Of a stretch of 64,000 nt of DNA, positions 1-64,000 are shown piece by piece. The DNA is from Dehalococcoidia bacterium (GTDB lineage Bacteria; Chloroflexota; Dehalococcoidia; UBA2979). The stretch is taken from positions 576,001 through 640,000 of the forward strand of contig OZ219872.1 of assembly GCA_964291495.2 (NCBI GenBank), in the 5' to 3' direction. The position numbers and the translations under genes were made by a program. The notes under the pieces are model-generated. The model saw only the letters and a list, made by a program, of their open reading frames with translations. It was not told the DNA's origin and did no database searches. Position 1 is the first letter of the stretch. Each line of letters starts with the position of its first letter.

Positions 1-1026
1 CGGCGCGAAGGCGTGCAGGTGGTCGCGCACCGCAACCTGCGGCGCTGCCAGGAGGACGACCGCCGCATCCCCGGCTACCGCCACTGGCGCAACAAGGTCT
101 TCTTCGGCCGCGGCGTGCGCGTGACCGCCCCCGAGCCGGTCGTCCCGGACATCGCCTTCGACCAGCGCTACGACTTCGAGTTGGGCGGGCTGCGCTTCGA
201 GCTGCATCACGCGCCGGGCGGCGAGACCATCGACAGCGCCTGCGTACACCTGCCCGATCACGACATCCTGTTCAGCGGCAACATCCTCGGCCCGCTCTTT
301 CCCACCCTCCCGAACCTCTACACGATCCGCGGCGACAAGTACCGCTTCGCCGACGCCTACATCGAGACGGTCGAGCTGCTGCGCGACCTGCAGCCCGAGC
401 TGCTCATCACCGGCCACTTCGACCCGATCAGCGGCCGCGAGCACATCGCGCGCGAGCTGACGCGGCTGCGCGACGCCGTCGCCTACGTACTCGAGGAGAC
501 GCTGAAGGGGATGAATGCGGGCAAGAACCCCTACGAGTTGATGCGCGAGATCCGGCTGCCCGAGGGCCTCGAGGTCGACGAGCGTTACGGGAAGGTCGCC
601 TGGGACGTGCGCGGGATCTTCGAGTCCTACGGCGGCTGGTTCCACTTCGACTCGACCACGGAGCTGCTGGCGGACGCACCCTCCTCGATTAACGCCGAGG
701 TCGCCGCGCTCGCCGGCGTCGCCGCTCTCGCGCGGCGCGCGCGGGAGCTGCTGGACGGCGGCGAGGCGGGCCACGCGATCCGCCTGGCGGAGATGGCGCT
801 GGCGGGAGACTCGCGCCATCGGGACGCCCTCGAGGTCTACCGCGACGCCCACCAGGTGCTGCTCGAAAGCGCTGGCGCGAACATGTGGGACCTGCGCTGG
901 CTGCGTCGACAGGTGCGCGGCGCCGATCGCCTGCTCGCCGCCGAGCCGGACTCCGAGGACTGGGCGCGCACCGAGGGCGAGCCGCGCATCGCCCGCTGGA
1001 TGATGGACCCACCCGAGGCGCCCTGA
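1..1026 (+). CDS. Alkyl/aryl-sulfatase-like metallo-beta-lactamase-fold hydrolase (5' end outside window)
   Basis: Frame is open from base 1. Motifs GGETID, FPTLPNLYTIRG, LITGHFDPI and YGKVAWDVRGIF..YGGWF match the SdsA-type catalytic and dimerisation domains. Confidence 0.8.
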   Translation, partial: RREGVQVVAHRNLRRCQEDDRRIPGYRHWRNKVFFGRGVRVTAPEPVVPDIAFDQRYDFELGGLRFELHHAPGGETIDSACVHLPDHDILFSGNILGPLFPTLPNLYTIRGDKYRFADAYIETVELLRDLQPELLITGHFDPISGREHIARELTRLRDAVAYVLEETLKGMNAGKNPYELMREIRLPEGLEVDERYGKVAWDVRGIFESYGGWFHFDSTTELLADAPSSINAEVAALAGVAALARRARELLDGGEAGHAIRLAEMALAGDSRHRDALEVYRDAHQVLLESAGANMWDLRWLRRQVRGADRLLAAEPDSEDWARTEGEPRIARWMMDPPEAP

Positions 1027-1824
1027 CTCCGTTCCCTTCCGGTCCTGTGGGAGGCTGCGCCCCCCACACCCCCATCCCGGACGAGCACGCTGCGCGGCTC
1101 GGGCCCACCCACCCGCCCTCGGATTTCTTTCCTGTGGGGGCTGCGCCCCCGCACCCCCCGGGGCCCCGAGGTCGCACCCGCCTCCCGAGGGCGGTCCGGT
1201 CCCCTCTCCCCGAGGGAGAGGGCGGAGGGTGAGGGAGGCACCCGCCTCCGGCCCCCTCTCCCCTCGCGGGAGAGGGCGGGGGTGAGGGGGCGCCGCGCGT
1301 CAGCGCGGCCAGCGGGCGCATGGGGGTTGCGAGGGCGCGGCGACAGCCTCGAGGGCGCGCGCTCCGGCTACGCCGGAGTCCCCCTCACCCGCGGGGGTGT
1401 GGGGGGAATCCCCCCACAGAGCACTGGCTCTCCCGCCGGGGGGAGAGGGGATCGGAGGGAGCACCCTCCGAGAGTTCCGAAGGCATTCCGGTCCCCTCTC
1501 CCCGAGGGAGAGGGCGGAGGGTGAGGGAGGCGCCCGCCTCCGGCCCCCTCTCCCCTCGCGGGAGAGGGCGGGGGTGAGGGGGCGCCGCGCGACGGCGCGG
1601 CCGGCGGGCGCACGGAGGTCGCGAGGGCGCGGCGACAGCCTCGAGGGCGCGCGCTCCGGCTATGCCGGAGTCCCCCTCACCCTAACCCTCTCCCGCCGGG
1701 GGAGTGGGGAGCGGAGGGAGCGCCCTCCGAAAGTCCCGGAGGGTGGTCCGGTCCCCTCTCCCCGCGGGAGAGGGCGGAGGGTGAGGGAGACTCCGGCGAG
1801 CGGGCTGCGGTGAGGACCGCAGCG
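1027..1824. repeat. Mosaic tandem array of REP-like palindromes between convergent genes
   Basis: Unit of 260-290 bp repeated at about 1195-1486 and 1487-1746, partial at 1747-1790. Seven CCCTCTCCC-N-GGGAGAGGG-N-GGGTGAGGG elements, plus GGGGCTGCGCCCC-type hairpins near 1050 and 1136. Confidence 0.9.
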
Positions 1825-2925
1825 CTACGCGGGGCCGAGTTGCATTGCCTCGATGGCGTCGTAGGCTTCCTCGATCAGGTCGAGGATGACCTGGCGGACG
1901 GGCTTGATCTCGCGGATGAAGCCGACGCCCTGGCCGGCGGCGACGCCCTGCCAGTCGCGCAGCTCGTGCTCGTCGATCGCCTGGCGCAGCTTGTTGTTGA
2001 GCAGGCCCTGCAGCGGCATCGGCAGGTGCTGCGGCGCGTCCGCCGACTCCCACGACTCGACGTAGCGGTTGCGCACGCCTCGAGAGCGCTTGCCGTCGCC
2101 GGCCGTCGAGACCCAGGCGTCCTGCGCCTTCGCGTCGAGCAGCTTCTGCTTCGCCCACATCTCCGTCGCCGACTCGTGCGTCGCCTGCCACATCGTGCCC
2201 GTCCAGACGCCGACGGCCCCGAGGGTGAGCGCGGCCACGATGTGGCGGCCGGTGGTGACGCCGCCCGCGGCGAGGATCGGCGTGTCGAACTCGCGCGCCA
2301 GCTCGACGACCTCGGGCACGATCGAGAAGGTGCCGATGCGCCCGGTGTGACCGGCCGAGTCCTGGCCCTGCGCGATCAGCAGATCGAGCCCGGCCTCCAG
2401 CTCGCGCCGGGCCTGGCGGGCGAGGCCGATCAGGCCCCAGACCTTCACACCGGCGTCGTGCATCTCGTCGAGGATGAAGGCGGGGCTTCCGAGGCCGGAG
2501 GCGAAGATCGGGATCCGCTCCTCCATCATGATCTCGAGCTTGGTGCGCGTGTCGCGCAGGCCGCGCAGGCGCACGTCCTCGGGGGGCGGACCCTTCGGGT
2601 CCGGGATGTCGTTGTCGCGCATCAGCTGCTCGACCCAGTCGCGGTGGCCCTGCGGGATCTGGGCCTCCAGCTCCTCCTGGTTGCCGCGCACGTAGGACGA
2701 GGGAATCGTGATGTCGACGCCGTAGGGGCGGTCGCCGACGCGCTCCTTGATCCATTTGATGTCGGCCCGCATCTCCTCGATCGTGTGCGTGCTGGCGCCA
2801 AGGACGCCGATGCCGCCGGCGTTGGAGGCGGCGGCGGTCACGTCGCGCGTGTGCGCGAAGGCGACGATCGGGTATTCGGCGCCGTACTCCTCGCAGAGCC
2901 GGGTGTGCAGTGGGTCGCCGGTCAT
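1825..2925 (-). CDS. Nitronate monooxygenase / FabK-like FMN-dependent oxidoreductase
   Basis: YPIVAFAH..AAASNAGGIGVLG, AQGQDSAGHTG, LAAGGVTTGR, GVWTGT and AGQGVG motifs. ATG at 2925 is preceded by GAAAGGA. Confidence 0.85.
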   Translation of the reverse strand: MTGDPLHTRLCEEYGAEYPIVAFAHTRDVTAAASNAGGIGVLGASTHTIEEMRADIKWIKERVGDRPYGVDITIPSSYVRGNQEELEAQIPQGHRDWVEQLMRDNDIPDPKGPPPEDVRLRGLRDTRTKLEIMMEERIPIFASGLGSPAFILDEMHDAGVKVWGLIGLARQARRELEAGLDLLIAQGQDSAGHTGRIGTFSIVPEVVELAREFDTPILAAGGVTTGRHIVAALTLGAVGVWTGTMWQATHESATEMWAKQKLLDAKAQDAWVSTAGDGKRSRGVRNRYVESWESADAPQHLPMPLQGLLNNKLRQAIDEHELRDWQGVAAGQGVGFIREIKPVRQVILDLIEEAYDAIEAMQLGPA

Positions 2926-2947
2926 CGCGGTGGTCCTTTCGGTTAGG

Positions 2948-2984
2948 CCCTCACCCTCACCCTCTCCCGCGCAGGGAGAGGGGA
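2948..2984. repeat. REP-like element (hairpin + G-tract family)
   Basis: CCCTCACCCTCACCCTCTCCC-GCGCA-GGGAGAGGGG. Confidence 0.85.
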
Positions 2985-2995
2985 CAGTCACGCCG

Positions 2996-4660
2996 CTAGC
3001 GCGGGGCGAGCCAGCGGAACTCCTGAGGCTTGCGCTTCGCCTGCGGGTCGATCGGGACGTGGATCAGCGAGGGGCCGTCGAGCGTCAGCGCCTCCTGCAG
3101 CGCCGCCTCGATTTGCTCCGGCGTCTCGCAGTGGTAGCCCACGCCGCCGAGGCCTTCCATCACCTTGTCGTAGCGCGTGCCGGGGTTGAGGCCGCCGGGC
3201 GGCAGGTTCTCGCGCTCGAAGTGCTCGAGCGGCGTGCCGCCGATGCCGTTGTTGTTGACCACCACCCAGGTGATCGGCAGCCCGTGGCGCACCGCGACCT
3301 CGCACTCCATGCCGGCGAAGCCGAACGCCGAGTCGCCCTGCACGCAGATCACGCGCTGGTCCGGGTGCTCCACCTGCGCGGCGACCGCGAAGCCGTGACC
3401 GAGGCCCATCGAGCCGAAGCTGCCCGCGTCGAGCCGCTGGCGCGCCGCGAAGTTGTCGAGCAGCGTACGCCCGATCGCCATCGTGCCCTCGCCCTCGGTC
3501 ACGTAGACCGCGTCGCGCGGGGCGAGCCGGCGGACGATGTCGAGCGTGGTGTAGTAGCCGAACGGCTCGCCGTCGCGACCCGCGCCGATCATGCCCTCGA
3601 CCATCTCCTGGTTCTTGCGCGCCTCGGCGCGCACGGTCTGCAGCCACTCCGAGTCCTGCGGGAACTGCCACGGCTCCTCGTCGAGGGCGTCGAGCAGCTG
3701 GCCCAGCGTCACCTTCGCGTCGCCGACAAGGCCGACCTCGGTCGGCACGTTGACGCCGATCTCCTCGGGGTTGGAGTCGAGCTGGACGACGCGCACATCG
3801 TCGCGCCAGCGCGGCGGCTGGCCGAAGTGCAGCATCCAGTTGAGGCGTGCGGCCCCGAGGAAGACGAGGTCCGTGTTCTTGAGCACGAAGCTGCGCGCCG
3901 CCGCGATCGACTGCGGGTGGTCGTCGGGCAGGATCCCGCGCGCCATCGGCATCGCGAGGTAGGGGATGCCTGTCTGCTCGACGAAGCGGCGCATCTCCGC
4001 CTCGGCGCGGCCGAAGGAGATGCCCTTGCCGATCACGATCAGCGGCTGCTCGGCGGTCTTGAGGGCAGCGAGGGCGTCGGTGACGGCGGAGTCGTCGGCG
4101 CGCAGGCGCGGCGGGTCGGGCACGCGCGGGGCCCACTCGACGTCGTCCTCGTCGACCTCGTCGAAGATGATGTTGCCGGGCAGGTCGAGGTAGCTGGGGC
4201 CGGGCGTGCCGTTGATCGCCTTGCGCACGGCCTCGGCGACGTAGAGGGGGAGGCGCTCGGTGCTCTCGGCGCGGCGCGCGTACTTGGCGTAGGGGGCCAT
4301 CGCGGCGACCTGCTCGGCCTCCTGGAAGTCGCCCATGTCGGCGCGGGTCGCGTCGGAGGCGCCGCCGAGCATGAGCAGCGGCCAGCGGTTGGACCAGGCG
4401 TTGGCGAAGGCGCCGACGGCGTTGAGCGCGCCCGGTCCGGAGACGACGAGGCTGACGCCGATGCGGCCGTTGAGGTAGCCGGTGGCCTGTCCGGCGTAGG
4501 TGGCGGGCATCTCGTGGCGCATGCCGTAGTAGCGGATGCCCTCGCGCTGGGCGGCGGCGGCGATGCCGCTGACGGGGATGCCGACCACGCCGTAGATGGT
4601 CTCGACGCCCTGCGTCTTGAGTGCGCGCGCGATGATGGTCTCGCCGTTGATCTTCGCCAT
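2996..4660 (-). CDS. TPP-dependent 2-hydroxyacyl-CoA lyase / oxalyl-CoA decarboxylase family enzyme
   Basis: YGVVGIPV, GMRHE, LDAGSFGSMG, GDSAFGFAGME...VVNNNGIG TPP motif, C-terminal RKPQEFRWL. Start at MAKINGE. Confidence 0.88.
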   Translation of the reverse strand: MAKINGETIIARALKTQGVETIYGVVGIPVSGIAAAAQREGIRYYGMRHEMPATYAGQATGYLNGRIGVSLVVSGPGALNAVGAFANAWSNRWPLLMLGGASDATRADMGDFQEAEQVAAMAPYAKYARRAESTERLPLYVAEAVRKAINGTPGPSYLDLPGNIIFDEVDEDDVEWAPRVPDPPRLRADDSAVTDALAALKTAEQPLIVIGKGISFGRAEAEMRRFVEQTGIPYLAMPMARGILPDDHPQSIAAARSFVLKNTDLVFLGAARLNWMLHFGQPPRWRDDVRVVQLDSNPEEIGVNVPTEVGLVGDAKVTLGQLLDALDEEPWQFPQDSEWLQTVRAEARKNQEMVEGMIGAGRDGEPFGYYTTLDIVRRLAPRDAVYVTEGEGTMAIGRTLLDNFAARQRLDAGSFGSMGLGHGFAVAAQVEHPDQRVICVQGDSAFGFAGMECEVAVRHGLPITWVVVNNNGIGGTPLEHFERENLPPGGLNPGTRYDKVMEGLGGVGYHCETPEQIEAALQEALTLDGPSLIHVPIDPQAKRKPQEFRWLAPR

Positions 4661-4801
4661 CGGACCCCGCCTTCCGTGCGGCTGTGACGTGTGCGTGCGC
4701 GATGGTACGTGATCGCACCGTTGACCGCGCAGCCGGGTGCGTGCGCATCGCGAATCTCGGCACTCGGCGCTACCGCAAGTGCTCTCTGCTGCGCTATAGT
4801 G

Positions 4802-4823
4802 CTTCTGCGAAGATTCGCAGGAG
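4802..4823. promoter_or_regulatory. Palindromic operator candidate overlapping the RBS of the Fur-family gene
   Basis: CTTCTGCGAA-GA-TTCGCAGGAG (10-2-10, one mismatch), directly after a -10-like TATAGT. Confidence 0.55.
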
Positions 4824-4829
4824 GCAACC

Positions 4830-5270
4830 GTGAGCTGCGAGCCCGAGATCGCACAGGCCGTACGGGATCGAGGCCGCAGGCTGACCATCCAGCGCGCCAA
4901 GATCCTCAGCGCGCTGCGCCACGCCAGCGACCACCAGAGCGCCGAGCAGATCCTCGAGCGCGTCCGCGACAACGACCCCCACGCCGACATCTCGCTCTCC
5001 ACCGTCTACCGCACCCTCGAAACTTCGACCGACCTGCACCTCACCTCGGAGCTGCGCGGCGCCTCCGGCATCTCCGTCTTCGAGTGGAACGACCCGGACA
5101 CGACGCACCACCACCTGGAGTGCCGCGACTGCGGCACGACCGAGGAGGTCGACCTCTCCTCGCTGCAGCTGGCGGAGGCGGAGATCCGCGAGCGTAGCGG
5201 CTTCCAGGCCGACATCCGTCACCTGGCGATTCCCGGTCTCTGCGTGGACTGCGGCCCGGCCGGCGGATAG
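4830..5270 (+). CDS. Fur-family metal-responsive transcriptional regulator
   Basis: RLTIQRAKIL, ISLSTVYRTL helix-turn-helix, HHHLECRDCG and C-terminal CVDC. Confidence 0.92.
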   Translation: MSCEPEIAQAVRDRGRRLTIQRAKILSALRHASDHQSAEQILERVRDNDPHADISLSTVYRTLETSTDLHLTSELRGASGISVFEWNDPDTTHHHLECRDCGTTEEVDLSSLQLAEAEIRERSGFQADIRHLAIPGLCVDCGPAGG

Positions 5271-5285
5271 GCGAAGGAGCGAACG

Positions 5286-5984
5286 ATGGCAGCAACCGAC
5301 GCAACAGCCACCCTCGCGAGCTCGGTCGAGCCCGCCCTGCACATCCCCGACGGCTTCGTCAGCGCGCCCGTCGCCGCCGCCGGCTGGATCGCCGCCGCCG
5401 GCCTGATCGCCTTCGCCGCGCGCCGCGCGGAGCGCGACCTCGATGAGCGCGCGATCCCGCTGATGGGCGTCGCCGCCGCCTTCATCTTCGCCGCGCAGAT
5501 GGTCAACTTCCCCGTCGCGGGCGGCACGTCGGGACACCTGCTCGGGGGCGCGCTCGCGGCGATCCTGCTCGGGCCGTGGGCTGCGATCATCGTGATGACC
5601 GCCGTGGTCGCGCTGCAGGCGCTGCTCTTCCAGGACGGCGGACTCGCCGCCCTCGGCGTGAACACGCTCAACATGGGCGTGATCACCGTGCTCCTCACCT
5701 GGGCCGTCTACCGAGGGCTCGAGCCGCTCTCGCGCCTGCACCCGGTCGTGCCCGCCGTCGCCGCCTTCGCCGCAGCCTGGCTCTCCGTCGAGGCCGCGGC
5801 CGTCGCGACGGCGTTCCAGCTCGCTCTTTCCGGGACGTCGGCGCTCGCCGTCGCGCTGCCCGCGATGGTCGGCGTGCACGCGCTGATCGGCATCGGCGAG
5901 GGCCTGATCACCCTCGGCGCGCTCGCCCTGGTGCGCGCCGCGAGGCCGGACCTGCTTTCCCGGCCGGCGCGGGCGGGAGCGTAA
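5286..5984 (+). CDS. cbiM: ECF Ni/Co transporter substrate-binding component (CbiM/NikM)
   Basis: HIPDG, FAAQMVNFPVAGGTSGHLLGG, QALLFQDGG, HALIGIGEG. Confidence 0.92.
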   Translation: MAATDATATLASSVEPALHIPDGFVSAPVAAAGWIAAAGLIAFAARRAERDLDERAIPLMGVAAAFIFAAQMVNFPVAGGTSGHLLGGALAAILLGPWAAIIVMTAVVALQALLFQDGGLAALGVNTLNMGVITVLLTWAVYRGLEPLSRLHPVVPAVAAFAAAWLSVEAAAVATAFQLALSGTSALAVALPAMVGVHALIGIGEGLITLGALALVRAARPDLLSRPARAGA

Positions 5985-5986
5985 CG

Positions 5987-6319
5987 ATGGGCCGCCGCAA
6001 CCTCACGCTGCTGGCGGGCGGGATCGCCGTCGCGCTGCTCGTCGTCTTCGCCCTCGCGCCCAACGCCTCGGCCCAGCCGGACGGCCTCGAGCGCGTCGCC
6101 GAGGACGAGGGCTTCGCCGACCGGGCGCAGGACGCGCCGCTCTCGCTGCTGCCGGACTACACGATTCCCGGCGTCGAGGACGAGGCGGTCTCGACGATCC
6201 TCGCGGGGGTGATCGGGGTGGCCGTGGTCGCCGCGATCGCGCTGCTCGCCGGCTGGGCCCTGCGCGCGCGTTCGTCCCGCCGAGAGGCACGCGACGCGGC
6301 CTCGATCGGGCCGCCCTAG
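5987..6319 (+). CDS. PDGLE-domain ECF accessory subunit (NikN-type)
   Basis: Two TM helices around ASAQPDGLERVAE and LPDY. ATG 2 nt after the cbiM stop. Confidence 0.88.
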   Translation: MGRRNLTLLAGGIAVALLVVFALAPNASAQPDGLERVAEDEGFADRAQDAPLSLLPDYTIPGVEDEAVSTILAGVIGVAVVAAIALLAGWALRARSSRREARDAASIGPP

Positions 6320-6344
6320 CCCGCCGGGGCGCGGATCCGCCAAC

Positions 6345-7133
6345 GTGGCCCTCCCCCAGTTGATCGAGCGCTACGAGGCGCGCGATAGCGCGATCCACCG
6401 CTGCGACGCGCGCCTCAAGCTGCTCGCGGCGCTCGCCTGCATCTTCGCTGTCACGCTGACCCGAGAGGGCGACGCGCTCGCCCTCGCGCTGCTCGCGCTG
6501 CCGACCGTGGCGATCGTCGCCGCGGCGAAGCTGCCGCCCCTGCTGGTGCTGCGGCGCTCGCTGATCGCCGCGCCGTTCCTGCTCGTCGCCGTGCCGCTGC
6601 TCTTCACCCGCGCCGGCGAGACGATCGCGACGCTGCCGCTACTCGGCTGGTCGATCAGCGACGAGGGCGCCGTCGCGGTGCTCACGATCCTCGCGAAGTC
6701 CTGGTTATCCGTGGTGGTCGCCGTCGTACTGACGGCGACCACGCAGCAACCCGACCTGCTGCGCGCGCTCCGCGCGCTGCGCGTCCCGAGGCTGCTCGTC
6801 GCGACCGTCGAGTTCGCCTACCGCTACCTCTTCGTCGTCGCCGCCGAGGCTGCGCGGATGCTGCAGGCGCGGGCGAGCCGCAGCAGCGCCCTCGAAGGCC
6901 GGCGCGCGGGCGGAAGCCTGCGCTGGAGGGCGCGCGTCGCCGGGCACCTCGTGGGGACGCTGTTCGTGCGCTCGCTGGAGCGCAGCGAGCGCGTGCATGC
7001 GGCGATGCGCGCGCGCGGCTACGACGGCGAGCCGCGCTACCTCGCCGCGCCGCCGCTGCACTTCGCCGGGGTCGCCGTAGCCGCGGCGCTCGCGCTCTAC
7101 GGCTACGCCGTGCAGGTGGCGGTGCGGCTATGA
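6345..7133 (+). CDS. cbiQ: ECF transporter T component (CbiQ/NikQ)
   Basis: SAIHRCDARLK, AYRYLFV, ARASR, RSLERSERVHAAMRARGY. Confidence 0.92.
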   Translation: MALPQLIERYEARDSAIHRCDARLKLLAALACIFAVTLTREGDALALALLALPTVAIVAAAKLPPLLVLRRSLIAAPFLLVAVPLLFTRAGETIATLPLLGWSISDEGAVAVLTILAKSWLSVVVAVVLTATTQQPDLLRALRALRVPRLLVATVEFAYRYLFVVAAEAARMLQARASRSSALEGRRAGGSLRWRARVAGHLVGTLFVRSLERSERVHAAMRARGYDGEPRYLAAPPLHFAGVAVAAALALYGYAVQVAVRL

Positions 7134-7867
7134 CGCCCGCAGCGCCGGACCTCGCGCTGCGCGACGTGTCCTACGCCTACCCCGACGGCACGCCCGGCCT
7201 CGACGGGATCGACCTCGAGATCGCAGCCGGCGAGCGGGTGGCGCTGCTCGGGCCGAACGGCGCGGGCAAGTCGACGCTGCTGCTGCAGCTCAACGGGCTG
7301 CTGCGCGGCGAGGGTGTGATCGAGGTACGCGGGCGGCGGCTCGAGGACTCGAGCCTCGCGGCGATCCGCGCGGAGGTCGGGCTGCTCTTCTCCAACCCGG
7401 ACGACCAGCTCTTCTCGCCGACCGTGCTCGACGACGTCGCCTACGGACCGCTGCACCAGGGGCTGGTCGAGAACGAGGTGCTGCGGCGGGCGCGGACCGC
7501 GCTCGCCGAGGTGGGGATGAGCGGCTACGAGTCGCGCACCCCGCACCGCCTCAGCCTCGGCGAGCAGAAGCGCGTCGCGATCGCCTCGGTGCTCTCGATG
7601 CGGCCCTCGATCCTCGCGCTGGACGAGCCGGCGATCGCGCTCGCCCCCGCCGCCCGCGAGGAGCTGATCGAGCTGCTGCGCGGCCTGCCGCAGACGCAAC
7701 TGATCGCGACGCACGACCTTGGCCTCGCGCGTGAGCTGGCGACGCGCGCCGTCGTGCTCGACGCCGGGCGCATCGTTGCCGATGGCCCGGCGGCCGCGAT
7801 TCTCGGCGACGCGCCGCTGCTGCGCGCGCACGGCCTGGCGACGGACGGCGTGCCCTCGGAGGCGTGA
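7130..7867 (+). CDS. cbiO: ECF transporter ATPase (CbiO/NikO)
   Basis: Walker A GPNGAGKST, NPDDQLFSPTV, LSLGEQKR, LDEP, ATHD. Confidence 0.92.
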   Translation: MTPAAPDLALRDVSYAYPDGTPGLDGIDLEIAAGERVALLGPNGAGKSTLLLQLNGLLRGEGVIEVRGRRLEDSSLAAIRAEVGLLFSNPDDQLFSPTVLDDVAYGPLHQGLVENEVLRRARTALAEVGMSGYESRTPHRLSLGEQKRVAIASVLSMRPSILALDEPAIALAPAAREELIELLRGLPQTQLIATHDLGLARELATRAVVLDAGRIVADGPAAAILGDAPLLRAHGLATDGVPSEA

Positions 7868-7877
7868 CGGGCGGCGC

Positions 7878-8123
7878 TCAGGCGCTCGCGCCGTCCGAGC
7901 GGTTACGGCTGCCGAAGTAGAAGCCGGTCACTGTCCCCGCCTCGAGCGCGAGCGCGCCGAGCAGCCCGATCGCCGCCTCGATGCGCCCGATCTGCAGCAG
8001 CCAGGCGGCCGCCGCCGCGTGTGTCGCCGCGAACGAGCCGACGATCCCCATCGCCAGGTAGGCGCGCACGCTGCCTGCCGGCTTCCCCAGCGGCGCCCGC
8101 TCGCCCAGGTCCATCACCGCCAT
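7878..8123 (-). CDS. Small hypothetical two-TM membrane protein
   Basis: 81 aa, PLGKPAGSVRAYLA...VTGFYFGSR. GAAGGGA RBS upstream of ATG 8123. Confidence 0.6.
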   Translation of the reverse strand: MAVMDLGERAPLGKPAGSVRAYLAMGIVGSFAATHAAAAAWLLQIGRIEAAIGLLGALALEAGTVTGFYFGSRNRSDGASA

Positions 8124-8268
8124 CGCGCACCGTCCCTTCACGCCTCGCCACTTGCGAGGGGCGCACAGCGTGGCGGGACGCCGTCGCGCCTCCAACGCCC
8201 GGATGGCGCTCGGCGGGTGGCGAGGTGGCGAGTGGACAGGCCGCCGCGGCGGCGGGTTCAATGCGATC

Positions 8269-8343
8269 GGGCCCGTAGCTCAGCGGTAGAGCAGTGGACT
8301 TTTAATCCATCGGTCGGAGGTTCGATCCCTCCCGGGCCTACCA
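8269..8343 (+). tRNA. tRNA-Lys (anticodon UUU)
   Basis: GGGCCCG/CGGGCCT acceptor stem, TAGCTCAGCGGTAGAGC D arm, anticodon loop CTTTTAA, GGTTCGATCC T arm, encoded CCA. Confidence 0.97.
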
Positions 8344-8383
8344 AACCGTGCACCACACTGGGAACCGGGTCGGGCAGGCTGCG

Positions 8384-9661
8384 ATGAGCGACCTTCCCAG
8401 AGAGACGCGAACGTTCCGCGGCATCCCGCTCCCGGTGATCGCGGTGGGGCTCGCCGTCGGGGCAACCCTGCTCGGCGATTCGATGCTCTATGCCGTGATG
8501 CCCTCGCGGCCCGAGGCCTGGGCGCTCTCCGTACCAGCGGTCGGCATCCTGCTCTCCGTCAACCGGCTGGTGCGGCTCGTCACCAACTCGGTGGCGGCCT
8601 GGATCATCGAGCGGTTCGGCCAGCGTGTCCCGTTCGTCGCGGCGTTGCTGCTCGCCGTGGCGGTCACGCTCTGCTACGGCTGGGCCACGGCGTTTCTCGT
8701 GCTCCTGGTGGCGAGGATGGGCTGGGGACTGTGCTGGTCGACCCTGCGCCTCGGCGCCTTCTGGACCGTTCTCTCGGAGGCGAGCGACGCCAACCGCGGG
8801 CTGCTGTTGGGTTCCTACCAGGCAATCGTTCGCATGGGATCGGTGGCCGGCGCCCTAGTCGGCGCGGCCCTCACCGACACCTTTGGACACCGGCCGACCC
8901 TGACGCTGTTCGCCGCAGTGATGGCGGCTACGGCGGCCATCTGGGTGCTCTCCAACCGTCGCCGGGCGACGGGCGGGGAGGCGCCGAGGCCGCGCGCCGG
9001 CGGCGGTGACCTGCGCGCCGTGCTCGGGGACCGGCGCCTGCTCGTCACGGGCGGCGGAATCCTGATCACCGGGCTCGTCTTTTCCGGACTCATCACGGCC
9101 TCGCTCGGCTTCTACCTGAGCGCGCACTTCGGCCAGCAGATCGCGATCCTCGGCATTGCGCTCGGCGTGACGAGCGCCACCGGCATCATGCTCGGGGTCC
9201 AGTGGAGCCTGGGCCTGCCACTGGCGCCCGTGCTGGGCCACCTCTCCGACCGCTTCGGGCGCATCCCGCTGATCAGCGGCGGCTTCGCCGTGGGCGCCGC
9301 GGGGTTGCTCGCCCTCGCCGTCACGCAGTCGATCTGGCTGATGCTGCCCGCTGTACTCGCGGCCTTCGTCGGCTCGACGGCCCTCACGGTGACGCTCACC
9401 GCGACGGCCGGGGACCTCGCCCCGCCGGAGCGGCGCAGCGCGGTCGTCAGCAGCTACGCCACCTTCGCCGACCTGGGCAGCGCGCTCGGCCCGCTGATCG
9501 GGCTCTCATTCGCCAGCCTCGCCACGCTGCGCGGACTCTACGGCGCGGCGGCGCTGCTGCTGCTTGTTGCGGCGCTGGTCTTCCGGGCGGCGTTTCGCGG
9601 CGGGCGACCGCGAGAGACGGTCGCCGAAGCGGGCGACGCGCGCTCGCTACGCCGCGGCTGA
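8384..9661 (+). CDS. MFS transporter
   Basis: About 12 hydrophobic segments; motif A-like IIERFGQR and GHLSDRFGR. Confidence 0.88.
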   Translation: MSDLPRETRTFRGIPLPVIAVGLAVGATLLGDSMLYAVMPSRPEAWALSVPAVGILLSVNRLVRLVTNSVAAWIIERFGQRVPFVAALLLAVAVTLCYGWATAFLVLLVARMGWGLCWSTLRLGAFWTVLSEASDANRGLLLGSYQAIVRMGSVAGALVGAALTDTFGHRPTLTLFAAVMAATAAIWVLSNRRRATGGEAPRPRAGGGDLRAVLGDRRLLVTGGGILITGLVFSGLITASLGFYLSAHFGQQIAILGIALGVTSATGIMLGVQWSLGLPLAPVLGHLSDRFGRIPLISGGFAVGAAGLLALAVTQSIWLMLPAVLAAFVGSTALTVTLTATAGDLAPPERRSAVVSSYATFADLGSALGPLIGLSFASLATLRGLYGAAALLLLVAALVFRAAFRGGRPRETVAEAGDARSLRRG

Positions 9662-10510
9662 CCCGCCCGGGGACCAGCCGTAGATGCGCTCGAGGCTGCC
9701 GCCCATCAGCGCCGCGCGCTCGCTGTCGGAGAGCTGGTCGGTGACGCGGAACGCCTCGACGCCCTGCTCGTAGGTGAGCAGGTTGACGGCCCGCGTCCAG
9801 TCGGTGCCCCACAGGCAGCGATCGAACCCGAACGCCTCGAAGACCCGGCTCAGCGGTTGCCAGATGTCGGGGTACGGGAACGGCTCGTGCGCCAGCGTGC
9901 AGGCGCCGGAGACCTTGATCGCGACGTGGTCGAACTCGGCCAGCGTCAGCACCTCATCGAGCTCGGCCCACGGCTCGTCGGGGGGCGGCGGCTCGTGCGG
10001 CTGCGTCAGGCCGAGGTGATCGATGATCAGCTGCGTGTTCGGGTGCCGCCGCGCGATTTCGCGGAAGAGCGGCACCTTGCTGGTGCAGAGCACGTTGACG
10101 GGAATGCCCGCCGCCGCGCCTGCCTCCATCACCGCATCGAGGCCGGGATGGTCGCCCTCGATCTCCACGTACCTGAGCACGATCCGCGCGCCGACCACGC
10201 CGGGGTTGGCGGCCCACTCCTCGACCTCCGCCCCGACCGTCTCCGAGAGGGGGTCGAAGGGCCTGATCAGCCCAAACCGGTCGGGATACTTGGCCCCCAT
10301 CGCCAGCGCGTAGCTCCCGTCGTAGCCGTAGATGCGATAGGGCGAGATCAGCAGGGCGCCGTCGACGCCCACCTCGTCCATCGCCTCGACCATCTGCTCA
10401 CCGGTGACCTCCGGGGGCCCCGTCAGCTCGCCTACCCAGGGGTTCTCGGGAGTGTTTGCCTCGTAGGCATGCACCTGGCAGTCGATGATCGGCGTGCTGT
10501 TGTTCGGCAT
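9647..10510 (-). CDS. Amidohydrolase_2 family protein (lactonase-like)
   Basis: IIDCQVH, IIDHLG, AIKVSG, FGFDRCLWGTDW. Confidence 0.85.
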   Translation of the reverse strand: MPNNSTPIIDCQVHAYEANTPENPWVGELTGPPEVTGEQMVEAMDEVGVDGALLISPYRIYGYDGSYALAMGAKYPDRFGLIRPFDPLSETVGAEVEEWAANPGVVGARIVLRYVEIEGDHPGLDAVMEAGAAAGIPVNVLCTSKVPLFREIARRHPNTQLIIDHLGLTQPHEPPPPDEPWAELDEVLTLAEFDHVAIKVSGACTLAHEPFPYPDIWQPLSRVFEAFGFDRCLWGTDWTRAVNLLTYEQGVEAFRVTDQLSDSERAALMGGSLERIYGWSPGGSAAA

Positions 10511-10627
10511 GGTCGGTCCGCCTCACTCCCCCTGGCTGCGTCTCGCGGCCCTACGGTACCGCGCGGAGGATGCCGCGTGCACGGGCGCACCGCCGCAGGC
10601 GCTACAGTGGCGGCCGGGAGGTGCGGC

Positions 10628-11443
10628 ATGGCGTTTCAGATGGACCCGGAGCAACTTGGACTCGTCGACGAGGTGGCGCTCGTCACCGGAGGCGCGCGCG
10701 GCATCGGCAAGGGCTGCGCGCTCCAGCTCGCCCGCGCCGGCTGCCACATCGCCATCGCCGACCTCGACGACGAGACCGCCAGCGCGACCGCGAAGGAGAT
10801 CGAGGCGCTCGGCCGCCAGGCCGAGGTCGTCGTCGCCAACGTGCGCGAGGAGGATCAGGTCAACGCAATGGTCGAGGAGGTCGTCTCACGCCTCGGCGGG
10901 CTCGACGTGGCCGTCAACAACGTCGGCAACCCGACGGGGATGCGGCCGTTCCTCGACTACTCGACCGAGCTGTGGCACGACATCGTCGACCAGAACCTGA
11001 CGAGCTCCTACCTCTGCTCCCAGGCCGAGGCGCGGAGCATGGTTGAGCGCGGGATCGCAGGACGGATCGTGACGATCGCCTCCTCGAGCGGCATCGTCGG
11101 CGCGCCGAACATCGTCGCCTACGGTGCGGCGAAGGCGGGCGTGATCCACATGACCAAGACGCTCGCGATGGAACTCGCGCCGCACGGCATCCGCGTCAAC
11201 TGCATCGTGCCCGGCACGCACCTGACCGAGAAGGCGGCGGCCAACACCGACCCGGCGACGGTCGCGTTCCGCGAGGCGGCCGCGAAGGCCCCGCCGCTCG
11301 CCCGCCTCGGCGACCCGCTGGAGACGGGCGGCCTCGCGGTCTTCTTCGCCTCGCGGCTCTCCGCCTACGTGACCGGGCACAGCCTGCTCTCCGACGGCGG
11401 CGTCACGCACACCACGGCGCGCCCGGCGGTGCCGCCGCGGTAG
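10628..11443 (+). CDS. Short-chain dehydrogenase/reductase
   Basis: TGGARGIG, NNVG, YGAAK, IRVNCIVPG. GGGAGG RBS. Confidence 0.92.
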   Translation: MAFQMDPEQLGLVDEVALVTGGARGIGKGCALQLARAGCHIAIADLDDETASATAKEIEALGRQAEVVVANVREEDQVNAMVEEVVSRLGGLDVAVNNVGNPTGMRPFLDYSTELWHDIVDQNLTSSYLCSQAEARSMVERGIAGRIVTIASSSGIVGAPNIVAYGAAKAGVIHMTKTLAMELAPHGIRVNCIVPGTHLTEKAAANTDPATVAFREAAAKAPPLARLGDPLETGGLAVFFASRLSAYVTGHSLLSDGGVTHTTARPAVPPR

Positions 11444-11487
11444 CTCGCGGCGCTCCGGACGGGCAGCGAGGAGGAGAGGAGCGCGAA

Positions 11488-12396
11488 ATGGCCGAGCTTG
11501 ACGGGCGCGTCGCCCTGATCACGGGAGCGAGCCGGGGGATCGGGCAGGCGATCGCGGTGCGCATGGCCGCCGAGGGCGCGCGCGTCGCCCTGATCGGCCG
11601 CGACGAGGCGACGCGGCGCACGGACCTCTCCGGGACACTCGAGGAGGGCCTCGCGCTCATCGACGAGATCGGCGGCGAGGCAATCGCCGTGCGCGCCGAC
11701 ATCGCCGACACGGAGGCGGACAAGAGCGCGGTCGTCGAGGAGGTCGTGGCGGCCTTCGGGCGCTCGCCGGACATCCTCGTGCACAGCGCCGCCGCGCCGC
11801 GCGAGTTCCGAATGGACTGGCACATCCCGTTCGCCGAGACGGAGGCCGAGTGGTTCGTGCGCGGCGTGCTGGTCAACGTCTGGGGCGGCTGGGATCTGGC
11901 GAAGGCCGTCATCCCCGGGATGCGCGAGCGCGGCGAGGGCTGGATCCTCTTCGTCTCCTCGCAGCAGGCGGCGCCGCGCCCGAGCCCGGTGGGCGGCGGC
12001 CCGGCCAGCCCGATGGGCGGCTCCTGCATCTACGGCGGCACGAAGGCGTTCATCGACCGCGTGTGCAGCGGCGCGGCGATGGAGCTCTACGTGGACGGCA
12101 TCGCCGTCAACAGCCTCGCGCCGACCGGCGCGATCGCGACGCCGCTCTCGATCTCGGTCGGCGTGCCGCCGGAGGGCACGGAGCCGATGGAGACCTTCGT
12201 CGAGGCCTCGTTGGCGCTCTGCACGGGCGACCCGGCGGTGCTGACGAGCCGCATCGTGAACACCCTCCCGCTACTGCACGAGCTGCAGCGGCCGGTGCGC
12301 ATGGTCGACGGCTCAGCGCTGTTCGAGGGCTGGCAGCCGGACCATGACGACGAGCGCCGCTTCCACCGCAACTACCTCGCGGCGACGGGCCACTGA
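11488..12396 (+). CDS. Short-chain dehydrogenase/reductase
   Basis: TGASRGIG, YGGTK, IAVNSLAP. Confidence 0.88.
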   Translation: MAELDGRVALITGASRGIGQAIAVRMAAEGARVALIGRDEATRRTDLSGTLEEGLALIDEIGGEAIAVRADIADTEADKSAVVEEVVAAFGRSPDILVHSAAAPREFRMDWHIPFAETEAEWFVRGVLVNVWGGWDLAKAVIPGMRERGEGWILFVSSQQAAPRPSPVGGGPASPMGGSCIYGGTKAFIDRVCSGAAMELYVDGIAVNSLAPTGAIATPLSISVGVPPEGTEPMETFVEASLALCTGDPAVLTSRIVNTLPLLHELQRPVRMVDGSALFEGWQPDHDDERRFHRNYLAATGH

Positions 12397-12409
12397 CGCG
12401 CGAGCGGTC

Positions 12410-13747
12410 CTAGTCGGGGTTGGCGCCCCAGACGATCCAGTCGGAGTGGTAGAGCGGCAGCGGGCCGCCTGAGACTCCGATCTCGGCGGGAATCCTGATC
12501 TGCCGGTCGCCGGCCCGCCCCTGGATCTGCTGGATCGAGTCCGTGTGCATCCAGAAGCGGGTGCGCCCGCTGCCGACGTTGCCGCCGCTCGGCGAAACCG
12601 GGTGGGGGCCCTCGATGCTGATGTCCTCCTGGAAGAGGTCGAGGCCCTCGCCCTCTTTCACGCCGGCGAAGCCGAGGCCCTCCATGTGAAAGACGTGGAA
12701 GAGGCTGAACCCGTCGTACATGTTCTCGAAGCTCAGGTCGCTCGCATGGATCCCGGCGCCCTCGAGGAGCTTGCGCCCGGTGCTCGCGCAGGACCGCTGT
12801 GCCTCCTCGAGGGTCTGGTTCAGCCCGCGCTGGATCGTGCGGTCGGCGGCGTGGTTGAGGATGTAGGCAGGCTTCTGCTTCATGTCCCTCGCACGCTCGG
12901 CCGTGGTCAGCAGGTAGGCCGCCGCCGTGTGGATCGGGATGTCGTTGTCGAAGAGGTTGGCCGGCTTGGCGATCCAGCGCGATTCGAGGTAGTCCTCCTC
13001 GGTGAGCTCCTCGGGGCGGTGCTGGTACCAGTAGCCCTCGGGGAACATCAGGCCGTTGCGCCTCGAGTTGACCATGAAGGGCGTCATCATCTCCTTGGTC
13101 TTGCCGTACTTCCACAGGTAGCGCTGGAACTGCTGGGCCGTGCCCCAGGAGTTCGCCGAACCGTAAGGGTTGGACCACTTCGGGTTGCCGGAGATCGTCT
13201 CCTCGGCGTTTGCGCCGCCGTGGCTGTAGCGGCCCTCGAGGTTGTGCCAGGCCTTGAGCACCAGGCAGTTGCTGGTCATCCCGTCGCCGACGGCCTGCGC
13301 GGCGATCGCGATCGCGTTGGACATGCAGTCCATCCCCGCCATGACGAACTTGACGTTCGTCAGCTCCGGCAGGTTCTTGAGCAGCCACGTGTCGGTGAGC
13401 TTGGCGATGCCGTCGAGGGGATCGTCGGTGGTCTGGTAGGCGTTGACGATGTCCATCGGGATCGGCCGGTCGTCCGGCCAGTGCGCGCCGGTCGTGGTCG
13501 TCGGCAGGAAGACGAGACCGTCGATCTCCTCCGGCGGCACGCCGGCGTCATCGATCGCCTTGCGCAGCGCTTGCAGCGCCCAGGCGCCAATCGTGTTCTC
13601 GGCGGTGCCGTCCCAACGGCGGGCCGTCGGCGAGTGGCCGATGCCGACCGCCGCGACCTTGCCCTTGTGCTCCCAGACTCCCAGTCCTTCCTGGCTGCGG
13701 AAGATCGATTCGGGCGCGGTGCTACCGAGACGGTTGGGCGTGGGCAT
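12410..13747 (-). CDS. Thiolase-fold protein (SCP2-thiolase/Ltp2-like)
   Basis: KVAAVGIG, ALRKAIDDAG..EEIDG, YLESRWIAKP, TTAERARD, MYDGFS, EGLGF, SPSGG. Directly downstream of a DUF35 gene. Confidence 0.8.
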   Translation of the reverse strand: MPTPNRLGSTAPESIFRSQEGLGVWEHKGKVAAVGIGHSPTARRWDGTAENTIGAWALQALRKAIDDAGVPPEEIDGLVFLPTTTTGAHWPDDRPIPMDIVNAYQTTDDPLDGIAKLTDTWLLKNLPELTNVKFVMAGMDCMSNAIAIAAQAVGDGMTSNCLVLKAWHNLEGRYSHGGANAEETISGNPKWSNPYGSANSWGTAQQFQRYLWKYGKTKEMMTPFMVNSRRNGLMFPEGYWYQHRPEELTEEDYLESRWIAKPANLFDNDIPIHTAAAYLLTTAERARDMKQKPAYILNHAADRTIQRGLNQTLEEAQRSCASTGRKLLEGAGIHASDLSFENMYDGFSLFHVFHMEGLGFAGVKEGEGLDLFQEDISIEGPHPVSPSGGNVGSGRTRFWMHTDSIQQIQGRAGDRQIRIPAEIGVSGGPLPLYHSDWIVWGANPD

Positions 13748-13791
13748 CAGCTATTCCTTTCGGCCTGCGTCGCGTCGTGTCGGGGAGGCTG

Positions 13792-14205
13792 TTACTCGAC
13801 CATCTGCCACTCGGGGATCTTCTGGCCGGTGGCCTGCGTCTCCTCGAAGATCACCGTAACGGCGGCCCCGATCTGGACCTCGTCGAGCGGGATGCCGGGG
13901 AGGTTGGACACCAGCGTGATCTCGGGATCTTCCTCCAGTTCGATCACGGCGAGGTTGAACGGCTGGTCCGGGATGCGCAGCGCAACGGTGTTGTCGTAGA
14001 CCACGCCGTAGCTGTGGATCCGGCCGCGGCCGCTCATCTCGCGCCACTCGAGGTCGTCGGCGGAGCCGCAGCCGAAGCACTCCGGCTCCGGGGGATGCTG
14101 CAGCCGGTCGCAGGATGTGCAGTTCTGGATGACGAGCCGCCCCTCGTTGCAGGCGTCCCAGAAGGGCTGGTCGAGTTCGTCCGGTACGGGAGATTGTTTC
14201 GGCAT
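13792..14205 (-). CDS. DUF35 Zn-ribbon/OB-fold protein
   Basis: PFWDACNEGRLVIQNCTSC..HPP..CFGC, SGRGRIHSY, IELEE. Confidence 0.92.
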   Translation of the reverse strand: MPKQSPVPDELDQPFWDACNEGRLVIQNCTSCDRLQHPPEPECFGCGSADDLEWREMSGRGRIHSYGVVYDNTVALRIPDQPFNLAVIELEEDPEITLVSNLPGIPLDEVQIGAAVTVIFEETQATGQKIPEWQMVE

Positions 14206-14347
14206 CCTCGCTCCTCGCGTTGTCGCGGAGCCGGCCGACCGGCCTCGCAGCGGGCCGAATGTTAGCAGCGATCACGCGTCGCGGCTCGCCACGGACGCGC
14301 CTGCGCAAGGGACGGCCCCCGGCAGCGGGCGAGCCACCGCGCCCTCT

Positions 14348-14381
14348 AATGTTGCGTTAGTCACCTGACTATGCCAACATT
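14348..14381. promoter_or_regulatory. 34-bp palindromic operator candidate upstream of the YeeE operon
   Basis: AATGTTG-cgt-TAGTCA-cc-TGACTA-tgc-CAACATT, AT-rich, ends 6 nt before ATG 14388. Confidence 0.6.
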
Positions 14382-14387
14382 TTTGCC

Positions 14388-15626
14388 ATGACCGCTCTCC
14401 CCGCCACCGTGCGCACGCTCGATCGCTCGACGGCTGGAGGGCTGCTCGCCCTCGTCGGCCTCGCGATCGTGTACCTGATCGCGCTGCAGACGGACGCGGC
14501 CTGGCCGGTGTTCTGGATCTCCGGCGTCGCCTTCGGCGCGATCTGCCAGCGCAGCCGCTTCTGCTTCGTCGCCGGCTTCCGCGACCTCTTCCTGATGCGC
14601 CAGGGCCGGATGCTGCGAGGCATCATCGCCGGCCTCGCCGTCGCCACCGCCGGCTTTGCGATGATCATGGCCACCGTCGTCCCCAACCCCGGCTCGGGCG
14701 TGCTGCCTTCCGACGCGCACATCCTGCCGCTCGGCATCGCGACGGTCCTCGGCGGGCTGCTCTTCGGCTTCGGCATGGTGCTCTCCGGCGGCTGCGTCAG
14801 CGGCTCGCTCTACCGCATGGGCGAGGGCTACATCGGCTCCTGGATCGCGATCGGTGGCGTGCTGCTGGGGCTCTACGCGATGGCTCGCACCTGGAACTGG
14901 TGGTGGGACAACCAGATCAGCAGCGACCGCATCTCCTGGCTGCCGACCGACCTCAGCTACACCGGCGCGATCGTGATCACGTTCCTGCTGCTCGGCGCAG
15001 CATTCGTTGCCGTCTCCTGGTGGGAGCGGCGAGCGCTGCGCGGCCTCCCCACGTTCACGATCCCCATCTCGAGCGCTGCGCCGGAAGCCACCGAGGACGA
15101 GAACACCCTCGGTTCACTCGCGCGGAAGGTCTTCCGCACCGAGTGGACGCCGCTGATCGGCGGGATCGCGCTGGCGGCGGTCAACATCCTGATCTTCATC
15201 CGTTACCGCCCGCTCGGCGTCGTCGGCGAGCTGTCACGCTGGTCCACGGACTTCGCGGCCAACATCGGCGCCGGGGTCGGCGAGCTGCAGGGCATCAGCG
15301 ACATTCCCGGCTGCGTCCCGCGCTTCGTCGAGGGCACGTGGTTCAGCGACGCCTTCATGCTGAACGCCGGGATCATCGCCGGGGCGTTCACGGCGGCGCT
15401 GCTGGCGAGGGAGTTCCGGCTGCGCGTGCCGCGCGGCCCGCGCCGCTACGTGCAGTCGCTCGCCGGCGGCGTGGTGATGGGCTACGGCGCGGGCCTGGGG
15501 CTCGGCTGCACGCTCGGCGCCTTCTTTTCCGCAATCCCGTCGCTCGCACTCAACGGCTGGGTCTACGCCATCGCGCTCGTCGTCGGCGCCTACGCGGGCA
15601 CCGCGTTCATCCGGAGGTTCCCGTGA
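14388..15626 (+). CDS. YeeE/YedE family sulfur-compound (thiosulfate) transporter
   Basis: QRSRFCF..GFRD, FGFGMVLSGGCVSGSLYRMGEG, MGYGAGLGLGCTLG; three conserved Cys. Confidence 0.92.
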   Translation: MTALPATVRTLDRSTAGGLLALVGLAIVYLIALQTDAAWPVFWISGVAFGAICQRSRFCFVAGFRDLFLMRQGRMLRGIIAGLAVATAGFAMIMATVVPNPGSGVLPSDAHILPLGIATVLGGLLFGFGMVLSGGCVSGSLYRMGEGYIGSWIAIGGVLLGLYAMARTWNWWWDNQISSDRISWLPTDLSYTGAIVITFLLLGAAFVAVSWWERRALRGLPTFTIPISSAAPEATEDENTLGSLARKVFRTEWTPLIGGIALAAVNILIFIRYRPLGVVGELSRWSTDFAANIGAGVGELQGISDIPGCVPRFVEGTWFSDAFMLNAGIIAGAFTAALLAREFRLRVPRGPRRYVQSLAGGVVMGYGAGLGLGCTLGAFFSAIPSLALNGWVYAIALVVGAYAGTAFIRRFP

Positions 15627-15904
15627 GCGGCGCGGCTTCCGAGGTGCTGGACCTACGGGGCCGCCCGCCGGCCGAGCAGATGCAGAGCGCGCACGACGCC
15701 GTCGAGCGCGCCGCCGAGGGCGCGGCGCTGCGCATCGTCACCGACCTCGATGTGGTCGCCACCTACGTGCTGCCGGCGGCGGCCGAGCGCGGCGTGCGCT
15801 GCCGCGTCGAGCCGCCCTCGGACGGCGTACGCAAGATGAGCCTCTCGCCGGGCGAGCGCCCGGCTGCGGCAACCGAATCAGGGAACAGCTCCACCAGGGA
15901 GTAA
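15623..15904 (+). CDS. TusA/DUF2249-fold protein lacking the CPxP cysteine
   Basis: GTG overlaps the YeeE stop (GTGA). VLDLRGRPPAE...LRIVTD...AAERG parallels the adjacent TusA. Confidence 0.65.
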   Translation: MSGAASEVLDLRGRPPAEQMQSAHDAVERAAEGAALRIVTDLDVVATYVLPAAAERGVRCRVEPPSDGVRKMSLSPGERPAAATESGNSSTRE

Positions 15905-15916
15905 GGGGGTGACTCC

Positions 15917-16174
15917 ATGAGCGATGAGAACGACGCGCCGGTGCTGGACGTGCGCGGCGAGATCTGTCCGTACCCCATGCTGCGCACGAACCGGGAGCTC
16001 GACGACGTGCGTCCCGGGGTTCCGGAGCTGCGGGTCTGGACGGACCACCCGCCCGCGCTCTCGACGATCCCGCCCGAGGCGATGAAGCGCGGCTACGGGT
16101 GCGAGATCAGCGAACGGCGCCCCGGCGAGTGGGAGATCCACATCTTCAACGCCGAGGCGGCGGCAGCGGGCTAG
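15917..16174 (+). CDS. TusA/YedF-family sulfur carrier
   Basis: LDVRGEICPYP, VWTDHPPALSTIP. Confidence 0.9.
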   Translation: MSDENDAPVLDVRGEICPYPMLRTNRELDDVRPGVPELRVWTDHPPALSTIPPEAMKRGYGCEISERRPGEWEIHIFNAEAAAAG

Positions 16175-16242
16175 CCATGCACGAATCCAACCGACCGGGC
16201 GGCGCTAGCCGCCCCGATGACCAACAGAAAGCGAGCGACACG

Positions 16243-17211
16243 ATGAGACGACAGACTGGAACGAGACGAGGAACGGGGCTGTTTCGCCGTACCACCGGCC
16301 TGCTGGCGCTGGTCGCGCTGGCGGGGGCCGCCCTTATCGCCGCCTGCGGCGGTGACGACGAGGTGGAGCAGGTGACAGGCCTCGATGATCGGGGCTACGC
16401 CGATACCTCACGGCTGGTCACCACCGAGTGGATCGAGGCCAACCTCGACAACGACTCAGTGCTGCTGATCGACCTGCGCGGCGCGGACGACTACGCCGCC
16501 GGGCACATCCCCGGCGCGGTGCAGATCCCGCGCATCGCGTTCCAGATCGAGATCGACGGCGTACCGGGTCTGATCCCGCCCGCCGCGAATGTGGCCGCCG
16601 AGCTGGGCAAGATCGGCGCGACGGCGGACACGACGATCGTCTTCTACGACGCGCGCGGCTCGATCTGGGGTTCGCGCGGCCTCTGGGTGCTCGCCGTCTA
16701 CGGCCACGAGGACGTCCGGCTCCTCGACGGCGACTTCCCGCTCTGGGAGTCCGAGGGCCGCGAGGTCAGCACCGCGACGCCGGCGATCACGGCCGCCGAC
16801 TACGAGTTCAGCTCCTCGCCGAACAACGACATCATCGTCGGCTGGGACGACATCATCGATTCGATCGAGGACCCGAGCGTCCTCGTCTGCGACGCGCGCT
16901 CGCCCGAGGAGTACTCCGGGCGCGACGTGCGCGCCGACCGCGGCGGCCACATCCCGGAGTCGGTCAACGTCGAGTGGAGTCGCGCGCTCGACGAGAACGG
17001 CCGCTTCAAGCCGGCCGCCGAGCTGCGCGCACTCTACGAGGGCGAGGGCGTCGAGGCAGGCGGGACGATCTACACGCTCTGCCAGACCGCCGTGCGCGCC
17101 ACGCACACCTGGTTCGTCCTGAGCGACCTGCTCGGCTACGACGACGTGCGTGTCTACGACGGCTCGTGGATCGAGTACGGCAACCGCGAGGACTCGCCGA
17201 TCGACTCCTAG
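16243..17211 (+). CDS. Tandem-domain rhodanese/sulfurtransferase, predicted lipoprotein
   Basis: Basic N-terminus, hydrophobic stretch and LIAA-C lipobox; GHIPGA, DARSPEEY, GGHIP, active loop CQTAVRA, VYDGSWIEY. Confidence 0.9.
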   Translation: MRRQTGTRRGTGLFRRTTGLLALVALAGAALIAACGGDDEVEQVTGLDDRGYADTSRLVTTEWIEANLDNDSVLLIDLRGADDYAAGHIPGAVQIPRIAFQIEIDGVPGLIPPAANVAAELGKIGATADTTIVFYDARGSIWGSRGLWVLAVYGHEDVRLLDGDFPLWESEGREVSTATPAITAADYEFSSSPNNDIIVGWDDIIDSIEDPSVLVCDARSPEEYSGRDVRADRGGHIPESVNVEWSRALDENGRFKPAAELRALYEGEGVEAGGTIYTLCQTAVRATHTWFVLSDLLGYDDVRVYDGSWIEYGNREDSPIDS

Positions 17212-17254
17212 CGAGTCGGGCAGCGGCGGCAGCGCCGCTCCGGATGACCAACTC

Positions 17255-17290
17255 CCGAGGCGCCGCGGGTTCCGCGGCGCCTCGGTCTGT
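17255..17290 (+). terminator. Probable intrinsic terminator after the sulfur operon
   Basis: Perfect 14-bp stem CCGAGGCGCCGCGG-gtt-CCGCGGCGCCTCGG followed by TCTGT (weak U tract). Confidence 0.6.
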
Positions 17291-17350
17291 GTGCGCCGGC
17301 GCCCGCCAACTTGCTACCCTCGCGTTCGGAGACCTCGGAGGAGGTGCGCG

Positions 17351-18652
17351 ATGACCTCGACGACGCAGCACGGCACGATCACCGAAGCGGGGCTGGCGGC
17401 GATGCGCAGCCGCATCGGCATCCCCAGCGAGACGCGACGCTACGGGGCGACGCGCGGGCTGTTCACGCTGATCAACCAGGACTCGGCGCACATCTACGCC
17501 GTCGGCAGCGGCGACGCCAACCCGCTCTACACGGACGCCGCCTACGCGCGCGCCTCGCACTGGGGCTCCGTCGTCGCGCCGCCGACGATCCTCTTCAACG
17601 CCGGCATCGTCGAGGGCCGCCCGATCACGGCGCGTGAGCGCGAGGAGGGCCGCGGCGGCGGCCTGCCCGGCGTCCACGGCATGTTCTCCGGCGCCGACTG
17701 GGAGTGGTACCAGCCGCTGCGCGAGGGTGACGAGATCTTCCGTGTCAGCTACCTCTCCGACGCGCAGGAGAAGTCCGGCGTCTTCGCCGGCCGCCAGGTG
17801 CTCTCCCTCACCGAGAGCCTCTTCCGCAACCAGCGCGGCGAGGTGCTGGCCAAGGAGGTCGAGTGGTCGATGCGCACCGAGCGCGACGGCGCGCGCGAGC
17901 GCCAGAAGTACGACTGGGAGCAGCACGAGTACACCGATGAGGATCTCGCGCGCATCGACGAGGCGTACGCGAACGAGCGCCCGCGCGGCGCGGAGCCGCG
18001 CTACTGGGAGGATGTGCAGGTCGGCGACGCCCTCGACGGCATCGTGCGCGGGCCCTACCGCGCGACGGACGCGGTCGCCTGGGACATCGGCTGGGGCGGG
18101 GTGTTCGCGCGCAGCGGGAAGGTGGACTACGACTACCGCCAGCGGCACCCGCGCGCCTACTCGAAGAACCGCTACGGCATCCCGGACATCCCGGAGCGCG
18201 TGCACTGGGAGAGCGAGTTCGCACGCGAGGTGGGCGTGCCGGGGCTCTACGACTACGGCCCTCAGCGCATCGCCTGGGCGAGCACGCTGGTCACCAACTG
18301 GATGGGCGACTCCGGCTTCCTCAAGCGGCTCTGGGTGCAGGTCCGCCGCTTCAACGTCGAGGCCGACGTGCAGTGGTACCGCGGCGAGGTGATCGCGAAG
18401 CAGATCGAGGACGGCGAGGCGCAGGTGATCTGCGACGTCTGGGCGGAGAACCAGCGCGGCGAGGTCACGGCGCCCGGCCAGGCGATCGTGCTGCTGCCCT
18501 CACGCGAGCACGGCGAGGTGCGCATCCCCGCACGCGGCCAGCCCGGCTACCCAAGCTGGGACGCGGAGACGAAGGTCACGCCGGTGGGCCAGGGCCCGCT
18601 CCCCCACCCCTCGACCACGCACGGCTTCCTGCTGCCCGGCGTGCAGCGCTAG
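17351..18652 (+). CDS. Double hot-dog (MaoC/FAS1-like) dehydratase family protein
   Basis: GDANPLYTDAAYA..VAPP, GADWEWYQP, RYWEDVQVGD, LVTNWMGD. GGAGG RBS. Confidence 0.82.
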   Translation: MTSTTQHGTITEAGLAAMRSRIGIPSETRRYGATRGLFTLINQDSAHIYAVGSGDANPLYTDAAYARASHWGSVVAPPTILFNAGIVEGRPITAREREEGRGGGLPGVHGMFSGADWEWYQPLREGDEIFRVSYLSDAQEKSGVFAGRQVLSLTESLFRNQRGEVLAKEVEWSMRTERDGARERQKYDWEQHEYTDEDLARIDEAYANERPRGAEPRYWEDVQVGDALDGIVRGPYRATDAVAWDIGWGGVFARSGKVDYDYRQRHPRAYSKNRYGIPDIPERVHWESEFAREVGVPGLYDYGPQRIAWASTLVTNWMGDSGFLKRLWVQVRRFNVEADVQWYRGEVIAKQIEDGEAQVICDVWAENQRGEVTAPGQAIVLLPSREHGEVRIPARGQPGYPSWDAETKVTPVGQGPLPHPSTTHGFLLPGVQR

Positions 18653-18658
18653 CGCGGC

Positions 18659-18860
18659 GGACGAGCGCGCGCACGGGTTCGCTTTGATGCGGGGATACCC
18701 CGCAGGGCGGCTCGGCCCACCGACCCGCCCTCGGAGTTTTCTTGGGTGGGGCTTCGCCCCCACGCCCCCTCGGTCCGTCGCCTGCGGCGCACCTTCGAGG
18801 GCGCACCCGAGTGCCGAGGCCGGATCCGGTCCCCGAGGGAGAGGGCGAGGGTCAGGGAGC
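18659..18860. repeat. Mosaic intergenic repeat between convergent genes
   Basis: 18707-18761 matches 1094-1150; degenerate G-tract REP at about 18826-18858; TGCGGGG-ATA-CCCCGCA hairpin. Confidence 0.75.
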
Positions 18861-18898
18861 CGCGCGCAGCGCGCGCCCGTCCGGCGCCCGCCTGACGC

Positions 18899-20092
18899 TC
18901 AGACTCCCGCGCCCACGGCCTCCGTGCGACCGGCGAAGGCGGGCATCACGTCCTCGGCGAAGCGCTGGTATTGCTCGATGATCTCGTCCGCCGTCACGCC
19001 CGAGGGGTGACCGAGCGTGATGCTCTCGAGGCCGGGCACCTCCTCCTCGAGGGCGTGCAGGCGTTCGATGATCTGCTCGGCCGTGCCGCAGAGCACGCTG
19101 CCGTTGGCGACCGAGTCCTCCAGCCGCGGCAGCGTCGTGTCGGCGAGCGCCGTGTCCGTGGACTTGAGGTTCTCGATCTGTTCGTCGCTGAGCGATCGCA
19201 ACAGGCGCAGCGGACCGAACATCTTGATGTTCTCCTGGAAGTAGGGCGTCAGCCTGCGGATCGCCTCCTCCTGTGTGTCCGCGATGTAGAAGTGGAAGCC
19301 GACGCTGAGGTCCTCGCCCAGCTCGGTCTCGCGGCCGGCCCGGGCATGGGCGGCCTGCCAGGCCTCGACGACGGGGAGCATGATGCCGCTCGCCGCGACG
19401 CCGCCGCCGGTCATGCCCTTCAGCCCGTGCTTGACCATGAAGTCCAGGCCACGCTCCGTCGCCCCCTGGATCGGCTGCCAGCACTCGACCGGGTGCGTTG
19501 GCCGCGGGACCAGCGAGAGCTCCTCGAGCGGGTCGCCGCGGTAGTCGACGGGCGGGCTCGGCGGCAGGTCGTAGTACTTGCCGTGGTGCGAGAAGCGGTC
19601 CTCGTTCAGCGCCTTGAGGACGATCTCGACCTGCTCCTCGAACAGGTCGCGGTTGGCTTCCTGGTCGAGCAGTGGCGAGCCGAAGGTCTCGACCTCGCGC
19701 GTGTGGTAGCCGCGCCCGACGCCCATGATCACGCGCCCGCCGGTGAGGATGTCGGCGACGGCGAAGTCCTCGGCGAGCCGCAGCGGGTGCCACATCGGGG
19801 TGATGTTGAAGCCACAGCCGAGCTTGACGTTCTCGGTGACGTGGGCGAGGTGGACGTAGAGCATCAGCAGGTTCGGCAGGCACTCGTAGCCCTCGGGCTG
19901 GAAGTGGTGCTCGGCCGTCCAGAACGAGTAGTAGCCGAGGCCGTCAACGGCCTTCGCGACCTGCTCGGCCTTGTCGTGCGCGCCGGCCAGCACCTCGTTC
20001 GGGTAGTGGCGCTGCATGACCGGCGTGCCGCCGTAGCCGATGTCCTTGAGGTCCACGTGGCCGGTGTAGAGCGTCTCGAACCGCTTGAGCAT
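18899..20092 (-). CDS. Luciferase-like (LLM class) flavin-dependent oxidoreductase
   Basis: FWTAEHHFQPEG, WHPLRLAED..ADILTGGRVIMGVGRGY, FAEDVMPAF. Confidence 0.92.
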   Translation of the reverse strand: MLKRFETLYTGHVDLKDIGYGGTPVMQRHYPNEVLAGAHDKAEQVAKAVDGLGYYSFWTAEHHFQPEGYECLPNLLMLYVHLAHVTENVKLGCGFNITPMWHPLRLAEDFAVADILTGGRVIMGVGRGYHTREVETFGSPLLDQEANRDLFEEQVEIVLKALNEDRFSHHGKYYDLPPSPPVDYRGDPLEELSLVPRPTHPVECWQPIQGATERGLDFMVKHGLKGMTGGGVAASGIMLPVVEAWQAAHARAGRETELGEDLSVGFHFYIADTQEEAIRRLTPYFQENIKMFGPLRLLRSLSDEQIENLKSTDTALADTTLPRLEDSVANGSVLCGTAEQIIERLHALEEEVPGLESITLGHPSGVTADEIIEQYQRFAEDVMPAFAGRTEAVGAGV

Positions 20093-20169
20093 GCCTGCCT
20101 CCGTTTCGCCGTCGCGGGGGAGTGTAACCGAGGGCGCCGTTAGGGCGACCGGCGGGAGCCCTCGACTGC

Positions 20170-20428
20170 GGGGGCTGCGCCCTCCGGGGCCCGTCTCCCC
20201 GCAGAGACCGTTGTGAGACTCCCACAGGCCCGATCCGGCGCCCTCTCCCTGGGGAGAGGGCGGGGGTGAGGGGAAGACTCCGGCGCCCTCCGAGAGCCCC
20301 GATGGCGCAACGCGATTCCGGAGGGCGGAACTCCCTCACCCTAACCCTCTCCCTCGGCGAGAGGGGACCGGAAGGGAGGCGCACCCCCGCCGCTGCCCCG
20401 GCTGGATTCCGGCTTTCGCCGGAATGAC
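20170..20428. repeat. Mosaic intergenic repeat (inverted REP pair plus dRS3-like hairpin)
   Basis: REPs at 20241-20273 and 20333-20366. 20205-20372 recurs in reverse at 56711-56910. CTGGATTCCGGC-TTTC-GCCGGAATGAC at 20402-20428. Confidence 0.88.
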
Positions 20429-20435
20429 GGGAAGG

Positions 20436-21221
20436 CTAGCGGCCCTTGAAGACGGGCTTGCGCTTCTCCGCGAACGCAGCCGCCGCCTCGGTCGTGTCGT
20501 CGAGGGTGAACAGCGACTGCTGCGCCTGCGGGTAGTCGATCGTGATCTGGTAGGCGGTCGGGCGGGGGCGCGCCATCATCAGCTGGCGCTTCGTCACCTG
20601 CACGTGCACCGGCGGCAGCGCGGCCAGCTCGTGCGCGATGCTCAGCGCCGTCGGCATCACCTCGCCCGCGGGCACGACGTGGTTCGCGAGGCCCACCTCG
20701 TAGGCGCGCTGCGCGGAGAAGCGGTGGCCGCGCAGCATCATCTCGCAGCCCGGCAGCCACGACAGCCCGTTCATCAGCGGCACCAGCGCCGACCCCAGCA
20801 CGCCTGTCGGCACGGACGAGAAGGCGATCGTGGCGTCGTCGGCGAGGACGGAGATGTCCGAGCCGCAGACCATGTAGAGGCCAGCGCCCCAGGCGCCGCC
20901 CTGGACGGCGGCGATGATCGGCTTGTCCGTGTCCGGCACCAGCTGGAAGCCGAGGATCTTCGCCCGCGAGTCGGCCAGCCGGTTGCCGCGGATGCCGTGC
21001 TCGGCCTGCTCCTTGATGTCGCGGCCCGCGCTGAAGACCCGGCCCTCGCCGGTGAGGACGATCGCGCGCACCTGCTCGTCGGCCAGCGCCTCCATCCAGG
21101 CGCCGCCGAGCTCGTCGCCCAGCACCTGGCCGAAGGCGTTGAGCCGCTCCGGCCGGTTCATCGTGATGACCGCAACGTGGCCGTCGACCTCGTAGCGGAC
21201 GTACTGCGCCTCGTAGGTCAT
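20436..21221 (-). CDS. Crotonase-fold (enoyl-CoA hydratase/isomerase family) protein
   Basis: ITMNRPERLNA, GEGRVFSAGRD, KPIIAAVQG, FAEKRKPVFKGR. Confidence 0.88.
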   Translation of the reverse strand: MTYEAQYVRYEVDGHVAVITMNRPERLNAFGQVLGDELGGAWMEALADEQVRAIVLTGEGRVFSAGRDIKEQAEHGIRGNRLADSRAKILGFQLVPDTDKPIIAAVQGGAWGAGLYMVCGSDISVLADDATIAFSSVPTGVLGSALVPLMNGLSWLPGCEMMLRGHRFSAQRAYEVGLANHVVPAGEVMPTALSIAHELAALPPVHVQVTKRQLMMARPRPTAYQITIDYPQAQQSLFTLDDTTEAAAAFAEKRKPVFKGR

Positions 21222-21223
21222 CG

Positions 21224-22054
21224 TTATCGCCCCCTGAACATCGGCGGACGCCGCTCGCGCCGCGCCGCCCGTGCTTCCTCTGCGTCCTCGGAGTTGCCCG
21301 TGATGGCGGAGGCGTTGGCCGAGAGCTGCAGCGTGGTGTCGAAGCTGCTGTCGAGGCCGGCGCGCATCACGCGCTTGCCTACCCACTGCACCAGCGGCGG
21401 GCTGGCGATGATCTTCCTGCAGACCTCCAGCGTGGTCTCGCGCAGATCCTCGAGCGGCACGTAGTGGTTGAGCAGCCCCAGGCGGTAGGCGTCCTCGCCG
21501 ACCAGGAAGCCGCCCGTGTAGAGCAGCTCGAGGGCGTTGCCGAGGCCGATCATGCGCGGCAGGAAGTACATCCCGCCGTTGTGGATGAGCTGGCCGACGT
21601 TCTGGTAGGTGAAGAAGCGCGTCTCCGGGCAGCCGATGCGGATGTCGCAGTGCAGCGCAATATCGAGGCCCGCGCCGACCGCCACGCCGTTGACCATCGC
21701 GATCGTCGGCTTGCGGGTCGAGGAGATCTTGCGGAACAGCGGCGTGAAGATCTCGCTGAAGAACTGGCGGCTGCCGTCCGGGCCGCCGGGACGCTCCTCG
21801 TCGGGGTGGTCGCGCCCGCCGCGCTGGTCCGCGCCCGAGCAGAACCCGCGCCCCTCGCCGGTGATCACGATCACGCGGATCTCAGGGTCCGCGTCGGCGG
21901 CGTCGAGGTACTCGCCCAGCTTGTTGAGCGTTGAGTCGGGGCGGATGTAGCCGTGGAGGGCGTTCAACACCTCGGGGCGGTTGAACGTGATCCAGAGGAC
22001 GCCGTCCTCCGGCTCGTAGCGCAGGTGGTCGACGATCGCGGGTCCGTTACTCAC
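21224..22054 (-). CDS. Crotonase-fold (enoyl-CoA hydratase/isomerase family) protein
   Basis: ITFNRPEVLNA, GEGRGFCSGAD, KPTIAMVNGVAVGAG, ERRPPMFRGR. Confidence 0.88.
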   Translation of the reverse strand: MSNGPAIVDHLRYEPEDGVLWITFNRPEVLNALHGYIRPDSTLNKLGEYLDAADADPEIRVIVITGEGRGFCSGADQRGGRDHPDEERPGGPDGSRQFFSEIFTPLFRKISSTRKPTIAMVNGVAVGAGLDIALHCDIRIGCPETRFFTYQNVGQLIHNGGMYFLPRMIGLGNALELLYTGGFLVGEDAYRLGLLNHYVPLEDLRETTLEVCRKIIASPPLVQWVGKRVMRAGLDSSFDTTLQLSANASAITGNSEDAEEARAARRERRPPMFRGR

Positions 22055-22088
22055 GTGCTGCTCCCTCGATGCTTCGAGCCGCCGCGCG

Positions 22089-23315
22089 CTAGCCGCGAGG
22101 CAGGCCGAGGCCGCGCGTGGCGATGATGTTGCGCTGGATCTCGCTGCTGCCGCCGGCGATCGTGCGCGAGACGTGCCGGACGTACTCCTTGGCCGGCTCC
22201 CCCTCCAGCGGCGCGTGGCCGCTGCCGTCCCCGCCCCAGAGCTGTCCGTACAGACCCAGCGCCTTCGCCGTCGTGCGCGACGTGCGCTGGATCGTCTCGA
22301 ACACGCTCATCTGCAACATCGAGGCCTCGTAGTTGGGCACCAGGCCCGCGCCCTGCATCGAGACGACCCGAAACGCGAGGTTGAAGACCACCTCCACCTC
22401 GATCGCCCGGTCGGCGATCTCGTGCCGGATCGTCGCCGACTCGGACGCACGCGACTTGGCCGCGCCCTCGGCCGAGCCGATGAATGCGACGAGGCGCTCG
22501 ATCGAGCGCTGCGCGTCCACGGTCTGGCGAATGCGCGAGCGCTCGAAGTCGAGCAGCGTCACGCTCACGTACCAGCCGCGATTCTCCTCGCCGACGAGGT
22601 TGCCGGCGGGGACGCTCACGTTGTCGAAGAAGACCTCGTTGAAGCCATGCTCGCCGGCCATGTTGATCAGCGGGCGGATCGAGATCCCCGGCGACGACAT
22701 GTCCACCAGCAGGAAGGAGATGCCGCGGTGCTTCGCGGCGTCCGGGTCGGTGCGCACGAGCAGCGCGATGTGGTCCGCGGCGTGCGCGCGCGAGGTCCAG
22801 ATCTTCTGCCCGTTGACCGTGTACTCGTCGCCGTCGCGGACCGCCCTCGTCTGCAGCGAGGCGAGGTCCGAGCCCGCGCCGGGCTCGGAGAAGCCCTGGC
22901 ACCAGGCGCGCTCGCCGGACAGCGTCTTCGAGATATGCTCGGCCTTCAGCTCCTCCGTGCCGTGGATGATGATCGCCGGACCGATCTGCGAGATGCCCTG
23001 CCCGCCCACCTGCGGCGCCTCGGCCTTCGCCAGCTCGTGGTTGAGGATGAACTGCTCGACCGAGGTCATCCCGCCACCGCCGTACTCGACGGGCCAGGCG
23101 GGGGCGATCCAGCCGCGATCGGCGAGCGCGCGCGCCCAGCTCCAGGCGGCGTCGCGGACCACCGGATCCTCGGAGATGCGGTCGATCTGCCACTCCTCGC
23201 CGGAGCCGCCGGGGCCGCCTCGGATCTTGCGGTAGTGCTCCGGCAGCGACGTCTCGACGAGTTCGCTCACGGCGGCGCGGAACGCGGCCTGCTCCGGCGT
23301 ATCAGCCCACTCCAC
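22089..23315 (-). CDS. Acyl-CoA dehydrogenase family protein
   Basis: WCQGFSEPGAGSDLASL, VNGQKIWTS, FNEVFFDNV, LDFER, TIAGGSSEIQRNII. Confidence 0.93.
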   Translation of the reverse strand: MEWADTPEQAAFRAAVSELVETSLPEHYRKIRGGPGGSGEEWQIDRISEDPVVRDAAWSWARALADRGWIAPAWPVEYGGGGMTSVEQFILNHELAKAEAPQVGGQGISQIGPAIIIHGTEELKAEHISKTLSGERAWCQGFSEPGAGSDLASLQTRAVRDGDEYTVNGQKIWTSRAHAADHIALLVRTDPDAAKHRGISFLLVDMSSPGISIRPLINMAGEHGFNEVFFDNVSVPAGNLVGEENRGWYVSVTLLDFERSRIRQTVDAQRSIERLVAFIGSAEGAAKSRASESATIRHEIADRAIEVEVVFNLAFRVVSMQGAGLVPNYEASMLQMSVFETIQRTSRTTAKALGLYGQLWGGDGSGHAPLEGEPAKEYVRHVSRTIAGGSSEIQRNIIATRGLGLPRG

Positions 23316-23387
23316 GCGCCGCTCCTCTGCGTGCCCCGAGGGCAGGTGCGCCCGCGGCCCGCGCGATGATACCGCGCGCCGCCCGGC

Positions 23388-24071
23388 TCAGGCCTCCTCG
23401 GGCGGGTAGAACGTCTCCAGCTCCTGCACCGTGATCATCGCGCCGCGCGACTTGTCGATGATCTTCTCGCCGCTGGCGACCAGCGCCTCGTAGCCGGGCG
23501 CCGTGGTGCGGTTGTTGCACGCCTCCAGGCTCTCCCACCAGACCTCGCCGGCGTAGTCCGGGAGGAAGCCCTCGATCCGGGAGGAGCGCACGCGGTTCGT
23601 GCGGAACTTGAGGATGCCGCCCAGCTCCAGCGCGTGCGCGGCGTGCTCCTCGCGCCAGTAGCGCTCGAACTCCTCGGCGCTCACGTCCGGGCGGCGGTGC
23701 AGGAAGGCGAAGCTGCGCACGGTGGTCGGCGGCTCCGGGGCGCCCTCCGGCAGGAACTCGTCGAGCCGCTCGAGGACGATGCCGGTGTTGCGGGGCTGGT
23801 CGATGATGTTGTGGCCGCTCTCCAGCGCGCGCTGGCCCTCGGGGATGCGGAAGCCGATCTCGGCGTCCTCGGGCGTGCGCCACCACAGCTCGCCCATCGC
23901 GTCCGGCTGCAGGCCCTCCACGGTCGACTCGAGCACGAGGTTGGTCCCGAAGCGGTAGACGGAGGGCACCTTCACCACGAAGCCGGAGTGCGTCTCCAGC
24001 CAGTAGCGCTGGAACTCCTCGGGGCTCACGTCCGGGCGGCGGTGCAGGATCGCCAGGTTGCGCACGTTCAC
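23388..24071 (-). CDS. Tandem EthD-like dimeric alpha/beta-barrel protein
   Basis: Two repeats of LHRRPDVSxEEFxRYWxExH...GExWW. GTG start after GGGAGAG. Confidence 0.82.
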   Translation of the reverse strand: MNVRNLAILHRRPDVSPEEFQRYWLETHSGFVVKVPSVYRFGTNLVLESTVEGLQPDAMGELWWRTPEDAEIGFRIPEGQRALESGHNIIDQPRNTGIVLERLDEFLPEGAPEPPTTVRSFAFLHRRPDVSAEEFERYWREEHAAHALELGGILKFRTNRVRSSRIEGFLPDYAGEVWWESLEACNNRTTAPGYEALVASGEKIIDKSRGAMITVQELETFYPPEEA

Positions 24072-24226
24072 GATTCGTCTCTCCCATCGCCCGCCGGGCG
24101 TGGCCGGGCAGCGCACCGAACAGTACGCGGATCGTGGCGATTTCGCCCACCAGGCGCGCGCATTATGTCCGCCGGTGCTACGGTGGATCTGGGGAAGCAT
24201 CAGGCGTCAGGAGAGAGGCGTAAGCC

Positions 24227-25309
24227 ATGAACGAACCGACCCTGTTGTCGCCGGATCGAGCCCGATCGCTGCGGCAGTTGCTCCTCGTCCTCGCAATCCT
24301 CGCGGGCCTCGCGGCGAGCGTGATCGTACTCGCCTCACAACCCGTCACGGACTTCCTGCGCGAGGGCCCGGCGCGCCTGCTTCCCTTCGAGGGCGGCGCG
24401 GCGCGAGCCGTGCTCGGCATCGGCGCGGCGCTCGCCACGATTGTCGCCGGAGCGGCGCTCTGGCGAGGCGTCTCGATCGCCTCGGTCGTCGTCGCGGTCA
24501 TCGCCGTCGGCGTCGGATTCCTGCTGATTCACGTCCTGCTGACGCCCGCGATCGGGCTGTTCACGCTCAGCGTCCTCGCCTTCGTCGGAGGGCGCACGCC
24601 GCGGCTGCTGCTCGTCGAGGCCGGCCCGCGCCGCTACCCGCTGCGCTGGGCCGCCGGCGGCGTCGTCGTCGCCGCCGCGCTGGTGGTCGGTGGCGTGGTG
24701 AGCTACTGGCTCGCCTCGCCGCTCTGGGACGAGGGCACGATGCTCGACGAGGGTCTGGGCTTCGAGGTCGCAGGCATGCCCACCGCGAGCCCCACGGCCG
24801 CCGCAGGAGGCGCCGCCGCCACGGAGACGGGGACCGCCACCGAGGCGCCCACCGAAACGGCATCCCCGACAACCACCGAGGCCGCTGCATCGCCTACCGC
24901 AGCGAGCGGTACGGAGACGCCCACCGCGACCGCCGCGGCAGAGACGCCGACGGCAACCGCTGCGCCCTCGGGCCAGGGCTCGCTGATCTCGATGGGCGAG
25001 CTGATGGGCGCCGACATGTTCCACACGGGGAGCGGCCAGGTGCTACTGGTACGCGCGCCGGACGGCTCGGTGATCCTCCGCTTCCAGGACTACGCCGTGC
25101 GCAACGGGCCCGACCTGTTCATCTACCTCACGCCCGACCCCAACGGCGACGTGGGCGTGGATGGCGCGATCGAGCTGAGCGAGATCCGGGCCACCCGCGG
25201 CAATGTGAACTACGAGGTGCCCGACGATGTCGACCCCTCGACGTTCCGTGCCGCCGTGATCTGGTGCAAGGCGTTCGCCGTGCTCTTCGCGCACGCGGAG
25301 CTCGAGTAG
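24227..25309 (+). CDS. Membrane-anchored DM13-domain protein
   Basis: N-terminal TM helices, Thr/Ala/Pro linker, C-terminal HTGSG..NGPDLFIYL..GNVNYEVP..VIWCKAFAVLF. Confidence 0.85.
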   Translation: MNEPTLLSPDRARSLRQLLLVLAILAGLAASVIVLASQPVTDFLREGPARLLPFEGGAARAVLGIGAALATIVAGAALWRGVSIASVVVAVIAVGVGFLLIHVLLTPAIGLFTLSVLAFVGGRTPRLLLVEAGPRRYPLRWAAGGVVVAAALVVGGVVSYWLASPLWDEGTMLDEGLGFEVAGMPTASPTAAAGGAAATETGTATEAPTETASPTTTEAAASPTAASGTETPTATAAAETPTATAAPSGQGSLISMGELMGADMFHTGSGQVLLVRAPDGSVILRFQDYAVRNGPDLFIYLTPDPNGDVGVDGAIELSEIRATRGNVNYEVPDDVDPSTFRAAVIWCKAFAVLFAHAELE

Positions 25310-25339
25310 CCCCTCCAGTCTCCTCTCCCTGAGGGCGCA

Positions 25340-25590
25340 CCCTCCGGCCCCCTCCCCCCTGGCGGGGGAGGGCGGGGGGTGAGGGGGAAGAGCCACGGAT
25401 GGCACCCAACCCCCGAGGGTGCAACAACCCATAGAGGTGGTGAATCCCGCCGGCGCGCCTGGACTCCGCGTTCGCCGGAATGACGAGAGGGTGCGCGGCA
25501 GGTACCGGGGGCGCAACAACCCATCGAGCCGGGAGCACTGCCGGCGAGCCCCCTCACCCCCGCCCTCTCCCCCAGGAGAGGGAGCCGGAG
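25340..25590. repeat. Mosaic intergenic repeat between convergent genes
   Basis: Inverted REP pair (about 25348-25387 and 25549-25582) enclosing a dRS3-like hairpin (25459-25484) and two GCAACAACCCAT copies. Confidence 0.8.
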
Positions 25591-25646
25591 GGAGCCGGAG
25601 CGCCCCGGCGAAGCTGCCAGGGGTCTCCTGCGGAAAGAGCGGGGCC

Positions 25647-26423
25647 TCAGGAGATGCCCCCGCCGCCGTCGATCGAGAGCGTGTGGCCTGTGATGTGGTT
25701 CGCGAGGTCCGAGGCGAGGAAGACGGCGCCCGCACCGAACTCCTCGGGCGGGGCGAGCCGCTTCAGCAACCCGTAGTCCGACACGCGCTCGCTCTCGCGG
25801 TCCGGGTCCATGTTCTTCGTCCGGCCCGCGCTGTCGACGCCGCCGGGGGCGATCGCGTTGACGCGGATGCCGTAAGGCGCCCACTCCGCCGCCAGCTCCC
25901 GCGTCAGCCCGAGGATGCCCGCCTTCGCGGCCGTGTAGGCGGCGATGCCGATGCCGGTCGACTTGAAGGCAGCGTTCGACGAGGTGTTGACGACGCTGCC
26001 GCCGTGGCCCTCCTCGATCATCGCGAGTGCGGCCGCCTGGCTGCCGATGAAGGCCGCCTTGAGGTTCATGCGCAGGATCGCGTCGAAGCCGTTCTCGGAG
26101 ATGTCGAGGGCGGGGAGCTGGAAGTTGCCTCCCGCGTTGTTGAACATCGCGTCGATGCGGCCGAAGCGCTCGCGCGCGCCGGCGACCAGCGCGCGGATCG
26201 AGTCCGGCTGGCGCACGTCGGTGTGGATGAAGTGCGCCTGCCCGCCGGCCTCGATGATCTCGGCGGCGGTACGCGCCCCGGTCTCCTCGTTGATCTCGCC
26301 GATCACGACGCTCGCGCCGGCGTCGCCCGCGCCGATGGCGATCGCGCGGCCGATGCCCTCGCCCGCGCCGGTCACGACCGCGACGCGGCCGTCCATGCGG
26401 ATGCCGTCCATCAGGTAGCCCAT
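25647..26423 (-). CDS. Short-chain dehydrogenase/reductase
   Basis: TGAGEGIG, NNAGG, YTAAK, IRVNAIAPG. Confidence 0.92.
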   Translation of the reverse strand: MGYLMDGIRMDGRVAVVTGAGEGIGRAIAIGAGDAGASVVIGEINEETGARTAAEIIEAGGQAHFIHTDVRQPDSIRALVAGARERFGRIDAMFNNAGGNFQLPALDISENGFDAILRMNLKAAFIGSQAAALAMIEEGHGGSVVNTSSNAAFKSTGIGIAAYTAAKAGILGLTRELAAEWAPYGIRVNAIAPGGVDSAGRTKNMDPDRESERVSDYGLLKRLAPPEEFGAGAVFLASDLANHITGHTLSIDGGGGIS

Positions 26424-26504
26424 GCTTCGCCCCTCTCGCAGCGCACGCCACGATAGCGCGCCGCGGCACACGGCTATACTGCCGCTCGCGGCTCGGAGGT
26501 GGCG

Positions 26505-27257
26505 ATGACTACCCGGTTCGAGGGCAAGGTGGCGCTGGTCACCGGAGGCGGCTCCGGCATTGCGCAGGCCGTCTGCCTGCGTTTCGCAGCCGACGGCGCG
26601 AGCGTCGCCGTCGCCGACATCGACGCGGACGCCGCGCGCGCGAGCGTCGCGACGATCGAGGAGCAGGGCGGCGTCGCGACCGCCATCGAGGGCGACGTGA
26701 CCGTCGCCGCCGACGCGGAGCGGATCGTCGCCGAGACCGTCGCGGCCTTCGGACGGCTCGACATCCTCGCCAACGTGGTCGGCGGCAGCCTGCCGCAGTT
26801 CAGCGTCGTCGACCTGCCCGAGGAGGAGTGGCGCGACCTGCTGGAGATGAACCTCACGAGCGTCTTCTTGATGTCGAAGCACGCAATCCCGCACATCGCC
26901 GAGGCGGGGGGCGGGGCAATCGTCAACGTCTCGTCCGGCTCGGGCGTTTCCGGCCAGCCGCTCAACCCCGGCTACGTCGCCGCCAAGGGCGGCGTGATCG
27001 CGCTCACCAAGGGCATGGCGCTGGACCACGCCGCGCAGAACATCCGCGTGAACTGCGTCGCGCCGGGACCGGTGCTGACGCCGCTGATGCGCCGCAACCG
27101 CACGCCCGAGGAGATCGAGGGCTTCGGGCGGCTCAACCCTCTCGGCCGGGTGGGTCTGCCCGAGGAACTGGCGGATGCCATCACCTATCTCGCATCCGAT
27201 CAGGCCTCGTTCATCACGGGGCAGACCGTCAACGTCGACGGCGGCGTGAACCGCTGA
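26505..27257 (+). CDS. Short-chain dehydrogenase/reductase
   Basis: TGGGSGIA, YVAAK, IRVNCVAPG, ITGQTVNVDGG. Confidence 0.92.
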   Translation: MTTRFEGKVALVTGGGSGIAQAVCLRFAADGASVAVADIDADAARASVATIEEQGGVATAIEGDVTVAADAERIVAETVAAFGRLDILANVVGGSLPQFSVVDLPEEEWRDLLEMNLTSVFLMSKHAIPHIAEAGGGAIVNVSSGSGVSGQPLNPGYVAAKGGVIALTKGMALDHAAQNIRVNCVAPGPVLTPLMRRNRTPEEIEGFGRLNPLGRVGLPEELADAITYLASDQASFITGQTVNVDGGVNR

Positions 27258-27276
27258 GCGGAGGAACCCAAGAGCG

Positions 27277-27864
27277 ATGACGAGCGAGACCGACATCCTC
27301 CGCGACGACGTGATCCGCATGGTCGAACGCGAGCCCGCCAGCCTCGAGGAGCGGGTCGCGCGCCTGGAGGCGAAGGAGGCGATCCACGACCTGATGATGC
27401 GCTACGGCCACTTCTCCGACGCTCGCGACACGGAGGGCGTGCTCGCGCTCTACACCGACGACGTGGAGCGCGTGCTCACGGGCACCCTCGACGAGCGCGT
27501 GCACGGCAAGGACACGCTGCGCGAGCTGTACCGCAACCCCGTGCTGCCGACGCGGGACGGGAAGTCCCTCGGCGAGGCCTCGCGCTACCGGCGCGGGCGC
27601 CGGACGACGGTGCGGCACATGTTCGCCGCGCCGCTGGTCCGCCTCTCCGACGACGGCAACGAAGGCTGGCTGACCTCGTACTTCACGCTCGTGCGCAGCG
27701 TCGCGAGCGCCGAGGGCTTCGAGCGCCACGTCCACGAGGGCACATACACCTTTACGTTCGTGCGCCTCGAGGAGGGCTGGCGAATCAGCAAGATGGTCGT
27801 CGATACCGAGATTGGGCACGACCGCGGCTACAACCCCGCGGCGACAAAGGAGGCGAGCGCGTGA
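27277..27864 (+). CDS. SnoaL/NTF2-like protein (LinA/BaiE-like)
   Basis: RVARLEAKEAIHDLMMRYGHFSD, LYTDD, VRHM, GTY..EGWRIS. Confidence 0.78.
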   Translation: MTSETDILRDDVIRMVEREPASLEERVARLEAKEAIHDLMMRYGHFSDARDTEGVLALYTDDVERVLTGTLDERVHGKDTLRELYRNPVLPTRDGKSLGEASRYRRGRRTTVRHMFAAPLVRLSDDGNEGWLTSYFTLVRSVASAEGFERHVHEGTYTFTFVRLEEGWRISKMVVDTEIGHDRGYNPAATKEASA

Positions 27865-28979
27865 TGGCAGAGATCCCGACCACCTGCAAGGCAGCCGCGA
27901 TGGTCGGCGCGGGCAAGCCGATGGAGCTGATCGACGTGCGCGTGCCCCAGGAGCTGGAGCCCGGCGGCATCCTCGTCAAGATGTCGATGGCCTCGATCTG
28001 CGCGACCGACGTGCATGCCTGGGAGGGCTCGTCGTCGTTCGCCGAGGACGAGTTCCCGAGCATCCTCGGCCACGAGATGACCGGGCGCATCGCGCGCAGC
28101 GAGGGCCGCACCCACGACTCGATCGGCACGCCGCTGCGCGAGGGCGACCGCATCGTCTGGACGCACGGCTTCTGCGGGAGCTGCCTCAACTGCATCGTGG
28201 AGCACGAGCGCACGCTCTGCCTCAACCGCCGCCGCTGGCACGGCTCGACCGAGGAGTTCCCCTACCTCACCGGCGGCTTCGCCGAGTACGGCTACGTCTT
28301 CCCCACCTCCGGGTGCGTGCGCGTGCCGGACGACGTGCCGGACGAGGTCGCCGCCGCGGTCTCCTGCGCGCTGCGCACGGTGATCCACGGCCTCGACCGC
28401 GTCGGCGAGCTCGACGACCGCCATCGGGTCGTGATCCAGGGTTCGGGCCCGCTCGGCCTGTTCACCCTCGCGCGCGTCGTCACGGGCGGACCGCCCGACC
28501 CGATCGTGATCGGCGGGCCGACGCGCCGCCTCGAGCTCGCGCGCAAGTGGGGCGCGGGGCACACACTCGACATCGACGAGGTTCCCGACCCCGCCGAGCG
28601 CCACGCGCAGGTGATGGAGTGGACGGATGGCCTCGGCGCAGACGTGGTGATCGAGGTCTCCGGTGCGAAGAGCGCCTTCCCCGAGGGCTTCGCGATGCTG
28701 CGGCGCGGCGGGCGCTACCTGGTGATCGGCCAGCTGCACGGCGAGACGTTCCCGTTCGCGCCCTCGGACATCGTGCGCAAGCACGCGCGGATCATCGGGA
28801 CGTCCTCGGCGGCGGTGCAGCACTACCACCGCGCGCTGGAGTTCGTGCGTCGCCACCGCGACCGCTTCGACTGGATGGAGATGATCTCCAACCACTACCC
28901 GCTCGAGCGCATCAACGAGGCGATGGTCGGGATGCAGCGCTGGGAGGAGATCAAGCCCGCGATCACCTTCCCGGACTAG
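27864..28979 (+). CDS. Zinc-binding (MDR) alcohol dehydrogenase
   Basis: ICATD, GHEMTG, structural Zn CGSCLNC..C, GSGPLG. Confidence 0.92.
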   Translation: MAEIPTTCKAAAMVGAGKPMELIDVRVPQELEPGGILVKMSMASICATDVHAWEGSSSFAEDEFPSILGHEMTGRIARSEGRTHDSIGTPLREGDRIVWTHGFCGSCLNCIVEHERTLCLNRRRWHGSTEEFPYLTGGFAEYGYVFPTSGCVRVPDDVPDEVAAAVSCALRTVIHGLDRVGELDDRHRVVIQGSGPLGLFTLARVVTGGPPDPIVIGGPTRRLELARKWGAGHTLDIDEVPDPAERHAQVMEWTDGLGADVVIEVSGAKSAFPEGFAMLRRGGRYLVIGQLHGETFPFAPSDIVRKHARIIGTSSAAVQHYHRALEFVRRHRDRFDWMEMISNHYPLERINEAMVGMQRWEEIKPAITFPD

Positions 28980-28985
28980 GGGCTG

Positions 28986-29501
28986 CTACTCCTGCGACAG
29001 TCTTCGCCCGCCGAGGCCGATCGTCGCCAGACCGAGCGCCAGCCCGACCGGCGCGATCGCCAGCGCGGCGGGCACCGGCGCATGGCCGGCCGAGCCGGTC
29101 ACGACGTCGGCCATGCTCACGCCGGCCGGCTCCTTCGGCCCGTGGCTGTGGGAGTGTCCATCCTCGGCAGGTTCCGTAGCGAGATTCGCGTCGATGTGCT
29201 GCCAGACCCCGAGGGCCGCGCTGACGATGGCCAGGATGGCCACCGCGCGCGCCAGCCGGATCGTCGCCGCCGTCCGGCGAACGACGAGGGCCAGCGTGGC
29301 CACGCTGATGATGCCCAGCGTGATCCACGGCGCCAGCTGCCAGGCGCTGAGCCAGTGCCGTTCGTAGGCGAGCGCGAGGGCGCTGCCGGCCACGCCCAGC
29401 ACGACCAGCAGGAGCAGTCCCGCCCGCAGCCCTCCCGCTGCGCCATCACCTCTCAGCATGTCGGTCACGGTCGTTGCAGCACCTTCGTCGTAGCGACCCA
29501 C
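28986..29501 (-). CDS. Hypothetical four-TM membrane protein (start uncertain, 29459-29501)
   Basis: Hydrophobic helices with His-containing motifs (ERHW, VWQH, GHSHSH); fills the gap between flanking genes. Confidence 0.6.
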   Translation of the reverse strand: MGRYDEGAATTVTDMLRGDGAAGGLRAGLLLLVVLGVAGSALALAYERHWLSAWQLAPWITLGIISVATLALVVRRTAATIRLARAVAILAIVSAALGVWQHIDANLATEPAEDGHSHSHGPKEPAGVSMADVVTGSAGHAPVPAALAIAPVGLALGLATIGLGGRRLSQE

Positions 29502-29669
29502 CGTGCAGGCGTCTCGAAGTCGGCGAGGTCGTCTGGAGACGCTGTATCACTTATCGAGTTCACGAGTCAAACCGCAGGGGCCGGTGGAAGGCCGCGGCCC
29601 ACGCCGACAGCCGTCGGCGGTCGGTCCGCCACCGCGTCCGTGAGTCCCTCGGAGGCAGGTTCGCCGACC

Positions 29670-29845
29670 CGGCGGCCTCTCCCCGAGGGAGAGCGTGGGG
29701 GAGCGCGCTACGGTTCGGCCGGAGTCCCCCTCACCCCCGCCTTCCCCCGCCAGGGGGGAGGGAGCCGGATCGCCCCTCGAGGGGCCTTTGCGCCGATCCG
29801 GTCCCCTCTCCCCCGGCGGGAGAGGGTTAGGGTGAGGGGGACGGC
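29670..29845. repeat. Mosaic intergenic repeat (three REP-like copies)
   Basis: Degenerate copy near 29677, copies at 29726-29763 and 29803-29840 (GGGAGAGGGTTAGGGTGAGGGG). GCGCGCT..GCCGGAGTCCCCCTCACCC is shared with the 1.2-1.8 kb unit. Confidence 0.85.
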
Positions 29846-29959
29846 GCGCTGCGCCGCTCTGGCGGCCACCAGGGCGCGGCCCGCGACCAGCGCGGGCAGG
29901 TGGTATAAACCATCGTGGCGCGCGGGGCGCGCGCCCGCCGAAAGGGGATCCCACCAGCA

Positions 29960-31258
29960 ATGACGACCACCGAGGAACGGCAGTTCCCCAAGATCACCGA
30001 CGAGGGCCTGGCGGGGCTGCGTGCACGGCGGGGCATCCCCGCGATGCGCGGCGACCGCCAGAAGTACACACAGATCAACGCCGACGCCGTGCGCGGCTTC
30101 TCGCTCGGCGCGGGCGACACGAACCCCCTCTACACGAACGAGGACTACGCCCGGAACTCGAGCTGGGGCACGATCGTCGCGCCGCCATGCATCCTCCTCG
30201 GGACGGGCATCCAGGAGGGCCGCGATCTGACCGCCGCCGAGCGCGAGTCCGGCCGCGGCGGCGGCCTGCCCGGCGTCCACGGCATGTACTCCGGCCACGA
30301 CTGGGAGTGGTACCAGCCGATGGTCGAGGGCGACCGCATCTACCGCGTGCAGTACGAGGCCGGCTTCTCCCTCAAGCAGGGCCAGTTCGCCGGCCGCCAG
30401 GTCCTCCAGCACATGGAGACCCTCTACCGCAACCAGAACCACGAGGTGGTCTGCAAGGCCGTGCACTGGCGCTTCCGCACCGAGCGCAACACCGCGGCAC
30501 GGCGCAAGAGCGTCTTCCGCGAGCCGACCGTCTGGTCCGACGAGGAGCTCGCCCGCATCGACGAGGCCTACGCGAACGAGATCCCGCGCGGCGCCGAGCC
30601 GCGCTACTGGGAGGACGTGAACGTCGGCGACGAGATGGGCGAGATGGTGCGCGGGCCCTTCCGCATCACGGACGCCGTCTCCTGGGAGACCGGCGCGGGC
30701 GGCCCCTACGCGCGCACCGGCCGCTCCGACTACGAGTTCCGCCAGCGCCACTTCGGCGCCTACGCCCGCGACAAGCAGCGCGTCTGGGACATCGTCGAGC
30801 GCGTGCACTGGGAGGACGACTTCGCGCGCGAGGTCGGCGTCCCCGCGGCCTACGACTACGGCGCGCAGCGCATCGCCTGGAGCGCCAGCTTCATGACCAA
30901 CTGGATGGGCGACGACGCCTGGTTGAAGCGCCTCTGGGTCCAGATCCGCAGGTTCGGCATCATCGGCGACCTCCAGACCTACCAGGGACGCGTCATCGAC
31001 AAGCGCGTCGAGGACGGCGAGTACCAGGTCGTCTGCGACTTCTGGGCGACGAACCAGCTCGGCGAGACCACCGCGCCCGGGCAGGCGATCGTCGTACTGC
31101 CCTCGCGCGAGGGCGGGATGCCGAAGCTGCCGGCGAGCGGTCAGCCGGCGTACCCGACGTGGGGCCCGGAGACCGTGCTCGAGCCGCTCGGCCTGCCCCC
31201 GGTGGAGCCCGGCCCGCAGGCGCACGACTACAAGCACGTCGGCGTCCCGGACCAGTAG
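29960..31258 (+). CDS. Double hot-dog (MaoC/FAS1-like) dehydratase, paralog of 17351-18652
   Basis: Shares GGGLPGVHGM, DWEWYQP, ARIDEAYANE.PRGAEPRYWEDV, ERVHWE..FAREVGVP and YDYG.QRIAW with the paralog. Confidence 0.82.
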   Translation: MTTTEERQFPKITDEGLAGLRARRGIPAMRGDRQKYTQINADAVRGFSLGAGDTNPLYTNEDYARNSSWGTIVAPPCILLGTGIQEGRDLTAAERESGRGGGLPGVHGMYSGHDWEWYQPMVEGDRIYRVQYEAGFSLKQGQFAGRQVLQHMETLYRNQNHEVVCKAVHWRFRTERNTAARRKSVFREPTVWSDEELARIDEAYANEIPRGAEPRYWEDVNVGDEMGEMVRGPFRITDAVSWETGAGGPYARTGRSDYEFRQRHFGAYARDKQRVWDIVERVHWEDDFAREVGVPAAYDYGAQRIAWSASFMTNWMGDDAWLKRLWVQIRRFGIIGDLQTYQGRVIDKRVEDGEYQVVCDFWATNQLGETTAPGQAIVVLPSREGGMPKLPASGQPAYPTWGPETVLEPLGLPPVEPGPQAHDYKHVGVPDQ

Positions 31259-31271
31259 CCGGAGGCGGCCG

Positions 31272-32552
31272 GTGACCGAGGCGCAGGCGGCGCTGGAGCC
31301 GACGTTCGCGGGACCGCTCTCGCACCTGCGCATCCTCGAGATCGCGGAGCAGGTGCCGGGCCCCTTCGCCGGACGCCTGCTGCACGACCTCGGCGCGGCG
31401 GTCACGAAGGTCGAACGCCCCGGCAGCGGCGACTCCTCGAGGCAGATCGGCCCCTTCCGGGACGACGAGCCGGACCCCGAGGCGAGTGGGCTCTTCAGCT
31501 ACTTCAACCGCGGCAAGCGCTCGGTCACGATCGACTGGACGCAGCCGGACGGCCGTGAACTGCTGGGCCGCCTGCTCGAGGAGAGCGATGTCCTGATCGT
31601 CGACGAGCGGTTCGGTGCGAGCCACGACGAGCTGCTCGCGCTCTGCGAGGAGCACGCCGGCGGCGAGCGCGCCCTCAGCGTGGTCTCGATCACGCCGTTC
31701 GGCCTCACCGGGCCGCGCGCGCACTGGCGCGGCAGTCCGGCGACGATCAGCGCCTACGGAGGACTCACGCTCTACTTCGGCGAGGAGGACCGCGCGCCGA
31801 TCCCGCCACCGCAGGACCTCGCGCTGACGCAGGGCGGCCTCGCGGTCGCGATCGCGACGCTGCTGACCGTGCTCGGGCGAGACGGACAGCCGGGCCGCGG
31901 CCAGGTGGCGGACATCTCGATCGCGGACGTGCTCTCCTCGGTGCACACGGGGCTGGCGGCGACGCACTGGGTGTTCGACAGCCGGCAGTTCCAGCGCCAC
32001 GGGCGGCGTAGCCAGGGCGGGCTCTACCCGAACGCGATGCTGCGCTGCAAGGACGGCTTCTTCCGTATCCACGCGATGTCGCAGAAGGAGTGGCGCGGCC
32101 TGCTCGAGATGATGGGCAGCCCCGCCTGGGGCGACGACCCGGAGTACCAGGACCGCATCGTCAACGGCGACAGGTACGCGGACCTGCTCGACACCTACAT
32201 CGAGAGCTACCTGCTGCAGCACACCAAGAACGAGCTGTTCGAGCAGACGCGCGAGCGGCAGCTGCCGTTCTCGCCCGTGCGCCAGATGCACGAGGTGCTG
32301 GAGGAGGAGCAGCTGCTGCACCTCGGCCTCTTCCGCGAACTCGCGCACCCCAACGGCGAGCAGTTCACCGCCGCCGGCTCCCCCTTCCGCTGGCGCAACG
32401 CCGAGGACGCCGCACCGCCGGAGACCGACCCGACCGGGGCCGCGCTGCTGCGCGCTCCGCGCCTCGGCGAGCACAACGCCGAGGTCTACGGCGCCGTGCT
32501 CGGGCTCGAGGCCGCCGAGATCGAAAGGCTGCGGGGCGATGACGTCATCTGA
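31272..32552 (+). CDS. Family III (CaiB/BaiF) CoA-transferase, probable non-catalytic subunit
   Basis: LHDLGAAVTKVERP, NRGKRSVTID, APRLGEHN; no Asp at the catalytic position (QDLALTQGG). Confidence 0.85.
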   Translation: MTEAQAALEPTFAGPLSHLRILEIAEQVPGPFAGRLLHDLGAAVTKVERPGSGDSSRQIGPFRDDEPDPEASGLFSYFNRGKRSVTIDWTQPDGRELLGRLLEESDVLIVDERFGASHDELLALCEEHAGGERALSVVSITPFGLTGPRAHWRGSPATISAYGGLTLYFGEEDRAPIPPPQDLALTQGGLAVAIATLLTVLGRDGQPGRGQVADISIADVLSSVHTGLAATHWVFDSRQFQRHGRRSQGGLYPNAMLRCKDGFFRIHAMSQKEWRGLLEMMGSPAWGDDPEYQDRIVNGDRYADLLDTYIESYLLQHTKNELFEQTRERQLPFSPVRQMHEVLEEEQLLHLGLFRELAHPNGEQFTAAGSPFRWRNAEDAAPPETDPTGAALLRAPRLGEHNAEVYGAVLGLEAAEIERLRGDDVI

Positions 32553-33780
32553 CGGCGAACGCCGCGCCACGCTCGACATCCTCGAGGGCGTCCGCGTGCT
32601 CGACCTCGGCATGGTCTGGGCCGGCTCGATCTGCGGGCAGGTGCTGTCCGATTTCGGGGCGGACGTGGTCAAGGTCGAGTCGCGCTCGAACCTCGACATC
32701 GCGCGGCGCGGCCGCCCGATTATCGGGACGGAGTACGACCCGAACCAGAACCCGCTCTTCCACAACACCGCGCGCAACAAGCGCAGCCTCGCGCTCAACC
32801 TCAAGACCGAGGAAGGCCGCGACGTGCTTCGCCGCATCGTCCCGCACGCCGACATCCTGATCGAGAACTGGCGGCCCGGGGCGCTGCCCCGGCTCGGCTT
32901 CGGCTACGAGGATCTGCGCGAGCTGCGGCCCGACATCATCATGATCTCGCAGACGCTCGCCGGGCAGGACGGCATCGACGCCCGGCTGCGCGCCTACGGC
33001 CCCACCGTTGGCGGCATCACCGGCCTCGACAGCCTCGTCGGCTACCAGGGCGAGGCGCCGCTCGGCATGGGCCACGCTTACGCCGACCCCAACGTCGGGC
33101 TGCACTCCGCGCTGCTCGCGCTGAGCGCCCTCGAGCGGCGGCGGCTCACCGGTGAGGGCGCCTACATCGACGTCTCGATGTGGGAGGCGATGGTCGCGGC
33201 GCTCGCGACGCCGCTGCTCGACTGCGAGCTGAACGGCCGCGTCGCCGGCCCGCTCGGCGACGACGCGATACCGGGCGCCCCCGCGGGCGTCTTCGCCTGC
33301 GCCGGCGACGACCACTGGCTCGTCCTCGAGGTCCACGACGACGCCGACTGGGCCGGGATCGTGGAGGCGATGGAGCGCCCGGATTGGGCGCTGGACGAGC
33401 GCTTCGCCAGCGCCGAGGGCCGCCTCGCGGCGCGCGAGGAGCTGAACGAGCACGTGCGCGCCTGGACCGCAACGCGCGACCGCGACGAGCTGGCCGAGCT
33501 GCTTCAGGGCAACGGCGTCATCGCCTCGCCCTGCCTCGCCGTGAGCGAGCGGCTCTTCGACGACCACCTGCTCGCGCGCGAGGGCTTCACCTGGGTCGAG
33601 AACCCGGTGCTCGGGCGCGAGCCTGTCTACGGACAGGCGATCCGCCTCAGCGAGACGCCCGGCTACGTGCGCGAGCCCGCCCCGATGCTCGGCCAGCACA
33701 GCGCCGAGGTGCTGCGCGAGCTGCTCGACATGAGCGACGAGGAGATCGAGGCGCTCGACGAGGCGGGGGTGCTGCGGTGA
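32539..33780 (+). CDS. Family III CoA-transferase, catalytic subunit
   Basis: VWAG, DFGADVVKVE, RNKRSLALNLK, ENWRPG, YADPNVG, APMLGQH. Confidence 0.9.
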   Translation: MTSSDGERRATLDILEGVRVLDLGMVWAGSICGQVLSDFGADVVKVESRSNLDIARRGRPIIGTEYDPNQNPLFHNTARNKRSLALNLKTEEGRDVLRRIVPHADILIENWRPGALPRLGFGYEDLRELRPDIIMISQTLAGQDGIDARLRAYGPTVGGITGLDSLVGYQGEAPLGMGHAYADPNVGLHSALLALSALERRRLTGEGAYIDVSMWEAMVAALATPLLDCELNGRVAGPLGDDAIPGAPAGVFACAGDDHWLVLEVHDDADWAGIVEAMERPDWALDERFASAEGRLAAREELNEHVRAWTATRDRDELAELLQGNGVIASPCLAVSERLFDDHLLAREGFTWVENPVLGREPVYGQAIRLSETPGYVREPAPMLGQHSAEVLRELLDMSDEEIEALDEAGVLR

Positions 33781-36287
33781 GCGCGCAGCGCAACGGCCAG
33801 CCGGGCGAGCCGCTCGTCCCCGCACCCGCGCTGCTTGGAGGCCTGCGCGTCCTCGAGTACGGCGAGAGCGCGGCCTCCGCCTTCGCCGCCCGCATGCTCG
33901 GCGACCTCGGCGCGACCGTGACGAAGATCGAACCACCCGGCGGCAGCGCGCTGCGCCGCGAGGGCTACGCGCCGGACGGCGGCGACAGCTCGGCGCTGTT
34001 CGCCTACACCAGCGCGGGCAAGCGCAGCGTCACCCTCGACGACACGACCGCCGCGGGCCGGGAGACGCTGCTGCGGCTGATCGCCGACTGCGACGTGCTG
34101 GTCGACTCGCACCGCGGCTCACACTGGCAGGAGCTGGGCATCGACTTCGAGGCGCTGCCGGGCAGCGGGCGCTGCGCGCTGGCCGTCTCGATCACACCGT
34201 TCGGGCGCTTCGGCCCCCACGCCGAGTGGGCGGCGACGCACCTGACGGCGCACCACGCGGGCGGCGAGGCCTACTTCTTCCACGGCGGCGTCGGCTACGA
34301 CCGCTACCCCGAGGGCCCGCCACTGCGCGTGCCGGCGAGCATCGCCGAGCTCGATGCGGGCTCGGCGGCGGTCGTCGGGATGCTCGGCTGGCTGGCCGGC
34401 TGGCCGGACGCCGAGCGCGAGCCGACGCACCTCGATCTGTCGTGGCAGGAGGCGGCGATGTCGCTCTGCCGCCAGGACATCGTGAAGTGGCCCAACGACC
34501 GCTACCTGGACACGCGCGCGCTGCGCGAGGTCGCTGTCCTCGGCCTGGTCGAGTGCAAGGACGGCTGGTCCGAGGTGCTCCCGGCGCAGCAGCACATGTG
34601 GGAGCGCCTCGTCGAGGCCGTCGGCGACCCCGAGTGGGCGACCGAGCTCGGCGCGACTCCCGATCACCGGATACAGCACACCGAGGAGCTCAACCAGCTC
34701 TTCGAGCCCTGGCTGCGCGAGCGCACGCGCACCGAGATCTTCGACGCGCTGCGCGACTTCGACGTGCCCGGCGGCCCGGTGCGCCTGATGGGCGATCTGC
34801 TGACCTGCGAGCAGCTGCGCCTCCGCGAGTTCCTCCAGACCGTGGCCCTGCCGAACGGCACGACCGCCGAGGTCCCCGCGCAGCCTTACATCGTCCGCGA
34901 GGCGCGCGGCACCGCCTGGCGGCCGGGCCCCGCGAACGGCGCCGAGGCAGCCGCGACGCCCTCGGCAGGCGCACACACCGAGGACGCGCTGAGCGACCCG
35001 CCCGCCGCACCCGCGGTGAGCGCCGCGCCCGCGATCCGCGCGACCGCCGATCCGCAGCGCCCGCTCGACTGGCTGCGCGGCACGCGCGTGCTGGACCTGA
35101 CGTGGTACCAGGCGGGGCCCTACGCGAACATGATCCTCTGCGCCTTCGGGGCGGAGATCCTCAAGATCGAGAGCCACCGCCGGATCGACCCGTTCCGCCA
35201 CTCGCGACGTCACCAGTCCGTCTCGCTTGCCGACCGCAAGACGGACGACTGGATCGACAAGGGCTACCGCTTCAACGAAGACAACATGGGCAAGCGCAGC
35301 GTCGCGATGGACATCTCGCAGGAGCGCGGGCGCGACTTCCTGCGCCAACTCGTCGCCGACGCCGACGTGCTGATCGAGGGCTTCCGGCCCGGCACGATCG
35401 ATCGCCTCGGCCTCGGCTTCGACCGCCTGATCGAGGTCAACCCGCGGCTCGTGATGGTCTCGCTCTCGGCCAACGGCGGGACGCCGCCGGACGGGCACAT
35501 GAGCGGCTACGCCGCCGTCTTCGGCGCGACCTCCGGGCTGTCCGGCCTGAGCGGCTACGACCGCAGCGTCCCCGCCGAGTACCGCGGGCCGCTCGACCAG
35601 CGCGTCGGCACCGCCGTCGCGATGGCCACGCTCGCCGGATTGCACGCCCGCGACCGCAGCGACAGCGCGATCCACGTCGACGTCGCGGCCCAGGAGGCGG
35701 GCGCCGCGCTCGTCGGCGACCAGCTGCTCGAGTGGCAGCTGCGCGGCTGCGTCGCCGAGCCGCTCGGCAACCGCCACGAGCGCCTCGCCCCGCACAACGT
35801 CTACCAGTGCCTGCCGATCGAGGGCGAGCAGGCCTACCTCGTGATCGCCGTCGAGACCGACGAGCAGTGGGCGCGGCTCGCCGAACACCTCGGCGACTGG
35901 CGGCTCGACCCGCGCTGGGACGCCCGCGCGCGCAAGGCGCAGGAGCAGACCATCGACGAGGCGATCGCCGACTGGACGCGCGAGCGCGAGCGCGACGAGC
36001 TTGTCGCGGAGCTGCAGGGCCTCGGAGTGCCCTCGGCGCCGAGCGCGACGGCGCGCGACCTGTACCTGGACGAGCATGTCCGCGCGCGCGGCCTCTGGAG
36101 CAGCGTCGAGCACCCGCGCATGGGCCAGCTCGAGGTGATCGCCCTACCCTGGCTCGTCAACGGATCGCGCATCGCCACGGAGGCCGCCCCGACGCTCGGC
36201 CAGCACAACGAGTACGTCTACGGCGACCTGCTCGGCGTGAGCGCCGAGGAGTTGTCCCAGCTCGTCGCCGAGGGCGTCGCCCACTGA
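33777..36287 (+). CDS. Two-domain fused family III CoA-transferase
   Basis: Two CaiB domains (GKRSVTLD; GKRSVAMD, EGFRPG, PLDQRVG). GTG overlaps the upstream stop. Confidence 0.9.
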   Translation: MSAQRNGQPGEPLVPAPALLGGLRVLEYGESAASAFAARMLGDLGATVTKIEPPGGSALRREGYAPDGGDSSALFAYTSAGKRSVTLDDTTAAGRETLLRLIADCDVLVDSHRGSHWQELGIDFEALPGSGRCALAVSITPFGRFGPHAEWAATHLTAHHAGGEAYFFHGGVGYDRYPEGPPLRVPASIAELDAGSAAVVGMLGWLAGWPDAEREPTHLDLSWQEAAMSLCRQDIVKWPNDRYLDTRALREVAVLGLVECKDGWSEVLPAQQHMWERLVEAVGDPEWATELGATPDHRIQHTEELNQLFEPWLRERTRTEIFDALRDFDVPGGPVRLMGDLLTCEQLRLREFLQTVALPNGTTAEVPAQPYIVREARGTAWRPGPANGAEAAATPSAGAHTEDALSDPPAAPAVSAAPAIRATADPQRPLDWLRGTRVLDLTWYQAGPYANMILCAFGAEILKIESHRRIDPFRHSRRHQSVSLADRKTDDWIDKGYRFNEDNMGKRSVAMDISQERGRDFLRQLVADADVLIEGFRPGTIDRLGLGFDRLIEVNPRLVMVSLSANGGTPPDGHMSGYAAVFGATSGLSGLSGYDRSVPAEYRGPLDQRVGTAVAMATLAGLHARDRSDSAIHVDVAAQEAGAALVGDQLLEWQLRGCVAEPLGNRHERLAPHNVYQCLPIEGEQAYLVIAVETDEQWARLAEHLGDWRLDPRWDARARKAQEQTIDEAIADWTRERERDELVAELQGLGVPSAPSATARDLYLDEHVRARGLWSSVEHPRMGQLEVIALPWLVNGSRIATEAAPTLGQHNEYVYGDLLGVSAEELSQLVAEGVAH

Positions 36288-36353
36288 GCCGCTGACCGCC
36301 GGGCCCCGGAGTCCGTCGCGCTTGATGTACGCTCCCATGACGCCCTGTGCCCG

Positions 36354-39212
36354 GTGGGAGTCGTGCTTCAGAAACTCGCCAACCGTTCGTTGCTTGCCGC
36401 ACTGGCCCTCGCGCTCGCGATCGGCGCGGGCCTTGCCTCGGGCAGCGAGCCTGCTGCAGCCGAATCAGCGGAAGACTCCGCGACGATCACCACGACGCTG
36501 CACCCCGGCTGGAACCTGATCGGCTGGGTCGGTCCCGAGGCGCCCGTCGCGGACCTCTTCGAGGCGATCCCGGCGCTCCAGCGGGTGTCGGCCAGGGACG
36601 CCCAGGCCGGCGCTTACGTGCAGGCCCGCCGCCGCGGAGGCTCGGCGACGGGCGATCTGAAGCGGGTGAACCCGGGCATGGGCCTCTGGTTCTGGGTTGG
36701 CGGCAACGAGACCATCGAGTGGACGCGCCCGGCGGGGGCGGAGAGCGCGCTTGCGCCGCTCCACCGCGGCTTCAACCTCGTGGCCTGGTTCGGCGGGCCG
36801 CTCACCCCCGAGCACGCGCTCGCACGTCTTGGTGACGACCTCGCGCGCGCGAGTCAATGGAATTCCGAAGCGCAGCGCTTCGAGATGTACGATCCGGACG
36901 CGGCGAGGACCGCCGGCGCGCTCGCACTGGGCGATGGGCTGTGGATCGATGTCAGCTCGGCGGTCTATTGGTGGCCACAGGGGACCGACCCGCCCCCGGT
37001 CGTGTTCGTGGACGATCTGGACGCGGCGACGGCGATTGCGATCGCCACCGGGTACCAGCGCGCCCGCAGCCTGCTCGCTAAGCGCTTCGGCGTGCCGACG
37101 GCGGCCGAGGTCACGGTCTACATCTACGCGGACACGGAGTCCGTGCGTGCGGCCTACCGCTCCCGGATCCGGGGGGAACTCACGAAAGGGTGCAACTTCC
37201 GGTACGGGACCGAACTGCACCACTCGGCATCCTGTTACGGCCCACCCGGAACGCGCGTGGGATCGAGGTACCTTGACGCGGCGGCCGCGTACATCGCACC
37301 TGCCACGCAAATCCCGACGCCGGCGGAAGGCTACATCGGCTACGGGCCACGCTGGCTGCTGCGTGGCATGGACGCGTACGTGGACGCGGCGTACCGCGCG
37401 GAGTTCGGCGGCGAGGCATACGACCAATTGCGACCCGGGCTGATCGCCGGTGCGCGAGTAACCACGTCGCCGCTGAGCAGCATGGAAACGGTGGACGGCC
37501 AGCGTGCTGCGGGCGTGGGTGTGACCGCCGCAATGGGGTTCCTCGCGGTCGAGTTGCTCACCGAACACGCCGGCGAGCGATCCCTCTCCGAGTACTTCCG
37601 ACACCTCCCGTCCAGCGAGACCTGGCAGGAGGCGTTCGGGGAGGCATTCAAGATCTCCATCTCCGGCTTCTACGAGGCGTTCGAAGTCGCCCGCATCGAG
37701 CGCGCCCCGCTCCTTCCCCACCTCGCAGACCCGCTGGACGAACCGGCCTTCGTCTTCGTCGGCGACATCGCTGAGGATGTACAGAAGGAACTGCGCGCCT
37801 CACTCGATGCGAGTCGCGATCTCATTGCCGCGGAATTCGGGAGCAAGGCGTCGGACTTCACGATCTATATCGGCTCGGATGAGGAAGCCTTGATGCCCGA
37901 GTACCTGGCGGTTCGCGGTTTCGAGAACCCAGAGCTGTGCGGGGACTACGCCCTCAAAGTCATCTTCCAGATCATCACCTGCAAGAACCGCGATCTCGTT
38001 CTCGCGCACGAGTACGTGCATGTGTTGCAGAACCAACTCGCCGAGGGCGCCTCCTGGGGTCCGGCGTGGTTGACGGAAGGGGTCGCTGTCTACGGAGAAG
38101 CGTTGCACCGCGCGATCATCGGACAGGGCCTGACGGCGAGCGAAGGATTGGAGCTTAGGCGCCGATGGGAGCTGGCGCGCGTCATGGTCGCGGGCGATGT
38201 TCCCACGCTCTCCAGCCTCGAAACCGTCGATGACCCCGCCGAGCGTTCCCACTATCGCCTTGGCTTCATCGCCGCTGATTGGCTCGCGCAGCGCTCTGGC
38301 GGCGAGGCGCTTACCGACTACTACCGGCAGCTGCCCTCATCGGAAACCTGGCACGATGCCTTCGAGGGCGCGTTCGACATCACCGTCGGCGACTTCTATA
38401 CGGAGTTCGAGGACTACTGGCCTGAGATTGATCCGCTACTGCCACACCTCTCGGACGATCGCGAGGGCCCGGTCGTCGTGTTCCTCGGCCAGGTCGACTC
38501 GATCGCCCAGGCCGCCCATCGGTCCGCAGTCGAGAAGGTTGAGGCCCTCTTCTTCGAGCGGTTCGGAGTCGTGAGCGTGGAATCCACGGCCTTCGTCGGC
38601 GCGAACGTCGAGTCACTGGAGCCGATTCACTGGATGCTGTTCGAGCAGGAGCCGCAGACGGACTTCTGCTACGGTCGGACTGGGCCCGCACTCGCTTATG
38701 CGGCGTCATGCGACGACCCGCTGGCGCGATACCTCGGCCGCTTCTACTTCCTCATCGTGCGCGACGAGCTGGCGCCGTGGAGCGAAGTCCCCGTAGCTGC
38801 TAACGGCTACAGCCGCTGGGGCCCACAGTGGCTGTACCTCGGCGCTCTGGCGTATGCAGACTTGCTGTCCCTGGACGCAGCCGGGATCGCAGACTACGAG
38901 GACGAGCGCACCGCTCGCGTTGCAGTGGCGCAGGCGAGTACTGCTGGCCTCCGCACCATGGAGGCATCCGAGGGCTGGGACGCGGCCAACGAAGCGAACG
39001 GGAGCGGCTGGACGCTAGGTTTCCTCGCAGTGGAACGGCTCGCCGAACTCGCCGACGACGAGGCGGTTTTCGAGTACTTCCGCCTCCTCCCCTCCAGCGC
39101 GAGTTGGCGCGAGCCGTTCGAGGGCGCGTTCGGCCTCACGGTCGACGACTTCTACGAGGCTTTCGAGGCCTACCTCGCCGAGCTGCTGCGGTCGGAGCGG
39201 TCGGCGTCCTGA
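36354..39212 (+). CDS. Large secreted protein with three peptidase-MA-like modules
   Basis: Signal-peptide-like N-terminus, two LHxG(W/F)NL.. repeats, three GPxW...LPSSxxW.AF repeats; HEYVH...WLTEG only in the middle module. Confidence 0.75.
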   Translation: MGVVLQKLANRSLLAALALALAIGAGLASGSEPAAAESAEDSATITTTLHPGWNLIGWVGPEAPVADLFEAIPALQRVSARDAQAGAYVQARRRGGSATGDLKRVNPGMGLWFWVGGNETIEWTRPAGAESALAPLHRGFNLVAWFGGPLTPEHALARLGDDLARASQWNSEAQRFEMYDPDAARTAGALALGDGLWIDVSSAVYWWPQGTDPPPVVFVDDLDAATAIAIATGYQRARSLLAKRFGVPTAAEVTVYIYADTESVRAAYRSRIRGELTKGCNFRYGTELHHSASCYGPPGTRVGSRYLDAAAAYIAPATQIPTPAEGYIGYGPRWLLRGMDAYVDAAYRAEFGGEAYDQLRPGLIAGARVTTSPLSSMETVDGQRAAGVGVTAAMGFLAVELLTEHAGERSLSEYFRHLPSSETWQEAFGEAFKISISGFYEAFEVARIERAPLLPHLADPLDEPAFVFVGDIAEDVQKELRASLDASRDLIAAEFGSKASDFTIYIGSDEEALMPEYLAVRGFENPELCGDYALKVIFQIITCKNRDLVLAHEYVHVLQNQLAEGASWGPAWLTEGVAVYGEALHRAIIGQGLTASEGLELRRRWELARVMVAGDVPTLSSLETVDDPAERSHYRLGFIAADWLAQRSGGEALTDYYRQLPSSETWHDAFEGAFDITVGDFYTEFEDYWPEIDPLLPHLSDDREGPVVVFLGQVDSIAQAAHRSAVEKVEALFFERFGVVSVESTAFVGANVESLEPIHWMLFEQEPQTDFCYGRTGPALAYAASCDDPLARYLGRFYFLIVRDELAPWSEVPVAANGYSRWGPQWLYLGALAYADLLSLDAAGIADYEDERTARVAVAQASTAGLRTMEASEGWDAANEANGSGWTLGFLAVERLAELADDEAVFEYFRLLPSSASWREPFEGAFGLTVDDFYEAFEAYLAELLRSERSAS

Positions 39213-39221
39213 GCCGGGCGC

Positions 39222-40037
39222 CTACTCCAGCACCGAGTCGACGAAGGCGCGGATCGCGGCGAAGTACTCGTGGCGGCCGATCCAGAGGATGTCGTTGTGG
39301 CCGGCGCCCTCGATCGGGACGAACTCGCGCTGCTCGTTCTCGAGCAGGTCGTACAGCTCCGCCGCCAGCTCGATCGGGGCGAGATCGTCGGCCGCGCCGT
39401 GGATCTGCAGCGAGGGGATGCGGATCGAGCGGACCTTCGCCTCGTGCGCCTCGATCAGCTCGGCGGCGCCCGGCTCGTCTTCGAGGCCGAAGCGCGCGAC
39501 CGAGCGGCGCGCGCTGGCCGCGCCGCTCTCGATGATCAGCCCACGCACGCGATCGCCGGCGCGCGCGGCCACCTCGAGCGCGGGTTGGGTGCCCATGCTG
39601 CGGCCCATCACGAACAGCGGCCCGCCGCCGCGCTCCTCCTGCAGCGCCGCCGCGTACTCCAGGGCGGGCATCGCGTCGCCGACCAGCGCGGCCATCGAGG
39701 GCCGGCCGCCGCTCTTGCCGTAGCCGCGGAACTCGGCGACGAAGAGGTCGAGGCCGATCTCGCGGTAGAGGCGGTCGATGCCGTCGTGGTCGCTCACTAT
39801 CTCGCCGTTGCCGTGGAAGTAGAGCACCAGCGGCCGCGGCGGGGCGTCCTCCGTCCCGGTGTAGAGCCGGGCGGCGATGTGGATGCCCGGCTCGACCTCG
39901 ATCTGGTGGTCGCTGGCGCCGGCCGGCGGAGGCACGGGGTCCGGGCGCGGGAAGAACATCCACTGCGAGGCGCCCGCGCGGTCGAGCAGCGCGTAGTCGG
40001 GGTAGGGAATGCCGCCGTCGTCGCTGGTCTCGCTCAC
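39222..40037 (-). CDS. Alpha/beta hydrolase
   Basis: YFHGNGE, EFRGYGKS, nucleophile GRSMG, IHGAADD, GAGHND. Confidence 0.9.
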   Translation of the reverse strand: MSETSDDGGIPYPDYALLDRAGASQWMFFPRPDPVPPPAGASDHQIEVEPGIHIAARLYTGTEDAPPRPLVLYFHGNGEIVSDHDGIDRLYREIGLDLFVAEFRGYGKSGGRPSMAALVGDAMPALEYAAALQEERGGGPLFVMGRSMGTQPALEVAARAGDRVRGLIIESGAASARRSVARFGLEDEPGAAELIEAHEAKVRSIRIPSLQIHGAADDLAPIELAAELYDLLENEQREFVPIEGAGHNDILWIGRHEYFAAIRAFVDSVLE

Positions 40038-40041
40038 CGGC

Positions 40042-40974
40042 TCACTCCTCACCGTCCTCGAGGGCTTGCACGTGCTGGAAGCCGAAGCGGCCCTTGATGC
40101 AGAGATGGCCGCCGGTCACCGAGTGGTCGGAGGGCGAGGTGACCTTCACGATCTCGTTGTCCTGCACGTGCAGCTCGAGGTTACAGCCGACGCCGCAGTA
40201 AGGGCAGACGGTCGTCGTGATGGTCTGGCGCTCCTCGTCCCACTCGCCCGCGGCGCGCAGCTCGTGCTCGCTCTTGAACATCAACGCCCCGGTGGGGCAG
40301 ACGGCGATGCAGTTGCCGCAGAAGACGCAGGCCGAGTCCGGCAGCGCCGCGTCGAACTCGGTCGCGATCGTCGCATCGAAGCCGCGACCGGCGACGGCGA
40401 TCGCGAAGGTGTGCTGGGCGTCGACGCCGCAGGCCTCGACGCAGCGGTAGCAGAGGATGCACTTCGAGAAGTCGCGCACGTAGAGGTCGTTGTCCAGCTT
40501 CGCCGGCTGCGCCTGCGTCGCCGCGTGCTCGCCGTCCGGCTCGGCGTGGTGGCCCGGCCGAGGGCGCTGCGCCGCGCCGTCGCCCGCCGGGGCAGGCGGG
40601 CCGTAGCGCTCGGGCGCGACGCCGTACTCCTCCAGCCAGCGCCGCAGCTGCGGCTCAGCCGTCGAGAGATCGACCGCCGAGGCGAGCAGCTCGAGCACGA
40701 GCCGGCGGCTGTGCTCGACGCGCTCCGAGGTCGCCGTCACCGCCATGCCGTCCTCGGCCTGTCGCGAGCAGGAGGCGACCAGCGCGCGCGAGCCCTCGAG
40801 CTCGACGACGCAGGCGCGGCAGGCGTTGGCCGGCGTGAGGCCCTCGAGGTAGCAGAGCGTGGGCGGCCCGACACCGGCCGCGCGACAGGCCTCGAGCAGG
40901 CTCGCGCCCTCCGGCACCCAGACGGGCGTGCCGTCGACGGTCAGCTCGACCAGCGGCCGGGGCTCGCTCGTCAC
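40042..40974 (-). CDS. Formate dehydrogenase Fe-S subunit (2Fe-2S, 4Fe-4S dicluster and C-terminal molybdopterin Fe4S4 domain)
   Basis: PTLCY..CRACVVE..SC, KCILCYRCVEAC, CVFCGNCIAVCPTG, TVCPYCGVGC...LCIKGRFG. Confidence 0.9.
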   Translation of the reverse strand: MTSEPRPLVELTVDGTPVWVPEGASLLEACRAAGVGPPTLCYLEGLTPANACRACVVELEGSRALVASCSRQAEDGMAVTATSERVEHSRRLVLELLASAVDLSTAEPQLRRWLEEYGVAPERYGPPAPAGDGAAQRPRPGHHAEPDGEHAATQAQPAKLDNDLYVRDFSKCILCYRCVEACGVDAQHTFAIAVAGRGFDATIATEFDAALPDSACVFCGNCIAVCPTGALMFKSEHELRAAGEWDEERQTITTTVCPYCGVGCNLELHVQDNEIVKVTSPSDHSVTGGHLCIKGRFGFQHVQALEDGEE

Positions 40975-42809
40975 GGCGCGCTCCCCTCGGGCTCGAGCAG
41001 GCCGAGGTCGATTGCCGACTGGACGGCGATGCCCGCGGTCTGGCCCAGCCCGCAGATCGAGGCGTCGGTCATCGCCCTCGCGACGTCGCCGAGAATGGCG
41101 ATCTCGTCGCCGGCGTTGCCGTTCGCGCTCGCGAGGCGGTGCAGCGCCTCCGCCTGGCGCACGGTGCCGATGCGGCAGGGCACGCACTGGCCGCACGACT
41201 CGTCGCGGAAGAACGCCGCGATGCGCCGCGTCGCGTCCGCGAGGTCGACGGACTGCCCGAAGACGGTCACCGCACCCGAGCCGAGCGAGACGCCGGCTGC
41301 CCGCGCGTCCTCGAAGGTGAGCGGCAGATCGAGCTGCGAGACGGTCACGAATGAGCCCGCCGCGCCGCCGAGCAGCACCGCCTTCGGGTCGCCGCCGCCA
41401 TCGACGCCCCCGGCGAGCACGATCAGCTCACGCAGCGTCGCGCCGAACGGGACCTCGTAGACGCCGGGCCGCGCGACGCTGCCGGCGAGGCAGAACAGCT
41501 TCGTGCCCGTCGAGCCCTCGGTCCCCGCCTCGGCGAAGGCGGCGCCGCCCTCGAGGACGATCGCGGGCACGTTGGCGAACGTCTCGACGTTGTTGACGAG
41601 CGTCGGCTTGCCGAAGAGGCCGGCCTGCGTCGGGTAGGGCGGCTTGTTGCGCGGCTCTCCCCGGTAGCCCTCGATCGAGTTGAAGAGCGCGGTTTCCTCG
41701 CCGCAGATGTAGGCGCCGGCGCCGCGCCGGATCTCGATCGTGAAGCGCAGGCCGCAGCCGAGCACGTCGTCGCCGAGCAGCCCCGCCGCCTCGGCCTGCG
41801 CGATCGCGGCCTCGAGGCGCGCCGTCGCCAGCGGGTACTCGCGGCGAATGTAGAGGTAGCCGTGCTCCGCGCCCGTGGTCACGCCGGCGATGGTCATCGC
41901 CTCGATCAGCGCGAACGGGTCGTGCTCCATCAGCACGCGGTCCTTGAAGGTGCCCGGCTCGGATTCGTCGGCATTGCAGACCACGTAGCGCGGGCGCGCG
42001 TCGGCGTTCGCCACGTCGGCCCACTTGCGGCCCGCCGGGAACGCCGCCCCGCCGCGCCCGAGCATCCGCGAGGCGATCAGCTCGTCGATCACCCACTGCG
42101 GCCCGCGCTCGAGCGCCACCCGCAACGCCTCGTAGCCGCCCTGCGCGCGGAAGTCCTCCAGGCTTCCCGGGTCGACGAGGCCCACGCGGCTCAGCAGCCG
42201 CAGCCCTTCCGCGCGCGGCTCGGCGGCCTGCGGCGCCGAGACGGCCGCCTCCGAGGCCTCGTCCGCGCCTCCGTCGCCACGCAGCCCGGCCAGCACGGCG
42301 GGAGCGTCCGCCGCGGCGAGGACGCGGTCCTCGCCGGCGGCGATCTGCAGCAGCGCCGCCGGCGCGCGCTCGCAGACGCCGAGGCAGGGGCTCGGCTCCC
42401 ACGTCGCGCCCTCGTCGCCCTCAAGGCCGCGCTCGACCTCGGCGGCGAGCGCGCCCGCGCCGGCGTTGCGGCAGACGATGTCGTCGCAGAGGTGGGCGAC
42501 GCGCGGCGGGCGCTCGCGGGTGGAGAGCAGCGCGTAGGACTCGGCGACGCCGTAGGCCTCGGCCGGCGGGACGCGCAGGCGCTCGCAGACGTAGCCGAGG
42601 GCGCCCGCGCTGATCCAGCCGATCGCGTCCTGCACGGCATGCAGCGCGGGCAGCAGCAGCTGGCGCTCCTCGCGGGCCTGTTGCGGGCGGCCGCGCTCGC
42701 TGCGGCCGGGGCCATCGCCGCCGTGCGGGGCGGGCGGCGGCCCGAGCAGCGCGTCGACTGCGGCGCGCTCCGCCGCCGAGGCGGGAGTGGGGAGACGGTG
42801 GACTTCCAC
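40971..42809 (-). CDS. NuoE-NuoF fusion, NAD(H)-binding diaphorase subunit of formate dehydrogenase
   Basis: LLPALHAVQDAIGW, CDDIVC, CLGVC, GRGGAAFPAGRKW, NADESEPGTFKDR, GAGAYICGEET, ESCGQCVPCRIG, SICGLG. Confidence 0.9.
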   Translation of the reverse strand: MEVHRLPTPASAAERAAVDALLGPPPAPHGGDGPGRSERGRPQQAREERQLLLPALHAVQDAIGWISAGALGYVCERLRVPPAEAYGVAESYALLSTRERPPRVAHLCDDIVCRNAGAGALAAEVERGLEGDEGATWEPSPCLGVCERAPAALLQIAAGEDRVLAAADAPAVLAGLRGDGGADEASEAAVSAPQAAEPRAEGLRLLSRVGLVDPGSLEDFRAQGGYEALRVALERGPQWVIDELIASRMLGRGGAAFPAGRKWADVANADARPRYVVCNADESEPGTFKDRVLMEHDPFALIEAMTIAGVTTGAEHGYLYIRREYPLATARLEAAIAQAEAAGLLGDDVLGCGLRFTIEIRRGAGAYICGEETALFNSIEGYRGEPRNKPPYPTQAGLFGKPTLVNNVETFANVPAIVLEGGAAFAEAGTEGSTGTKLFCLAGSVARPGVYEVPFGATLRELIVLAGGVDGGGDPKAVLLGGAAGSFVTVSQLDLPLTFEDARAAGVSLGSGAVTVFGQSVDLADATRRIAAFFRDESCGQCVPCRIGTVRQAEALHRLASANGNAGDEIAILGDVARAMTDASICGLGQTAGIAVQSAIDLGLLEPEGSAP

Positions 42810-42814
42810 GGTCC

Positions 42815-44707
42815 TCAGCCGATCTTCTCGATGCGGATCGCCGAGGCCTTGAACTCTGAGGTGCCGGACTTCGGATCCCACGCCTCGATGGTGAGGCGGT
42901 TGGTGTCGACGTCGTCAGGGAAGTGCAGCGTCATGAAGGCGAGGCCCGGCCGCAGCTCCGTCGCGTAGCGCACCGGCGCCTCCAGCTCGCCCCGCCGCGA
43001 GCAAACGCGCACGCGCTCGCCGTCCGCCACGCCGAGGCGCGCGCCGTCCTCGGGCGAGATGTCGAGCGTCTCGGGAGCGCGCAGCGGCGAGCCGTAGTCG
43101 GCGCTCTGCACCCCCGTGTTGTAGGAGTCGAGGCGGCGTCCCGTCGTCAGCCGGATCGGGTACTCCTCGGTCAACTCGTCGACCGGCGGGACGTGCTCGA
43201 CGGGGTGGAAGGGGACGCGCGGGCCCTCGAGCGGGTCGCGCCAGAGCCGCCCGTGGAGGAACACGGATCCGGGATCCTGCTCGTCGGTGCAGGGCCACTG
43301 GATGCCGCCCAGCTCCTCGAGGCGCGCGTAGCGCATCCCGCCGTGGAGCGGCGAGAGGCCGCGCAGCTCGTCCCAGACCTGCTCCGCGTCCGGGGCGCCC
43401 CAGTCCGCGCCGAGCCGCCCCGCGAGCGCGAAGACGATGTCGAGGTCGTCGCGCGCCTCACCGGGTGGGTCGAGCGCCCTGCGCACGCGCTGCACGCGGC
43501 GCTCGCTGTTGGTCACGGTGCCCTCGGTCTCCGCCCAGGCGGCGGCGGCCGGGAGCACCACGTCGGCCATCTCCGCGGTCTTCGTGAGCACGATGTCCTG
43601 TACGACGAGGTGGTCGAGGCCGTCGAGCAGCCGCCGCGCGCGCTGCACGTCGGCCTCGGACTGCGCGGGGTTCTCGCCGATCACGTAGAGCGTGCGCAGT
43701 TCCCCGTGCTCCATCGCCTCGAACATCTCGGTCAGGTGCCAGCCGTTGCGCGGCGGCACCGTCACGCCCCACGCCGCCTCGAAACGGGCGCGGGCCGCGT
43801 CATCCTCGACGTCCTGGAAGCCCGGCAGGCGGTTCGGCACCGCGCCCATGTCGCCGCCGCCCTGCACGTTGTTCTGGCCGCGCAGCGGGTTGACGCCGGA
43901 TCCGAGGCGGCCCACGTGGCCGGTGAGCAGCGCGAGGTTGATGAGGGCGAGCACGTGGTCCGTGGCGTTGTGATGCTCGGTGATGCCGAGCGTCCAGCAG
44001 AGCTGCGCCGTTTCGGCGCTGCCGTAGGCGTGGGCCAGCTCGCGGACCGCCTCGGCCGGCACGCCCGAGATCGCCTCCGCGCGCTCCAGCGTGTACGGCT
44101 CGACGGACTCGCGGTACGCCTCGAAGTACTCGGTCGCCCGCTCGACGAACTCGCGGTGGGCGAGGCCGGCGTGGATGATCTCGCGCCCGACGGCGTTCGC
44201 GAGCGCGATGTCGGCGCCGACGTCGGGACCGAGCCAGAGGTCGGCCCACTCCGAGGTGGTGGTGCGGCGGGGATCGACGACGATCAGCCGCGCGCCGTTG
44301 CGGATGCCCGTGAGCACGTGGTGGAAGTAGATCGGGTGCGTCTCGCGGGCATTCGAGCCCCAGAGCACGATCAGGTCGGTGTCCTCAGTCTCCTCGTAGG
44401 AGCTGGTCCCGCCTCCCAGGCCAAACACCATCGCCAGACCGGCGACGCTGGGCGCGTGTCAGGTGCGATTGCAGCTGTCGATGTTGTTGCTGCCGATGAC
44501 GGCGCGGGCGAGCTTCTGCGCGGCGTAGTTCAGCTCGTTCGTGCCTTTCGAGCAGCTGAACAGGCCGAACGAGTGCGGGCCATGCGCCTCCGTCGCGCGC
44601 TTGATGCCCTCGGCGGCCCGGTCGAGCGCCTCGTCCCACGAGGCGCGGCGCAGCTCGCCGCCCTCGCGGACGAGTGGATGCGTCAAGCGGGTATAGCGCC
44701 GGCCCAT
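42815..44707 (-). CDS. Selenocysteine-containing Mo/W formate dehydrogenase catalytic subunit (630 aa; Sec at TGA 44461-44459)
   Basis: ORFs 44459-44707 and 42815-44431 are in frame and read NNIDSCNRT-U-HAPSVAGL; also LRGQNNVQG, GTVTNSERRVQ, LTTGR and a SECIS hairpin. Confidence 0.93.
44429..44447 (-). promoter_or_regulatory. Bacterial SECIS element
   Basis: CGTCGCC-GGTCT-GGCGATG stem-loop starting 11 nt 3' of the in-frame UGA; GGUCU matches the apical sequence of the E. coli fdhF SECIS. Confidence 0.85.
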
Positions 44708-44831
44708 CGCGAACCTCCCGGTCGCTCGGACCGCTCAGGATACGACTCGGGGGGAGGCCTTGCCTCCCCTCAGCGGTATCATGCGCACGGCGCCCGCGGG
44801 CGCGAGCGCGGGCGAAAGGTGCGCCGAGCCG

Positions 44832-46055
44832 ATGACGAACCCCGGCGCACCGCGCACGGAATCAGGCGTCTCGCCGGACCCGCGAACGAGCGGGGCCGCG
44901 TCCGGCTCCGCGCTCTGGACACTCGACTTCACCCTCAACGCGCTCGGCACGGTCGGCTTCTTCGGCAGCTTCTTCTACCTGCTCTCGGTGCTGCCCGAGT
45001 ACATCGACTCGATCGGTGGGGAGAAGTGGCAGATCGGCGTGATCGTGGGCGGCTTCGGGTTCGTGCCCCTGGTGCTGCGGCCCTTCGTGGGCCGCTGGAG
45101 CGACCGCGGACACCGCAAGCGCCTGCAGCGCATCGGCATCCTGACGATGGTCGTGGCGACCGCACTGATGGTGTTCTCGGAGGACGTGATCTCGCTGTTC
45201 GTCTTGCGGGTTGGGCAGGGCATCGGCATGGCGCTGTTCCCCACCGCGGCCGCCTCGATGGCCGCCGAGTTGGCTCCGCCCGCCCGGCGCGGCGAGGGCC
45301 TGGGCTACTTCGGGATGTCGACGAGCTCCGCGCAGATGATCACGCCGGCCCTGGGCGTCGCGATCGCCGGGCTGTGGGGCTTCGACGCGGTCTTCATCGT
45401 CGCCGCCGCGACCGCCCTCGTGACGCTGCTGGTGGTGCAGCCGATCGACGAGCCCGCCAGCGAGGCGCAGGCCGAGGACGGCTCCGCGCTCATCGCGCGG
45501 CGCGCGATCTTCCCGATGCTGATCTTCCTCTCGGTTACGTTCTCGATCGTCGCCGCCTCGGCGTTCCTGCCACTGCACGGCAGCGACCGAGGGCTCGGCA
45601 ACGTCGGGTTGTTCTTCCTCGTCTCCGGCGCCGGCGCGATCGTGGTCCGGCCCGTCGCCGGGCGGGTCTCCGACGGGTTGGGCCGCGTGCCGGTGGCCGT
45701 GCCCGGGCTGGTGCTGAGTTGCGCCGGGATGTGGCTTGTCGCGGTCGCGCAGTCGCCGCCGATGCTCTGGTTTGCCGCTGCGCTGGTCGGGCTCGGCCTC
45801 GGCGCATCGCACACCAGCCTGCTCTCGCTCGCCGTCGACCGCGTGCCGGCCAGCGAGAAGGGGCGCGCAGCGGCGGTGCTGCAGCTCGCGTGGGACCTCG
45901 GAGGGTTGTCCGGCGCGATCACGCTCGGCGTCGTCGCGACGCTGCTCGGCGTCGTCTCCGTGTTCTGGGCGGCGGGCCTGATCGTGCTGGCCGCCCTGCT
46001 CACGCTGCTCGCCGCCTCGATTCGCGGCAGGCTGGCGCTGACCGCCACGGACTGA
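44832..46055 (+). CDS. MFS transporter
   Basis: GRWSDRGHRK, RRGEGLGYFG, GRVSDGLGR; about 12 TM segments. Confidence 0.9.
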   Translation: MTNPGAPRTESGVSPDPRTSGAASGSALWTLDFTLNALGTVGFFGSFFYLLSVLPEYIDSIGGEKWQIGVIVGGFGFVPLVLRPFVGRWSDRGHRKRLQRIGILTMVVATALMVFSEDVISLFVLRVGQGIGMALFPTAAASMAAELAPPARRGEGLGYFGMSTSSAQMITPALGVAIAGLWGFDAVFIVAAATALVTLLVVQPIDEPASEAQAEDGSALIARRAIFPMLIFLSVTFSIVAASAFLPLHGSDRGLGNVGLFFLVSGAGAIVVRPVAGRVSDGLGRVPVAVPGLVLSCAGMWLVAVAQSPPMLWFAAALVGLGLGASHTSLLSLAVDRVPASEKGRAAAVLQLAWDLGGLSGAITLGVVATLLGVVSVFWAAGLIVLAALLTLLAASIRGRLALTATD

Positions 46056-46103
46056 GCGGCCGCACCCGGCTCGCGAGGGCAGCCCGCCCGCTACGCCCCG
46101 TGC

Positions 46104-47117
46104 CTACTCCATCGGCTCGAGGCCGTAGACCTCCATCGCGGTCCCGCGGAACATCCGGTCCTTCTCAGACTCGGAGAAGTCCGCCACCAGCTTCTTGAAG
46201 GCGTTCCAGACCACGTGGTACGAGACCGAGGGCTTGTCCGCCGGGAAGTTGCTCTCGAACATCGAGCGCTCCGGCCCGAACGCCTCGATCGCGTGCAGGT
46301 AGTAGCGGCTCTGCAGCGCGACCAGCTCGTCCGAGGTGCCCGGCCGCTCGCGCGCCTCCCAGCCGAAGCCGTTCCACGGCATCAGCATCCCGCCGAGCTT
46401 GATGTAGGTGTTCGGCAACGTTGCCAGCTCCGAGATGCCCTGCTTCCAGACCTCGAAGATCTCGTCGGCCTGGCTCGCGTAGGGGCCAGTGTTGAGCGGC
46501 GTCCCGAGGTGGTCGAGCACGATCGTCGTGTCCGGGAAGTCGCGCGCAAGCTCCGTCAGGTACGGGGTCTGCGGGTGGTAGTGCCAGCCGTCGAACATCA
46601 GCCCCAGCGAGGCCAGCTCCGCGAAGCCCTCGCGGAAGCGCGAATCGCGGTAGGCCTCGGCATTCTCGAGGGTGGGCATGCTCGGCACCGTGTCGCTCTC
46701 GTCCCAGGCGACGATCTGGCGGATGCCCTTGAACAGCGGGCTCGCCTCGGTCTGCGCCTCCAGGCAGCGGCGCACGCCCGATCCGAGGAACAGGTCGGCT
46801 GTGCCGACGATGGCGCGCACACGCGCCTTGCCCGCCTCGGCTTCCTCCGCCTCTGCGGCGAGCCCGGCCACCCACTCCGTCTGACCGACGGGCTTGAGGT
46901 CCTCCGGGCCGTCCTCGCGGAACATCGCCCCGCACTCGATGAACACGGTCTGCTCCACGTTGTGGGTGTCCGTGTCCGCCCAGTAGTGCTCGAGCAGGTA
47001 GTCCTCGAAGCCGTGCTCGCTGTTGTAGAAGAAGTGGTGATGCGGATCGACGATCGGCCGCTCCGGCTCGATGATCTCTTCCTGCACCAGCGCGAGCCAG
47101 TCCTCGCGGATCTCCAT
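46104..47117 (-). CDS. Amidohydrolase_2 family protein
   Basis: IVDPHHH, VLDHLGTP, IKLGG, FGPERSMFESNFP. Confidence 0.88.
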   Translation of the reverse strand: MEIREDWLALVQEEIIEPERPIVDPHHHFFYNSEHGFEDYLLEHYWADTDTHNVEQTVFIECGAMFREDGPEDLKPVGQTEWVAGLAAEAEEAEAGKARVRAIVGTADLFLGSGVRRCLEAQTEASPLFKGIRQIVAWDESDTVPSMPTLENAEAYRDSRFREGFAELASLGLMFDGWHYHPQTPYLTELARDFPDTTIVLDHLGTPLNTGPYASQADEIFEVWKQGISELATLPNTYIKLGGMLMPWNGFGWEARERPGTSDELVALQSRYYLHAIEAFGPERSMFESNFPADKPSVSYHVVWNAFKKLVADFSESEKDRMFRGTAMEVYGLEPME

Positions 47118-47300
47118 GGCTTTGTCCCCCTTCGCAGAGTCTCGACAGGCCGCCCGCGGGCGGCGCGCCGCATGGTAGCCGATCGGCGCTCTCGCGCCAG
47201 TGCTCGCGACGCCATCGAGGGCGGCGGGTCGCTCAGGCCGTGCCGTCTGTGCCATGCTCGCGGCGTCCTGCCGCACGCGATGGCATCGGAGGGCGATCGG

Positions 47301-49781
47301 ATGTCTGAAGCTCCCGGCCCGCTGGCGGGCCTGCGCGTCGTCGAGGTCGCGGCCGGCACGGCCGTCGCCTACTGCGGGCAGCTGCTCGCCCAGGCAGGCG
47401 CCGACATCGTGCGCGTCGAGCCTCCCGAGGGCGACGAGATCCGCCTGCAGGGCCCCTTCCCCGGCGACCGCTTCGGCCTCGACGACGGCGGCATGCACCG
47501 CGTGCTCAACGGCGGCAAGCGCAGCGTCAGCGCCGAGGGCGCGGCGAGCCTCGAGGCGCTCGTCGCGGACTGCGATCTGCTGCTCAGCTCGCACCAGGCG
47601 GAGAGCGCGCTGCCCCTCGACGACCCCGAGGAGTTCGCGAGCCGCTTCCCCGGCGTGACGTACGTCTCGGTGAGCCCATTCGGCGCGACCGGCCCGTACG
47701 CCTCGTACCGCGCGGACAGCCAGGTGATCGAGGCGCTGTCCGGGTTCTCCTACGTCACTGGCAACCCGGACCGCGAGCCGCTCGCCATGGGCGTCGACAT
47801 CGCCGACTACTTCGCGGGGGTCAACGGCTACATCGCCGCGACGGCGGCGCTGTTCGATGGCGGACGAGGCTTCGTCGACGTCTCGTCGCTCGAATCGCTC
47901 GCGCTGGCGGACGATCACACGCTGGCGGTGTACGCGGGCACGGGCGCGATCCGCCGCCGCTACTACTCGCGGGTGCTGATCGCCTATCCGATGGACGTGC
48001 TGCCCTGCAAGGACGGGGCGGTCGCGTTCATCATGCAGGCCAACTCCGCCCCACCGCTCGCGGAGCTGATCGGCAGGCCCGAGCTGGCCGAGGCGCCGAT
48101 CCTCGCCCAGATGCGCGAGCGCGTGCTGAACTGGCAGGACTTCGACGCCCTGATCCTCCCCTGGCTCGCTGCGCACAGCGCGGACGAGGTGGTGGAGCGG
48201 GCCCGCGAGCTGCGGCTGCCCTTCGGATACGTGCTGCGGGCGCCCGAGCTGCTCGAGGACGAGCACCTCAACGAGCGCGGCTTCTTCGATCCGCCGCCCG
48301 GCGGAGCGCGCACGCTCGGCCCGCCCTTCCGCCTGACCGGGACGCCGATGCGCTCCGGCGCCCCGCCGACGCTCGGCGAGCACGACGCGCAGCCGTGGCC
48401 CGCGCCGCGCGAGGGCGCGTGGGGGCGTCGCGGCGCCCTCGACGGGCTGAAGGTGATCGACCTCTCCCGCGTCTGGGCGGGGCCGCACATCGGCCGCTCG
48501 CTCGCCGACCTCGGCGCGGACGTGGTGAAGGTCGAGCGCCCGCACCTGCCCGGCACGCTGCGCAGCGGCTTCATCGCCGGCAACGACGCGAACGGCGCGT
48601 ACTGGAACCGCTCGACCTACTTCCTCGCGCGCAACGCGGGCAAGCGTGCGCTCACGCTCGACTACGCCACCGACGAGGGGCAGGAGGTGCTGCACCGCCT
48701 GCTCGCCGAGGCCGACGTGCTGATCGAGAACTTCACCCCGCCGGTGCTGCGCCGCTACTCGCTGGACTACGCATCGCTGCAGGAGCGCCACCCGCATCTC
48801 GTGATGGTCTCGGTCTGCGGCTACGGGCAGACCGGGCCGAACAGCGACAACCCCGCGCTCGGCCAGACGATCGAGCCGGCCGCCGGCATCTCGGCGGTAA
48901 CCGGCTACGAGGGCGAGCCGCCGATCCTCGCGGGCAACACGCTCGGCGACGCGTTCTCCGGGATGCACGCCGTAGCCGGGGTGTTGACGGCGCTGCTGGC
49001 GCGCGAGCAGAGCGGCCACGGCCAGCACGTCGACGTGGCGATGCAGGAGGCGATGATCCAACTCAGCGGGCTGCACGTCATGGACTCGCTGCTCAACGGC
49101 CGCGTGCACGCCCCGGCCGGCAACCGCCGCCCCGGCATGGTGCGCGGCGCCTACCGCTGCGAGGGCGACGACGCCTTCGTCGCGATCAGCGCCCGCGGCG
49201 ACGGCGAGTGGGCGGCGCTCTGTCAGGCGATCGGCCGCCCCGAGCTCGCGCGCGACGAGCGCTTCCGCGACGACGCCGCCCGCGACGCCTCGCACGACGC
49301 GATCGACGCGATCCTCGGCGAGTGGGCGATCGGCCGGACCAACGTCGAGGCGATGGAGACGCTGCAGGCGGCGGGCGTGCCCGCCGGCGCGGCGCTACGC
49401 CCGGACGAGGTCTTCACGAACGAGCAGCTGCTCGCGCGGCGCTTCTTCGAGCCCGTCGAGCTGCCGGATTTCGGGGAGATCCCGCTCCAGCGCTACATCC
49501 CCGCGCTCTTCGACGGCGCGCCCTACCCGCCTCCCGGCCGCTCCCCGATCGTCGACGAGCACACCGACGCCGTGCTGGCCGAGGCGGGACTGTCCGCCGG
49601 GGAGCGGCAACGGCTGTTCGACACCGGGATCACCGCCCCGGACCTCAGCGTGCTGCAATCGGACGCGATGCGCGCGACGCGCACCATGGACCTCGAGGCC
49701 TACGTGGAGCAGGGCTCCGTGTTGCGGATCGACGAGGACTACCGCGAGCGGCTGGCGGCGGCGCTGCGCGCCTCCTCCTGA
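47301..49781 (+). CDS. Two-domain fused family III CoA-transferase
   Basis: Two CaiB domains (NGGKRSV..DIADYFAG; VWAGP..NAGKRAL..LGDAFSG). GGAGGG RBS. Confidence 0.9.
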   Translation: MSEAPGPLAGLRVVEVAAGTAVAYCGQLLAQAGADIVRVEPPEGDEIRLQGPFPGDRFGLDDGGMHRVLNGGKRSVSAEGAASLEALVADCDLLLSSHQAESALPLDDPEEFASRFPGVTYVSVSPFGATGPYASYRADSQVIEALSGFSYVTGNPDREPLAMGVDIADYFAGVNGYIAATAALFDGGRGFVDVSSLESLALADDHTLAVYAGTGAIRRRYYSRVLIAYPMDVLPCKDGAVAFIMQANSAPPLAELIGRPELAEAPILAQMRERVLNWQDFDALILPWLAAHSADEVVERARELRLPFGYVLRAPELLEDEHLNERGFFDPPPGGARTLGPPFRLTGTPMRSGAPPTLGEHDAQPWPAPREGAWGRRGALDGLKVIDLSRVWAGPHIGRSLADLGADVVKVERPHLPGTLRSGFIAGNDANGAYWNRSTYFLARNAGKRALTLDYATDEGQEVLHRLLAEADVLIENFTPPVLRRYSLDYASLQERHPHLVMVSVCGYGQTGPNSDNPALGQTIEPAAGISAVTGYEGEPPILAGNTLGDAFSGMHAVAGVLTALLAREQSGHGQHVDVAMQEAMIQLSGLHVMDSLLNGRVHAPAGNRRPGMVRGAYRCEGDDAFVAISARGDGEWAALCQAIGRPELARDERFRDDAARDASHDAIDAILGEWAIGRTNVEAMETLQAAGVPAGAALRPDEVFTNEQLLARRFFEPVELPDFGEIPLQRYIPALFDGAPYPPPGRSPIVDEHTDAVLAEAGLSAGERQRLFDTGITAPDLSVLQSDAMRATRTMDLEAYVEQGSVLRIDEDYRERLAAALRASS

Positions 49782-51022
49782 GCCTCGCCCGCCGGGGCGT
49801 CGCCATTCGTTGCACGCGGCGGCCCGTGCGACTGCGCGATCACGCCGCCCTCGATCAGCGGCGCGAGTTCGGCGTCACCGAGGCCGAGTTCCTCGCCCAG
49901 CACCTCGACCGTGTGCTCACCGAGCAGCGGGGCGGAGACGATCGGCACCTTGCTTTCCGACATGCGCGGCGGCCAGCCCATGAAGCGCAGCGTGCCCGCC
50001 TGCGGGTGCTCAGCCTCCTGCACGAAGCCGCGCGAGACCAGGTGCGGATCGTGATGCAGCTCATAGGTGTCGAGGGTGGCGCCGGCCGGCACGTCACCGT
50101 CGCCGAGGATGTGCATCGCCTCGTGCTTGGTGTGCTGGCTGGTCCACTTCGTGATCTCTTCACGCAGCTCCGCGGCGTGCTCGATTCGCGCCTGCTCGGT
50201 GGCGAAGCGCGGGTCGGTGAGCATGTCGGTGCGGTCGATGGCGGCGCAGAGCGTGTCCCACTGCCGCGTGGTGACGACCATCAGGTAGACGTAGTCGTTG
50301 GGACCGAACGGCTTGCAGGGGTAGAGGTCCGTCCCGGGGCCGCTGCGGTTGCCGCGCCGCGGCGCGGCCGAGTTACCCCACTCCGAACCGTTCGCGATGA
50401 CGGTGCGCATGTAGTAGGTCATGGCCTCCTGCATCGAAAGCTCGATGAACTGGCCCTCGCCGGTGCGCTGCCGCTGCACGAAGGCGGCCGTGATCGCGAG
50501 CGCCATCTGCACGCCCGTTCCGGCGTCGCCGACGGTGAGGCCGGGCCGGATCGGCGGGCCGTCCGGGAACCCGGTGACGGAGAAGGAGCCGCCCATCGCC
50601 TGGGCGACCATGTCGTAGGACTTGAAGTGCGCGTAGGGGCCCTCGAGGCCGAAGCCCTTGATGCGCCCGTAGATCAGGGCCGGGTGGAGCTCGCGCAGCA
50701 CCGGGTAGTCGATGTCCAGCTTCTCGATCACGCCCGGGCCGTAGTTCTCGACGAAGACATCGAAGCGCGGCACCAGCTCCAGGAACAGATCGCGGCCCTC
50801 GGGCCGGCCGAGGTCGAGCGCGACGCTGCGCTTGTTGGAGTTCCAGTTGAGGAAGTAGGGGCGCGGATCGATACCCCGCGCGACGCCGCGTCCGGGATCG
50901 CCCGTGCCCGGCCGTTCGAGCTTGACGATGTCGGCTCCCAGCCAGGCGAGGGCCTGCGTGCAGGACGTACCCGCCTCGTACTGGGTCATGTCGAGCACCC
51001 TCATGCCGTCGAGCGCAGGCAT
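49739..51022 (-). CDS. Family III CoA-transferase, formyl-CoA transferase-like
   Basis: DMTQYEAGTSCTQALAWLGADIVK, NSNKRS, ENYGPG, VGDAGTG, LYPCKPFGPNDYVY. Confidence 0.85.
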   Translation of the reverse strand: MPALDGMRVLDMTQYEAGTSCTQALAWLGADIVKLERPGTGDPGRGVARGIDPRPYFLNWNSNKRSVALDLGRPEGRDLFLELVPRFDVFVENYGPGVIEKLDIDYPVLRELHPALIYGRIKGFGLEGPYAHFKSYDMVAQAMGGSFSVTGFPDGPPIRPGLTVGDAGTGVQMALAITAAFVQRQRTGEGQFIELSMQEAMTYYMRTVIANGSEWGNSAAPRRGNRSGPGTDLYPCKPFGPNDYVYLMVVTTRQWDTLCAAIDRTDMLTDPRFATEQARIEHAAELREEITKWTSQHTKHEAMHILGDGDVPAGATLDTYELHHDPHLVSRGFVQEAEHPQAGTLRFMGWPPRMSESKVPIVSAPLLGEHTVEVLGEELGLGDAELAPLIEGGVIAQSHGPPRATNGDAPAGEAQEEARSAAASRSR

Positions 51023-51079
51023 GGCTCCTCCTCCCGCGCCGATATCACGCGCGTTGCAGCCTAGCGTACTCCAGGTCTG

Positions 51080-51388
51080 CTACTCCTCGTCGAACGCCTC
51101 CTGCGCGATGCGCACCGCCTGCGCGACAGTCGGCCAGCCGGCGTAGAAGGCGACGTGCGTCAGCAGCTCGCCGATCTCCTCCTTGCTGAGCCCGTTGTCG
51201 AGGGCGCGCCGGAAGTGGCCGGGCAGCTGCCCGGTGCGGTACAGCGCCACGAGGACGGAGACCGTGATCAGGCTGCGATCGCGCTTCGAGAGCTGGGGGC
51301 GCTCCCAGATCTCCCCGAATACCAGCTCGTCCGTGATCTTGCGCAGGTGTGGCGCTATCTCAGCCATCGCATCGCGCGGCGCTGTCAT
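51080..51388 (-). CDS. Carboxymuconolactone decarboxylase family protein
   Basis: LVFGEIWERPQLSKRDRSLITV, HFRRALDNG, HVAFYAGWP. Confidence 0.9.
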   Translation of the reverse strand: MTAPRDAMAEIAPHLRKITDELVFGEIWERPQLSKRDRSLITVSVLVALYRTGQLPGHFRRALDNGLSKEEIGELLTHVAFYAGWPTVAQAVRIAQEAFDEE

Positions 51389-51456
51389 CGTCGTCTCCCC
51401 TCGTGCTCCGGTTTGCGGGGAGGATACTCGCCGCGTCCGAGGCGTGGGGGCTCGTC

Positions 51457-52095
51457 TCACGTCTGAGAAGGGAGCGGGCTTCCCTCCTGGCGTAGCCGAC
51501 GCACGACCAGCCACTGCCCAATCACGCCGATCACTGGAATCACGGCGAACCAGCGGAGCCGCGAGGATTGCCCTGTCGCACGAGCCACCCTCTTCCATCC
51601 CCATCCACCGAACAGGAACCAGTGAACAAAAGGAAGAACAACAATGCCGTAGAATGCTGCGTACGATATGACGCTCTCATAGGTGGGCCAATAGAGTGGC
51701 TGCCCACCAAACAGGATGGCTATCACTTCCAGGTTGCCATCTATGTAGGCTTTCAGCAGTTCAGTGTCCGGGGCAATCCAGGAAGGTCTGTTGTTCCAAT
51801 ACCACGCAAACAAGGCAAGATTGGCAACTCCACAGATCACAGTGCTGAGAATTGCCAATCCAGCGGTAGTTGCCCTGTCGAGGGAGCGCCTTGGAAACCG
51901 GAGTAACACCAGCGGGCCGATGAATGGCGTGAATGCCAACCATCCGTTTTGATCATGATCATCAAGCAGCAAGAAGAGTGGGGACGCCAGCATAGCGTAA
52001 GGAACAGCAAGTACAACGATGACTGCGCTGACTCCCATCCACGCCCCAAGGGAGGTAACGCCACCATCAAGGAACGAGAAGACAGTCTCAGCCAT
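51457..52095 (-). CDS. Low-GC hypothetical membrane protein
   Basis: 212-aa ORF with several TM segments and an internal repeat (WLAFTPFIG / WFAVIPVIG). GC is 29/60 in 51601-51660. Confidence 0.65.
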   Translation of the reverse strand: MAETVFSFLDGGVTSLGAWMGVSAVIVVLAVPYAMLASPLFLLLDDHDQNGWLAFTPFIGPLVLLRFPRRSLDRATTAGLAILSTVICGVANLALFAWYWNNRPSWIAPDTELLKAYIDGNLEVIAILFGGQPLYWPTYESVISYAAFYGIVVLPFVHWFLFGGWGWKRVARATGQSSRLRWFAVIPVIGVIGQWLVVRRLRQEGSPLPSQT

Positions 52096-52244
52096 TGTTC
52101 TGCCAAATCAGTCTGGCGGCGGCATGGCAAGCCTCTGCCTCAACCACTCTACCACCGAGCGCGGGAGTGCTATGGCGTCCGGGTACGTAGTACGCCGAAC
52201 GAGGTGCCGACGTTCACATGGCGCAACCGGCCTCGGACGCCCGC

Positions 52245-53129
52245 TCAGGCCGGCGGAGCGACGCCACACTCGCGCGCCACCGCCTCCCGGTAGGCCTCGA
52301 TAAGAGCGCGCGTCACCGGGCCGGGCGCCTCGAACTCGTGGCTGCGATCGCCGTCACGCAGCTCGGCGAGCGGCTGCACGCCGGCGATGCTGTTGGTGAG
52401 CAGCACCTCGCGCGCCACGAGCAGGTCGGCGAGCGGCAGCCGCCGCTCCGCCGTCTCGAGGCCGAGGCCGCGCGCGCACTCCAGCACGGCCTCGCGCGTG
52501 ACGCCGGGCAGCGCCCCCGCCTCGAGCGGCGGCGTGACCAGCAGACCCTCGCGGTCCTCCCCACCGAGCACGGCGAAGACGTTGGCGGTCGAGGCCTCGA
52601 CGACCTCGCCGTCGAGGTCGAGCAGCAGCGCCTGGTCCAGCCCGGCGCGGCGTGCCTCCTCGAGGGCGATCAGCGGGCCGAGGTAGTTGACGGTCTTCGC
52701 GAACGGCAGGGGGCGGTCACTGGTCACGCGCGCGCCCCGCGCGACAAGAGCACGCGCCGGCGCGACGGCCTCCGGAACGGGCTGCGCCGTCACCAGCACC
52801 AGCGGCGCGCCCCCGGGCTCGAGGCCGGGCCGCGCGCCGCCCGTTCCGGCGCTGACGGTGAGGCGCACGCGCGCCTCGGGCAGCGCGTTCGCCTCCAGCG
52901 TCTCGGCGATCGCGGTCTGCAGCACGTCGCGCGGCGGCGGCTCCACTCCCAGCGCCCGCAGTCCGGCCTCGAGGCGATCGAGGTGGCGGCCGAGCCGGAA
53001 GACGGCGCCGCCGAAGGCGCGCAGCGTCTCGAAGCAGGCCGCGCCGTAGAGGAAGCCGCGATCGTCGATCGGCACACTCGCCTCGGAGCGCGGCAGCAGC
53101 GAGCCGTTCAGCCAGACGAAGCCGGACAC
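52245..53129 (-). CDS. Class IV aminotransferase / aminodeoxychorismate lyase (PabC-like)
   Basis: VWLNG, DRGFLYG..FETLR, KTVNY, EASTAN, LPGVTR, TNS; follows pabB. Confidence 0.88.
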   Translation of the reverse strand: MSGFVWLNGSLLPRSEASVPIDDRGFLYGAACFETLRAFGGAVFRLGRHLDRLEAGLRALGVEPPPRDVLQTAIAETLEANALPEARVRLTVSAGTGGARPGLEPGGAPLVLVTAQPVPEAVAPARALVARGARVTSDRPLPFAKTVNYLGPLIALEEARRAGLDQALLLDLDGEVVEASTANVFAVLGGEDREGLLVTPPLEAGALPGVTREAVLECARGLGLETAERRLPLADLLVAREVLLTNSIAGVQPLAELRDGDRSHEFEAPGPVTRALIEAYREAVARECGVAPPA

Positions 53130-53131
53130 GC

Positions 53132-54661
53132 TCAGCCGACGCCCGCGATGGCGCCCGCCGGAGTACGCCGCTGCGGCGCAGGCTCCTCGGGCGGGAGCTC
53201 GTCCGGCAGCAGCACGCCGAGCGCGCGCGCCATGCCCCGCGCCTTGTCGAGTGTCTCGAGGTACTCGGCCTCGACGACGGAGTCGTGCACGATCGCGCCG
53301 CCGACGTGCGCGTAGGCGCGTCCGCCGGCGACGGTGATCGTGCGGATCGCCACGTTCAGATCGCTGCGGCCGTGCGCCGAGAAGTAGCCGATCGCGCCCG
53401 TGTAGACGCCGCGCACCGTCGGCTCCAGCTCGTCGATGATCTCGAGCGCGCGGATCTTCGGCGCGCCGCTGATCGAGCCGCCCGGCAGCATCGCGCGCAG
53501 CGTCGCACCGAGGCCCACCCCGCGCCGCCTGCGCGCCGTCACCGACGAGGTCAGGTGGTGCACGTGCGAGTAGGACTCCAGCCGCGCGAGGTGCGGGACG
53601 GCGACGCTGCCGACCTCGGCGATCCGGCCGAGGTCGTTGCGTTCGAGGTCGACGATCATCACGTGCTCGGCGGCGTCCTTGGCGCTCGCGCGCAGCTCGG
53701 TGGCGAGGCGGGCGTCCTCGGCATCGTCGCGGCCGCGCGGGCGCGTGCCCTTGATGGGCCGAGTCTCCAGCCGCTCCCCGTCCACCAGCAGCAGCCGCTC
53801 CGGCGACGACGACAACACCTCGACGCCCCCGCCCGGCCCGCCGGTCGCATCGAGGTAGGCGGCGAAGGGGGCGGGGCTTGCGCGCCGCAGCCGCCGGTAG
53901 GCCTCGAAGCCGGGGACCGCCAGCGGCGCGCAGAAGCGCTGCGAGAGGTTGACCTGGTAGATGTCGCCGGCGGCGATGTAGCGCCGCGCCACCTCGGCGC
54001 GCTCCAGGTACTCGACGCGTTCCATGTTCGGCTCGAAGCGCGCGACACGCGGCGGCCCGCCGGGGAACTCCGCCAGCGGGTCCGCCAGGCATTGAGGGCC
54101 CTCGCCGGGGACTGCATCCTCGATGCGTGCGAGGTCACCCCGGAGCGCGGCGACAGCCTCCGGCGTGCCGCTCAGCCAGCCCTGCTGATCGATGCCGTCC
54201 CAGACGAGCGCGGCGTCGTACCAGCCGAGCGCGAGGTCCGGCGCGCCGACGTCGTCGAAGGTGGTCGCGGGGAGCCGCTCGATGTGCCGGGCCAGCTCGA
54301 ACCCGAGGTAGCCGACCGCGCCTCCGGCAAACGGCAGCGACGCCGAGGCGCACGAAGCCGCAGTGGCGCGCTCCCACGCGCGCTGTTCGGCCTGGATCGC
54401 CCGGGCGGCGAAGGCGATCGGATCGCCCTCGAACTCCTCGACGCGGTCAGCCGAGGCGCGGCGGAGCCGGCGGCCGCGCGCGCTCAGCGTCCAGCGCGGC
54501 CGCGCCGCGAGGATCGACCAGCGCCCGCGCCGCGGGTGCGGGAGCGCGGAGTCCAGCCAGGCGAAGCCGGGCAGGCGGCGCAGCGCCAGCGCGGCGCGCT
54601 CCGGCGCGTCGTTGCCCGGCGGCGGCGTCCACGCCTCGATGGTCCAGCCTCGCTGCCGCAC
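53132..54661 (-). CDS. pabB: Aminodeoxychorismate synthase component I
   Basis: GDIYQVNLS, SPAPF, SSSPER, PIKGTRPR, KDAAEHVMIVDLERNDL, GSISGAPKIRA. Confidence 0.9.
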   Translation of the reverse strand: MRQRGWTIEAWTPPPGNDAPERAALALRRLPGFAWLDSALPHPRRGRWSILAARPRWTLSARGRRLRRASADRVEEFEGDPIAFAARAIQAEQRAWERATAASCASASLPFAGGAVGYLGFELARHIERLPATTFDDVGAPDLALGWYDAALVWDGIDQQGWLSGTPEAVAALRGDLARIEDAVPGEGPQCLADPLAEFPGGPPRVARFEPNMERVEYLERAEVARRYIAAGDIYQVNLSQRFCAPLAVPGFEAYRRLRRASPAPFAAYLDATGGPGGGVEVLSSSPERLLLVDGERLETRPIKGTRPRGRDDAEDARLATELRASAKDAAEHVMIVDLERNDLGRIAEVGSVAVPHLARLESYSHVHHLTSSVTARRRRGVGLGATLRAMLPGGSISGAPKIRALEIIDELEPTVRGVYTGAIGYFSAHGRSDLNVAIRTITVAGGRAYAHVGGAIVHDSVVEAEYLETLDKARGMARALGVLLPDELPPEEPAPQRRTPAGAIAGVG

Positions 54662-54726
54662 GGCGTCGCCCTGCCCTATCCTCCGGGGATGCCGCGATTG
54701 TACGACCGCCGGGGAACAGGGACGCG

Positions 54727-55125
54727 ATGACCCGCGAGGTGTTGAGCGCGTGGGCCTCGCTCGGCGTGCTGATCGTGGGGGCGCTGATCCTCGTCGTCAC
54801 GCTGCTGCCGCCGGGCAGCGGCGTTCCGGGCTGCCCCCTCGGCATGCCCTGCGCGCTCTGGCACGGCCTGCTCTTCGCGCTGCTCGGCGTGCCGGTGGCG
54901 CTGCGCTACGCGACGAGCCGCGCGGCCTCGCGCTCGCCGCTGCGGGTGCTGGCCATGGTGATCCTCGCGCTCTGGATCTTCGCCGCCGTCAGCGAGTTGG
55001 CGCAGGGCTGGGTCGACGGGCGCGAGCCCGCGCTCGAGGACTGGCTCGCGGACATGGCCGGCGCGCTGATCGGGCTGGTGCTCGGGAGCCTGCTGCTGCG
55101 GTTCGCACTCAGGCGCTCGCGCTAG
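54727..55125 (+). CDS. VanZ-like membrane protein
   Basis: WHGLLFALL, SELAQGWVDGREP..DWLADMAG. Confidence 0.8.
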   Translation: MTREVLSAWASLGVLIVGALILVVTLLPPGSGVPGCPLGMPCALWHGLLFALLGVPVALRYATSRAASRSPLRVLAMVILALWIFAAVSELAQGWVDGREPALEDWLADMAGALIGLVLGSLLLRFALRRSR

Positions 55126-55790
55126 GCCGAGGCGCGCGCAGGAACCGCCTCGGGCTCGCCCGCCTCGAGGCTCAGGTGGTAGGTCATGCTCTGCAGCGAG
55201 AGCAGCGGGTCGATGCGGCGGATGCGCACGCCGCGCGGGACCTGCACCGTGATCGGCGCGTAGTTGAGGATCGAGCGCACGCCGGCGCGCACGAGCGAGT
55301 CGATCACCTCCTGCGCGGCCTCCGCGGGCACGGCGACGATGCCGATGTCCGCGGGCTCCGCGCGCAGCGAGGCCTCAAGCCCGCGCACGTCGCGGACGGC
55401 GATCCCGCCGACCTCGCCCCCGATCTCGTCCTCGCTGGCGTCGTAGACGCCGACGAGGTCGAAGCCGTCCGGCCCGAAGCCCTGGTACGAGGCGATCGCG
55501 CGCCCGAGGCGGCCCACGCCGACCAGCACCATGCGCCAGCGGCGGTTCAGCCCCAGGATCAGCCGCAGCTCCTCGACGAGCCGCACGACCGAGTAGCCGC
55601 TGCCCTGTTTCCCGAAGCGGCCGAAGTAGGCGAGGTCCTTGCGGATCTGCGCGGGCGTCACGCCGAGGGCGTCCCCCAGCTCCTGCGAGGAGACCGTCGA
55701 ACGCCCTTCGGCCTCCATGCGGGCGAGCCAGCGGTAGTAGATCGGCAGGCGGTCGATGACCACCTCGGGGATGTCGGCCGGCAACGGCAA
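55122..55790 (-). CDS. rex: Redox-sensing transcriptional repressor Rex
   Basis: VIDRLPIYYR, SSQELG, AQIRKDLAYFGRFGKQGSGY, VGVGRLG, ILNYAP. Confidence 0.95.
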   Translation of the reverse strand: MPLPADIPEVVIDRLPIYYRWLARMEAEGRSTVSSQELGDALGVTPAQIRKDLAYFGRFGKQGSGYSVVRLVEELRLILGLNRRWRMVLVGVGRLGRAIASYQGFGPDGFDLVGVYDASEDEIGGEVGGIAVRDVRGLEASLRAEPADIGIVAVPAEAAQEVIDSLVRAGVRSILNYAPITVQVPRGVRIRRIDPLLSLQSMTYHLSLEAGEPEAVPARASA

Positions 55791-55843
55791 GGCAACCTCC
55801 GCCGCGAGAAATACGCAAGTATCGGTTACAAATCAGAACTTGC

Positions 55844-55861
55844 TTGCGAAGACTTGCACAA
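55844..55861. promoter_or_regulatory. Rex operator candidate upstream of rex
   Basis: TTGCGAA-GACT-TGCACAA versus consensus TTGTGAA-N4-TTCACAA (2 mismatches). Confidence 0.7.
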
Positions 55862-55916
55862 GCGTGCACTAGCGTCCAGCGAAGCGGTTGCGGGACGCCG
55901 CTGCTAGCATCTCGGC

Positions 55917-56639
55917 GTGAATCGCCCCGCCCGCCCCTCGGACCAGTCCGCCTCGTCTGTCTTCGTCGAGCTGCCCGGCGGAGCGTTCCGCATGGGCTCG
56001 CTGGAGCGGCCCGACGAGCAGCCGATCCGCGTCGTGCGCCTCGACCCGTTCGCCGTCGCCGTAGCGCCGGTCACGAATGCCGCCTACGCGGCGTTCCTCG
56101 AGGCCAGCGGGAACGAGCCGCCACGCTTCTGGGACGATCCGCGCTTCAACGCGGCCGATTGCCCGGTCGTGGGCGTCTCCTGGTTCGACGCGGTCGCCTA
56201 CTGCGAGTGGCTGGGCGGCGTCCTCGGGCGCCGCTGCCGCCTGCCGAGCGAAGCGGAGCGCGAGTACGCCGCGCGCGGCGGCGTCGAGGGCGTGCGCTTC
56301 CCCTGGGGCGACGAGCCGTGGGAGGAGGGGCCGTTCGCCCTCGGCGCCGCGGGGATGGGCCGCCCGCAGCCCGTCGGCTCGTCCCCGCCGAACGGCTTCG
56401 GCCTGTACCACATGGCGGAGAACGTCCACGAGTGGTGCAGCGACTGGTACGCGACCGGCTACGACGCCGACGACCTCGAGAACCCGCGCGGCCCCGCCGA
56501 GGGCCAACGCCGCGCCTCGCGAGGCGGATCCTGGCGGCACCGCGTCAAGGTCACGCGCAGCGCCGCGCGCTCCTCGCTGGCGCCCGAGCGCCGCTACAAC
56601 GACTACGGCTTCCGCGTCTACGCGGACATCGAGGATTGA
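55917..56639 (+). CDS. FGE-sulfatase (SUMF1/EgtB/PvdO-like) domain protein
   Basis: FRMGS, PVTNAAY, PVVGVSWFDA, RLPSEAERE, NGFGLYHMAENVHEW, RGGSW, GFR. Confidence 0.88.
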   Translation: MNRPARPSDQSASSVFVELPGGAFRMGSLERPDEQPIRVVRLDPFAVAVAPVTNAAYAAFLEASGNEPPRFWDDPRFNAADCPVVGVSWFDAVAYCEWLGGVLGRRCRLPSEAEREYAARGGVEGVRFPWGDEPWEEGPFALGAAGMGRPQPVGSSPPNGFGLYHMAENVHEWCSDWYATGYDADDLENPRGPAEGQRRASRGGSWRHRVKVTRSAARSSLAPERRYNDYGFRVYADIED

Positions 56640-56710
56640 CCCGGGCGGCGCGCCTGCTGCCCGACGGAACCTTCGCGTAACCCTCTCCTCAGGGCAGCGA
56701 ACGCATCGCC

Positions 56711-56910
56711 TCCGGTCCCCTCTCCCCGAGGGAGAGCCAGTGCTCTGTGGGGGGAGTCCCCCCACACCCCCCGTGAGGGAGGGTCCGTCCTCCGGGATTG
56801 CGTTGCGCCATCAGGGCTTTCGGAGGCGCGCGGGAGTCCTCCCCCTCACCCCCGCCCTCTCCCCAGGGAGAGGGGGCTGGATCGGGCCTGTGGGAGTTTC
56901 GCAAAGGTCT
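56711..56910 (-). repeat. Second copy of the 20.2-20.4 kb mosaic element, carrying a 36-nt cassette
   Basis: Reverse complement aligns with 20205-20372 (ACTCCCACAGGCCCGATCC, GATGGCGCAACGC), except CCTAACC is replaced by the cassette at 56737-56772. Confidence 0.88.
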
Positions 56911-56911
56911 C

Positions 56912-57946
56912 CTACGGCGTATCGGAGATCAGCGACTCTTCCTCGGTCGGGATGCTGCGCGCGATCACGTCGAGGTAGTCCAGCGCTACCCCCGCGCCGC
57001 GCGCAACGCAGCGGTCCGGCTCGTCCGCGACGTGCACCGGCACGCCGACCTCGTGCATCAGCAGCGAGTCGAGGTGGCGCAGGCGCGCGCCGCCGCCGGT
57101 CAGCACCACGCCGTGGTCGATCACGTCCGAGGCCAGCTCCGGCGGCGTGCGCTCCAGCACCGAGCGCACGGTCTGCACGATGCTGTCGAGGTGCTCCTGG
57201 ATCGCCTGGGTCACCTCGGAGGAGCGCACCGTGACGGTGCGCGGCAGGCCCGTGATCTGATCGCGGCCGCGGACAGCGGCGGTCTCGTCCTGCTCGAGCG
57301 GGATCGCCGAGCCGATGGCGATCTTCAGTTCCTCGGCGGAGCGTTCGCCGATCGTCAGGTTATGTCTCCTCCGCACGTAGAGGGCCACCGCCTCGTTCAG
57401 CCGGTCGCCCGCCACGCGGATCGACTCCGCGGCGACGATCCCGAACATCGAGATCACCGCCGCCTCCGCCCGTCCGCCGCCGATGTTCAGCAGCATGTGG
57501 CCGCGAGGCGACCCGACAGGAATCTCGGCGCCGATCGCGGCGGCCAGCGGCTCCGGGATGAGGTGCGCCGGGCGGCGGCTGCCGGCTGCCTCGGCGGCGT
57601 CGCGCACCGCGCGTTGCTCCACGCGCGTGACCCCGTAGGGCGTGGAAACCATCACCTCCGGACGGACGATCCGGAGGCGGCCCATCACCTCGCCGATCAG
57701 GTAGCGCAGCAGTGCCTCGGTGATCAGGTAGTCGGCGATGGCGCCGTCGCGCATCGGCCGGATCACGCGGATCGTGCCGGGGTGCCGGCCGATCATCTCG
57801 TAGGCCTCGCCACCGACGGCGGCGACGGCGTTCTCGCGCTCGGTCAAGGCGACGACGGCGGGCTCTTCGAGCACGATGCCGCGCCCCCGTTCGGAGACGA
57901 GCACGCGTGCCGTGCCGAGATCGATGCCGAGTCGCTTTGTGAACAT
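56912..57946 (-). CDS. mreB: MreB/Mbl rod-shape-determining actin-like protein
   Basis: GIDLGTA, EPAVVA, RPMRDGAIAD, EPLAAAIGA, IGERSAEELK, GRDQITGLP, LTGGGA. Confidence 0.9.
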   Translation of the reverse strand: MFTKRLGIDLGTARVLVSERGRGIVLEEPAVVALTERENAVAAVGGEAYEMIGRHPGTIRVIRPMRDGAIADYLITEALLRYLIGEVMGRLRIVRPEVMVSTPYGVTRVEQRAVRDAAEAAGSRRPAHLIPEPLAAAIGAEIPVGSPRGHMLLNIGGGRAEAAVISMFGIVAAESIRVAGDRLNEAVALYVRRRHNLTIGERSAEELKIAIGSAIPLEQDETAAVRGRDQITGLPRTVTVRSSEVTQAIQEHLDSIVQTVRSVLERTPPELASDVIDHGVVLTGGGARLRHLDSLLMHEVGVPVHVADEPDRCVARGAGVALDYLDVIARSIPTEEESLISDTP

Positions 57947-58003
57947 TCGCCCGGACGCCCGCGCCCCTGACTGCCGAGGCGCCGCCGCCTCCGGCCTTCG
58001 ACC

Positions 58004-59260
58004 TTAGCGCCTGAACACCGTCGCGCCTAGCGCGGTGAGCCGCTCCTCGATGCGTGGGTAGCCGCGATCGAGGTGCACCAGGTCGCGCACGACGGTCTCG
58101 TCGCTGGCGCAGAGCCCGCCGATCACGACCGCCGCCGCGGCCCGCACGTCGAGCGCCCGCACGGCGCTGCCTACGAGTGGTGTCGGCCCCTCGATGATTA
58201 CGGATTGGCCCCCGGCGGTCATCCGCGCGCCCATCGCGCGCAGCTCGCCGAGATAGAGCAGGCGGTTCTCGAAGACGCGCTCGTGGATCGTCGAGACGCC
58301 CTCGGCCTGGGTGAGGGCGGCGGCCATCGGCGCGTGCAGATCGGTCGGGAAGCCAGGGTACGGCACGGCCTGGAGCTGCACCGCGCGCAGCGGACCGCCG
58401 TCCGCGGGTGGACAGGCGCGCACGTACTCCGAGGTGACCTCGACGCCGGCGCCGGCCTCGCCGAGCTTCGTGAGCAGCGAGTCCAGGTGGTCCGCGCGCG
58501 CGCCCTCGATGGCGACGTCCCCGCCGGTGGCGACGCCGGCCAGCAGGTAGGTGCCGCTCTCGATGCGGTCGGGGATGATCGTGAAGTCGACGCCGTGCAG
58601 GCGCTCGACGCCCTCGACGGTGATCGTGTTCGAGCCGTGCCCGCTGATCCGCGCGCCCATCGCGTTCAGCATCGAGGCGGCCATCGCCACCTCCGGCTCG
58701 GCGGCGGCGTTGACGATCACGGTCTCGCCCTCGGCGAGCGCGGCGGCGAACAGCACGTTCACGGTGCCGAGCACGCTCGGGTAGTCGAGGAAGATACGGG
58801 CCCCGCGGAGGCGGCCGCGCGCGACGAAGTGCTGGCCCTCGCGGCGCACGTCCGCGCCGAGCGCGCGGAAGCCGGCGAGGTGCACGTCGAGCGGGCGGAC
58901 GCCGATCACGTCGCCTCCCGGCGGCGGGGACGCCGCCTCGCCGAAGCGGGCGAGCAGCGGCCCCATCACGAGGAAGGAGGCGCGCAGCGCGATCGCGAGG
59001 TCCTGCGGCGCCGCGGTCTCCGTCACGCCGGAGGCGTCGATCGAGACGTCCTCCCCGTCGACCTCGAAGCTCGCGCCGAGGGCGCGCAGGACGCGGCCCA
59101 TACCCTCGATGTCGGCGATCTCGGGGACGTTGTGCAGGGTGACGGGTTCGGAGGTGAGGAGCGGGGCGGCGAGCGCGTAGAGCGCGGCGTTCTTGGAGCC
59201 GGACGCGGGGAGGCGGCCCCGCAGAGGCCGCCCGCCGTGAATGACCAGTTGCTCACCCAT
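58004..59260 (-). CDS. murA: UDP-N-acetylglucosamine 1-carboxyvinyltransferase (Asp-type)
   Basis: SGSKNAAL, LRAS, PGGDVIGVRP, NAAAEPEV, IPDRIE, PYPGFPTD, FENR, LDRGY. Confidence 0.95.
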   Translation of the reverse strand: MGEQLVIHGGRPLRGRLPASGSKNAALYALAAPLLTSEPVTLHNVPEIADIEGMGRVLRALGASFEVDGEDVSIDASGVTETAAPQDLAIALRASFLVMGPLLARFGEAASPPPGGDVIGVRPLDVHLAGFRALGADVRREGQHFVARGRLRGARIFLDYPSVLGTVNVLFAAALAEGETVIVNAAAEPEVAMAASMLNAMGARISGHGSNTITVEGVERLHGVDFTIIPDRIESGTYLLAGVATGGDVAIEGARADHLDSLLTKLGEAGAGVEVTSEYVRACPPADGGPLRAVQLQAVPYPGFPTDLHAPMAAALTQAEGVSTIHERVFENRLLYLGELRAMGARMTAGGQSVIIEGPTPLVGSAVRALDVRAAAAVVIGGLCASDETVVRDLVHLDRGYPRIEERLTALGATVFRR

Positions 59261-59385
59261 GGGGCCTCCGGCCCCCGCCAATATCAAGGATACGACGCAT
59301 CCCGGCAGGGCGGCGAGGCGGTGGCGTCCGGAGCGCACACTATGGCAATGATGTGTTAGACTCAGCTCACGAAGGACGGGTGGCG

Positions 59386-59550
59386 ATGACCGTGACCTCC
59401 GAGAGCCTGGGCGAGCGCGTCGCACGCATCGAGGGCGCCTACGAGCACCTCGCCACCAAGGCCGACATCGAGCGCCTGAAGTTCCAGCTCTTCGCCGGCA
59501 TGTTCGCCGCGACGGGCATCATCCTCGCCGCGATCCGGCTGTGGGCGTAG
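59386..59550 (+). CDS. Small coiled-coil + TM protein (DUF1640/CCDC90-like)
   Basis: ERVARIEG..HLATKADIERLK followed by one hydrophobic helix. GAAGGA upstream. Confidence 0.6.
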   Translation: MTVTSESLGERVARIEGAYEHLATKADIERLKFQLFAGMFAATGIILAAIRLWA

Positions 59551-59571
59551 CGGCGCCCCCGAAACCCACAC

Positions 59572-60185
59572 CTACGGCAGAGGTAGATACCGCAACAACT
59601 CCGGCAGCCGCGCGATCACGTACAGCAGGATCATCGCGAAGATGAGGGGGCCGAGCAGGGCCGAACGGCCGCGCCGCCGCCTACGCCAGCGCCAGCGGCG
59701 TGGACGCTGCCGCCACTGGCCTTGCGCCTCGAGTCTGCTCCTGTAGCGCCGGAAGTCCCAGGGGCGCATCGGGTCGCGATCGGCCCACACGCCCCGGCCG
59801 CGCCTCCGCGCGCTCTCCTGCGCCTCCCGCAGCACTCGGGCGCGCGGCGCGTACTGCTCGTAGTGGTAGGCCCACCCCGCTCGACCATCGCCCGGTTCAC
59901 CGAAGGCCTGTCACCGCGCTCGTTGCGCAGCACGCCCAACACCCGACCGTACCGGTCGATGCCCGTCACACGCAGCACCAGCCGGCCGCGCGCCAGCCGC
60001 TCGAGGTGCCGCCTCGCCCGCTGCGAGTGCCGCTGCCCGATCTCGGGCGCGTCGATGCCATCGAGCCGCACCTCGATGTTCCGCCGCGATTGCGTGTCGC
60101 GCAGCTCAAGGGAGTCGCCGTCCATGACGCGCAGCATGCGGACGGAAACCTCGTCGCCTTCCCGGTAGGGCGGCGAGGCAGGCAT
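59572..60185 (-). pseudogene. Thermonuclease (SNase) family gene with a one-base frameshift (pseudogene or sequence error)
   Basis: RVMDGDS, VRLDGIDAPE, DRYGRVL, VNRAMVERG in one frame; WAYHYEQY..AQESARRRGRGVW..PWDFR in another; break at the C-run 59875-59878. Confidence 0.82.
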
Positions 60186-60207
60186 GAGCGTCGCAGGCCA
60201 GGACGGC

Positions 60208-60651
60208 CTAGCGCGGAGCGGGCGGGGCTCCCGCGCCGCGCCGGCGGCGGCGGATGCGGATGCGCGCCTCCGCGCGCAGCAGCGAAAGGCGCGCCCGGGC
60301 GAGGTCGACGATCTCGTCGGCGGCCACGTCGCCCTCGAGGCGATGGCGAGCGCGCTCGCGGGCCTCCTCGGCCCGCTCCTCGTCGATCTCGTCCACGCGC
60401 TCGGCGGCGTCGGCGAGCACGGTGACCTCGTCGCGCAGCACCTGGATGAAGCCGCCGTGGACGACGATGTCCTCCTCGCCGTCGCTGCCGACCGCGATCA
60501 ACTCGCCGATGTCGAGGCTGGCCATCAGCGCCGCGTGGCTTGGCAGCACCGTGATCTGGCCCTCGGTGGTGGGCACGATCACGCGCTGCACGTCGTCCCG
60601 ATCGAGGACGGGCTGCTCCGCCGTGACGATTGAGAGCCTGAGCGGGGCCAA
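60208..60651 (-). CDS. atpC: F1Fo ATP synthase epsilon subunit
   Basis: LSIVTAE, EGQITVLPSHA, VHGGF, VLADAAE..EIDEERA; follows atpD. Confidence 0.95.
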   Translation of the reverse strand: MAPLRLSIVTAEQPVLDRDDVQRVIVPTTEGQITVLPSHAALMASLDIGELIAVGSDGEEDIVVHGGFIQVLRDEVTVLADAAERVDEIDEERAEEARERARHRLEGDVAADEIVDLARARLSLLRAEARIRIRRRRRGAGAPPAPR

Positions 60652-60654
60652 GCG

Positions 60655-62133
<1,479 letters not shown>

Positions 62134-63036
62134 TTAGGCCTCGATCGCCGCGGTGCCGCCGACGATGTCGAGCAACTCGCTGGTGATCAGTTCCTGTCGT
62201 GCCTTGTTGTAGGTGAGCGTGAGGTCCGCGACCATGTCGTTCGCCGCGTCGGTGGCGGCGCGCATCGCGACCATCCGCGCCGACTGCTCGGAGGCCGCGG
62301 CCTCGAGGATCGCCTCGAAGACCTGCATCTCCACGTAGCGCGGCAGCAGCGTCTCCAGCAGCGCCTGCGGCGAGGGCTCGAAGATGAAGTCGGCCGCCCC
62401 GCCCATCGACTCGCCCATGTCCTCGGGCGGCTCAATCGGCAGCAGCTGGCGCACGGTCGGCCGCTGCACGGCGGTGTTGATGAACTGCTGGAAGCCGACG
62501 TAGACCTGATCAATCTCGCCGTTGATGTAGTCCTCGGTCACGATCCGCGAGATCGGCAGCGTGTCGCCCATCGTCGGGTAGTCGCCGAGGTCCGTGAACT
62601 CCGCGATCTGCGGGAAGCCGGCGCGGCGGAAGAAGTCGCGCCCCTTGCGCCCGACCGAGATCACCGAGACCCGCTCGACGTGCGGCTGCCGCTCGAGCGC
62701 GAGATTCGCCCCGGCGCGGTTCATGTTCGCGTTGAGGCCGCCGGCGAGCCCGCGGTTGGCGGTGATGTGGATGAACGCGAAGTGCTTGACGTCGCGCTCG
62801 TCCAGCAGCGGGTGCAGCGAGTCGGCGTCGCCGCCGCCGCGCGCCTCGGGCGACCCGGCGAGGCGGGCCAGCACGGCGCGCATGCGCTCCGAGTAGGGTC
62901 GCGCGGCGAGCGCGCGATCCTGGGCGCGGCGCATCTTGGAGGCCGCGACGAGCTCCATCGCCTTGGTGACCTTGGCGGTGTTCTCGACGGATCGGATCCG
63001 CCCTCGGATTGCCCGGACCTGGCCGGCGCCTGGCAT
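62134..63036 (-). CDS. atpG: F1Fo ATP synthase gamma subunit
   Basis: KVTKAMELVAASK, RGLAGGLN, SEQSARMVAMRAATD, YNKARQELIT. Confidence 0.98.
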   Translation of the reverse strand: MPGAGQVRAIRGRIRSVENTAKVTKAMELVAASKMRRAQDRALAARPYSERMRAVLARLAGSPEARGGGDADSLHPLLDERDVKHFAFIHITANRGLAGGLNANMNRAGANLALERQPHVERVSVISVGRKGRDFFRRAGFPQIAEFTDLGDYPTMGDTLPISRIVTEDYINGEIDQVYVGFQQFINTAVQRPTVRQLLPIEPPEDMGESMGGAADFIFEPSPQALLETLLPRYVEMQVFEAILEAAASEQSARMVAMRAATDAANDMVADLTLTYNKARQELITSELLDIVGGTAAIEA

Positions 63037-63083
63037 CTAGCGCTGTCCCCGTTCCCCGCCCTCGAGGGGCCGCTGCGTCGCGC

Positions 63084-64000
<917 letters not shown>

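Follow-up and report, generated by a model that had tools for sequence, protein, structure and literature searches.

The stretch of DNA analysed here (64,000 nucleotides from a Dehalococcoidia bacterium, referred to below as the window) raises the question of how the same small hairpin cassette came to replace the same heptamer in two different backbones of an interspersed repeat. The initial annotation offered two readings of this pattern, a tiny element that targets another repeat site-specifically or directed conversion between variants of that repeat, which was taken to be a REP. All four sequence statements behind these readings were confirmed: a cassette is found at 1389-1427 (plus strand) where the sister unit has CCTAACC (1681-1687), and another at 56737-56772 (minus strand) where its sister has CCTAACC (20340-20346). 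Cassette copy 1 (39 nt, CCGCGGGGGTGTGGGGGGAATCCCCCCACAGAGCACTGG; nhmmer E = 2.6e-10) lies between CCCTCAC and CTCTCCC and is made up of a 5' G-run, a 9-bp G6/C6 hairpin, an AAT loop, and a 3' tail with a CACTGG end. Copy 2 (36 nt, GGGGGGTGTGGGGGGACTCCCCCCACAGAGCACTGG; E = 7.7e-10) has the same flanks, an ACT loop, and no 5' CCGC. The 18-mer CCCCCCACAGAGCACTGG occurs twice in the window versus 0.00 times expected from 100 shuffles, and the 21-mer of the empty form, with up to one mismatch, four times versus 0.00 expected. An independent read assembly (run X21) gave the filled form of 1361-1468 with both flanks as a 108-nt contig with 0 differences. No empty allele was seen for window positions 700-2200 in contigs of 4 of 24 runs, but short unitigs break throughout the array. 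Comparison of the window copies with their empty sisters revealed no target duplication at the junctions, as had been stated initially.

Repeats of the TM_ECO type are tied to genome instability. In the published description, loop 1 connects a pyrimidine stem to a first purine stem, and loop 2, of 3 nt, connects the latter to a second one; the pattern is CCCTCNCCC N3-6 GGGNGAGGG N3 GGGNGAGGG, and loops come as type A (TTA) or type B (CCG) (Holder et al., 2015, Nucleic Acids Res 43:10126, PMC4666352). According to the same account, formation of an intramolecular triplex was demonstrated by CD/NMR, the loci are unusually rearranged among close relatives, and the catalogue, for which the finder admitted loops of 1-6 nt only, covers 262 proteobacterial genomes with up to 143 copies each (PMC4666352). 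The supposed REP that hosts the cassette is a putative G/C-rich intrastrand-triplex repeat of this published type: it fits the pattern exactly, with type A (TTA) and B-like loops included. In the genome carrying the window (G000, 3.08 Mb) 125 strict matches were detected versus 0 in the mononucleotide-shuffled genome; allowing up to two substitutions raised the number to 289, and the window itself contains 14 relaxed matches. Like TM_ECO, the repeat is multi-copy and located in hypervariable intergenic DNA, and the partial deletions published for palindromically arranged copies are found here in G005. The length of the intergenic region orthologous across eight congeners ranges from 12 bp to ~4 kb, a variation that is qualitative only because it has no matched control set. 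The published catalogue is proteobacterial, whereas the copies studied here belong to Chloroflexota, and the motif is thus common and abundant beyond the Proteobacteria.

The heptamer named in the initial annotation corresponds to loop 2 of the triplex motif together with the two adjoining bases of each stem. The motif said to be disrupted was called a G4 motif and is better described as TM_ECO; the disruption itself is real, as the cassette has displaced the three nucleotides of loop 2 along with the two G that end the first purine stem. The filled backbone-A unit (1382-1449, minus strand), recognized by its match to the motif, thus retains the pyrimidine stem and loop 1, has its first purine stem reduced to GGGAGAG and the cassette where loop 2 would be, and keeps the third stem (GGGTGAGGG) intact. 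Filled copies in general have GGGAGAG followed by an insert of 28-44 nt and a third stem that is intact or slightly shortened. They are best classed as a variant of TM_ECO and not as canonical members, since they lack a 3-nt loop 2 between 9-nt purine stems and have instead a hairpin of 32-40 nt next to a first purine stem cut to 7 nt. The published searches, being restricted to short loops, would overlook such variants. We found no description of a hairpin insert in loop 2 in the literature (the degenerate-motif and 'palindrome effect' supplements of Holder et al. may hold long-loop variants), and the arrangement originally considered undescribed is therefore so with respect to the insert, but not to its host repeat.

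Both filled copies of the window are real, but they understate the number in the genome: G000 contains 10 intact filled copies, one 3'-truncated, one 5'-degraded, and one half remnant, carried by at least four backbones. Backbones A, B, C, and D have only the ~45-nt repeat in common, and each of them is also represented by numerous empty copies that have the same internal build. In all 23 of the aligned filled copies, drawn from seven genomes, the cassette has the identical site and orientation. The host hairpin loop located 7 nt from the cassette is gccgg or tcgg depending on the backbone, as it is in empty copies of that backbone. When G000 was searched with a profile of the cassette only, 12 filled copies ranked best (E <= 0.005) and no non-repeat DNA reached that level; a few filled copies also weakly re-matched on the opposite strand. 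No stand-alone or excised cassette was found in G000. All copies lie inside TM_ECO, contrary to the scatter at random positions that the initial annotation had named as evidence against its reading. The cassette junction was present in 7 of 19 genomes of the genus (control pattern, 0), and the cassette is restricted to one sub-group of this uncultured Dehalococcoidia genus. For a scan of a wider contig collection the junction pattern was too loose, and nearly all of the listed matches were single chance occurrences in unrelated taxa. The cassette is old, and most copies descended together with their carriers. Copies differ from each other by ~5-15%, as much as their carriers do, which gives no hint of recent amplification in a burst. 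Genome-specific cassette variants are common to several backbones. All cassettes of G010 read CCTC...ACAACACAYTGG regardless of backbone, and ACAGAGCACTGG is confined to G000, yet occurs there in backbones A, B, and C.

The filled or empty state appears to change independently of the backbone at three loci: the tandem pair in the window, an array at C6:746.6k, and a chimera in G010. Tandem unit 1 of the window (1200-1491, ~292 bp), which carries the filled copy, is 95.1% identical in its left arm to unit 2 (1492-1785). The latter adjoins the NMO gene, a position occupied by the empty copies in G001, G002, and G010, and carries the empty sister (1674-1708, minus strand), a type A unit with TTA as loop 2. 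Over both arms, filled unit 1 shares 93.4% identity with the empty unit beside it and 93% with the empty G009 ortholog, versus 77-80% with the filled backbone-A copies of G010; every copy at this locus except unit 1 is empty. The C6 array includes two backbone sub-lineages, marked by CGACCGGC or CGACTG, and each was found in both states (G000, G005, G011). In the G010 chimera (L076) a backbone-A left flank meets a backbone-C right flank at the cassette. Unequal crossing-over could mimic state switching within tandem arrays. Outside such arrays, no orthologous single repeat was found to differ in state between genomes, in a comparison of the G000 filled loci that left out C5:937401, 947391, 1080484, and 1097331. 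Descent of all filled copies as one clade, which the initial annotation had regarded as fatal to its proposal, is neither shown nor cleanly rejected. The backbone trees (46 rows for B, 12 rows for A) are so star-like that they leave monophyly undecided; four state changes are required on the best tree for B, and AU tests of a single filled clade gave a marginal rejection for B (p = 0.069 and 0.033 with six and five rows, respectively) and none for A (p = 0.28).

Backbone B is a miniature element (MITE) derived from IS5. Its terminal inverted repeats (GAGACCTTTGCG-type) are those that flank an autonomous IS5-like element (DUF772 and DDE_Tnp_1) in G009, and whole units are polymorphic for presence at orthologous sites. 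No homolog of the G009 transposase was detected in G000. The filled MITE of the window (56666-56911, minus strand) consists of two inverted TM_ECO units between its ends, one being GAGACCTTTGCGAAA, found as its reverse complement at 56897-56911, and the other a degenerate GGAACCTTCGCGTAAC at 56666-56681. Its filled unit matches the motif at 56718-56779 (plus strand), and its second unit (56843-56876, minus strand) is empty, with CGG as loop 2. The backbone-B copy at 20205-20382 (plus strand) has an empty unit at 20333-20365 (minus strand). At the site orthologous to the 56.7k MITE no element is present in G001, G002, G009, or G010 and an internally deleted one is present in G005; the flanks are too diverged for a target-site duplication to be read. 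The cassette hitch-hikes with these elements: whole filled MITEs vary between presence and absence at orthologous sites, an orthologous MITE is filled in G000 and G002 alike (AAT loop in both), and the filled element at C6:756.8k is common to G000 and G005.

The initial annotation had also recommended looking for an HUH (RAYT/IS200) nuclease gene. The Y1/HUH transposase (PF01797) was absent from all 19 genus genomes, while the same search matched 6 of 14 reference genomes (completeness of G000, 93.7%), and the TnpB-type domain (PF07282) was absent from G000, the one genome searched. A RAYT or IS200/IS605 origin was rejected on these grounds. IS110-family genes are abundant in 11 of the 19 genomes; G000, G002, and G005 carry filled copies and gave no IS110 match. 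The cassette was also considered as a miniature IS110 derivative. This possibility was dismissed, as the ends of the one IS110 type defined (1,521 bp, from copies in G001 and G010) are unrelated to it; that type inserts next to G-rich/GCCCCC hairpins. The cassette lacks the features of a mobile element in its own right: it has no target-site duplication and no copies in non-repeat DNA, Y1 and TnpB were missing from the genomes searched for them, and the ends of the examined IS110 type do not match it. What stands of the tiny site-specific element is its fixed site, but not machinery of its own.

A stand-alone 'family 2' repeat (1043-1163, minus strand) is located in the same intergenic region as cassette copy 1. 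It has two G-run/C-run hairpins around GGGCGGGTGGGTGGG, and these hairpins match the cassette core. Almost all of the weaker matches to the cassette profile (E ~0.03-10) are family-2/3 or similar G-run hairpins, and these matches keep one register (profile positions ~3-5 to 30-34). The cassette may therefore be kin to the hairpins of this second interspersed repeat, the likeness being one of G/C runs and individually non-significant (E = 0.03-10). The stand-alone G6/C6 hairpins at C5:941950 and C5:945099 were rejected as cassettes; the inverted repeat to which they belong is long and encloses a surface-protein-like gene.

We favor, at a probability of roughly 0.55, passive spread of the cassette with its carriers, accompanied by occasional recombination or template switching between repeat copies, over an active mini-element. 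The cassette is a self-folding G6/C6 hairpin module of 36-40 nt, which in a small minority of TM_ECO copies stands where loop 2 and two bases of the stem would be. It has no machinery of its own and is maintained and multiplied passively in the IS5-derived MITE and in tandemly duplicated intergenic units. Now and then other TM_ECO copies would gain or lose it through inter-copy recombination, probably by gene conversion over short tracts or by template switching during replication. The homology would come from the conserved stems flanking the cassette, and the loops may be the preferred points of breakage or insertion. Hairpin inserts may be tolerated because the hairpin holds its ends together and the purine stems stay adjacent. 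The conversion between variants proposed at the outset is the better fit to the switching in arrays, the G010 chimera, and the cross-backbone variants, so that the original pair of readings is supported in part. Seeming 'targeted mini-elements' of repeat-rich genomes can, on this reading, come from hitch-hiking and recombination, with no need of a dedicated enzyme. Two observations argue against recombination. The flanking homology (~9 nt plus a ~20-nt interrupted hairpin) is short and hence a poor substrate for RecA-type conversion, and with ~280 empty donors versus ~12 filled ones the filled form should be lost if conversion were unbiased, but it persists across species. This persistence speaks for a non-autonomous, site-specific mini-element, the hairpin of which would be inserted without target duplication by an enzyme encoded elsewhere (perhaps lost from or unassembled in G000) that recognizes TM_ECO loop 2 or the triplex structure. 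The strict site and orientation in at least four backbones and the tight boundaries, with backbone-specific loop 1 kept 7 nt away, point the same way, as do the lack of duplication, expected of IS110- or IS200-type insertion, the abundance in the genus of IS110-family transposases, which are known to target REPs (PMC1525189), and the independent hairpin inserts in the same loop in other genera. We nevertheless consider such an element rather unlikely, given the results for Y1 and TnpB, the unrelated ends and other targets of the examined IS110 type, the three filled genomes with no IS110 match, cassettes as diverged as their carriers, the lack of free copies, and differences between species that are mostly presence or absence of whole MITEs.

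Alternatively, a single ancient insertion would have been followed by purely vertical descent and hitch-hiking, through duplication or transposition of larger units, with the backbones diverging or rearranging around the insert. The age of the insert, its confinement to one sub-group of the genus, the movement of filled backbone-B MITEs as whole units, and AU tests that do not firmly reject single clades are consistent with this. We regard it as improbable, however, since backbones A-D are alike only in the ~45-nt repeat and all have many empty copies, filled unit 1 is much nearer to empty copies of its own locus than to other filled copies, both sub-lineages of the C6 array occur in both states, and four state changes are needed on the best backbone-B tree. 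We give equally little weight to the filled form being a selected functional variant (a terminator, stabilizer, or protein-binding site) kept for its fold in DNA or RNA. Filled units have a predicted single-strand fold of -24 to -29 kcal/mol (z = -2.7 to -4.5) and empty units of only -6 to -9 kcal/mol (z about 0), all values being for Watson-Crick folds only; a similar nested architecture is predicted genus-wide in most of 22 filled copies, and compensatory changes preserve the stems of inserts in G051. Against function, there was no match to an Rfam family (Rfam 15 gave only a tRNA for the window at gathering thresholds and one chance-level miRNA match at E <= 0.1 for six loci with cassettes or stand-alone repeats), the copies showed no constant gene context, and copies decay by truncation, degradation, or internal deletion. 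The stem of the G000-type cassette consists of invariant G/C runs and consequently offers no covariation in favor of selection.

Among ERIC elements, which are palindromic intergenic repeats, a minority of copies reportedly contain an additional block, always at one particular internal position. The block is said to be ~70 bp, and the repeat, the organisms, and the insert size differ from the case described here. Insertion of IS elements into REP elements at one constant position has been described (Tobes and Pareja, 2006, PMC1525189). The likeness lies in a repeat serving as a specific target, with IS481-like and IS5-like elements inserted in one G009 unit, and in the lack of duplication at IS110-type insertions; the cassette differs from the IS elements of that account in being 36-40 nt long and non-coding and in having no IS ends, none of the examined ends matching it. 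BOX, RUP, and SPRITE repeats of pneumococcus (Croucher et al., 2011, PMC3049150) are modular, clustered, nested small repeats, and BIMEs of Escherichia coli (Nunvar, 2010; Ton-Hoang, 2012) are modular, clustered, and mutually inserted. The accounts drawn on here report no nesting at a fixed nucleotide of a non-B-DNA motif for either group, and the insert in our case resembles a miniature of the hairpin of another repeat and not a whole element. REP/REPIN-RAYT systems (Nunvar et al., 2010; Bertels and Rainey, 2011) are similarly short, abundant, GC-rich, palindromic, and intergenic, often in inverted pairs, but are defined by the RAYT (Y1) gene missing from all 19 genus genomes; according to Di Nocera et al. 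(2013), one end of the REP palindrome is tagged by GTAG or CGTC. The TRIP1 repeats of E. coli (PMC10888264) were considered as relatives and set aside as unrelated, the word 'triplex' not occurring in that paper.

The loops of TM_ECO appear to be recurrent acceptor sites for inserts. Our tentative suggestion is that single-stranded loops might act as structure-defined acceptors, loop 2 repeatedly capturing, in unrelated lineages, short self-folding modules that were copied from other repeats in the same genome, and IS elements landing in loops 1 and 2. If this is true, the pattern of inserts would be an in vivo footprint of bacterial triplex (H-DNA) formation, and templated 'hairpin capture' at non-B DNA would be a process with no earlier description. 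The suggestion predicts in vivo exposure of the TM_ECO loops, at which breaks or template switches would take place. New here are the unrelated hairpins in the same loop across genera and the two IS elements in loops 1 and 2 of G009, where loop 2 of a single TM_ECO unit holds an IS481-like element, CCTAACC being duplicated, and loop 1 of that unit holds an IS5-like element. Hairpin inserts unrelated to the cassette were found in loop 2 in other genera of the phylum, represented by G051 (four copies and one variant), G271, and G194. Like the cassette in G000, the insert in G051 resembles another repeat of its own genome. A stand-alone G051 element was considered as the end of a mobile gene and rejected, as the adjacent ORFs are housekeeping (MBL-fold, FGGY kinase, xylose-isomerase-like). 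The G051 inserts form a GGCGC-stem hairpin, and the stem is kept via compensatory changes.

The repeat that hosts the cassette, called REP in the initial annotation, is by its sequence the TM_ECO intrastrand-triplex motif (Holder et al., 2015; PMC4666352). Its pyrimidine stem CCCTCTCCC is followed, after a loop of 3-6 nt, by a purine stem GGGAGAGGG and, after a spacer of 3 nt, by another purine stem GGGTGAGGG; the 9-nt stems found in the phylum are identical letter-for-letter to those of E. coli. The published account defines the TM_ECO pattern with second loops of two types, A (TTA) and B (CCG), and describes triplex formation in vitro and a link to local DNA rearrangement (PMC4666352). The 2015 catalogue is of Proteobacteria only, with 3,610 copies in 262 genomes and a per-genome maximum of 143 (PMC4666352). 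The genome holding the window (G000; window at C6:576001-640000; 3.08 Mb, 71% G+C, 8 contigs) contains 125 strict matches, or 40.6 per Mb (shuffled genome 0), and 289 with up to two substitutions. Across the phylum sample the strict pattern was detected in 92 of 301 genomes (a tally that counts one unpublished genome, G264) and 58 of 172 genera, with 0 matches in the reversed control; one further sampled genome carries 144 copies. Read on the opposite strand, the heptamer CCTAACC consists of loop 2 (TTA) and two flanking stem bases at either end, so that in filled units loop 2 has given way to the cassette, the first purine stem is cut to GGGAGAG, and the third stem is intact or slightly shortened.

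The four stretches quoted in the initial annotation for filled and empty pairs in two backbones agreed exactly with the sequence. An 18-mer from the cassette 3' end occurs twice in the window, and the 21-mer empty form four times at up to one mismatch; the chance expectation is none for either. In run X21, an independent read set, a 108-nt contig covers window 1361-1468 with 0 differences and thus confirms the filled form. The described lack of a target duplication was borne out at the copies examined, and the backbones do differ in their hairpin loop, which lies 7 nt from the cassette and is backbone-specific, matching exactly the loop of empty copies with that backbone.

A profile built from cassettes only, excluding the repeat, detected ten intact cassettes in G000, together with a 3'-truncated one (C5:1097320), a 5'-degraded one (C5:1584169) and a half remnant (C5:1126302). 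A cassette lying mostly outside the repeat had been considered initially; none was found outside a TM_ECO unit in this genome. Filled units are spread over no fewer than four backbones: A (window 1389), B (a composite of ~178 bp with ~49 genome copies, five filled intact and one truncated), C (three filled copies) and D (one). With a strict pattern, the cassette-repeat junction was present in 7 of 19 genus genomes (G000 8, G002 8, G005 4, G010 4, G009 2, G001 1, G011 1; control 0), and all 23 aligned copies have the site and orientation in common. A contig end in G002 (C56:1-91, locus L075), with long runs of C and G followed by the cassette 3' end, looks like an assembly artefact at the repeat and was left out of the alignments. 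Three or four filled copies of G010 are clustered near a contig end (C2:1898-1904 kb), with a near-identical copy on C1.

Predicted single-stranded folds of empty units contain the weak repeat hairpin only (-6 to -9 kcal/mol, z ~0); filled units are predicted at -24 to -29 kcal/mol (z = -2.7 to -4.5). Considering Watson-Crick pairing only and no triplex, a nested fold was predicted in most of 22 filled copies from the genus, with the G-rich arm paired to the outer C-rich flank, CTCTCCC paired to the 5' G-run of the cassette, and the G6/C6 hairpin as a side branch.

The cassette matches parts of another repeat. Family 2 is a stand-alone element of ~130 nt with ~40 copies in G000, in which two G-run/C-run hairpins flank GGGCGGGTGGGTGGG; a minus-strand copy at window 1043-1163 shares its intergenic region with the cassette. 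Its hairpins match the 5' G-run of the cassette, the TGT/ACA-closed G6/C6 stem and the following ACAGA. Cassette-profile matches weaker than the filled copies were nearly all family-2-type G-run hairpins in one register, each non-significant alone (E = 0.03-10). Rfam holds no family for the cassette or family 2. The GGGCGGGTGGGTGGG between the family-2 hairpins is a textbook four-tract G-quadruplex sequence, and the right halves of family 2 come in alternatives, one of which continues into backbone C. A long inverted repeat at G000:C5:941930-945140 has G6/C6 hairpin ends without the closing C:G pair and flanks a large minus-strand gene whose C-terminus resembles a surface-anchor signal.

Loop 2 has also received inserts in other genera. 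A search of the 301 genomes for a truncated first purine stem, a gap of 20-50 nt and an intact third stem gave matches in 12, with convincing loop-2 inserts beyond G000 in G051, G271 and G194; the other matches were adjacent repeats or MITE ends. G051 (L238-L245) has four copies of a different insert, e.g. CCTGAAGGGTGAGGCGCTGAAGAGCGCCGAGGTC, plus a fifth, variant copy, with compensatory changes between copies in the inner stem; G271 (a 7-bp hairpin) and G194 have one copy each. The G051 insert corresponds, in shortened form, to the base of a hairpin that is longer and belongs to a distinct stand-alone repeat of the same genome (~120 nt, at least three copies, adjoining ordinary housekeeping genes), with 16/17 and 8/8 bases common in two blocks. 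This relation parallels that of cassette and family 2 in G000; no Rfam match was obtained for the G051 elements. Since the published finder allowed loops of 1-6 nt only (PMC4666352), long-loop-2 variants would have escaped it. In the G009 ortholog of the window unit (G009:C1:813500-817700, ~1757-4090 within this locus), two elements split one TM_ECO unit: loop 2 holds an IS481-like element (HTH + rve) flanked on either side by CCTAACC, and loop 1 an IS5-like element (DUF772 + DDE_Tnp_1).

Backbone B is a MITE. Its ends are GAGACCTTTGCG-type inverted repeats, which also bound a full IS5-like element (DUF772 + DDE_Tnp_1) in G009; no homolog of that transposase was found in G000. Whole filled MITEs vary as present or absent at orthologous sites, so that it is mainly the carrier, rather than the cassette, whose movement or loss underlies the interspecies copy differences. 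The MITE at window 56.7k is absent from G001, G002, G009 and G010 and present in G005, where ~140 bp are gone between two direct GGGAGAGGG arms (ortholog of window 56650-56911 on G005:C19); this deletion removed the cassette region, left a single hairpin, and is like the "palindrome effect" deletion of TM_ECO described in E. coli by Holder et al. (PMC4666352). Filled MITEs are likewise absent from G001 and G009 at C6:650517, from G001, G005 and G010 at C5:168584, and from G001 and G005 at C5:1650482, where the G002 ortholog is also filled with the same AAT loop. At C6:756.8k, G000 and G005 have a filled element with the same MITE terminus, and G002 and G010 have nothing. Four filled G000 loci (C5:937401, 947391, 1080484 and 1097331) were left out of the ortholog comparison.

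Beyond carrier movement, sequence comparison provides evidence that the filled/empty state itself may switch, with both switching cases, the window pair and C6:746.6k, located inside tandem arrays. The window pair lies between an MBL/alkyl-sulfatase-like gene and a nitronate-monooxygenase (NMO) gene. Orthologs of window 1027-1824 range from 12 bp (G004, no repeats) to ~4 kb (G009) between flanking genes that are 88-96% identical among the species compared. In G000, G001, G002 and G010 the unit adjoining the NMO gene is empty, as is the single G009 unit, and parsimony gives empty as the ancestral state at this locus. The identity of filled unit 1 of G000 to its empty neighbour is 95% over the left arm and 93.4% over both arms; against the G009 unit it is 93%, and against filled backbone-A copies of G010 only 77-80%. 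The array at C6:746.6k is empty-empty-filled in G000, filled in G011 and filled-empty in G005; its filled units have a variant ending AAGACACGG in common, and two backbone sub-lineages, marked CGACCGGC or CGACTG, were each found filled and empty. A G010 copy (C2:1896811-1899833, ~1473) is a chimera whose left flank comes from backbone A and right flank from backbone C, with the joint at the cassette. All G010 cassettes have one form regardless of backbone, and ACAGAGCACTGG occurs in G000 only, yet in backbones A, B and C.

We favor, at a probability of about 0.55, capture of a hairpin module in loop 2, followed by passive inheritance and occasional copying or erasure between repeat copies. The module, kin to another repeat, would have been captured by loop 2 of the triplex motif, where it may be tolerated because its hairpin holds the ends of the insert together. 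The filled form would be passed on passively, and recombination or template switching among repeat copies would now and then copy the cassette into a unit or remove it. A single origin with purely vertical descent fits less well and seems quite improbable. Whether filled copies are polyphyletic was gauged from backbone trees: the best backbone-B tree needs four state changes, and a tree with its filled copies forced into one clade is 29-30 log-likelihood units worse (AU p = 0.069 and 0.033, borderline); for backbone A one filled clade was not rejected (p = 0.28) because the unit 1 branch has zero length. A selected functional variant also fits less well, and we hold it to be similarly doubtful. 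An active mini-element with an enzyme encoded elsewhere is somewhat less remote, though still unlikely. Tight boundaries, short flanking homology and the persistence of the rare filled form against a ~25-fold excess of empty donors speak for it; the HUH (RAYT/IS200) gene proposed at the outset did not appear, with Y1/HUH transposases in 0 of 19 genus genomes and TnpB-type domains absent from G000.

Internal insertions are a feature of ERIC elements. REP-targeting IS elements (PMC1525189) and pneumococcal repeats nested in one another (PMC3049150) are further analogues. A literature search, with the supplements of PMC4666352 outside its scope, did not turn up any account of TM_ECO with a hairpin inserted in loop 2.

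IS110-family genes were detected in 11 of 19 genus genomes (0 to 47 matches per genome), with none found in G000, G002 and G005. The ends of one IS110 type of 1,521 bp (L233, L234) could be defined and are unrelated to the cassette, and an origin from this type was rejected. It inserts beside G-rich/GCCCCC hairpins; one insertion lies within a family-2 hairpin, in its 3' arm, and another directly after a TM_ECO unit.
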